IMG/VR virus record: IMGVR_UViG_3300007346_000024
Source of the DNA: an uncultured virus (IMG/VR IMGVR_UViG_3300007346_000024)
Taxonomy: Duplodnaviria > Heunggongvirae > Uroviricota > Caudoviricetes
Reading direction: 5' to 3' (one strand)
Length of the DNA stretch: 20,000 bases
The position numbers and the translations under genes were made by a program. The stretch's first letter is position 1. The number at the start of each line of letters is the position of its first letter. This document shows, piece by piece, positions 1 to 20,000 of the stretch. The notes beneath the pieces were generated by a model. That model searched no databases and was not told the origin of the DNA. It was given only the letters and a program-made list of their open reading frames with translations.

Positions 1-1566
1 TTTCTTAAGTGTGTCAGTCCACGAAATCAAACCTTGCAATCTTGTAGCCCCTTCAACCTCAACAACCATAGATTGATAAGCGTCTCTTAGTTTTTCAGAA
101 ATATCATCAGACACAGCGTCATAACTTCCGAAAGTATCAATCAATTGCTCAATTTCACCCCTTAAAGACTGACTCTGTCTTTCTGACTGCTTAACATCTT
201 TTCCAATGTTCTCAGGTTGTAAAATATCAGATGTAAGGCAATCAAAAAGCCTTTCCGAAGTATCAAAAACCTCTCCTTTAGCAGACAGGTCTTCAAAGTT
301 GTCTTCTAAAACTTTATAAAGAGATGTGAATTTCTTTTCATTATTCCACTCTCCTTTAGAAGCGTTAGCTTGCATTACATTCTGAATAAACAAGTTTCCT
401 ACTAAGTCATTTTTGTTCATCAACTTAGGAAGGAAGTTATATTGCCATTGAAGGTTTATCTCATCAATTTTCTGAACCAAGCTACTATCTATGATGTAAT
501 CTCCTTGCTCAATACCTCTATCAATCATAGCGTCCTTAACGCTTTTGATGCAAGATTCAATATTGCTTTGCTCTAAATTGATTTGAGAACGTCTCCAAAT
601 AAGTAAATCTTCAGCAATCACCTGAACGAATCTTCTAAATAAAGCTTCCTCGATATTTTCAGTTTTATTAGCGATAGCCATAACTCTAGTATCAAGAACG
701 CTTTGCTTATTATCAAGCTGAATATTAAGCTCATCAATTATACTCTGATAACCTCCTTTATTTCCTTTTACTTTTGAAGGAACTCCAATACCCTTTCCAT
801 CATTAACGTCAATCATTCTAAAGTTCTTCAAAGTTCTTTCACGAACAATATGAAGTAACGGAGCGAATTTGTCTTTATCGTATTTTTCAACCTTGTCAAT
901 CTCATCTAAGATTAACCAATAATTACCGTAACCTAACACTGTTGTAAGGTAAGCACAAAAGTCTTTTAAATCATCTCTGAAATACTCATCAGGAACTTGC
1001 TCTCCACCTTCGTTTTCATCCCTTTTCTCTAAATGCTTAAACATTGGAAAAGGTTTCGAGTTTAAAGTTACTTGTTTTCCTGTGTCTTCGTTATGCTCAA
1101 CAAGTATAGCCGATTTTTCCAACTTCCCATCAGCTAGAATATCTTTTTCATCTCCCCATTTCAAGTAAGATAAACCATTTAAAAGCTGCTCTAATTTTAG
1201 GTAAGAAGCATCAAAATCACCATCATAGTAATTCTTGATGAATTTTTCAAAAATAGCTCTACCATTAGAAACTGACTGACTAATAACTTCTGCATTTGGA
1301 AACCAATAAGGCTTTAAGTATTCAAGAATATCGCTTTTACCGTCCCCTCTTTCCGTTAATTTAGGAACACCCTCGATATTCTCTGACTTCTCAGAACCGA
1401 TATACAATAATGAGTGTGTGATATTCCATTTCTTAGTAATATCAATAAGCGTATATGATTTACCAATTGAAGACTTTCCTAATGTCAAAACAGGAATGTC
1501 GTACCTGATTAACTGTAGAACGGTCTTAATCGTTAAGTTACCGTCAAATGTCTGTTCGTTAGCCAT
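1..1566 (-). CDS. MoxR-like AAA+ ATPase (3' end runs off the window; not in the ORF track)
   Basis: Hand translation from ATG at 1566 gives 522 open codons: MANEQTFDGNLTIKTVLQLIRYDIPVLTLGKSSIGKSY... Walker A GKSSIGKS (aa 30-37), PYWFP, Walker B WLILDEIDK (aa 217-225), sensor I VMAIAN, arginine finger ALFRRF. Confidence 0.85.
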   Translation of the reverse strand, partial: MANEQTFDGNLTIKTVLQLIRYDIPVLTLGKSSIGKSYTLIDITKKWNITHSLLYIGSEKSENIEGVPKLTERGDGKSDILEYLKPYWFPNAEVISQSVSNGRAIFEKFIKNYYDGDFDASYLKLEQLLNGLSYLKWGDEKDILADGKLEKSAILVEHNEDTGKQVTLNSKPFPMFKHLEKRDENEGGEQVPDEYFRDDLKDFCAYLTTVLGYGNYWLILDEIDKVEKYDKDKFAPLLHIVRERTLKNFRMIDVNDGKGIGVPSKVKGNKGGYQSIIDELNIQLDNKQSVLDTRVMAIANKTENIEEALFRRFVQVIAEDLLIWRRSQINLEQSNIESCIKSVKDAMIDRGIEQGDYIIDSSLVQKIDEINLQWQYNFLPKLMNKNDLVGNLFIQNVMQANASKGEWNNEKKFTSLYKVLEDNFEDLSAKGEVFDTSERLFDCLTSDILQPENIGKDVKQSERQSQSLRGEIEQLIDTFGSYDAVSDDISEKLRDAYQSMVVEVEGATRLQGLISWTDTLKK

Positions 1567-1694
1567 TTCTTAATAAATTGAATTGTTATTTTAAATCTTA
1601 TTCCTGTTTATGTTTGAAAATTTATTTTTTAAAATATAAATTATTTCATCAAACATTTTGTTTTTCTTTAGCATTCTTTTAAACACCGAACTGT

Positions 1695-1729
1695 TGCAAA
1701 GATAATAAATAGACGCTGAGGTTCTACAA
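1695..1729 (-). promoter_or_regulatory. Bacteroidota sigma-A type promoter for the AAA ATPase
   Basis: Minus-strand TATCTTTGCA (1695-1704) fits the TAnnTTTG -7 element; TTG lies 22 nt upstream (1727-1729). Confidence 0.6.
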
Positions 1730-1754
1730 TCTATTAACAACCTTGTTCTTAAAT

Positions 1755-3581
1755 TCAAGATATAGCTATCGTTTCTAGTAAATCTAGCTCGTCTTTAAGC
1801 TGCTTAATATCTTCTTTTGAGGCGTATGTAGTGTCTGAAAGAAGTAATTTTATTGTTTCTATTTCATTTTTAATTTGAATCAAGTCTTCATCATCAGAAT
1901 CCTCGTCAGTTGAAAACAAATCCATCTGAGCCTCTTCTGCCTCTTCCGTAAGAACCGCTCCTTTATCTAAAATAGACTCGTAAAGCTCTCTAATAGATTT
2001 AACTTTAAAAAACCCTTCTTCTTTAAGCCAATATTCAAGCTCGAAGAAACCATCTCTTGTAAAGAATAAATACTTAACAATATCCTCCTCTTTAGCATCG
2101 CTTAAAATATCTACAACATTAGAATCATTGCTTTGCTCATAAAAAGCCATTAAGTTCTCGTAGCTTTTAATACCCGCTCTTTCAAAATCTCTCCTTGTTT
2201 CTCTAGGAGCAGCTTTAAGGTAGTCTTTTAGCTCTTTATCGTTTGTTATGTCTTCGTTCTCAACTATGTAGTCTATATCGTTTGAAAATGTATGTACAAA
2301 ATCTTTAACATCAATCTGATAAACCGACTCGGTCACATCTCCTTCTTTGCTTGTAGCGTCTATTAAATAGTCAAGCATCTTAACTTCATTCTTTGAAAGC
2401 TTTTCTTCGTCAATCCTATCTGTTATTATCCAATTATAGATTCTAAACAGATTAGACCTGTTTCTTTCATTCATTGACTTGCTAAGGTCTGATTTCTTCC
2501 ATTGGTTAAAATAACCAACTTCACCACCTTTACGCATGATAATATCAGGGTTATTAGGGTCGTACATTCCTGAATTACCAATAGCTGATTTTATATGAGT
2601 AGGCTCAAAAACTATATAATGAAGGTCTCCATACTCAATACCTTCCATAGGCATCCCGTTTTTCCTACCCTGACCAAATTCATTGTAAGCATCCTGAATT
2701 ATACCATCAAAACCATAGTCTTCTAATCCTTCTCTGATTATCTCAGAATTAACAAGCTCACCTTCATCATTAGTAGCGTAAAGCATCGTCTCTTTTAAAG
2801 CATTAAAAAAGTCTTTTGGAGTCATTCTAGCCTCCTCATCAGTAAACTTGTTTTTCAATGTCTCAAGTTCTTCAATATTTACATCGTTATAAGAATTAGA
2901 TGCTGATACTATCTTGTCAATAATATCAATCGCGTTGCCCTCTATTTCAGGGTTGTAGTCATCATAGTATTTTTCACGCTTAAGGTCTTCTATAGCATCC
3001 TCATACTCCCAATCCTCATCGTAATCACCCCTATCTATCTCTCCCTTAGCCTCATCCTCATAATACTCCCAATCAATCTCAGCAAATATTGTTTCTTCAT
3101 CTGAAGACATGTCAAAAGGATTTTCCATTTTTATAAAAGCAGGTATAACAGCTCCGTCATGCTCTCCTTTTAGTTTTTTAGTGGCTAATCTTTTTGAAAG
3201 GGTTTCTAGAAGCTCTTCGTTATCTCCGTTTTCAATCTCTTCAGCAACAGAAATATCTATATCGAATAAATCAACAAGCTCATTAGCATCCATGTTTTCA
3301 GCTTGAGATTTTATTTGGTCTGACTTTCCTTCAATATTATTAGTAAGGTCAGCTCCTATTCCCGCATAATTAATACTCGCATCATCCGCTGAAGTTGTGA
3401 AGTAGTAACCTATACCTACAGCGTTACCGATAGTACCTCTATCAGGTTCAAAGCTATCGAAATCATGAGTCGTCCCATGATAAACAACTAAAGGCTCCCC
3501 ATCTTCATCTACAACTTTACTTTCTCCAAACCAACGCTTAAAATTAGCGTTGTCCAACATTGATTTATTCATATTATTCAT
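1755..3581 (-). CDS. ADP-ribosyltransferase-like (ART-PolyVal-type) protein with acidic insertions and an unknown C-terminal domain
   Basis: FKRWFGESKVVDEDGEPLVVYHGT, GYYFT, GFDGII, YIVFEPTHIKSAIGNSGMYDPNNPDI are characteristic of the ART domain of phage/plasmid polyvalent proteins. Confidence 0.75.
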   Translation of the reverse strand: MNNMNKSMLDNANFKRWFGESKVVDEDGEPLVVYHGTTHDFDSFEPDRGTIGNAVGIGYYFTTSADDASINYAGIGADLTNNIEGKSDQIKSQAENMDANELVDLFDIDISVAEEIENGDNEELLETLSKRLATKKLKGEHDGAVIPAFIKMENPFDMSSDEETIFAEIDWEYYEDEAKGEIDRGDYDEDWEYEDAIEDLKREKYYDDYNPEIEGNAIDIIDKIVSASNSYNDVNIEELETLKNKFTDEEARMTPKDFFNALKETMLYATNDEGELVNSEIIREGLEDYGFDGIIQDAYNEFGQGRKNGMPMEGIEYGDLHYIVFEPTHIKSAIGNSGMYDPNNPDIIMRKGGEVGYFNQWKKSDLSKSMNERNRSNLFRIYNWIITDRIDEEKLSKNEVKMLDYLIDATSKEGDVTESVYQIDVKDFVHTFSNDIDYIVENEDITNDKELKDYLKAAPRETRRDFERAGIKSYENLMAFYEQSNDSNVVDILSDAKEEDIVKYLFFTRDGFFELEYWLKEEGFFKVKSIRELYESILDKGAVLTEEAEEAQMDLFSTDEDSDDEDLIQIKNEIETIKLLLSDTTYASKEDIKQLKDELDLLETIAIS

Positions 3582-4014
3582 TTTCTAAGTCAACTATCAA
3601 AAGTTCAAATTCATTCGGGCTTAATATCTCGTAAACCTCATCAAAATAAACTTGTTTACGATTCATACACGCATATGAATTTATGTACTCACCCTTATCT
3701 AATTCACCCTTGAAAAAGTTAGTGAAATTAGTATTATGATACCTGTAAATGGAGTTATCTCCATGATATTCTAAGTCAAAACCTTTTTGATATTCTTTAA
3801 AAGCATCGAACAATAGAATCTTAGCACTTCTGTAGTTGATGATAACTTTATAAATATAGCCCGACTTGTGCTTTCTGCTCACCATGAATGGGTCGCTAAA
3901 AAGTTCGGGAATCCATCCTATTGAGTCCCAATCGTATTTTTCAAATACCTCGTTACTATGAAAATAAAACGATTCCATTACCAATTTAAGAAGCTCAATT
4001 CTTCTATAAACCAA
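3574..4014 (-). CDS. hypothetical protein (start may be the internal Met near 3978)
   Basis: 146-aa ORF tightly packed between its neighbours; the internal MESFY start would couple to the upstream stop. Confidence 0.6.
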   Translation of the reverse strand: MVYRRIELLKLVMESFYFHSNEVFEKYDWDSIGWIPELFSDPFMVSRKHKSGYIYKVIINYRSAKILLFDAFKEYQKGFDLEYHGDNSIYRYHNTNFTNFFKGELDKGEYINSYACMNRKQVYFDEVYEILSPNEFELLIVDLENE

Positions 4015-4673
4015 TTAGAGATTAAACCTCCTTTCGACATTCCTTTTTTACCCTCTAAAGGACAAGCTATAACAGCTTTAACTCCCGATTTTAAAGATAT
4101 AGTCCTAAACGAGTTTTTAACGTAAGAATCAGGGTTATTTTGTCTAATTCTATACGAGTCTTTGTACTCAGTAATTTTACCATATCTAAAATCATGGTCT
4201 TTAGCCCACATTCTAGATTGCTGTTTGTTAAATGCTGATTTATGGAATATAAGTGTTTGAATTTCAGTACCTACAGGACAAACAAAACCTCCGTCTTTGA
4301 AATAAACGCTTTCATTCTCAACTCTACAAGATTTCTCACCTTGCATTTCATTAAGAATTTCCGATATTGTTCCTTTTCTATCTCTTTTAGAGTCATCAAG
4401 AACAACCATTTTACAAACAATAAAATCACCTGTATTCATTGCCTCTTGATTAAGCTCACAAACATAGCTAGTATAGATTTCGTCCAAAACCTCTTTATTG
4501 GTCATGGATTTAAAATCATACTCTTTATTTGAGTTGTAAGCCTCTCGGCAAATGTAGTATTCGTCTCCCTCTATCTCTATCTTTCTTCCCGTTTCAACTA
4601 TTTCAGAAGGAATACCTCCTAAAGAATGGGGCTTCCCTATAAAAAGCCCCTTTGTATCCTTTTTTTTAGGCAT
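3978..4673 (-). CDS. two-domain phage protein, probably virion/head-associated
   Basis: N-terminal GKPHSLGGI...EIEGDEYYI motif, of a type seen in phage structural proteins. C-terminal IQTLIFHK...WAKDHDF...YRIRQ..P..FRT...GVKAVIA module. xxGG motifs at the domain boundaries. Confidence 0.6.
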   Translation of the reverse strand: MPKKKDTKGLFIGKPHSLGGIPSEIVETGRKIEIEGDEYYICREAYNSNKEYDFKSMTNKEVLDEIYTSYVCELNQEAMNTGDFIVCKMVVLDDSKRDRKGTISEILNEMQGEKSCRVENESVYFKDGGFVCPVGTEIQTLIFHKSAFNKQQSRMWAKDHDFRYGKITEYKDSYRIRQNNPDSYVKNSFRTISLKSGVKAVIACPLEGKKGMSKGGLISNWFIEELSFLNW

Positions 4674-4674
4674 A

Positions 4675-4974
4675 TTAAAGACCTACAGATAAAGTGTCAG
4701 AGTCCCAACCATCAGCACTAGCCATTTCTGACTTAGCAACAACTTCTTCAACAGTCTTAACATCATAAGCCGTGTCTCCTAATTCTTCAGCCATTGCTTC
4801 ACCTTCAAGAGTCTCTTCCTCAGAAACACCTTCAGTTACAGCAGCTAAATCTGAACCTGAAACAACACCTTTGATTGCTTCTACCTTCTCTTCGTTTGCT
4901 TCTTTCTTTGTTAGGTGGTCATAAAGCAAATAAGCACCAACTCCGACAAGAGCAACTTTTAATACATTTTTCAT
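4675..4974 (-). CDS. small protein with N-terminal membrane anchor and acidic tail
   Basis: MKNVLKVALVGVGAYLLYDHL hydrophobic helix followed by an E/D-rich region. Confidence 0.75.
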   Translation of the reverse strand: MKNVLKVALVGVGAYLLYDHLTKKEANEEKVEAIKGVVSGSDLAAVTEGVSEEETLEGEAMAEELGDTAYDVKTVEEVVAKSEMASADGWDSDTLSVGL

Positions 4975-5015
4975 ATTACCTTTTTTGAAACGTTTAAAAA
5001 AAATAGTTTATAAAA

Positions 5016-5045
5016 CAAAAGTACAATCATTTTTTTTTACTTTTG
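5016..5045. promoter_or_regulatory. back-to-back divergent promoters with identical TACTTTTG -7 elements
   Basis: CAAAAGTA at 5016-5023 (TACTTTTG on minus) and TACTTTTG at 5038-5045 (plus), between divergent genes 4974(-) and 5081(+). Confidence 0.65.
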
Positions 5046-5080
5046 ATTTTCAAGTATTTAATTTTTAAAAACAATTCACT

Positions 5081-5503
5081 ATGGCTATTAAAGGAAAGAA
5101 GATTTCTGAAGAGTTAAAAAAGGAAGCAAAAAAATTCAAAATCACTTTAACTGAGGTTAAAAAGGGTGAAAGAACTTACAAGACCGAAGCTAAATTAAGA
5201 AAGGAAATTGAAAAAGCTGTAAGCAAGTCTGAAAACGTTGCTAAAGCTAAAGAGGTTGAAACACCTATTAAGAAAGAAGAAACTAAAGAGTCTAACAAAA
5301 CTTCAAAATTAGACGATTCTAAAGTTAAATCTTTTCATTCAAACGTAATGAGTACTAGCAGAAACGCTAATCAGTTAGTTAATTTTGCTAACAAAACATT
5401 CAGTGGTCTTGATGTTAAAGTGGACAAGCTAAACCCTAAGCAAGTTAGGTTTATTGTTGAAGGAACAATGATTCCTGAAGAAGGTTATTATACTACGAAG
5501 TAG
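5081..5503 (+). CDS. Lys-rich hypothetical protein (only convincing plus-strand CDS)
   Basis: 140-aa ORF with its own promoter and terminator; K/E-rich N-terminus. Confidence 0.85.
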   Translation: MAIKGKKISEELKKEAKKFKITLTEVKKGERTYKTEAKLRKEIEKAVSKSENVAKAKEVETPIKKEETKESNKTSKLDDSKVKSFHSNVMSTSRNANQLVNFANKTFSGLDVKVDKLNPKQVRFIVEGTMIPEEGYYTTK

Positions 5504-5516
5504 TAGTTCAATACAT

Positions 5517-5550
5517 AAAAAAAGAGAGCCTGATTTTTTCAGGCTTTTTT
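5517..5550. terminator. intrinsic terminator, possibly bidirectional
   Basis: AGCCTGA-ttttt-TCAGGCT stem followed by a T-tract, with an A-rich tract upstream. Confidence 0.8.
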
Positions 5551-5562
5551 GTGATTAAATTC

Positions 5563-5591
5563 TTGTTTTTAAAATATAATAACTATATTCG
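5563..5591 (+). promoter_or_regulatory. putative promoter of sRNA-1
   Basis: TTG (5563-5565), 18 nt, TATATTCG (5584-5591): one mismatch to TTG-N17-23-TAnnTTTG. No ORF downstream. Confidence 0.55.
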
Positions 5592-5698
5592 TAAGCGTTC
5601 TTACAGTTTGAAATTAATAGATACTTAGCAACGACATAGCTTGTGTGTTGAATTCTATTTTCGTTGCTATAGCCCCCTTCTTGGGGGCTTCTCATTTT
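5591..5698 (+). ncRNA. candidate trans-acting antisense sRNA-1
   Basis: Stem TAGCAACGA (5626-5634)/TCGTTGCTA (5661-5669) with 26-nt loop CATAGCTTGTGTGTTGAATTCTATTT, then hairpin AGCCCCC/GGGGGCT (5671-5689) plus TCTCATTTT. The loop is complementary to start regions of several minus-strand genes. Confidence 0.6.
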
Positions 5699-6116
5699 AA
5701 GAATATTCAAAGAATCCTAAATCAGTAATGCCACCGACTACTTTAGAACCCTTTTTTATATTTTTTGAGAAATCCACCTTCCCTTTAGGTATTTTTATCT
5801 TAGTCTCACTACCGTAGCTTATCCTAGATAGTCTTTCAGATGTGTTTATCTTCATCTCATTTCCTATAAAAGACTTTAGCTTACTCTTATTACTTAAAGA
5901 TAGTTGATTTACAGAAACCTTACCTATTGGGGAATCTATTTCTGTTTTAATAAAAACCCTTGTAGAAGGAATTCTGTAATGATTCTTAATCTTTCCGAAT
6001 ATAGGGCAATATTGATTATGAGAGTCTAGTAAATTAGATTTTATAGTAATCTGAAGGTCATTTTCACCTTCTCTTATTTTTGTAACTATACCTGATGATG
6101 GGCTTTTTATGTTCAT
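5697..6116 (-). CDS. psd: phosphatidylserine decarboxylase-like protein (divergent); true start probably ATG 6116 rather than 6194
   Basis: SPSSGIV (compare SPADG), DSHNQYCP (compare xVHxNRxP), ISYGSETKIKIP (compare FGSRVDxxxP autocleavage motif), KGSKVVGGIT (compare GxKVxAGET). A perfect promoter element at 6136-6145 lies inside the longer ORF call. Confidence 0.65.
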   Translation of the reverse strand: MNIKSPSSGIVTKIREGENDLQITIKSNLLDSHNQYCPIFGKIKNHYRIPSTRVFIKTEIDSPIGKVSVNQLSLSNKSKLKSFIGNEMKINTSERLSRISYGSETKIKIPKGKVDFSKNIKKGSKVVGGITDLGFFEYS

Positions 6117-6135
6117 TGCTTTTTTTAAATTCTGA

Positions 6136-6145
6136 TGCAAAGGTA
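6136..6145 (-). promoter_or_regulatory. Bacteroidota -7 promoter element for the psd-like gene
   Basis: Minus-strand TACCTTTGCA about 20 nt upstream of ATG 6116. Confidence 0.7.
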
Positions 6146-6189
6146 TCGCTTTTTTAAAGGAATAATTAATTAATTTTATGATTGCACTC

Positions 6190-6283
6190 GCCATAGTGTA
6201 TTTTCATTGTAGTATTATTTATTTTGGTTAATAATTCACTTACTACAAATTAGCCCATTAGCTTTACGCTTTTGGGCTTTTTT
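6190..6283 (+). ncRNA. candidate trans-acting antisense sRNA-2
   Basis: TATGATTGCA -7-like element (6177-6186); stem TTGTAGTA (6207-6214)/TACTACAA (6241-6248) with 26-nt loop; terminator AGCCCA...TGGGCT-TTTTT (6252-6283). 6213-6232 is identical to 17082-17101. Confidence 0.6.
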
Positions 6284-6294
6284 ACTTAGATTAA

Positions 6295-6355
6295 ATAGAA
6301 TGCCGCCTGAAAAACAGGCAGCAACTCTATCGTGGTAGGTATGTGCATTGCACAT
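6295..6355 (-). terminator. hairpins at the 3' end of the SSAP-like gene (terminator or structured 3' UTR)
   Basis: ATAGA-a-TGCcGCCTG-aaaaa-CAGGCaGCA-ac-TCTAT extended stem, plus ATGTGC-att-GCACAT (6341-6355). Confidence 0.5.
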
Positions 6356-6365
6356 GGACGGAAAT

Positions 6366-7274
6366 TTATTGTTGGTTTTTTCTAGGTCTACCTCTACCCC
6401 TCTTAACAGGATTTTCAGGCAAATCCTTTTCTATTACTTCAGTCTCTTCTTTATTTAGACTTGAAAACATATCTCTAGTACCTGAGTTAGTTTTTTTAGC
6501 AATATCCGTAGACTCTTCGATGTCTTTAGCTTTTTCTTCAGAATCCTTTAGGAAATTAGATAAGAATGAAGTGTCCGTAGAAGACTCAATCTTTTCTTCA
6601 CTAACCTCAACATTTGCAATATCGCTAAAAGAACTTTTCTTTTGGATTTTAGCTTTTGGAAAAAGGTCGAAAATAGCAGCGTCACCATCATCAACAGCGT
6701 TTTTAAATCCTATAAGGAGTATTACAGACGAATCATCCCAAACACCCTTGTCAGGAGAAAACTTTTTAAGCATATCTCCCTCAGAAATACCTTTTGCTTT
6801 AAAGAAGTTTATATACCCTTTCCAAGTGTCATCTTGAACATTATCATTGATAAATGATTTAATCTTGTTGATTATAGGGTTGATATAAGACGTTGGAATA
6901 GCTTTCAACACAGCATTTCTAAAAGCAATACTACAAGCAGCAGAACTTACCTTTTGAAGCTCTTCACCGCTCATAGGTAAATTATTATACTTAACAATGC
7001 TTCTTAATATTTCAATCTCAAAAGTTGAGTTTTTCTGAATGTCGTTTACAAATCCTTTTACGTAAATATACTTGCCGTCATTCTTAGTTATAGTAGCACC
7101 TGTTTTAATATTGCCCCAAGTACTAGCTATAATTTCAGCAAGACGAACACTAACTCCCGTGAAAGGTTTTCCATCACTGAAATTAACATAAAAACAGCTT
7201 ATTGCTGAATCTATATCCATTGTGGAAAGCTCTAAAATCTCCTCAAGATTTTCTTTGATGTTTCTCTTTTGCAT
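6366..7274 (-). CDS. putative single-strand annealing/recombination protein with C-terminal AT-hook; start probably ATG 7274
   Basis: SVRLAEIIASTWGNI...AACSIAFRNAVLKAIP resembles a widespread phage family found near exonucleases; acidic linker; KRGRGRPRK tail. The track start at 7298 is TTG, while ATG 7274 carries the ACACAAGCT leader. Confidence 0.55.
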   Translation of the reverse strand: MQKRNIKENLEEILELSTMDIDSAISCFYVNFSDGKPFTGVSVRLAEIIASTWGNIKTGATITKNDGKYIYVKGFVNDIQKNSTFEIEILRSIVKYNNLPMSGEELQKVSSAACSIAFRNAVLKAIPTSYINPIINKIKSFINDNVQDDTWKGYINFFKAKGISEGDMLKKFSPDKGVWDDSSVILLIGFKNAVDDGDAAIFDLFPKAKIQKKSSFSDIANVEVSEEKIESSTDTSFLSNFLKDSEEKAKDIEESTDIAKKTNSGTRDMFSSLNKEETEVIEKDLPENPVKRGRGRPRKNQQ

Positions 7275-7376
7275 AGCTTGTGTTATTGTGTTGTTCAAAT
7301 ATATACAGTCCCGATTAAAAAAACAATATTTTTTGAAAAAATTGTGTTTTTATTAAAATAGTTCGCATTAGCTTCG

Positions 7377-7712
7377 CAACGCTCTTCAACGGTCAGCAAA
7401 CGGAATTAAAACTCCGTTTCGCTTTGGCGTTGTAGTGCATTTACCTTGCACATCTCATTTCCCATTTACTTTGAGCCATCCACTCTTCGCCATACTTGTC
7501 AATGTATAGCCAAACTTCTCTACCATTCACTTTATCTACAAATAGACATCTACCTGTGTTTTTCATTGTCAATCGGCTTAAAAAACGCACTACAACACTG
7601 TGTATAGCACATTTTAGTTTGTCGTATAAATCAGTCATTATCTTTAATTTTTAAGGTTATTGCATTGTATATCATACGGTGGATAAACGTGCCATACACT
7701 CGTCCGTTACTA
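7377..7712 (+). mobile_element. integron-cassette-like element bounded by attC-like hairpins
   Basis: GTTGTAGTGCATTT (7429-7442) is a 13/14 inverted match to AAACGCACTACAAC (7583-7596). Inner arms GTGTATAGCACATTT (7600-7614)/AAACGTGCCATACAC (7685-7699), then GTT at 7706. An upstream hairpin CAACGC..AAACGGA/TCCGTTT..GCGTTG spans 7377-7432. Confidence 0.55.
7441..7638 (-). CDS. small hypothetical cassette-borne protein
   Basis: 65-aa ORF starting inside the attC-like loop and reading through one arm (CAIHSVVVRF). Confidence 0.65.
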   Translation of the reverse strand: MTDLYDKLKCAIHSVVVRFLSRLTMKNTGRCLFVDKVNGREVWLYIDKYGEEWMAQSKWEMRCAR

Positions 7713-7714
7713 AT

Positions 7715-8152
7715 TTATTTATTGAAAATAGAATCCATTAATTCATTTATATTTTCAAGAACGTACTTGTCACACTTCATGTTTGAAGAATTACCTAAAA
7801 GAGACTCTAGGTTACAGTCCTGCATTTTAGTATAATACTCTCCTAATTTGGAATAAATAGCAGGGTCTTTAATTCCGAATAACTCAAGGTAATTACTGTA
7901 TGCGTTAATACAAAAGCAATCCATACTCATACCTTCACTTGTCCTTTCGTGATATTTCTTTTGCAACCATAAAACATTCTCTTCTTTATAGTCAGTATAA
8001 CTAAGAGGTTTTTTAGATTCCTTTAAGTCATCTGAGTCAGAAAAAACAACTTTAAAAATGACATCAAACACTTTGTTAACAACAACGTTTAACCCCACGA
8101 AAAAAGCTAAAGCTAGCCAAAAATATTCATGAAGTTTTTCAAAAAAAATCAT
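7715..8152 (-). CDS. hypothetical membrane protein
   Basis: N-terminal hydrophobic helix YFWLALAFFVGLNVVV. Confidence 0.7.
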   Translation of the reverse strand: MIFFEKLHEYFWLALAFFVGLNVVVNKVFDVIFKVVFSDSDDLKESKKPLSYTDYKEENVLWLQKKYHERTSEGMSMDCFCINAYSNYLELFGIKDPAIYSKLGEYYTKMQDCNLESLLGNSSNMKCDKYVLENINELMDSIFNK

Positions 8153-8167
8153 AATCTATTTATCGTT

Positions 8168-8542
8168 TTAATCAACAGGTATATAACCGTACTCAGGATT
8201 CCAAGCTGTTAAAGAGCAAACTTGTTTCTTGTCGTAATCTATTATACCGTCTAGCGTTCTCATGTCCCAATCAAGTATTTTATAAGCTTCCTCTTTATCT
8301 ATATCAAAACCTTCTTTATCTTTACAGCAAAGAGATTTTAATTTTTTAGGCATCTGTTCTTTAGTCCTGTATTCCCACCAATTAAGTTTTTTGAAAATAT
8401 GCGGGTAAGTATCAAATTGAAAAGCGGGACAACCTTCTTCAAAAATTTCAGTTGATTCAATAATTTCACCTACTTTATAATTACTGTTAGGATAATCTGA
8501 TATAACCTTGAATCTTGGTTTTAATAATTCCTTTGCTTTCAT
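8168..8542 (-). CDS. hypothetical phage protein
   Basis: 124-aa operon-packed ORF (PRFKVISDYPNS...YPHIFKKLNWWE). Confidence 0.75.
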   Translation of the reverse strand: MKAKELLKPRFKVISDYPNSNYKVGEIIESTEIFEEGCPAFQFDTYPHIFKKLNWWEYRTKEQMPKKLKSLCCKDKEGFDIDKEEAYKILDWDMRTLDGIIDYDKKQVCSLTAWNPEYGYIPVD

Positions 8543-8547
8543 TTTTA

Positions 8548-8751
8548 CTAACCTTTAGTTATACACTCTATTTGACTTAAGTTAATGGACTTTATTTGGA
8601 TTATATTTCTTGCCTTAAATAACCCCTTATCTCTTTGATTAATTTTAAGAAAATAAATCGCTCCATCACTAGCTCGTATTTTGAAATTACATTCTTTCAC
8701 TCTATCAGCAACAATTTTATTTCCGCTCTTCATGTATATAGTTACAGTCAT
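8548..8751 (-). CDS. small hypothetical protein
   Basis: 67-aa operon-packed ORF. Confidence 0.65.
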   Translation of the reverse strand: MTVTIYMKSGNKIVADRVKECNFKIRASDGAIYFLKINQRDKGLFKARNIIQIKSINLSQIECITKG

Positions 8752-8754
8752 AGT

Positions 8755-9261
8755 CTATTTATAAAAAAATTCTAAATCTAAATCCTTACACTCTTCAATA
8801 AAAGCCTTTAATTCAGAAACTCCTTTTGCGTGACCATAAACGTTACCGTATTCAATACCTCTACAATCTATACATATCTCACCGTCTTTTCTCTTTCGTA
8901 CTTTTGCTACATCTCTAAAAACCTGACCTTCTTTACTGATTTTATAGTTGACAAAACAAGGAACTGATTCACCATCGCAAATCATATCGTAAAGCCTTTT
9001 GTAATTCCTTCTATCAGAATCTTTCTTCCCTTTGCTTATTCTCTCTAACCAAACATCTTTAGAGAATCTGTTTTTAGGATTTGTAATGTCGCCTATATGT
9101 GAAAATCCAATTAATTCTTGCTCTACCCTCCATAAATCTCTTTTGATTATCTCAGAAACCCTAGAGCCTGATAGTTTAACTGTTTTTGCAAACTCTTTAA
9201 TAGTTAGGTCTGATTTAAGATAAGGTATAGTAACCTTTTCTAATTGCGTTATGTGTTGCAT
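8755..9261 (-). CDS. hypothetical protein with N-terminal sigma70-region-4-like HTH
   Basis: LTIKEFAKTVKLSGSRVSEIIKR fits an HTH pattern. Confidence 0.6.
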   Translation of the reverse strand: MQHITQLEKVTIPYLKSDLTIKEFAKTVKLSGSRVSEIIKRDLWRVEQELIGFSHIGDITNPKNRFSKDVWLERISKGKKDSDRRNYKRLYDMICDGESVPCFVNYKISKEGQVFRDVAKVRKRKDGEICIDCRGIEYGNVYGHAKGVSELKAFIEECKDLDLEFFYK

Positions 9262-9275
9262 AGCTCGTGTGTTTT

Positions 9276-9554
9276 TTACTGATATAAATCTTTGTAATTA
9301 ATCCTTACGTAGTTATGTATCAGTTTAACTAAATCTGAAATAGTCCTGTCTTCAGGATGGTCTATGATAGGCACGCATTTAGAATCAGGTAATTGAATGT
9401 TTAGCTCTTTTTCTATCTCCATAACAAATTCGACAGCATCTAGACTATCTAAGTATAAGTCTTGTAGTTTAGTCTCTAGAGATACGTTAACCTCATGAAT
9501 TGTAACTGTTTCAGCAGATTTTTTAACCGCTGAATAGATGTAATTTTCGTTCAT
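9276..9554 (-). CDS. acpP: acyl carrier protein
   Basis: DLYLDSLDAVEFVMEIEKELNIQLPD with an intact DSL phosphopantetheine-attachment serine; TISDLV C-terminal helix. Confidence 0.9.
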   Translation of the reverse strand: MNENYIYSAVKKSAETVTIHEVNVSLETKLQDLYLDSLDAVEFVMEIEKELNIQLPDSKCVPIIDHPEDRTISDLVKLIHNYVRINYKDLYQ

Positions 9555-9646
9555 AATATTTACTTTTGAAAGTTTAAATTAGTGATTAATATTTACTTTT
9601 GAAAGTTTAAATTCTTTTTTAGTATTTACTTTTAAAAGTTTAAATT
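9555..9646. repeat. 3 copies of the 26-bp box AATATTTACTTTTGAAAGTTTAAATT, 33-bp period
   Basis: Copies at 9555-9580, 9588-9613 and 9621-9646 (2 substitutions), with 7-nt variable linkers. Confidence 0.95.
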
Positions 9647-10472
9647 ATCCGTAGTAAACAGTTTGCTCTATTGGAACAGATATAGCTGCGGGACACTTCT
9701 CATTAAGAATGCAAGAACCGCATCTTTTCGGGTGTGGTAATGGCTTCAAGTTGTCTTTATGTCTATTCCATTGCTCTCTAACACTAGCTACAATAACTTT
9801 ATGCTCTTGGAACTTTACCTCATCAACAACTACTTTTATATTCTTTCTGTCTGTAGTATTGTTTGATGCAAAAACCCAAAAATAGAAATCAGGCTCATAC
9901 CCGTAAGTATCTATACCTAATAGCTTGTAATGAACTGCTTGAATCATAATCTTGTCTTTAGTAGACAAAGATTCGTCTGCCCAACCAAGTTCATCCCATT
10001 TATTGTCCAATAGACCTGAATATTTAGTATCAATGAAAATAACTCTTTCCTCTCCTTTCTTTCGAGCGATAATATCAATATCCCCTTTTATACCAAGCTC
10101 TTTGTTTTTAAGAGTAACGCCTGTGTCGATTATCTCATAATCATATTGCTCAAGCATTTTCTTGAACATATCAACATGAATCAAAGCATCTTTGTATTTT
10201 TTACCTAGCTCTCCAATAACATCTTCTTGTTTCTTGCCCTCAGCAATCTCTTTTTTAGTTAGCTTCTTAGGTTTCAATCTATCAGGAACAGGAATGTGAC
10301 CAAACTTAGTCTTCTGACCTGTACACATATACTCGAACCACTGACCTAACCTCATAGCGTCTGAAGGCGGAAACTCTATTTGATGTACAAATTGAGCCTC
10401 TATCTTTATCCCACACTCCTTACCTTTCAGATAAGACCAAAATGATTTAATAAATGATTGGCTAATTTCCAT
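9645..10472 (-). CDS. PD-(D/E)XK Cas4-like exonuclease
   Basis: GDIDII...FIDTKYS and QAVHY motifs; N-terminal Cys plus C-terminal CxxC-x5-C (possible Fe-S staple). Confidence 0.85.
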   Translation of the reverse strand: MEISQSFIKSFWSYLKGKECGIKIEAQFVHQIEFPPSDAMRLGQWFEYMCTGQKTKFGHIPVPDRLKPKKLTKKEIAEGKKQEDVIGELGKKYKDALIHVDMFKKMLEQYDYEIIDTGVTLKNKELGIKGDIDIIARKKGEERVIFIDTKYSGLLDNKWDELGWADESLSTKDKIMIQAVHYKLLGIDTYGYEPDFYFWVFASNNTTDRKNIKVVVDEVKFQEHKVIVASVREQWNRHKDNLKPLPHPKRCGSCILNEKCPAAISVPIEQTVYYG

Positions 10473-10564
10473 AATATTTACTTTTGAAAGTTTAAATTGC
10501 TTGTTAATATTTACTTTTGAAAGTTTAAATTACTTGTTAATATTTACTTTTGAAAGTTTAAATT
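10473..10564. repeat. 3 identical copies of the 26-bp box, 33-bp period
   Basis: Copies at 10473-10498, 10506-10531 and 10539-10564. Confidence 0.95.
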
Positions 10565-10565
10565 A

Positions 10566-10889
10566 CTAAAGATTATCCAAGTCAATTTCTTCTAATTGCT
10601 TATCTAGCTCACTAACCTCTTCATCTTCTTTTATCATGTAAACATCTTTGTGTTTTTCAAATCTCCAAGTAGCAAAAGCACACTCCTGAGTCCTGCTGAT
10701 TAATGGTTGGAAAACTTCAGGATTAACAAGCTCCTCCAATAAAACACCTGTTACAATGTTGTCATTGTCTAGAATCTCTCTTATAGTGTACTTAGCCCCT
10801 TGCTTGACCCAATTAGGGAAATGCATTGAAGACCAACTTTCATTCTTAGTGTCATTAACGCAAACGACTTCATCTCCTACATTAAACAT
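10566..10889 (-). CDS. hypothetical phage protein
   Basis: 107-aa ORF (MFNVGDEVVCVND...GAKYTIRE...FATWRF). Confidence 0.8.
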   Translation of the reverse strand: MFNVGDEVVCVNDTKNESWSSMHFPNWVKQGAKYTIREILDNDNIVTGVLLEELVNPEVFQPLISRTQECAFATWRFEKHKDVYMIKEDEEVSELDKQLEEIDLDNL

Positions 10890-10899
10890 AATTATTGTT

Positions 10900-11241
10900 T
10901 TAAGTTGTAAAATACTCTTCTATTATCTGAATAATCTTTTTCTCCTCGTGTTCAGTTAGTGTATAACTATCGTAATCATCATCATCGCTAGACAAGTAAA
11001 CCTCTTCATAATCTATATGAATATCTAATCTAGTAACATCAGGTTCATCGCAAGCTAAGTCTACAGGGTGTGTAATCCTATAACCTTTTTTTAAAACCTG
11101 CTCATCTACATCAAACATAACGCTAATGTATTCTGTTTTACCTGATTTTCTTTTAACCTTAAAAACGTATTCGTACTTGCTTTCTTCTCTTAAATGAGAA
11201 ATATCTTCAAATTGCTGATTATCAGTGTTTTCCTTATTCAT
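10900..11241 (-). CDS. acidic hypothetical protein
   Basis: 113-aa ORF with an ACACAAGCTT-ATG leader and an upstream TTATATTGCA promoter-like element. Confidence 0.75.
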   Translation of the reverse strand: MNKENTDNQQFEDISHLREESKYEYVFKVKRKSGKTEYISVMFDVDEQVLKKGYRITHPVDLACDEPDVTRLDIHIDYEEVYLSSDDDDYDSYTLTEHEEKKIIQIIEEYFTT

Positions 11242-11270
11242 AAGCTTGTGTCTTATGCAATATAATAAAA

Positions 11271-11322
11271 ACTTTTGAAAGTATATATTATTTTGTAATA
11301 TTTACTTTTAAAAGTTTAAATT
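11271..11322. repeat. pair of box cores, 33 bp apart
   Basis: ACTTTTGAAAGT at 11271-11282 and a full box at 11297-11322 (core starts at 11304). Confidence 0.85.
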
Positions 11323-12158
11323 AATTTACTTTCTATCAAGTCCTTCAGATTTATTTCGCTATCAATTACAGACTGAAAGAAATCGTTTAAAGCAAGTTTC
11401 CTCGCTTTTATAACTACCTTATTATCTAATTCTGAGTCTTGTTCCTTACCCATGTAAATAGACTTCCCTGACATTATATCTTTAAGCCTGTTAGATTCCG
11501 ACTCATTTTTAATAATACTGTAAGCTCTTTGGAAATATTCATTAGCTTGCTCTCTGTTTGTTTTAAGAAGCTTTAAAGACCTGAAGTATTGGTATGTAGC
11601 ATTACCTAAATCATCAACAGAACCATTTTGCTTATACTCATCAAATAGAGATAATGCGTTATTAAACCTCATTTCACTTATTTCTTTGTCTGACTTTTTA
11701 TTTTTTAACTCTTCTAGCCTAAGCTTTTCTTTATATTCTAGCTCTCTAAATTCAGATATGCTGAATCTTCTCTCATTACTATAATGATTGAGTGTCTTTG
11801 ACATTAATTGAGGAGTAAGCCTATTATAGTGATTGAATTCAAAATCAAGCTTTCCTGCTGTAGCTAATGAAAATGCGTTTTCAATCTCTTCTTTGCTAAA
11901 GTCTGAGTGATGAATCTTGATATGATTTATAAGCAAAATAATTATCTCCTTTTGAGGTGGTTCTGTAACACCTATTAACTTGCATAGGTTTAATATAAAA
12001 TTATACAGTCCTTTAAAATCTTCTGAATCAAAATCTCTTACTTTTTTAGAATGAAGATGAAGGTCTATAATCAATCCTTTACTACGATTGAAATTGGTCG
12101 AAATTAATGCTTTCGACTTCTTGCTTTGCTCTAGTGTAGCTATCTGATTTTTTTCCAT
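11316..12158 (-). CDS. hypothetical protein downstream of the initiator-like gene (possible helicase loader); start probably ATG 12158
   Basis: Helical ORF overlapping the wHTH gene; MEKNQ is preceded by an ACACGACACA leader. The function is inferred from position only. Confidence 0.5.
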   Translation of the reverse strand: MEKNQIATLEQSKKSKALISTNFNRSKGLIIDLHLHSKKVRDFDSEDFKGLYNFILNLCKLIGVTEPPQKEIIILLINHIKIHHSDFSKEEIENAFSLATAGKLDFEFNHYNRLTPQLMSKTLNHYSNERRFSISEFRELEYKEKLRLEELKNKKSDKEISEMRFNNALSLFDEYKQNGSVDDLGNATYQYFRSLKLLKTNREQANEYFQRAYSIIKNESESNRLKDIMSGKSIYMGKEQDSELDNKVVIKARKLALNDFFQSVIDSEINLKDLIESKLI

Positions 12159-12726
12159 TGTGTCGTGTCTTAATATCATTTAGAATCTTGTCAAAATTCC
12201 TGTTTATTGTAGTTAAGTTTAAATTCCCTGTTTCACCAAACCAAGTAATCTTAACACCTTCAAAAAACATTTTAAATGTGTCTTCTAGCGAGGATTCTGT
12301 AACAACAGTTCCATTCTTAACCATTGCTTTCTTTAGTTTGTTTGAGATTGTTTTTATGAATTTCTTATGATTTGGTAAAGCTACGTATTCGTACTCTTGA
12401 CTCTCATAGTAATCAATAAGGTAATCGTAAAGCCTGTCATACATTCCTTGCATCTCATCAGACTTCGAGCTATTAGCTTTCTTGTTTGATAGGAATTTAA
12501 TAGAATACATGCCTTTAGACCTACTCTCTATTGAGTCAGAAAACAAATTGAAGTGCTTATCCAAAACTCTGTATAGAGTGGTCTTACTCATCCCTAATTC
12601 GAGCTGAAGCTCTTTTTTCGAGAAAACCACCTCTCCTTTCGAGTTCGTATTCAACCATAAATGCACCCAAACATCATAAGCCTTACGTTCTTTATCATAA
12701 AGCTCTTTCAATGCTTCCTTTATCAT
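12082..12726 (-). CDS. putative replication-initiator-like wHTH protein
   Basis: YDVWVHLWL...FSKKELQLELGMSKTTLYRVLDK HTH; C-terminal NLTTINRNFDKIL resembles phage initiator tails. Confidence 0.55.
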   Translation of the reverse strand: MIKEALKELYDKERKAYDVWVHLWLNTNSKGEVVFSKKELQLELGMSKTTLYRVLDKHFNLFSDSIESRSKGMYSIKFLSNKKANSSKSDEMQGMYDRLYDYLIDYYESQEYEYVALPNHKKFIKTISNKLKKAMVKNGTVVTESSLEDTFKMFFEGVKITWFGETGNLNLTTINRNFDKILNDIKTRHNGKKSDSYTRAKQEVESINFDQFQS

Positions 12727-13178
12727 ATAATCTCTTTCTCGAAATCTAAAATATCATTCGGCTTAAGATTTAAAGCTGAACATATTCTGTAAAGCGTTTT
12801 TGTTGAGTAGTACTCTCTAGTTCCGCTAACAATTCTACTCACAGCGTCAGGAGACAAAGGTTCGTCAGGAAATTTAGCCTCAACAGCTCTGCACAAATCT
12901 CTCCTACTCATATTCCTTCTGTCTAGGATATTATAAAGCTTGGTTTTCCCTTCGTTCTTAGCAGGTCTTCCAACTCTTCTTTTCTTCTCTTCTGAAGAAT
13001 CATCCTCTTTTTTAGTAGAATCAGTATCTAAGTCTACTTCTCTTGACTCTATAACATCCTCAACCTTCTCAACTTTAGGCTCTTCTTTGTCTCCTTCTTT
13101 TATTTCCTTCACGGGGTTATTCATCCCTTGAAACCTTGACCTTAAATCAGTTTTTTCTTTAGTGTTGAATTCTGACAT
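12723..13178 (-). CDS. Cro/C1-type HTH regulator with AT-hook-like motif
   Basis: KLYNILDRRNMSRRDLCR...VSRIVSG...TLYRICSALNLKPNDIL, preceded by KKRRVGRPAK. Confidence 0.85.
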   Translation of the reverse strand: MSEFNTKEKTDLRSRFQGMNNPVKEIKEGDKEEPKVEKVEDVIESREVDLDTDSTKKEDDSSEEKKRRVGRPAKNEGKTKLYNILDRRNMSRRDLCRAVEAKFPDEPLSPDAVSRIVSGTREYYSTKTLYRICSALNLKPNDILDFEKEII

Positions 13179-13269
13179 AATATTTACTTTTGAAAGTTTA
13201 AATTCCTTGTAATATTTACTTTTGAAAGTTTAAATTATTAAATAATATTTACTTTTAAAAGTTTAAATT
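13179..13269. repeat. 3 copies of the 26-bp box, 32/33-bp period
   Basis: Copies at 13179-13204, 13211-13236 and 13244-13269. Confidence 0.95.
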
Positions 13270-13421
13270 CGCTTAAAGTGTAAACTCCTTGCTATCGTGA
13301 AAACCACTTTAAACTTCCTACTTACTCATCTAGGCTCGGCAATCCCGTCTGTATATTTTGATGCTTACCTTCACCTCCCTCGAATTAGCTCATGAGGCGG
13401 CTACTCATCAGTTTAATTTTA

Positions 13422-13640
13422 TTAAGAAATAGCAAACATTGGCTTGTATTCTTTCATTTTAGAAGTTGGAAGATATACGAAGTTTACTCGGCAATCTCCA
13501 TTCGACTTATCTTTTATCATGAAAGCACAACCCTTGTTAGTTATATCAATGCATTTGAAGTAAGAGTAATACCCTTCAACATGATAAAGACTACCTACTT
13601 TTATTTCAGTACCTACGCTATTAATGAAAACTCTTGCCAT
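13422..13640 (-). CDS. small hypothetical protein
   Basis: 72-aa operon-packed ORF. Confidence 0.65.
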   Translation of the reverse strand: MARVFINSVGTEIKVGSLYHVEGYYSYFKCIDITNKGCAFMIKDKSNGDCRVNFVYLPTSKMKEYKPMFAIS

Positions 13641-13641
13641 A

Positions 13642-13827
13642 CTACTCTTCTATATATTCCCAAGAATCTACAAATCTAGCAAAGTGAGGTTCACCTCTTT
13701 CTCCTCCTACTAAAAACATTTCTTCACTCATAATATAAGTGCCTTGATAGATTCCATCTTCGTAGTTCCATCTTACTTTTCTACCATCTTCAGGTAGACT
13801 TGATTGGTCTAATAAAATATCCCTCAT
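13642..13827 (-). CDS. small hypothetical protein
   Basis: 61-aa ORF with a TCAACACACA-ATG leader. Confidence 0.7.
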   Translation of the reverse strand: MRDILLDQSSLPEDGRKVRWNYEDGIYQGTYIMSEEMFLVGGERGEPHFARFVDSWEYIEE

Positions 13828-13844
13828 TGTGTGTTGATTTATAA

Positions 13845-14792
13845 TTAATCTGTTTCTTTACTTAAGTCTAATTCATCATTGATGATTTTGTTTGCCATTT
13901 TAGCAGCTCTAAAGTTTCTTGAGTAGTTTATCTTAGCTCCGCTTTTCTTAGCGTAATGAGGATAAGCAAACTCCCTTTTTATGTCTCCGTAGTCATTAAC
14001 TACAAAACCTTTCTCATGAAACATTATTTGATTGATTCTCTTGAACTTGCTATTGTAACCATTCTTAATAAATACACCCATAGCTTTCTGAACATTCTCA
14101 GGTGTGTTTACCATATAGATACCATCTACCCAATAGAATATAAAGTCTTTACCTAACTCTGATATAACTTCATGCATTACATCAGAAACCCTTTTACATA
14201 TAGTAAACCAAAGGTTTTCTAGCAAAGGTTCTCTATCTATGATAGTCTCTATTAATTTATCACCTTGATATTTGTAGTTATAAGTCTTTCTAGCTAAAGA
14301 GCCTAAAGCTGTTAATCTAGCTTTTTTGGAAATATTCCCTTTACTACCTCTTTGATATAGCTTATCGTCAACAACACCTAACTGATAAGCGGTCTCCCAA
14401 TAAGCTTGGTCAATATCAACCTCACATACATTTTTGAATAACTGACCCACAGGTACTCTTGAAACCTTTACGTAGTGAACATCTTCAGAAAAAACTTGAT
14501 GCTCTTGAAATCTAGGTTCTAAATAAACCTCACTTTTAATTACATGTCGTCTAACATCTTTGATAAACCTAAGCTCTTCAATATTGTACTCCGACTTCTT
14601 AAAAGTCTTAGCTTTAAACATTTTGGAAATCAACTCATAATTACCGTTGACTACTTTGATAGTGTATTCTTCTCCCAATGACATAAGTACCTTTTGTTTT
14701 TGGTAAAATCGTTTGAATTGCTTTGAATTCTGCTCACGCAATTCCTGAATAGTAGCTTGTGTTTGTTGGTCTGTGTTGTTGACTTCATTCAT
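13845..14792 (-). CDS. minimal/divergent family-B DNA polymerase-like protein
   Basis: Motif A-like EVDIDQAYW, motif B-like KKARLTALGSLA and motif C-like FYWVDGIY in the expected order; only 315 aa; no exonuclease motifs seen. Confidence 0.55.
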   Translation of the reverse strand: MNEVNNTDQQTQATIQELREQNSKQFKRFYQKQKVLMSLGEEYTIKVVNGNYELISKMFKAKTFKKSEYNIEELRFIKDVRRHVIKSEVYLEPRFQEHQVFSEDVHYVKVSRVPVGQLFKNVCEVDIDQAYWETAYQLGVVDDKLYQRGSKGNISKKARLTALGSLARKTYNYKYQGDKLIETIIDREPLLENLWFTICKRVSDVMHEVISELGKDFIFYWVDGIYMVNTPENVQKAMGVFIKNGYNSKFKRINQIMFHEKGFVVNDYGDIKREFAYPHYAKKSGAKINYSRNFRAAKMANKIINDELDLSKETD

Positions 14793-14846
14793 ACTTTCAA
14801 AAGTATATATTCTGTTTTAAAATTCAAAATATTTACTTTTAAAAGT
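14793..14846. repeat. two box cores upstream of the PolB-like gene
   Basis: ACTTTCAAAAGT at 14793-14804 (inverted core, abutting the ATG) and AATATTT-ACTTTTAAAAGT at 14828-14846. Confidence 0.8.
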
Positions 14847-14887
14847 ATATATTATTTTTACTATAGACTTGTTTTCAATGACTTGCT

Positions 14888-15427
14888 TTAGTCCTCAAAA
14901 CCCCATATAGCACCGAAAACGCTTACTAAACCCCTTTCTTTAACTAAGTAATTCCTGCTTAATTTGTCGTTATGAAAACCTTCATGGCATTCATGACATA
15001 GGAATATTAGATTTTTAGGGTTATTCATCTCAGGGTGATTAGGTTTTTCACTTCTAAATACTATATGATGAGTACTGAACATTATAGATTTGTCCGTTCC
15101 ACACTTCTGACAACATTCTTTACCGTTTTTAAGAATAACCTCTTTTTTTAGCAACAACCTTTGCTTGTCATACTCTTTATTGAATGCTTTTCTCTTCTTA
15201 CTCATTACAGGTATCTTATCTGTACCTTTAGCCTTAGCTCTTTCTCTCATTCTTTTTTGGTACTCTAATTTCTTATCTACCGTAGTAACAATAGGAGTCC
15301 TTTTGAAAGTGTAGGTCTTTTTTTCTTTTGGCTTTTCGTTTTTGGAAGCACAGGAATAGGAGCAATACTTGTCTGTAGTCTTGAATGGTCTAAACTCATT
15401 ACCGCATTCTTTACACCTCTTAATCAT
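14888..15427 (-). CDS. HNH endonuclease with N-terminal zinc-binding module
   Basis: CKECG...YCSYSC; CQKCG...HHIVFRS...NLIFLCHECHEGFH. Confidence 0.88.
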   Translation of the reverse strand: MIKRCKECGNEFRPFKTTDKYCSYSCASKNEKPKEKKTYTFKRTPIVTTVDKKLEYQKRMRERAKAKGTDKIPVMSKKRKAFNKEYDKQRLLLKKEVILKNGKECCQKCGTDKSIMFSTHHIVFRSEKPNHPEMNNPKNLIFLCHECHEGFHNDKLSRNYLVKERGLVSVFGAIWGFED

Positions 15428-15442
15428 AAATATTCAATTAAA

Positions 15443-15727
15443 TTACTCCTTTAATAAAATCTCAACTTCTGTCTCTCCAAAAAGAACTAGGTTAATAGTG
15501 TCTTTATCGGCTGTAGTAATGTTTTTCAAGTTTATACCTTTCAACATAACTTTTGAGAAATAATCATTATTGTTATCAGCTTCTTTCTTAGCTTCATCTA
15601 AAAGCCATGAATTAAGCCTTCTTATAGAGTTTGAAATCCTCCTGTCTGTTGTTAAATCTATTACAGGCAATTCACTTAATGACCTCCCTGATTTACTTAC
15701 TAGATTGCTCTTTTTTAATGTCTTCAT
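15443..15727 (-). CDS. hypothetical protein resembling a stand-alone polyvalent-protein-associated domain
   Basis: SGR...WLLDEAKKEA..NND...ADKDTINLVLFG pattern; recalled similarity only. Confidence 0.5.
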   Translation of the reverse strand: MKTLKKSNLVSKSGRSLSELPVIDLTTDRRISNSIRRLNSWLLDEAKKEADNNNDYFSKVMLKGINLKNITTADKDTINLVLFGETEVEILLKE

Positions 15728-15770
15728 ACTAAAAGCCTTTTTTAGCCTTATCTATTATGTTATCTACATT

Positions 15771-15992
15771 CTAATTTTCAATAGAAAGGTCTTTATAACA
15801 AAGAGTGTCAACTGAAATCTTGTAGAAATCAGATAACACTTTTAATTTGTGAATATTTGGAACCGTACCTTTTTCATAATGCCTGTAAGAACTTTCGTCC
15901 TTGCTTCCTAATTTTCTTGACATCTCTTTTTGAGTTAAACCATCTCTAACTCTTAAGAAATAAAGGTTTTTATGAAAAAAGAAATGATTCAT
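15771..15992 (-). CDS. XRE-family HTH regulator
   Basis: NLYFLRVRDGLTQKEMSRKLG...YRHYEKGTVP...LSDFYKISVDTL. Confidence 0.9.
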   Translation of the reverse strand: MNHFFFHKNLYFLRVRDGLTQKEMSRKLGSKDESSYRHYEKGTVPNIHKLKVLSDFYKISVDTLCYKDLSIEN

Positions 15993-16537
15993 GATTCTAA
16001 AATTTGTCTTTCTGCTTTTAAGTCCCTGTTATCAGCATCATTTGTGTTGAACTTTTCAGGGTATCTTTTCTTTAGCTTAGCTATTATCTTAGACATGATA
16101 GCATTTAAATCTATCTCCATTTCTTGAGCCGTGTCAATAACTGCCACCTTTAGCATTTCGTAAACTTTTCTTATATCTTGGTCATACTTATCACTATTGT
16201 AGAAAACTTTCTTTTTAAAGTAGTCTTTTAACTTAGATGAAAATGACTGAATCTCGTAAGGGAACTCAGGTATTTTTGACTGCAAGTTCTCCATTGGGTA
16301 ATCCATTAGATTCTCGTAATTAGCCATATACCAAAGCATATCTCCAAGTTCTTCTGCTGCATTAACTTTATCATTTAAGTCAATAGCTTGTTCAAACTCA
16401 TCTACCTCTGTATCTATCCCGATAATACAGTGTAACATGTTTAACTTGTGTTCTAACTCGGTACTCATTTCCCCGTAAAGCTCTGAAACGCTAGACATTG
16501 TTCTAGGGGCTTGCTTTCTAAACTCTATGTAATTCAT
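15989..16537 (-). CDS. MazG-like NTP pyrophosphohydrolase
   Basis: GIDTEVDEF...EELGDMLWY and KLKKRYPEKF...NRD motifs. Confidence 0.85.
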   Translation of the reverse strand: MNYIEFRKQAPRTMSSVSELYGEMSTELEHKLNMLHCIIGIDTEVDEFEQAIDLNDKVNAAEELGDMLWYMANYENLMDYPMENLQSKIPEFPYEIQSFSSKLKDYFKKKVFYNSDKYDQDIRKVYEMLKVAVIDTAQEMEIDLNAIMSKIIAKLKKRYPEKFNTNDADNRDLKAERQILES

Positions 16538-16551
16538 ATTTTTTTTTTACG

Positions 16552-16582
16552 CAAAAAACCCCATACAAAAAGTATAGGGTTT
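16552..16582 (-). terminator. intrinsic terminator after the DUF4494-like gene
   Basis: AAAACCCcATAC-aaaaa-GTATaGGGTTTT hairpin with a T-tract on the minus strand. Confidence 0.6.
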
Positions 16583-16599
16583 TGAATATATTTTAACTT

Positions 16600-17082
16600 C
16601 TATTCCTCTTCAGATTCCTCAGACTCATCATCTAACAACTCAGCACCTTGCTCAGCTATAGTTTTATAGTCATAAACTTCTAAAACCTTAGTTTTTGAAA
16701 TAGAAACCAATTCCCAATCAGAAATAGAATCTCTTTGAAACTCTTTTAATGATTTGATGGCTGACTCTACATCAGGAGCTTGAATATAGTAGTTAAGAAC
16801 TTGCTTCTTTTCTTTTTCTGAAGATTCGTCAAAAGTAACAGTTTCAACACCCGCCTTGAACCAATAATCAGAATCGTTCTCATCAAAAATACAAGCATCC
16901 ATTGTTACACCTGAACAACCTACTACTTGGAAGTCATCTACCATTGTCATTGCCATTCTAGTAATGTTAGACTCTGCTTCTGTAAATGACTGAGCTTGTA
17001 CCATATACTCTTCATTTACTTTCTTTACTTTACCTGAAGATTCATCTTGCTTCAAGTACTTAATCTTAGTTTTGAAATACAT
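16600..17082 (-). CDS. DUF4494-like protein (Bacteroidota family)
   Basis: FKTKIKY...GKVKKVNEEYMVQAQSFTEAE...WFKA...DESSEKEKK...ISKTKVLEVY. Confidence 0.85.
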   Translation of the reverse strand: MYFKTKIKYLKQDESSGKVKKVNEEYMVQAQSFTEAESNITRMAMTMVDDFQVVGCSGVTMDACIFDENDSDYWFKAGVETVTFDESSEKEKKQVLNYYIQAPDVESAIKSLKEFQRDSISDWELVSISKTKVLEVYDYKTIAEQGAELLDDESEESEEE

Positions 17083-17103
17083 ATTATTTATTTTGGTTAA
17101 TTA

Positions 17104-17343
17104 CTAATTTACTTCGTTTCCTACAACTTCTAATAAAGCAGAGTCTATTGTGAAAATTCTTTTCCCGAATACACATACAGCCATAAGCTTATATTCGTGG
17201 TGCTTATACTTCTCACCTTCTGCATCTACACCTTCTGTTTCTTTTGTGGTTTGACTCATGAAAGATTCAATATACCCTACTCCTTCAGGGTCTCCTTCTT
17301 GCCAATACTCTTCTGATAATCTTACTTTTGTTTTTCCTTGCAT
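17104..17343 (-). CDS. hypothetical protein
   Basis: 79-aa ORF. Confidence 0.7.
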   Translation of the reverse strand: MQGKTKVRLSEEYWQEGDPEGVGYIESFMSQTTKETEGVDAEGEKYKHHEYKLMAVCVFGKRIFTIDSALLEVVGNEVN

Positions 17344-17361
17344 AATGACTAATTAAAATGT

Positions 17362-17475
17362 TTAGTAAAAAAAATACAGCATTAGAAACACAACTGTAAC
17401 AGTTATCAAGATATATGCGAAGAAAAAGATTGTGGTTAGAATCCTAAACCTAGACTTTTTGATTTTTGTTTTCAT
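17362..17475 (-). CDS. 37-aa single-pass membrane protein (not in the ORF track)
   Basis: MKTKIKKSRFRILTTIFFFAYILITVTVVFLMLYFFY*; CAACACACAAGC leader motif upstream. Confidence 0.6.
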   Translation of the reverse strand: MKTKIKKSRFRILTTIFFFAYILITVTVVFLMLYFFY

Positions 17476-17625
17476 TGATTAATCGCTTGTGTGTTGTTGA
17501 AGCTAATCGCCTATGCTAAATTAATGTTTTATATTTTATTTGCAAATTACTGTAATGATTTTTTCTTAAAAAACCTATGAGTATTTTATGTTTTTACTCA
17601 TATTTGTTGTAGTTTTTATTCCCTT

Positions 17626-17775
17626 TTACCTCTCTTGATTGAAATTAAAAACACTATCTCTTAATTCTAGTTCTGCTTTTACCTGAGTCTTAATATAATA
17701 CTCATTAGGTTCGTATCTTTTTTTAGATACCTCTTTAGAAAATTCTTCTGATTTTTTTTCGATTATCTTTTTCAT
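17626..17775 (-). CDS. 49-aa hypothetical protein (not in the ORF track)
   Basis: MKKIIEKKSEEFSKEVSKKRYEPNEYYIKTQVKAELELRDSVFNFNQER*, filling the gap after the DUF3127-like gene. Confidence 0.5.
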   Translation of the reverse strand: MKKIIEKKSEEFSKEVSKKRYEPNEYYIKTQVKAELELRDSVFNFNQER

Positions 17776-17801
17776 GTGAATTTATTTTGAATGATTAATT
17801 A

Positions 17802-18140
17802 CTAAAATGGAACGCCATCTTCTCCTGAGTTCAGTTCAAAATTATCTTCTTGAGTATTTTCTTCAATATCATGTTCAATTTTCCATGCATTCAATGTGTT
17901 GAAATACATAGTCTGACCATTTTTAGGTGAAGTCCAAGCTCTACCTTGAAGATTAAAGTGTACTATTATAGCATCACCTTCATCGAAAGGGTCTAGCTTA
18001 TCTACTCCGTTGTTAAGAAGTTGAAGCTCAATCTTCTGAGGAAATCTATCGTATGTAGTTATTACAAATAATCTCTTTTTGAAGTTAGCGTTAACCTGCT
18101 CAACATCTTTCTTTAATATTAAAACTCCTCTTACTTGCAT
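17802..18140 (-). CDS. DUF3127-like protein (putative OB-fold ssDNA-binding protein)
   Basis: FKKRLFVIT..RFPQKI...FNLQGRAW...YFNTLNAWKIE and an acidic SSB-like tail EDGVPF. Confidence 0.88.
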   Translation of the reverse strand: MQVRGVLILKKDVEQVNANFKKRLFVITTYDRFPQKIELQLLNNGVDKLDPFDEGDAIIVHFNLQGRAWTSPKNGQTMYFNTLNAWKIEHDIEENTQEDNFELNSGEDGVPF

Positions 18141-18161
18141 GTATCTTTTTCTTTAAATTAA

Positions 18162-18275
18162 TTAATAAGCTAATATCATTACTAAACAAAGTCCTGCTGT
18201 TAAAGCTCCTAAAACAAAACCTATGGTAAAGTATTTATCTAAATCCTTAAGTGTATATTTCTTCTCTGATTCCAT
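18162..18275 (-). CDS. 37-aa membrane protein (not in the ORF track)
   Basis: MESEKKYTLKDLDKYFTIGFVLGALTAGLCLVMILAY*, starting 1 nt after the upstream stop. Confidence 0.6.
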   Translation of the reverse strand: MESEKKYTLKDLDKYFTIGFVLGALTAGLCLVMILAY

Positions 18276-18276
18276 A

Positions 18277-18459
18277 CTAAAACAAAACATTTATAATTAT
18301 TGGGTATAAAATTATTAAGTATATTATAACCGCGACAACTAAACCCACTATAGAAGTAATTCTATCAATTTTAGACACTCCTAAGAAATATTGTAAAATT
18401 GTAGATGGTTTTCCTTGCATCTTTCTATTTTTTTTCAAAGTTTCTATCTTTTCAAACAT
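18277..18459 (-). CDS. small membrane protein
   Basis: C-terminal hydrophobic helix IVGLVVAVIIYLIILYPIII. Confidence 0.65.
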   Translation of the reverse strand: MFEKIETLKKNRKMQGKPSTILQYFLGVSKIDRITSIVGLVVAVIIYLIILYPIIINVLF

Positions 18460-18461
18460 AA

Positions 18462-18737
18462 TTACTTATTTTTTTTCAACAATACTATTTCATACCCTAA
18501 AAAGTCGGCAAATTCCATCAATACGGGTAACTTAGGACTTACACTATACTTCTTGTCTAAACCGCTGATATACCTAGCGTGTGAGGTCTTGTCTATTTTA
18601 GTTTTATCGTGGAAATCACTCTTTTTTATACCTCTGTTAATTAAAACTTTTGAAAGTATATAATATAACTCTTTTGCACTAGAAAAACCCCTTATTTCAC
18701 CACTATTTTCTAGACCTGTTAATTTATTTTCTTTCAT
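18462..18737 (-). CDS. XRE-like HTH regulator
   Basis: RGIKKSDFHDKTKIDKTSHARY...SPKLPVLMEFADFLGYEIVL. Confidence 0.8.
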   Translation of the reverse strand: MKENKLTGLENSGEIRGFSSAKELYYILSKVLINRGIKKSDFHDKTKIDKTSHARYISGLDKKYSVSPKLPVLMEFADFLGYEIVLLKKNK

Positions 18738-18782
18738 AAACTTGCTTTGTTTGTTTATTTTTCTTAGTTAATACCTATTTAT

Positions 18783-18950
18783 ACTTTTAAAAGTTTAAAT
18801 TCAGATTTTTTTTTCGACCAATTTTACAAAAATTAATATATACTTCTAAAGATATAAATACGAATATATACTCTTGAAGATATAAATTAAAACACTCATT
18901 TCCAGCTAGTTACAATAATATATACTTTTAAAAATATTGGTCTCAAAAGT
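18783..18950. promoter_or_regulatory. cluster of exact and degenerate box cores upstream of the HTH gene
   Basis: ACTTTTAAAAGTTTAAATT (18783), ACTTCTAAAGAT (18842), ACTCTTGAAGAT (18870), ACTTTTAAAAAT (18924), TCTCAAAAGTATATA (about 18941); one more core lies inside the gene at 18646-18657. Confidence 0.6.
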
Positions 18951-19037
18951 ATATACAATAAACCGCATAGAATGTTGTAAATGCCAAACAGGGTTTTGAG
19001 CTTTCAAAATATTCGGTTCGGAAGCTAAAAACGACCC

Positions 19038-19238
19038 CTATTTTTTCATTTTTTTTGAGCTGAAAACAAGCTCGGTTTGTGTTAAATATGCCCTACCGTT
19101 TCCTGCTGAACTTAAGCACTTACTTTCTATAAGCATAAGGTTCTCAAAATAGTCATCAAGCGGACAGGTTATCTGAGCGTATTGCTCTACTTCACCACTG
19201 AAGTTGTATATCCAAGCTTTTAAGCATATAGTCATCAT
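19038..19238 (-). CDS. hypothetical protein
   Basis: 66-aa ORF with an ATGA overlap to the upstream gene. Confidence 0.6.
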   Translation of the reverse strand: MMTICLKAWIYNFSGEVEQYAQITCPLDDYFENLMLIESKCLSSAGNGRAYLTQTELVFSSKKMKK

Positions 19239-19513
19239 AGTTTATTAATCACTTTAATGTTAATTCCCTCATGATAACTGTTACTGTCTAGAATCTTTTG
19301 AAAAGCTTTAGCAAACGCTTCTTTAGGAGTGTTGTAAATACTTGTATTAGATATATCGGTAGGTACTTCACCTAACTCGAAATCACTTGTATCACAAGTA
19401 GTTACATGATACTTAGTTGTTCTAGCAGAAATTACTCTCTTTACCTCTACAATAAAAGATTCTTGCTCTTGCTTAATCTTTGTTGCTTCTAAATCGAAAT
19501 CAATATAGCTCAT
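19235..19513 (-). CDS. hypothetical protein
   Basis: 92-aa operon-packed ORF. Confidence 0.7.
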   Translation of the reverse strand: MSYIDFDLEATKIKQEQESFIVEVKRVISARTTKYHVTTCDTSDFELGEVPTDISNTSIYNTPKEAFAKAFQKILDSNSYHEGINIKVINKL

Positions 19514-19514
19514 T

Positions 19515-19733
19515 CTACTTTCTTAATATGTATTTACCATAAACAACCTTATTTCCATACTTATCAATGCTCTCAATATCTTGAGTAATGATATTCATAC
19601 CTTTATCTCTAAGGTTAAATATAATAGCACTTAATCTAGTTGCTTCGTACTTGTTTATCGCTTCTAAAGAAGTGATTGAACCTTTTGTCTCTAAGTGAGA
19701 TTTTACTAATTGAGTTTTCGTTACTCTTCCCAT
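19515..19733 (-). CDS. phage winged-HTH protein (HTH_39-like)
   Basis: HLETKGSITSLEAINKYEATRLSAIIFNLRDKGMNI. Confidence 0.85.
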   Translation of the reverse strand: MGRVTKTQLVKSHLETKGSITSLEAINKYEATRLSAIIFNLRDKGMNIITQDIESIDKYGNKVVYGKYILRK

Positions 19734-19753
19734 TTTCAGTGAATTATGATTGT

Positions 19754-19951
19754 TTATAAATTTCCTTTTGCTAGTTCCATTACTTTTAAAGCTGAAGCTC
19801 TAGTTAAACCACAATGCTTCATTAATACAACTTTAAAAACATGTTCTTCGATTAAACCTGATGAAAGCTTTAATTCAGCTAACTCTACGAAAGTTTTAAG
19901 AACGCTTGCTTCCTTTAGTCTTTCTAATGTAATACTTCCCATAACTTGCAT
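19754..19951 (-). CDS. hypothetical protein
   Basis: 65-aa ORF. Confidence 0.6.
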   Translation of the reverse strand: MQVMGSITLERLKEASVLKTFVELAELKLSSGLIEEHVFKVVLMKHCGLTRASALKVMELAKGNL

Positions 19952-20000
19952 TATTAACGTGTTGATATTTCAAAGTTACACTTTTGTAAATAACCTCCAA

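Follow-up and report, generated by a model that had tools for sequence, protein, structure and literature searches.

The described RNA that is closest in logic to the elements reported here is c4 of the bacteriophages P1 and P7. According to a 2025 review on phage small RNAs (PMC12197685), c4 is made by the phage and carries loops that pair with the ribosome-binding region of one of the phage's own mRNAs, so that translation is blocked. Lambda OOP and P22 sar, treated in the same review (PMC12197685), are likewise small phage antisense RNAs directed at the phage's own genes; Bacteroidota and Flavobacterium are never mentioned there. A second point of comparison is GibS of Bacteroides thetaiotaomicron. 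According to its description (PMC7366714), this small RNA has an intrinsic terminator, a conserved single-stranded seed, and a promoter with TAnnTTTG, the −7 element used by the principal sigma factor of Bacteroidota. The seed pairs across the start codons of its targets and represses them, and start-region pairing is thus effective in the phylum (PMC7366714).

The locus studied here lies in a 20,000-nt stretch of DNA (the window; 32% G+C) from an uncultured freshwater phage. The phage genome is inferred to be about 94 kb, as a protein identical to one encoded in the window is found on a contig of 93,865 bases. The minus strand carries nearly all genes of the window, including those for DUF4494, DUF3127, MazG, HNH/NinG, HTH regulator, ACP-like, and ART-PolyVal proteins, and a scan of the window for tRNA and tmRNA genes found none. 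A gene for a basic protein on the plus strand converges with a gene for a 302-residue protein on the minus strand, and two noncoding units are situated between them. The best-supported reading of these units, which we consider fairly probable, is that the convergent gap gives rise to two plus-strand RNAs that would act in trans as antisense small RNAs.

These putative RNAs differ from the known ones in several respects. The c4 RNA serves one operon (ant), is cut from the same transcript, and is cis-like, whereas the candidate targets of the units are several opposite-strand genes, 1.6–12 kb away, that have a leader in common. Within its operon c4 also precedes the target, in contrast to the opposite-strand, kilobase-distant candidates here, and the host phylum here is one without Shine-Dalgarno sites. 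OOP and sar are presented there as cis-antisense RNAs overlapping a single target, whereas the RNAs proposed here would act in trans through short seeds (PMC12197685). GibS is host-encoded, its seed is an open 5′ end and not a closed loop, its sequence is unrelated, and its metabolic targets are not defined by a leader (PMC7366714).

Literature searches with the motif yielded nothing beyond primers and sequences without a relation to it, and searches on phage small RNAs of Bacteroidota or Flavobacterium returned nothing relevant. Rfam scans matched no family at the units (window, E up to 10; eight relatives, E up to 1), the c4 antisense RNA family included, and thus revealed no likeness in sequence or structure to c4. 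We found no match to these RNAs in Rfam or in the papers searched. In enterobacteria, small RNAs derived from 3′ UTRs (CpxQ, SdhX, and similar ones) share the terminator of the upstream gene and arise by processing or from an internal promoter; such RNAs, which belong to Proteobacteria, need Hfq and RNase E. Sharing of a terminator with an upstream protein gene is also seen for the first of the two putative RNAs, but this element is phage-borne and without a known chaperone. To our knowledge, next to nothing has been described on how phages of Bacteroidota regulate their genes after transcription.

Anatomy of the Two Units

The features of the locus are as follows.

5081–5503, plus strand: gene for a Lys-rich basic protein of 140 residues, the only plus-strand gene nearby, with homologues in the same place in relatives
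5527–5550, plus strand: additional terminator hairpin with a T-run directly 3′ of the basic-protein gene, in the window only
5602–5610, plus strand: TACAGTTTG, a weak −7-like box with a spacer of 3 nt instead of 2 nt
5626–5669, plus strand: SL1, a stem of 9 perfect bp (5626–5634, TAGCAACGA, with 5661–5669, TCGTTGCTA) enclosing a 26-nt loop (5635–5660), whose invariant 15-nt core CATAGCTTGTGTGTT is at 5635–5649
5671–5697, plus strand: T1, a G+C hairpin (AGCCCCC..GGGGGCT, 5671–5689) with a T-rich tail, the 3′ end of putative sRNA1
5697–6194, minus strand: psd-like gene (PF02666), an insertion between the units, in this phage only
6171–6178, plus strand: TAATTTTA, a −7-like box of putative sRNA2 that fits at 7 of 8 positions
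6185–6199, plus strand: small 5′ hairpin (CACT..AGTG) with the conserved box 2, GCCATAGTGT, as its 3′ arm
6207–6248, plus strand: SL2, an 8-bp stem (6207–6214, TTGTAGTA, with 6241–6248, TACTACAA) enclosing a 26-nt loop (6215–6240)
6252–6284, plus strand: T2, a terminator hairpin (AGCCCA..TGGGCT, 6252–6278) followed by six T, the 3′ end of putative sRNA2
6301–6365, minus strand: conserved 3′ UTR and terminator (T3) of the 302-residue protein gene, which bounds the locus
6366–7274, minus strand: gene for the 302-residue protein, with the start placed at 7274 by gene callers

The positions of the units, their 9-bp and 8-bp stems, 26-nt loops, and adjoining G+C hairpins were first proposed in a prediction made from the sequence alone, and all of these coordinates were confirmed. 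A TAnnTTTG-like element had been ascribed to each unit as well; both elements are present but imperfect, as listed above. The original prediction had further taken the loop length of exactly 26 nt as a hallmark. The window contains 34 perfect stems of at least 8 bp with loops of 3–60 nt, and eight loop lengths each occur twice among them, so that the coincidence is unremarkable. Stems alone carry little weight, and their significance comes from related sequences. T1 and T2 fit the description of plain intrinsic terminators, but SL1 and SL2 are separate hairpins, SL1 with a conserved core in its loop, and the units are therefore not plain terminators. Nor are they copies of one module, as had been suggested, since a model built from unit 1 misses unit 2 and the reverse is also true.

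Conservation of the Units in Related Phages

Relatives of the phage were not readily found. In a phage collection, blastn gave no match and tblastn only one distant Microcystis phage. IMG/VR returned no relatives with three proteins of the window, no match with the stem pattern, and three single matches with a 33-nt repeat. The 15-mer CATAGCTTGTGTGTT was present in 54 IMG/VR contigs, none of which shares a protein or the hairpin context. With the 302-residue protein as an anchor, 124 metagenome loci were returned and 80 retained, about 15 of which, mostly from marine samples, are syntenic with the window (protein identities of 33–72%). All of these syntenic loci have a noncoding gap of 320–440 nt that contains units 1 and 2 side by side, and the genes that point into it from either end are those for the 302-residue protein and for a homologue of the basic protein.

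Unit 1 is present in nine distinct relatives (proteins 35–70% identical), always in the same place just 3′ of the basic-protein gene. The core is exact in all nine and begins 17–45 nt past the stop codon of that gene. In the relatives, this stop codon leads straight into unit 1 with no extra terminator between, and T1 is the only terminator of the basic-protein gene. At the position equivalent to the weak box of the window, TAnnTTTG is exact only in L004 and L011, and L013 has a match of 7 of 8; most relatives have no −7 box before SL1.

The stems were compared in nine sequences, comprising the window and eight of the nine distinct relatives. SL1 has seven different stem sequences among these nine, and its loop measures 25–32 nt, so that a length of 26 nt is not a conserved feature. 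The MAFFT alignment left the SL1 stems unaligned, and an alignment fitted to a model from unit 1 of the window was therefore used; it leans toward the fitted structure, but the SL1 stems can also be read by eye in the sequences of the relatives. In this alignment, 92.2% of the cells are paired compared with 74.3% in shuffles (0 of 500 as high), and 12 of 16 pairs have changed on both sides, which occurred in 1 of 500 shuffles. When the partner was slid by one to three columns as a control, 39–55% were paired. The T1 helix covaries as well, with 100% of its cells paired in the model-fitted alignment. A cross-pairing control for the stems was uninformative. Unit 1 is thus a real, conserved structured RNA element. 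Its pattern of change is opposite to that of a guide-like RNA in which loops are exchanged on a fixed scaffold, as had been envisaged, because in unit 1 the loop is fixed and the stem varies.

A family model, R3, scored known members at 63–76 bits, and it also detected copies that have diverged, in L022 and L023, as well as one at the end of L016 that is truncated. Above 20 bits, R3 found one SL1 copy in the window and in most relatives, with one further weak match (21–23 bits) in each of L004 and L019. Matches at gene starts reached only about 18–20 bits (the single one in the window, 17472–17537, 17.8 bits), and SL1 is therefore not a dispersed cassette. With a model R1 and E up to 1, the only match in the window was SL1. 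In 463 kb of distant loci, including 20 prophage-like bacterial relatives of the 302-residue protein (13 of them labelled Bacteroidota), there was no SL1, and a single match of 18.7 bits was seen.

The Loop of Unit 1 Is Complementary to a Leader at Gene Starts

The core of the SL1 loop corresponds exactly, in antisense, to a leader with the sequence AACACACAAGC(T)ATG, and reads AACACACAAGCTATG on the minus strand. In the window, loop 1 has four same-strand matches of 11–12 nt (7272–7283, 13162–13173, 13827–13837, and 17485–17496) and none on the other strand. Simulated windows had a mean of 0.19 such matches, and none of 300 reached four. Most loop matches adjoin the start codon of a gene on the minus strand; one of 12 nt, which falls within the HTH gene (13162–13173), is not conserved in relatives. 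A central claim of the original prediction was that the loops mirror, in antisense, the start regions of genes on the minus strand of the same phage, and for unit 1 it held in all nine distinct relatives that carry the unit. The candidate targets in the window are given below, the first five for SL1 and the last for SL2.

7272–7303, minus strand: candidate target 1, the 302-residue protein gene, with a TATATTTG box at 7303–7296, the leader, and ACACAAGCTATG at 7283–7272
9259–9273, minus strand: candidate target 2, a 168-residue protein gene, AACACACGAGCTATG, 14 of 15 complementary to the loop
11239–11254, minus strand: candidate target 3, a 113-residue protein gene, AAGACACAAGCTTATG
13827–13837, minus strand: candidate target 4, a 61-residue protein gene, TCAACACACA followed by ATG
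17475–17496, minus strand: candidate target 5, a hydrophobic ORF of 37 residues, CAACACACAAGC, 8 nt, and ATG
17082–17101, minus strand: candidate target of the SL2 loop, 20 nt from −19 to +1 of the window's DUF4494 gene, a perfect complement

The duplex of the loop with the 168-residue protein gene has the lowest energy of the whole window (−23.6 kcal/mol), and it is followed by those with the 37-residue ORF (−20.7 kcal/mol) and the 302-residue protein gene (−20.6 kcal/mol). Three of 34 start regions are within the lowest 1% of background duplex energies. The complementarity to candidate target mRNAs therefore exceeds chance, and it resides in an invariant single-stranded 15-mer held in a loop that is closed by covarying stems.

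Each phage has the leader at between one and four of its gene starts, in gene sense throughout and behind −7 boxes of the Bacteroidota type. When AACACACAAG was searched with up to one mismatch in 12 loci of the clade, 47 sense matches and no antisense match were found; the 47 include one SL1 per locus, save for L016, whose contig stops short of it. The remaining matches are at gene starts, usually 5–16 nt past an exact TAnnTTTG and 0–8 nt before ATG. Because the leader follows a −7 box, it is probably the extreme 5′ end of the target mRNAs. In the clade, the 302-residue protein gene always carries the leader. In the diverged L020/L022 branch, the 302-residue protein gene of L022 was observed to have none.

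The main clade is uninformative on co-variation between loop and target, because the 15-mer never varies. The loop of L020 and L022 gains GU repeats (CATAGTCTGTGTGTGTGTT) and reads CATAGTCTG(T/C)GTGTGTGTT, and two gene starts of L020 read AAACACACACACAATG. This hints that a gain of CA repeats in the leader is accompanied by a gain of GU repeats in the loop. The hint is weak, as it comes from one branch, the pairing is imperfect, and L022 lacks the leader at the 302-residue protein gene.

Unit 2

The model of unit 2 recovered three of eight relatives at E up to 0.05, and sRNA2 was therefore compared by hand. An exact TAnnTTTG is found 19–26 nt upstream of box 2 in seven of nine sequences. The sequence TTGGTTAATAA is present in the SL2 loop of the window and of four relatives; the other four relatives differ. 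We conclude that unit 2 is very probably a real conserved RNA element.

The SL2 loop has one exact 20-nt match, at the DUF4494 gene start listed above, compared with 0.06 matches in shuffles even when up to three mismatches were allowed. The likeness to positions 17082–17113 (28 of 32) continues into the SL2 stem, as would be the case for a plain duplication. A complement of box 2 is present in the start region of the basic-protein gene, at 5076–5085 (ACACTATGGC). In the window this duplex has an energy of −15.6 kcal/mol, lower than every minus-strand background window; in the relatives it ranges from −12.4 to −19.7 kcal/mol, within the top 0.3–1.7% of background in all six that have the whole gene. 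The motif is short, and a pairing of box 2 with the start of the basic-protein gene is therefore only suggestive.

Strand of the Units

G-U pairs, folding energies, T-runs, and promoter boxes favor plus-strand RNAs. When both units were folded in nine sequences, the plus strand gave the more stable structure in 15 of the 18 comparisons. The SL1 stem is extended by G-U pairs in the plus-strand reading of four sequences and in the minus-strand reading of one, and the SL2 stems of L011 and L017 contain two and three U-G pairs, respectively, which are A-C mismatches on the other strand. T1 and T2 are plus-strand G+C hairpins followed by T-rich tails, as in intrinsic terminators, and the tail after T1 is present in nine of nine sequences. 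Even in the most distant syntenic branch, L024/L025, the corresponding junction contains a −7 box in plus sense, together with a hairpin, GAGTGTGTTAC in single-stranded form, and a terminator. Together with the covariation, these observations bear out the earlier proposal that the elements are real, structured, and conserved, with plus-strand RNAs as their best reading.

Four metatranscriptome runs contained contigs of the locus with sharp common ends at 4989–4991 and 5069/5070 in all four. Such ends fit a divergent promoter and suggest that the libraries contain RNA rather than DNA. Unit 1 is covered in three of these runs by contigs that carry no strand information. The contigs of the four runs leave 6198–6291 (unit 2) uncovered and barely extend over the psd-like gene, and they are uninformative on transcription there.

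Among the findings that count against the antisense reading, the −7 boxes of the window itself are imperfect, and on the DNA level, the SL1 loop is a direct repeat of the leader and its ATG in the orientation of the minus-strand genes. Because of this repeat, SL1 could derive from a gene start as a relic, or imitate one. If read from the minus strand, the loops would then be start-region mimics or relics on a read-through RNA of the 302-residue protein gene or the psd-like gene, serving as decoys for ribosomes or for a factor that binds start regions, or being inert. Both conserved boxes indeed resemble gene starts in this orientation (AACACACAAGCTATG and ACACTATGGC), the long reading of the psd ORF in the window begins at the ATG of box 2, operator- or promoter-like motifs are found upstream in minus sense in L009, L011, and L013, and the three folds that favor the minus strand include that of the window's own SL1. 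However, the ORFs behind the loop ATGs comprise only 2–17 codons and are not conserved, SL1 is not preceded by a minus-sense −7 box, and an RNA of this strand would have to read through the strong terminator T3 and then T2 and T1. Together with the plus-strand bias of the G-U pairs, energies, T-runs, and −7 boxes, this makes a minus-strand origin unlikely, and we regard it as the most serious of the alternatives.

Proposed Mechanism

If the units are trans-acting antisense RNAs, the gap between the basic-protein gene and the 302-residue protein gene would encode two small plus-strand RNAs. The first, sRNA1, would consist of SL1 and T1, measure about 70 nt, and be produced as the 3′ end of the basic-protein mRNA; in some relatives it may additionally be made from a −7 box of its own. 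Its 25–32-nt loop would display the invariant 15 nt complementary to the leader AACACACAAGC(U)AUG, which in turn would form the 5′ end and start region of several opposite-strand phage mRNAs. The second, sRNA2, would be about 100 nt in length, with its own TAnnTTTG box, the 5′ hairpin with box 2, SL2, and T2, and would present further anti-start sequences.

Pairing of the loop with the leader and start codon would block the small ribosomal subunit and perhaps trigger decay. In this way, one RNA could turn down a whole gene set in a host phylum that does without Shine-Dalgarno pairing. We expect such pairing to repress the targets, which appears distinctly more probable than activation. In its widest form, the proposal is that of a master antisense RNA, where a private 5′ leader marks a set of mRNAs and a single loop RNA, tied to the basic protein, reads the mark and retimes their translation; this form is tentative, and we place it slightly below an even chance.

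If true, the locus would represent an RNA-based translation switch in a phylum whose mRNAs have no Shine-Dalgarno sites, and the pair of leader and anti-leader could be put to use in the engineering of Bacteroidota, as a switch that is compact and orthogonal. As the RNA is conserved, its seed defined, and the list of its candidate targets short, the proposal lends itself to direct tests with reporters and compensatory mutations.

Other Readings of the Locus

The constant position of SL1 in the 3′ UTR of the same gene, beside its terminator, allows a different interpretation, in which the hairpins bind a protein or stabilize the 3′ end of the basic-protein mRNA, as an autoregulatory site might, and the likeness to an anti-leader has another cause. 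The gene product is highly basic, as might be expected for such a role. No Pfam or PHROG match was found for it. Its C-terminal domain, modelled with a pLDDT of about 90, speaks against the interpretation in that it has no RNA-binding match: the best hit of a fold search had a Z score of 4.1, with none reaching 5, and Foldseek gave no match at E 0.001. An mRNA element would also leave unexplained why a leader that occurs at several genes, and in gene sense only, is exactly complemented by the invariant loop, even in its start codon, and it does not account for the promoter box of sRNA2. We therefore consider this interpretation distinctly improbable. The same fold results are uninformative on the suggestion that the basic protein assists the RNAs; the only link between them is the position of unit 1, which in every relative is within the 3′ UTR of the protein's gene or directly behind it, and the suggested helper role was not borne out.

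In T4-type phages, promoter-stem-loop cassettes (PeSL) have a proposed role in recombination with accessory genes. By analogy, the units could be boundaries of an insertion hot spot on the DNA level, with copies of the leader guiding the uptake of accessory genes, psd among them, by recombination. The psd-like gene is located exactly between the units, and it is missing from all syntenic relatives; because relatives without it hold both units side by side, it is an insertion. In the most distant syntenic branch, L024 apparently has an extra stretch at the same junction compared with L025, and the loops do directly repeat gene-start sequence. In contrast to this picture, covarying stems with strand-biased G-U pairs indicate RNA, the elements are kept in relatives without the insertion, and SL1 is mostly present as a single copy (R1, R3), whereas PeSL occur in many copies flanking variable genes. 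A hot spot of this kind is very unlikely to be the explanation.

The possibility that the units are chance inverted repeats next to ordinary terminators, which the many perfect stems and recurring loop lengths of the window might suggest, is refuted, at least for unit 1, by syntenic conservation and covariation in nine relatives and by the match statistics.

The psd-like gene was also considered as a component of the system and was rejected. It has its own TACCTTTG box at 6145–6138, and its true start is probably the ATG at 6116–6114, as the alignment with its single close homologue begins no earlier than residue 28.

A putative accessory gene at the convergent junction

The minus-strand gene for a 302-residue protein converges with the plus-strand basic-protein gene at 5081-5503, and the gap between them holds both hairpin units. 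The features that concern us here are as follows.

5697-6194, minus strand: small phosphatidylserine-decarboxylase-like (psd-like) gene (PF02666, 27.4 bits)
6301-6365, minus strand: conserved 3' UTR of the 302-aa gene, with CTATTGGCGGTAGGTA flanked by two hairpins
L025 6815-6935 and L024 7375-7495, minus strand: sRNA-like unit of different build at the same junction

The psd-like gene, which probably starts at the ATG at 6116-6114, is missing from every syntenic relative, and it has a TACCTTTG box of its own at 6145-6138 in the window. The gene appears to be accessory and transcribed on its own. At the same convergent junction in L024 and L025, the most distant branch with the gene order of the window, L024 carries about 600 extra bases (6757-7400) compared with L025 (6757-6860). 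The extra stretch begins with an ATG, and its flanks are common to L025. The junction is a possible hot spot for accessory genes. The sRNA-like unit of this branch has an exact -7 box and a hairpin, together with GAGTGTGTTAC or GAATGTGTTAC in single-stranded form and a terminator that carries a T-run.

In three related metagenome loci (L004, L009, and L013), the 3' arm of SL2, the stem-loop of unit 2, is complementary to 11-12 nucleotides of the 302-aa gene 3' UTR.

Repeat arrays at gene starts

Tandem repeats of 33 nucleotides, TAATATTTACTTTTGAAAGTTTAAATT, adjoin the ATG of minus-strand genes in the window, two or three per array, and an HTH regulator gene (12723-13178) is among the genes so marked.

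33-nucleotide repeat arrays, window: 9552-9650, 10470-10568, 11263-11324, 13176-13275, 14785-14855, 18638-18666, 18777-18802

The core of the repeat is a near-palindrome, ACTTTnnAAAGT, and the spacing equals three helical turns; the set resembles an operator array. The motif is also found in relatives, and in L009, L011, and L013 it sits between T2, the terminator of unit 2, and the 302-aa terminator.

Other genes and likely transcript ends

An unlisted hydrophobic ORF of 37 residues (MKTKIKKSRFRILTTIFFF...; 17362-17475, minus strand) lies downstream of a copy of the leader, the shared gene-start sequence antisense to the SL1 loop. At its N-terminus, the 608-aa protein encoded at 1755-3581 (minus strand) carries an ART-PolyVal ADP-ribosyltransferase domain (E = 3.5e-20). 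No tRNA gene was found in the window; the relative L005 has one at 4324-4416 on the plus strand (Rfam tRNA, 51.9 bits).

In four runs, RNA-library contigs have their ends at 4989-4991 and their starts at 5069/5070 of the window, and in one of these runs position 4990 is followed immediately by adapter sequence. These positions are likely transcript ends that flank a divergent promoter region.

Follow-up and report, generated by a model that had tools for sequence, protein, structure and literature searches.

Complementarity between a hairpin loop and the leaders of several early genes of an uncultured phage, and a candidate one-to-many RNA repressor

Between a plus-strand gene and the minus-strand gene that faces it, this phage DNA holds a hairpin (5626–5669, plus strand) whose loop is complementary to the start regions of several other genes, and the question raised by the locus is whether the loop belongs to a trans-acting RNA that represses those genes together or whether its complementarity follows from something simpler. 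A preliminary description of the same DNA had read the loop as part of a one-to-many translational repressor of about six genes. The present study supports that interpretation in part: the component that is well founded, as judged from the sequence, is a complementarity far beyond chance to a leader word that the genes share, and repression by the loop is treated here as a possibility. Gene timing in phages of Bacteroidota and the control of translation in the absence of Shine-Dalgarno sequences are both poorly known, which lends the locus an interest beyond this phage.

Throughout the window, by which we mean the whole 20-kb stretch of DNA that was analyzed, the G+C content is 30–35% and the reading frames lie nearly all on the minus strand. 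Its family matches include DUF4494, a DUF3127 SSB-like protein, NinG/HNH, MazG, two Cro/C1-type HTH proteins, an acyl-carrier-like protein, and an ART-PolyVal domain; DUF4494 and DUF3127 are each typical of Bacteroidota and their phages. Shine-Dalgarno sequences are absent at the gene starts of the window, the leaders being A/T-rich. Among sequencing runs from freshwater, metagenomes and seven metatranscriptomes contain DNA near-identical to the window. The window is best explained as the early or regulatory region of a phage or prophage, uncultured and from freshwater, whose host belongs to Bacteroidota. No tRNA or tmRNA was found anywhere in it, and a cmscan search of the whole window against 4227 Rfam families returned no match at E values up to 1.

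A leader word near the starts of early genes

The hairpin is formed by a perfect 9-bp stem (5626–5634 with 5661–5669) that encloses a 26-nt loop (5635–5660). Within the loop, a G/U-rich, 17-nt "anti-leader" word, CATAGCTTGTGTGTTGA, occupies 5635–5651 on the plus strand; read on the minus strand, the same 17 positions form a leader word plus ATG. The matches to the loop that had been listed in the preliminary description are all present at the coordinates given there, and five of them fall in the start regions of minus-strand genes. The first (7272–7283) matches at 12 of 12 positions across the leader and AUG of a 302-aa gene (6366–7274), with a predicted duplex energy of −20.6 kcal/mol, and the second (9259–9273) at 14 of 15 positions across the leader and AUG of a 168-aa gene (8755–9261; −23.4 kcal/mol), the sole mismatch placing a G of the mRNA opposite a U of the loop (G-U). 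The third (11239–11251), which has one bulged base, spans the leader and AUG of a 113-aa gene (10900–11241; −17.2 kcal/mol), while the fourth (13827–13837; 11 of 11 positions) adjoins the ATG of a 61-aa gene (13642–13827; −15.2 kcal/mol) and the fifth (17485–17496; 12 of 12 positions) is located 10–21 nt upstream of a hydrophobic, 37-codon ORF (17362–17475; −20.7 kcal/mol). A possible sixth target on the same strand (14753–14762; 10 of 10 positions) lies 30–39 nt inside the coding sequence 13845–14792 and reached −17.8 kcal/mol in a sliding scan; the label "PolB-like" that had been attached to this coding sequence is unsupported by Pfam, PHROGs, and PDB sequences. The match at 12156–12168 is also present, but its duplex reaches just −9.5 kcal/mol and was dropped as too weak. 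Thus, of the roughly six genes originally proposed, five start regions and one site early in a coding sequence are retained.

These sites are best explained as copies of a C/A-rich leader word, with a consensus of about TCAACACACAAGCT, that stands directly before or close to the AUG of five early genes and possibly of a sixth. The distance between the word and the ATG is not fixed, ranging from 0 to 17 nt, and the copies keep different halves of the word. At two genes the word nearly fills the spacer that follows the preceding stop codon (a 14-nt spacer at 9261 and a 17-nt spacer at 13827).

Counts of long matches exceed those expected by chance. When up to three mismatches are allowed, the 17-mer has three sites, itself included, against 0.06 expected, and none of 200 shuffles reached three; the 8-mer GCTTGTGT has five sites, all on the plus strand, against 0.32 expected, and none of 200 shuffles reached five. 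Four distant sites, every one on the same strand, have exact submatches to the 17-mer of at least 10 nt, where 0.23 would be expected; none of 300 shuffles reached four. Submatches of 9 nt occur at eight sites against 0.95 expected, three of the eight being away from starts (9920–9928, 16383–16391, and, on the opposite strand, 4062–4070). Pairing was assessed in the same vein over the 36 start regions of the window, each taken from −30 to +15, with a cutoff of −15 kcal/mol. The duplex energies are bimodal, with five regions between −15.2 and −23.4 kcal/mol and the next at −11.9 kcal/mol. Shuffled loop words bring a mean of 0.07 regions to the cutoff or below, with 0 of 400 reaching five, and the proportion of random minus-strand windows (n = 1500) that attain it is 0.5%, to be set against 5 of 36 start regions. 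The exhaustive k-mer and start-distance check that the preliminary description had called for therefore places the best matches at or near starts, and the random scatter of equally good hits that it had envisaged as the contrary outcome is not what the window contains.

The picture is not entirely clean, since the sliding scan also returned −18.8 kcal/mol at 19939–19968, before an uncertain ORF, −15.8 kcal/mol at two sites within coding sequences, and −15.3 kcal/mol at the best plus-strand site. In addition, the short motif ACACA is present in 6 of the 36 upstream regions, a frequency (p = 8e-4 over 314 tests) that is not significant after correction. The statistical argument rests on the long-match and duplex tests.

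Among the tagged genes, the 302-aa gene has a start codon that is fixed by homologs. A model of its product, built from a 22-sequence alignment, has a mean pLDDT of 79, and in a Foldseek search of the PDB its nine best matches were RAD52 chains (E 0.005–0.035, TM 0.21–0.40), with the Sak annealing protein of phage 80-alpha at rank 15. These matches lie below the Foldseek confidence line and hint that the protein may be a single-strand annealing protein of the Rad52/Sak-like type. Searches with the remaining tagged genes found no family match.

Conservation of the word could be followed in two relatives. A scan for the operator word yielded 152 loci (116 metagenome and 36 genome stretches), nearly all of them chance AT-rich matches, and tblastn of the window proteins against these 152 found only four to be related (L012, L018, L019, and L108). 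The homolog of the 302-aa protein is 46% identical in L019 and 49–67% identical in L012, where it is present as two frameshifted pieces. In both loci, which are short contigs, the leader of the orthologous gene contains the 10-mer ACACACAAGC, which in L012 adjoins the ATG and in L019 is found 10 nt further upstream, 4 nt past a TATATTTG box. The noncoding flanks of the 10-mer have changed in both loci. Retention of the word in leaders whose flanks have diverged marks the word as a selected feature of this phage lineage. Across all fetched loci, 2.27 Mb in total, four 10-mers taken from the word occur 14 times, and these two leaders account for two of the occurrences. When the three orthologous leaders were aligned with MAFFT, the ATG served as the anchor and the word was misplaced, as it stands at differing distances from that codon. 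In L018, a syntenic, more distant relative of marine origin, the leader word is absent and there is no equivalent repeat family. A syntenic Logan contig of 8,228 bp is also on record; it encodes P0002, with 67% identity to the 165-aa protein encoded beside the hairpin, and P0004, with 59% identity to the 140-aa protein of the plus-strand gene.

A wider survey of 80 IMG/VR loci with distant homologs of the 302-aa protein was set aside: one of the 74 loci examined had ACACA or CACAC within 30 nt before the guessed start, and, as most guessed starts in these 74 loci fall inside longer frames, the count is uninformative on leaders. No close relative of the phage emerged from megablast against phages, from IMG/VR when searched by the loop word, the operator word, the 302-aa protein, or a 608-aa protein, or from metagenome contigs searched with an alignment of the 165-aa protein encoded beside the hairpin, and tblastn with the 302-aa protein found one distant Microcystis phage only. 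For the hairpin locus itself, blastn of 5504–5700 against phages gave only a 53-nt AT-rich match to two Acinetobacter phage records, and the stem pattern with any loop was found at 12 IMG/VR loci, which is about the number expected by chance, none of them with a G/U-rich loop. None of these searches found a relative in which the gap around the hairpin is present.

A hairpin between two terminators

The hairpin occupies part of the gap (5504–5696) between the plus-strand gene 5081–5503 and the minus-strand gene 5697–6194. From left to right, the gap contains a terminator (T1), an A/T-rich stretch with a small hairpin, the 9-bp hairpin, and, one base further on, a second terminator (T2). Gene 5081–5503 is the only plus-strand gene of the window and encodes a 140-aa lysine- and glutamate-rich protein that matches no Pfam or PHROGs family and lacks a usable match in the ESM Atlas; records of this protein come from 11 contigs of up to 93,865 bases. 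Its minus-strand neighbor encodes the 165-aa protein, which has a weak match to the phosphatidylserine-decarboxylase family.

The two terminators differ in polarity. T1 (5517–5555, with its hairpin at 5527–5545) carries T-rich tails on both strands, with 7 T of 10 on the plus strand and 8 of 10 on the minus strand, and was listed on the minus strand in the terminator scan; it is the terminator of gene 5081–5503 and also the only T-tailed terminator available to gene 5697–6194. T2 (5671–5699, plus strand) consists of a GC-rich hairpin (5671–5689; 7 bp, six of them GC) followed by a tail with 6 T of 10 on the plus strand versus 1 of 10 on the minus strand, and this tail ends within the stop codon of the minus-strand gene. 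As the plus-strand gene is already ended by T1, the presence of T2 implies that plus-strand transcription reaches the hairpin, and, were T1 read through, the 5081–5503 mRNA would be lengthened at its 3′ end by a segment containing the hairpin. A tail as T-rich as that of T2, however, is found in 14% of plus-strand 10-mers, which counts against an RNA of the kind proposed below.

A promoter within the gap has a single candidate. The −7 promoter box of Bacteroidota is given as TAnnTTTG in the available part of PMC7366714, and between T1 and the hairpin only 5584–5591 (plus strand) approaches it, with 7 of 8 positions matched; this is a weak candidate, since a match of this quality is expected about once per 80 nt by chance. 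A scan of 5546–5625 for sigma-70-type promoters found none.

The RNA data consist of unstranded contigs from RNA libraries of four runs, in which carry-over of DNA is possible. In all four runs the contigs end at 4989–4991 and start at 5069/5070, positions that we read as the divergent 5′ ends of gene 4675–4974 and of the plus-strand gene 5081–5503. T1 is bridged, from the side of the plus-strand gene, by low-depth contigs (X21, 5211–5593; X17, 5513–5663), and the hairpin together with T2 is bridged by one contig (X13, 5557–5729). Contig depth over 5509–5729 is 1–4, with 5513–5729 covered in three of the four runs, and parts of 5711–6300 are without contig cover in three runs. These unstranded contigs overrun the proposed RNA at both ends, which again counts against it. 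Three X13 contigs end in the same word, which at 4990 and 6512 is oriented as the minus-strand genes would require and at 5778–5915 has the opposite orientation; we take this word to be adaptor, and, if the library was stranded, it would point weakly to plus-strand RNA just past T2. Beyond 5729 the bridging X13 contig continues with 37 unlike letters, which read like a diverged neighboring gene, and a variant strain may share the intergenic region.

Predicted folds set the hairpin apart from the leaders that it resembles. On the plus strand, 5612–5699 folds at −27.6 kcal/mol with a z score of −4.1, none of 200 shuffles being as good, and the hairpin loop is single-stranded in both the MFE and the centroid fold; an inner 4-bp helix (AUAG/CUAU) inside the loop narrows the apex to about 15 nt. 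On the minus strand, 181 nt around the hairpin give a z score of −6.2, and, because the helices at the locus are all purely Watson-Crick, the strand cannot be distinguished by G-U pairs. By comparison, the seven target leaders have MFE values of 0 to −5.2 and fold no better than shuffles, and the copy at 5635–5651 is the sole leader-word copy held within a stable stem. With the target leaders unstructured and the hairpin copy structured, 5635–5651 is built unlike a working leader. The antisense of the hairpin copy is, moreover, the best common complement of all eight copies, with a mean of −18.3 kcal/mol, but the margin is small, three of the leaders reaching −17.7, −17.3, and −16.8 kcal/mol.

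An anti-leader RNA and the alternatives

The likeliest single reading of these observations, which we put forward tentatively and with slightly less than even confidence, is that the locus produces a plus-strand anti-leader RNA, which would either start at its own weak promoter or continue the mRNA of the plus-strand gene at the 3′ end. According to this model, the 9-bp hairpin and the intrinsic terminator that directly follows it would form one module transcribed on the plus strand, and extension of the 5081–5503 mRNA past T1 would be the likelier of its two sources. The loop of the RNA would expose a G/U-rich stretch complementary to the leader word, and pairing over 11–15 nt with a leader and its AUG would cover the unstructured ribosome landing site, which has no Shine-Dalgarno sequence. 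Initiation would in this way be blocked at each target, and the RNA would act as a one-to-many translational repressor. The model is favored by the hairpin-plus-terminator design, by the plus-strand polarity of T2, and by the difference between the hairpin copy, which is structured, and the leaders, which are not. Counting against it, in addition to the commonness of T-rich tails, the overrunning contigs, the small margin of the hairpin copy as common complement, the lack of a convincing promoter, and the lack of an Rfam match, is the closed 26-nt loop, in which a 17-bp duplex could not form without strain.

A more ambitious version, to which we attach still less confidence, is that an anti-tag RNA made at the 3′ end of an accessory cassette on the opposite strand might mask all of the tagged early starts at once, that of the Rad52/Sak-like gene included, and so constitute an RNA-based switch of timing or immunity. 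If the element is real, then the C/A-rich leader tags would serve both as landing pads for ribosomes and as addresses for coregulation.

The same complementarity would follow automatically if 5635–5651 were a sense copy of the leader word, and, as shared leaders are re-used generally in this phage, a trans-acting RNA is not needed for leaders to be shared. This re-use is the strongest general argument against the anti-leader RNA. The window contains at least three families of repeatedly used leader words, a second word, 21 nt long, being common to genes 6194 and 17082 and a third being located in the operator repeats of the phage. The word could on these grounds be no more than a translation enhancer that acts in cis on genes without Shine-Dalgarno sequences, or a gene-start cassette that has been duplicated among them, with 5635–5651 a left-over start between two terminators and its plus-strand complementarity without function. 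We regard this explanation as unlikely, although it survives better than the other alternatives. In the sense orientation the hairpin copy still has its ATG, and a 7-codon ORF comes after it. Initiation in Bacteroidota without Shine-Dalgarno sequences, on unstructured A-rich leaders, is described in the available parts of PMC6847099 and PMC7797042, and the enhancement of translation by ACA motifs in enterobacteria is described in that of PMC3879156. However, a perfect 9-bp inverted repeat that frames the word exactly is unexpected in decaying sequence (z −4.1), none of the other seven copies is as close to the consensus as the hairpin copy, and beyond the word plus ATG the hairpin copy has no homology to any gene start in the window. 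Were the hairpin copy nevertheless a relic, the conserved leader word would remain, and would be useful for the annotation of gene starts in the lineage.

A further possibility, and a rather improbable one in our estimation, is that the hairpin acts on the opposite strand, within a 3′ UTR of about 170 nt through which the transcript of gene 5697–6194 would run to its end at T1, and that it mimics a leader so as to titrate either a repressor protein or a host small RNA. For the protein, the models are T4 RegA and the MS2 coat protein, in which one factor represses mRNAs by way of a common word with the AUG inside it; the operator of MS2 is a hairpin that holds the start codon. The likeness lies in a single factor, a shared AUG-containing word, and many early mRNAs; the systems differ from the present one in being protein-based, and no such protein was identified in the window. 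For the small RNA, the models are the AgvB anti-sRNA of Shiga-toxin phages and the SroC sponge, which mimic a C/A-rich target word and soak up its binder (available parts of PMC4104026 and PMC4474525), so that sponges of this type, phage-encoded ones among them, do exist; here there is no homology to either RNA and no known G/U-rich host RNA. Several features of the locus fit such an element. T2 has no T-tail on the minus strand, and the 5697–6194 transcript should therefore pass through the hairpin to the 8-of-10 T tail of T1; the 181-nt minus-strand fold is strong (z −6.2); and X13 (5557–5729) joins the 3′ end of gene 5697–6194 to the hairpin. Weighing against it are the lack of an identified binding protein or host RNA, the little or no cover of gene 5697–6194 in three of the four RNA runs (weak evidence, being an absence of contigs), and the plus-strand polarity of T2, which it leaves unexplained.

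Considerably less probable is the view that a polymerase or sigma factor specific to the phage uses the 17-nt word as a promoter or initially transcribed sequence, with the copy at 5651–5635 driving a short minus-strand RNA that ends at T1. The word does follow a TATATTTG box at 4–11 nt in L019 and at 7274, where an mRNA 5′ end is predicted, one low-depth RNA contig ends at 7271, beside the ATG, and the variable distance of 0–17 nt between word and ATG would also be in keeping with such a role. A translation signal nonetheless fits better, as two copies fill intra-operon spacers of 14 and 17 nt and adjoin the ATG; the copies, furthermore, conserve different halves of the word, and family searches of the 20 kb reveal no phage polymerase. 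The least probable explanation, one that we give almost no weight and that the preliminary description had itself raised, is that the element is simply the start of a translated, 7-codon minus-strand ORF (MSLLSIY, start at 5637) that has the leader word and ATG of a real gene, since the 3′ side of the 9-bp stem consists of its codons 2–4 and the predicted fold also pairs part of its AUG, real leaders being unstructured, and the 7-residue peptide shows no sign of conservation.

Relation to known RNA regulators

By the sequence comparisons made here, the element is a member of none of the known families with which it can be compared, and the likenesses are ones of design. Among phages, the anti-leader RNA would most closely resemble the c4 RNA of P1 and P7 and the CI RNA of P4, small stable RNAs that act as immunity factors by pairing with repeated boxes in the early transcripts of their own phage. 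In these systems there are two target boxes in one operon, and the RNA is processed from the same transcript as its targets. The likeness is that of a phage RNA whose exposed stretch would pair in trans with the early transcripts of the phage itself. In contrast, the targets of the candidate would be five or six genes scattered along the opposite strand, and the c4 family of Rfam is unmatched in the window (cmscan, E up to 1).

Functionally, the closest counterpart is GcvB of enterobacteria, the original description of which reportedly dates from 2007. As set out in the available parts of PMC3879156 and PMC4474525, a G/U-rich stretch of GcvB silences C/A-rich (ACA) enhancers that precede many start sites. 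The candidate would share with it the use of one single-stranded, G/U-rich stretch of a single RNA against C/A-rich elements at or just upstream of many starts, as well as a target element that doubles as an enhancer. There is, however, no homology in sequence or structure, the covariance model of GcvB being unmatched at E values up to 1. Moreover, the candidate would be phage-encoded and aimed at the phage's own genes, its seed lies in a hairpin loop, its targets have no Shine-Dalgarno sequence, and its host phylum, Bacteroidota, is without Hfq according to the available part of PMC7366714.

Within the host phylum, the nearest parallel is GibS of Bacteroides thetaiotaomicron, which, as described in the same part of PMC7366714, acts in trans on several mRNAs, whose start-codon regions pair with its extended, single-stranded seed, with no known chaperone, is chromosomal, carries its seed in an unstructured 5′ part, and has two validated targets. 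The candidate would resemble GibS in seed pairing at start-codon regions; GibS differs in its chromosomal location and in the unstructured setting of its seed, and the two have no homology. A nonexhaustive search of the literature for one-to-many RNA repressors found them in enterobacterial phages and hosts only and in no Bacteroidota phage. If the proposed RNA exists, it would be a multitarget antisense RNA of a phage, a variant on a known kind, and the system would be a small one, composed of an RNA of 75–100 nt and five short leaders.

Leader words shared between genes

The C/A-rich leader word, a short tag at or near the start codons of five, possibly six, minus-strand genes, is not the only leader word in the window. 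Because a second leader word is common to genes 6194 and 17082, leader re-use is general in this phage: the two copies, at 6214-6234 (-) and 17083-17103 (-), each lie before their gene and are identical at 20 of 21 positions, where 0.02 such matches would be expected by chance. The C/A-rich leader word itself also stands in front of an unannotated 37-codon ORF at 17362-17475 (-), which encodes a small membrane protein: its N-terminus is basic and a hydrophobic helix comes next. A split form of the same word (TCAACAC ... GCAAGTT ATG), at 19939-19968 (-), lies upstream of a candidate ORF at 19754-19951 and pairs at -18.8 kcal/mol with the loop, the G/U-rich complement of the leader word within the hairpin at 5626-5669; this candidate ORF is overlapped by a rival plus-strand candidate (19746-20000).

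Promoter-like repeats and probable transcript ends

The window also contains a family of 33-bp tandem units, each with a 12-bp palindromic core (ACTTTYRAAAGT). Triplets of these units lie immediately upstream of the ATG of genes 9554 (9554-9647), 10472 (10472-10566), and 13178 (13178-13270), the last encoding an HTH protein, while pairs are found upstream of genes 11241 (11263-11324) and 14792 (14785-14855), and a further site spans 18638-18934. The arrays are conserved in relatives, namely the short contigs L012 (332-406) and L019 (about 420-450). Read on the plus strand, the units contain the canonical Bacteroidota -7 box TACTTTTG, and the arrays have the appearance of operators or promoters through which one of the window's two HTH regulators would act.

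Two TACTTTTG boxes also occur near 5 kb, at 5016-5023 (minus) and 5038-5045 (plus). In four of four metatranscriptome runs, assembled RNA-library contigs end or start at 4989-4991 and 5069-5070, about 24-26 nt downstream of these boxes, and in one contig an adaptor word directly follows 4990. These boundaries probably mark the 5' ends of two divergent genes, 4675-4974 (minus) and 5081-5503 (plus). Over the hairpin region, an RNA-library contig from run X13 (5557-5729) covers the intergenic region with one differing letter and continues for 37 more letters resembling a divergent form of the adjacent 165-aa gene; it may represent a variant strain or a recombinant with the same hairpin region.

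Encoded proteins and gene overlap

The 302-aa gene (6366-7274, -) belongs to PHROG 3657, of unknown function. For the structural model of its product (mean pLDDT 79), the best nine PDB fold matches are RAD52 chains, and phage 80-alpha Sak ranks 15th. Although all E-values exceed 0.001, the product is likely to be a single-strand annealing protein of the Rad52/Sak type. The L012 homologue (3-307) is broken into two frames, through a frameshift or else a mistake in the assembly. Unusual phage cargo comprises a 608-aa protein with an N-terminal ART-PolyVal ADP-ribosyltransferase domain (1755-3581), an acyl-carrier-like protein (9276-9554), and the 165-aa protein (5697-6194), which has a weak phosphatidylserine-decarboxylase-family match. 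Finally, gene 12082-12726 shares 77 nt with gene 11316-12158, the two being read in different frames (window 12082-12179), and the same 77-nt overlap is retained in the more distant marine relative L018 (14060-14136).
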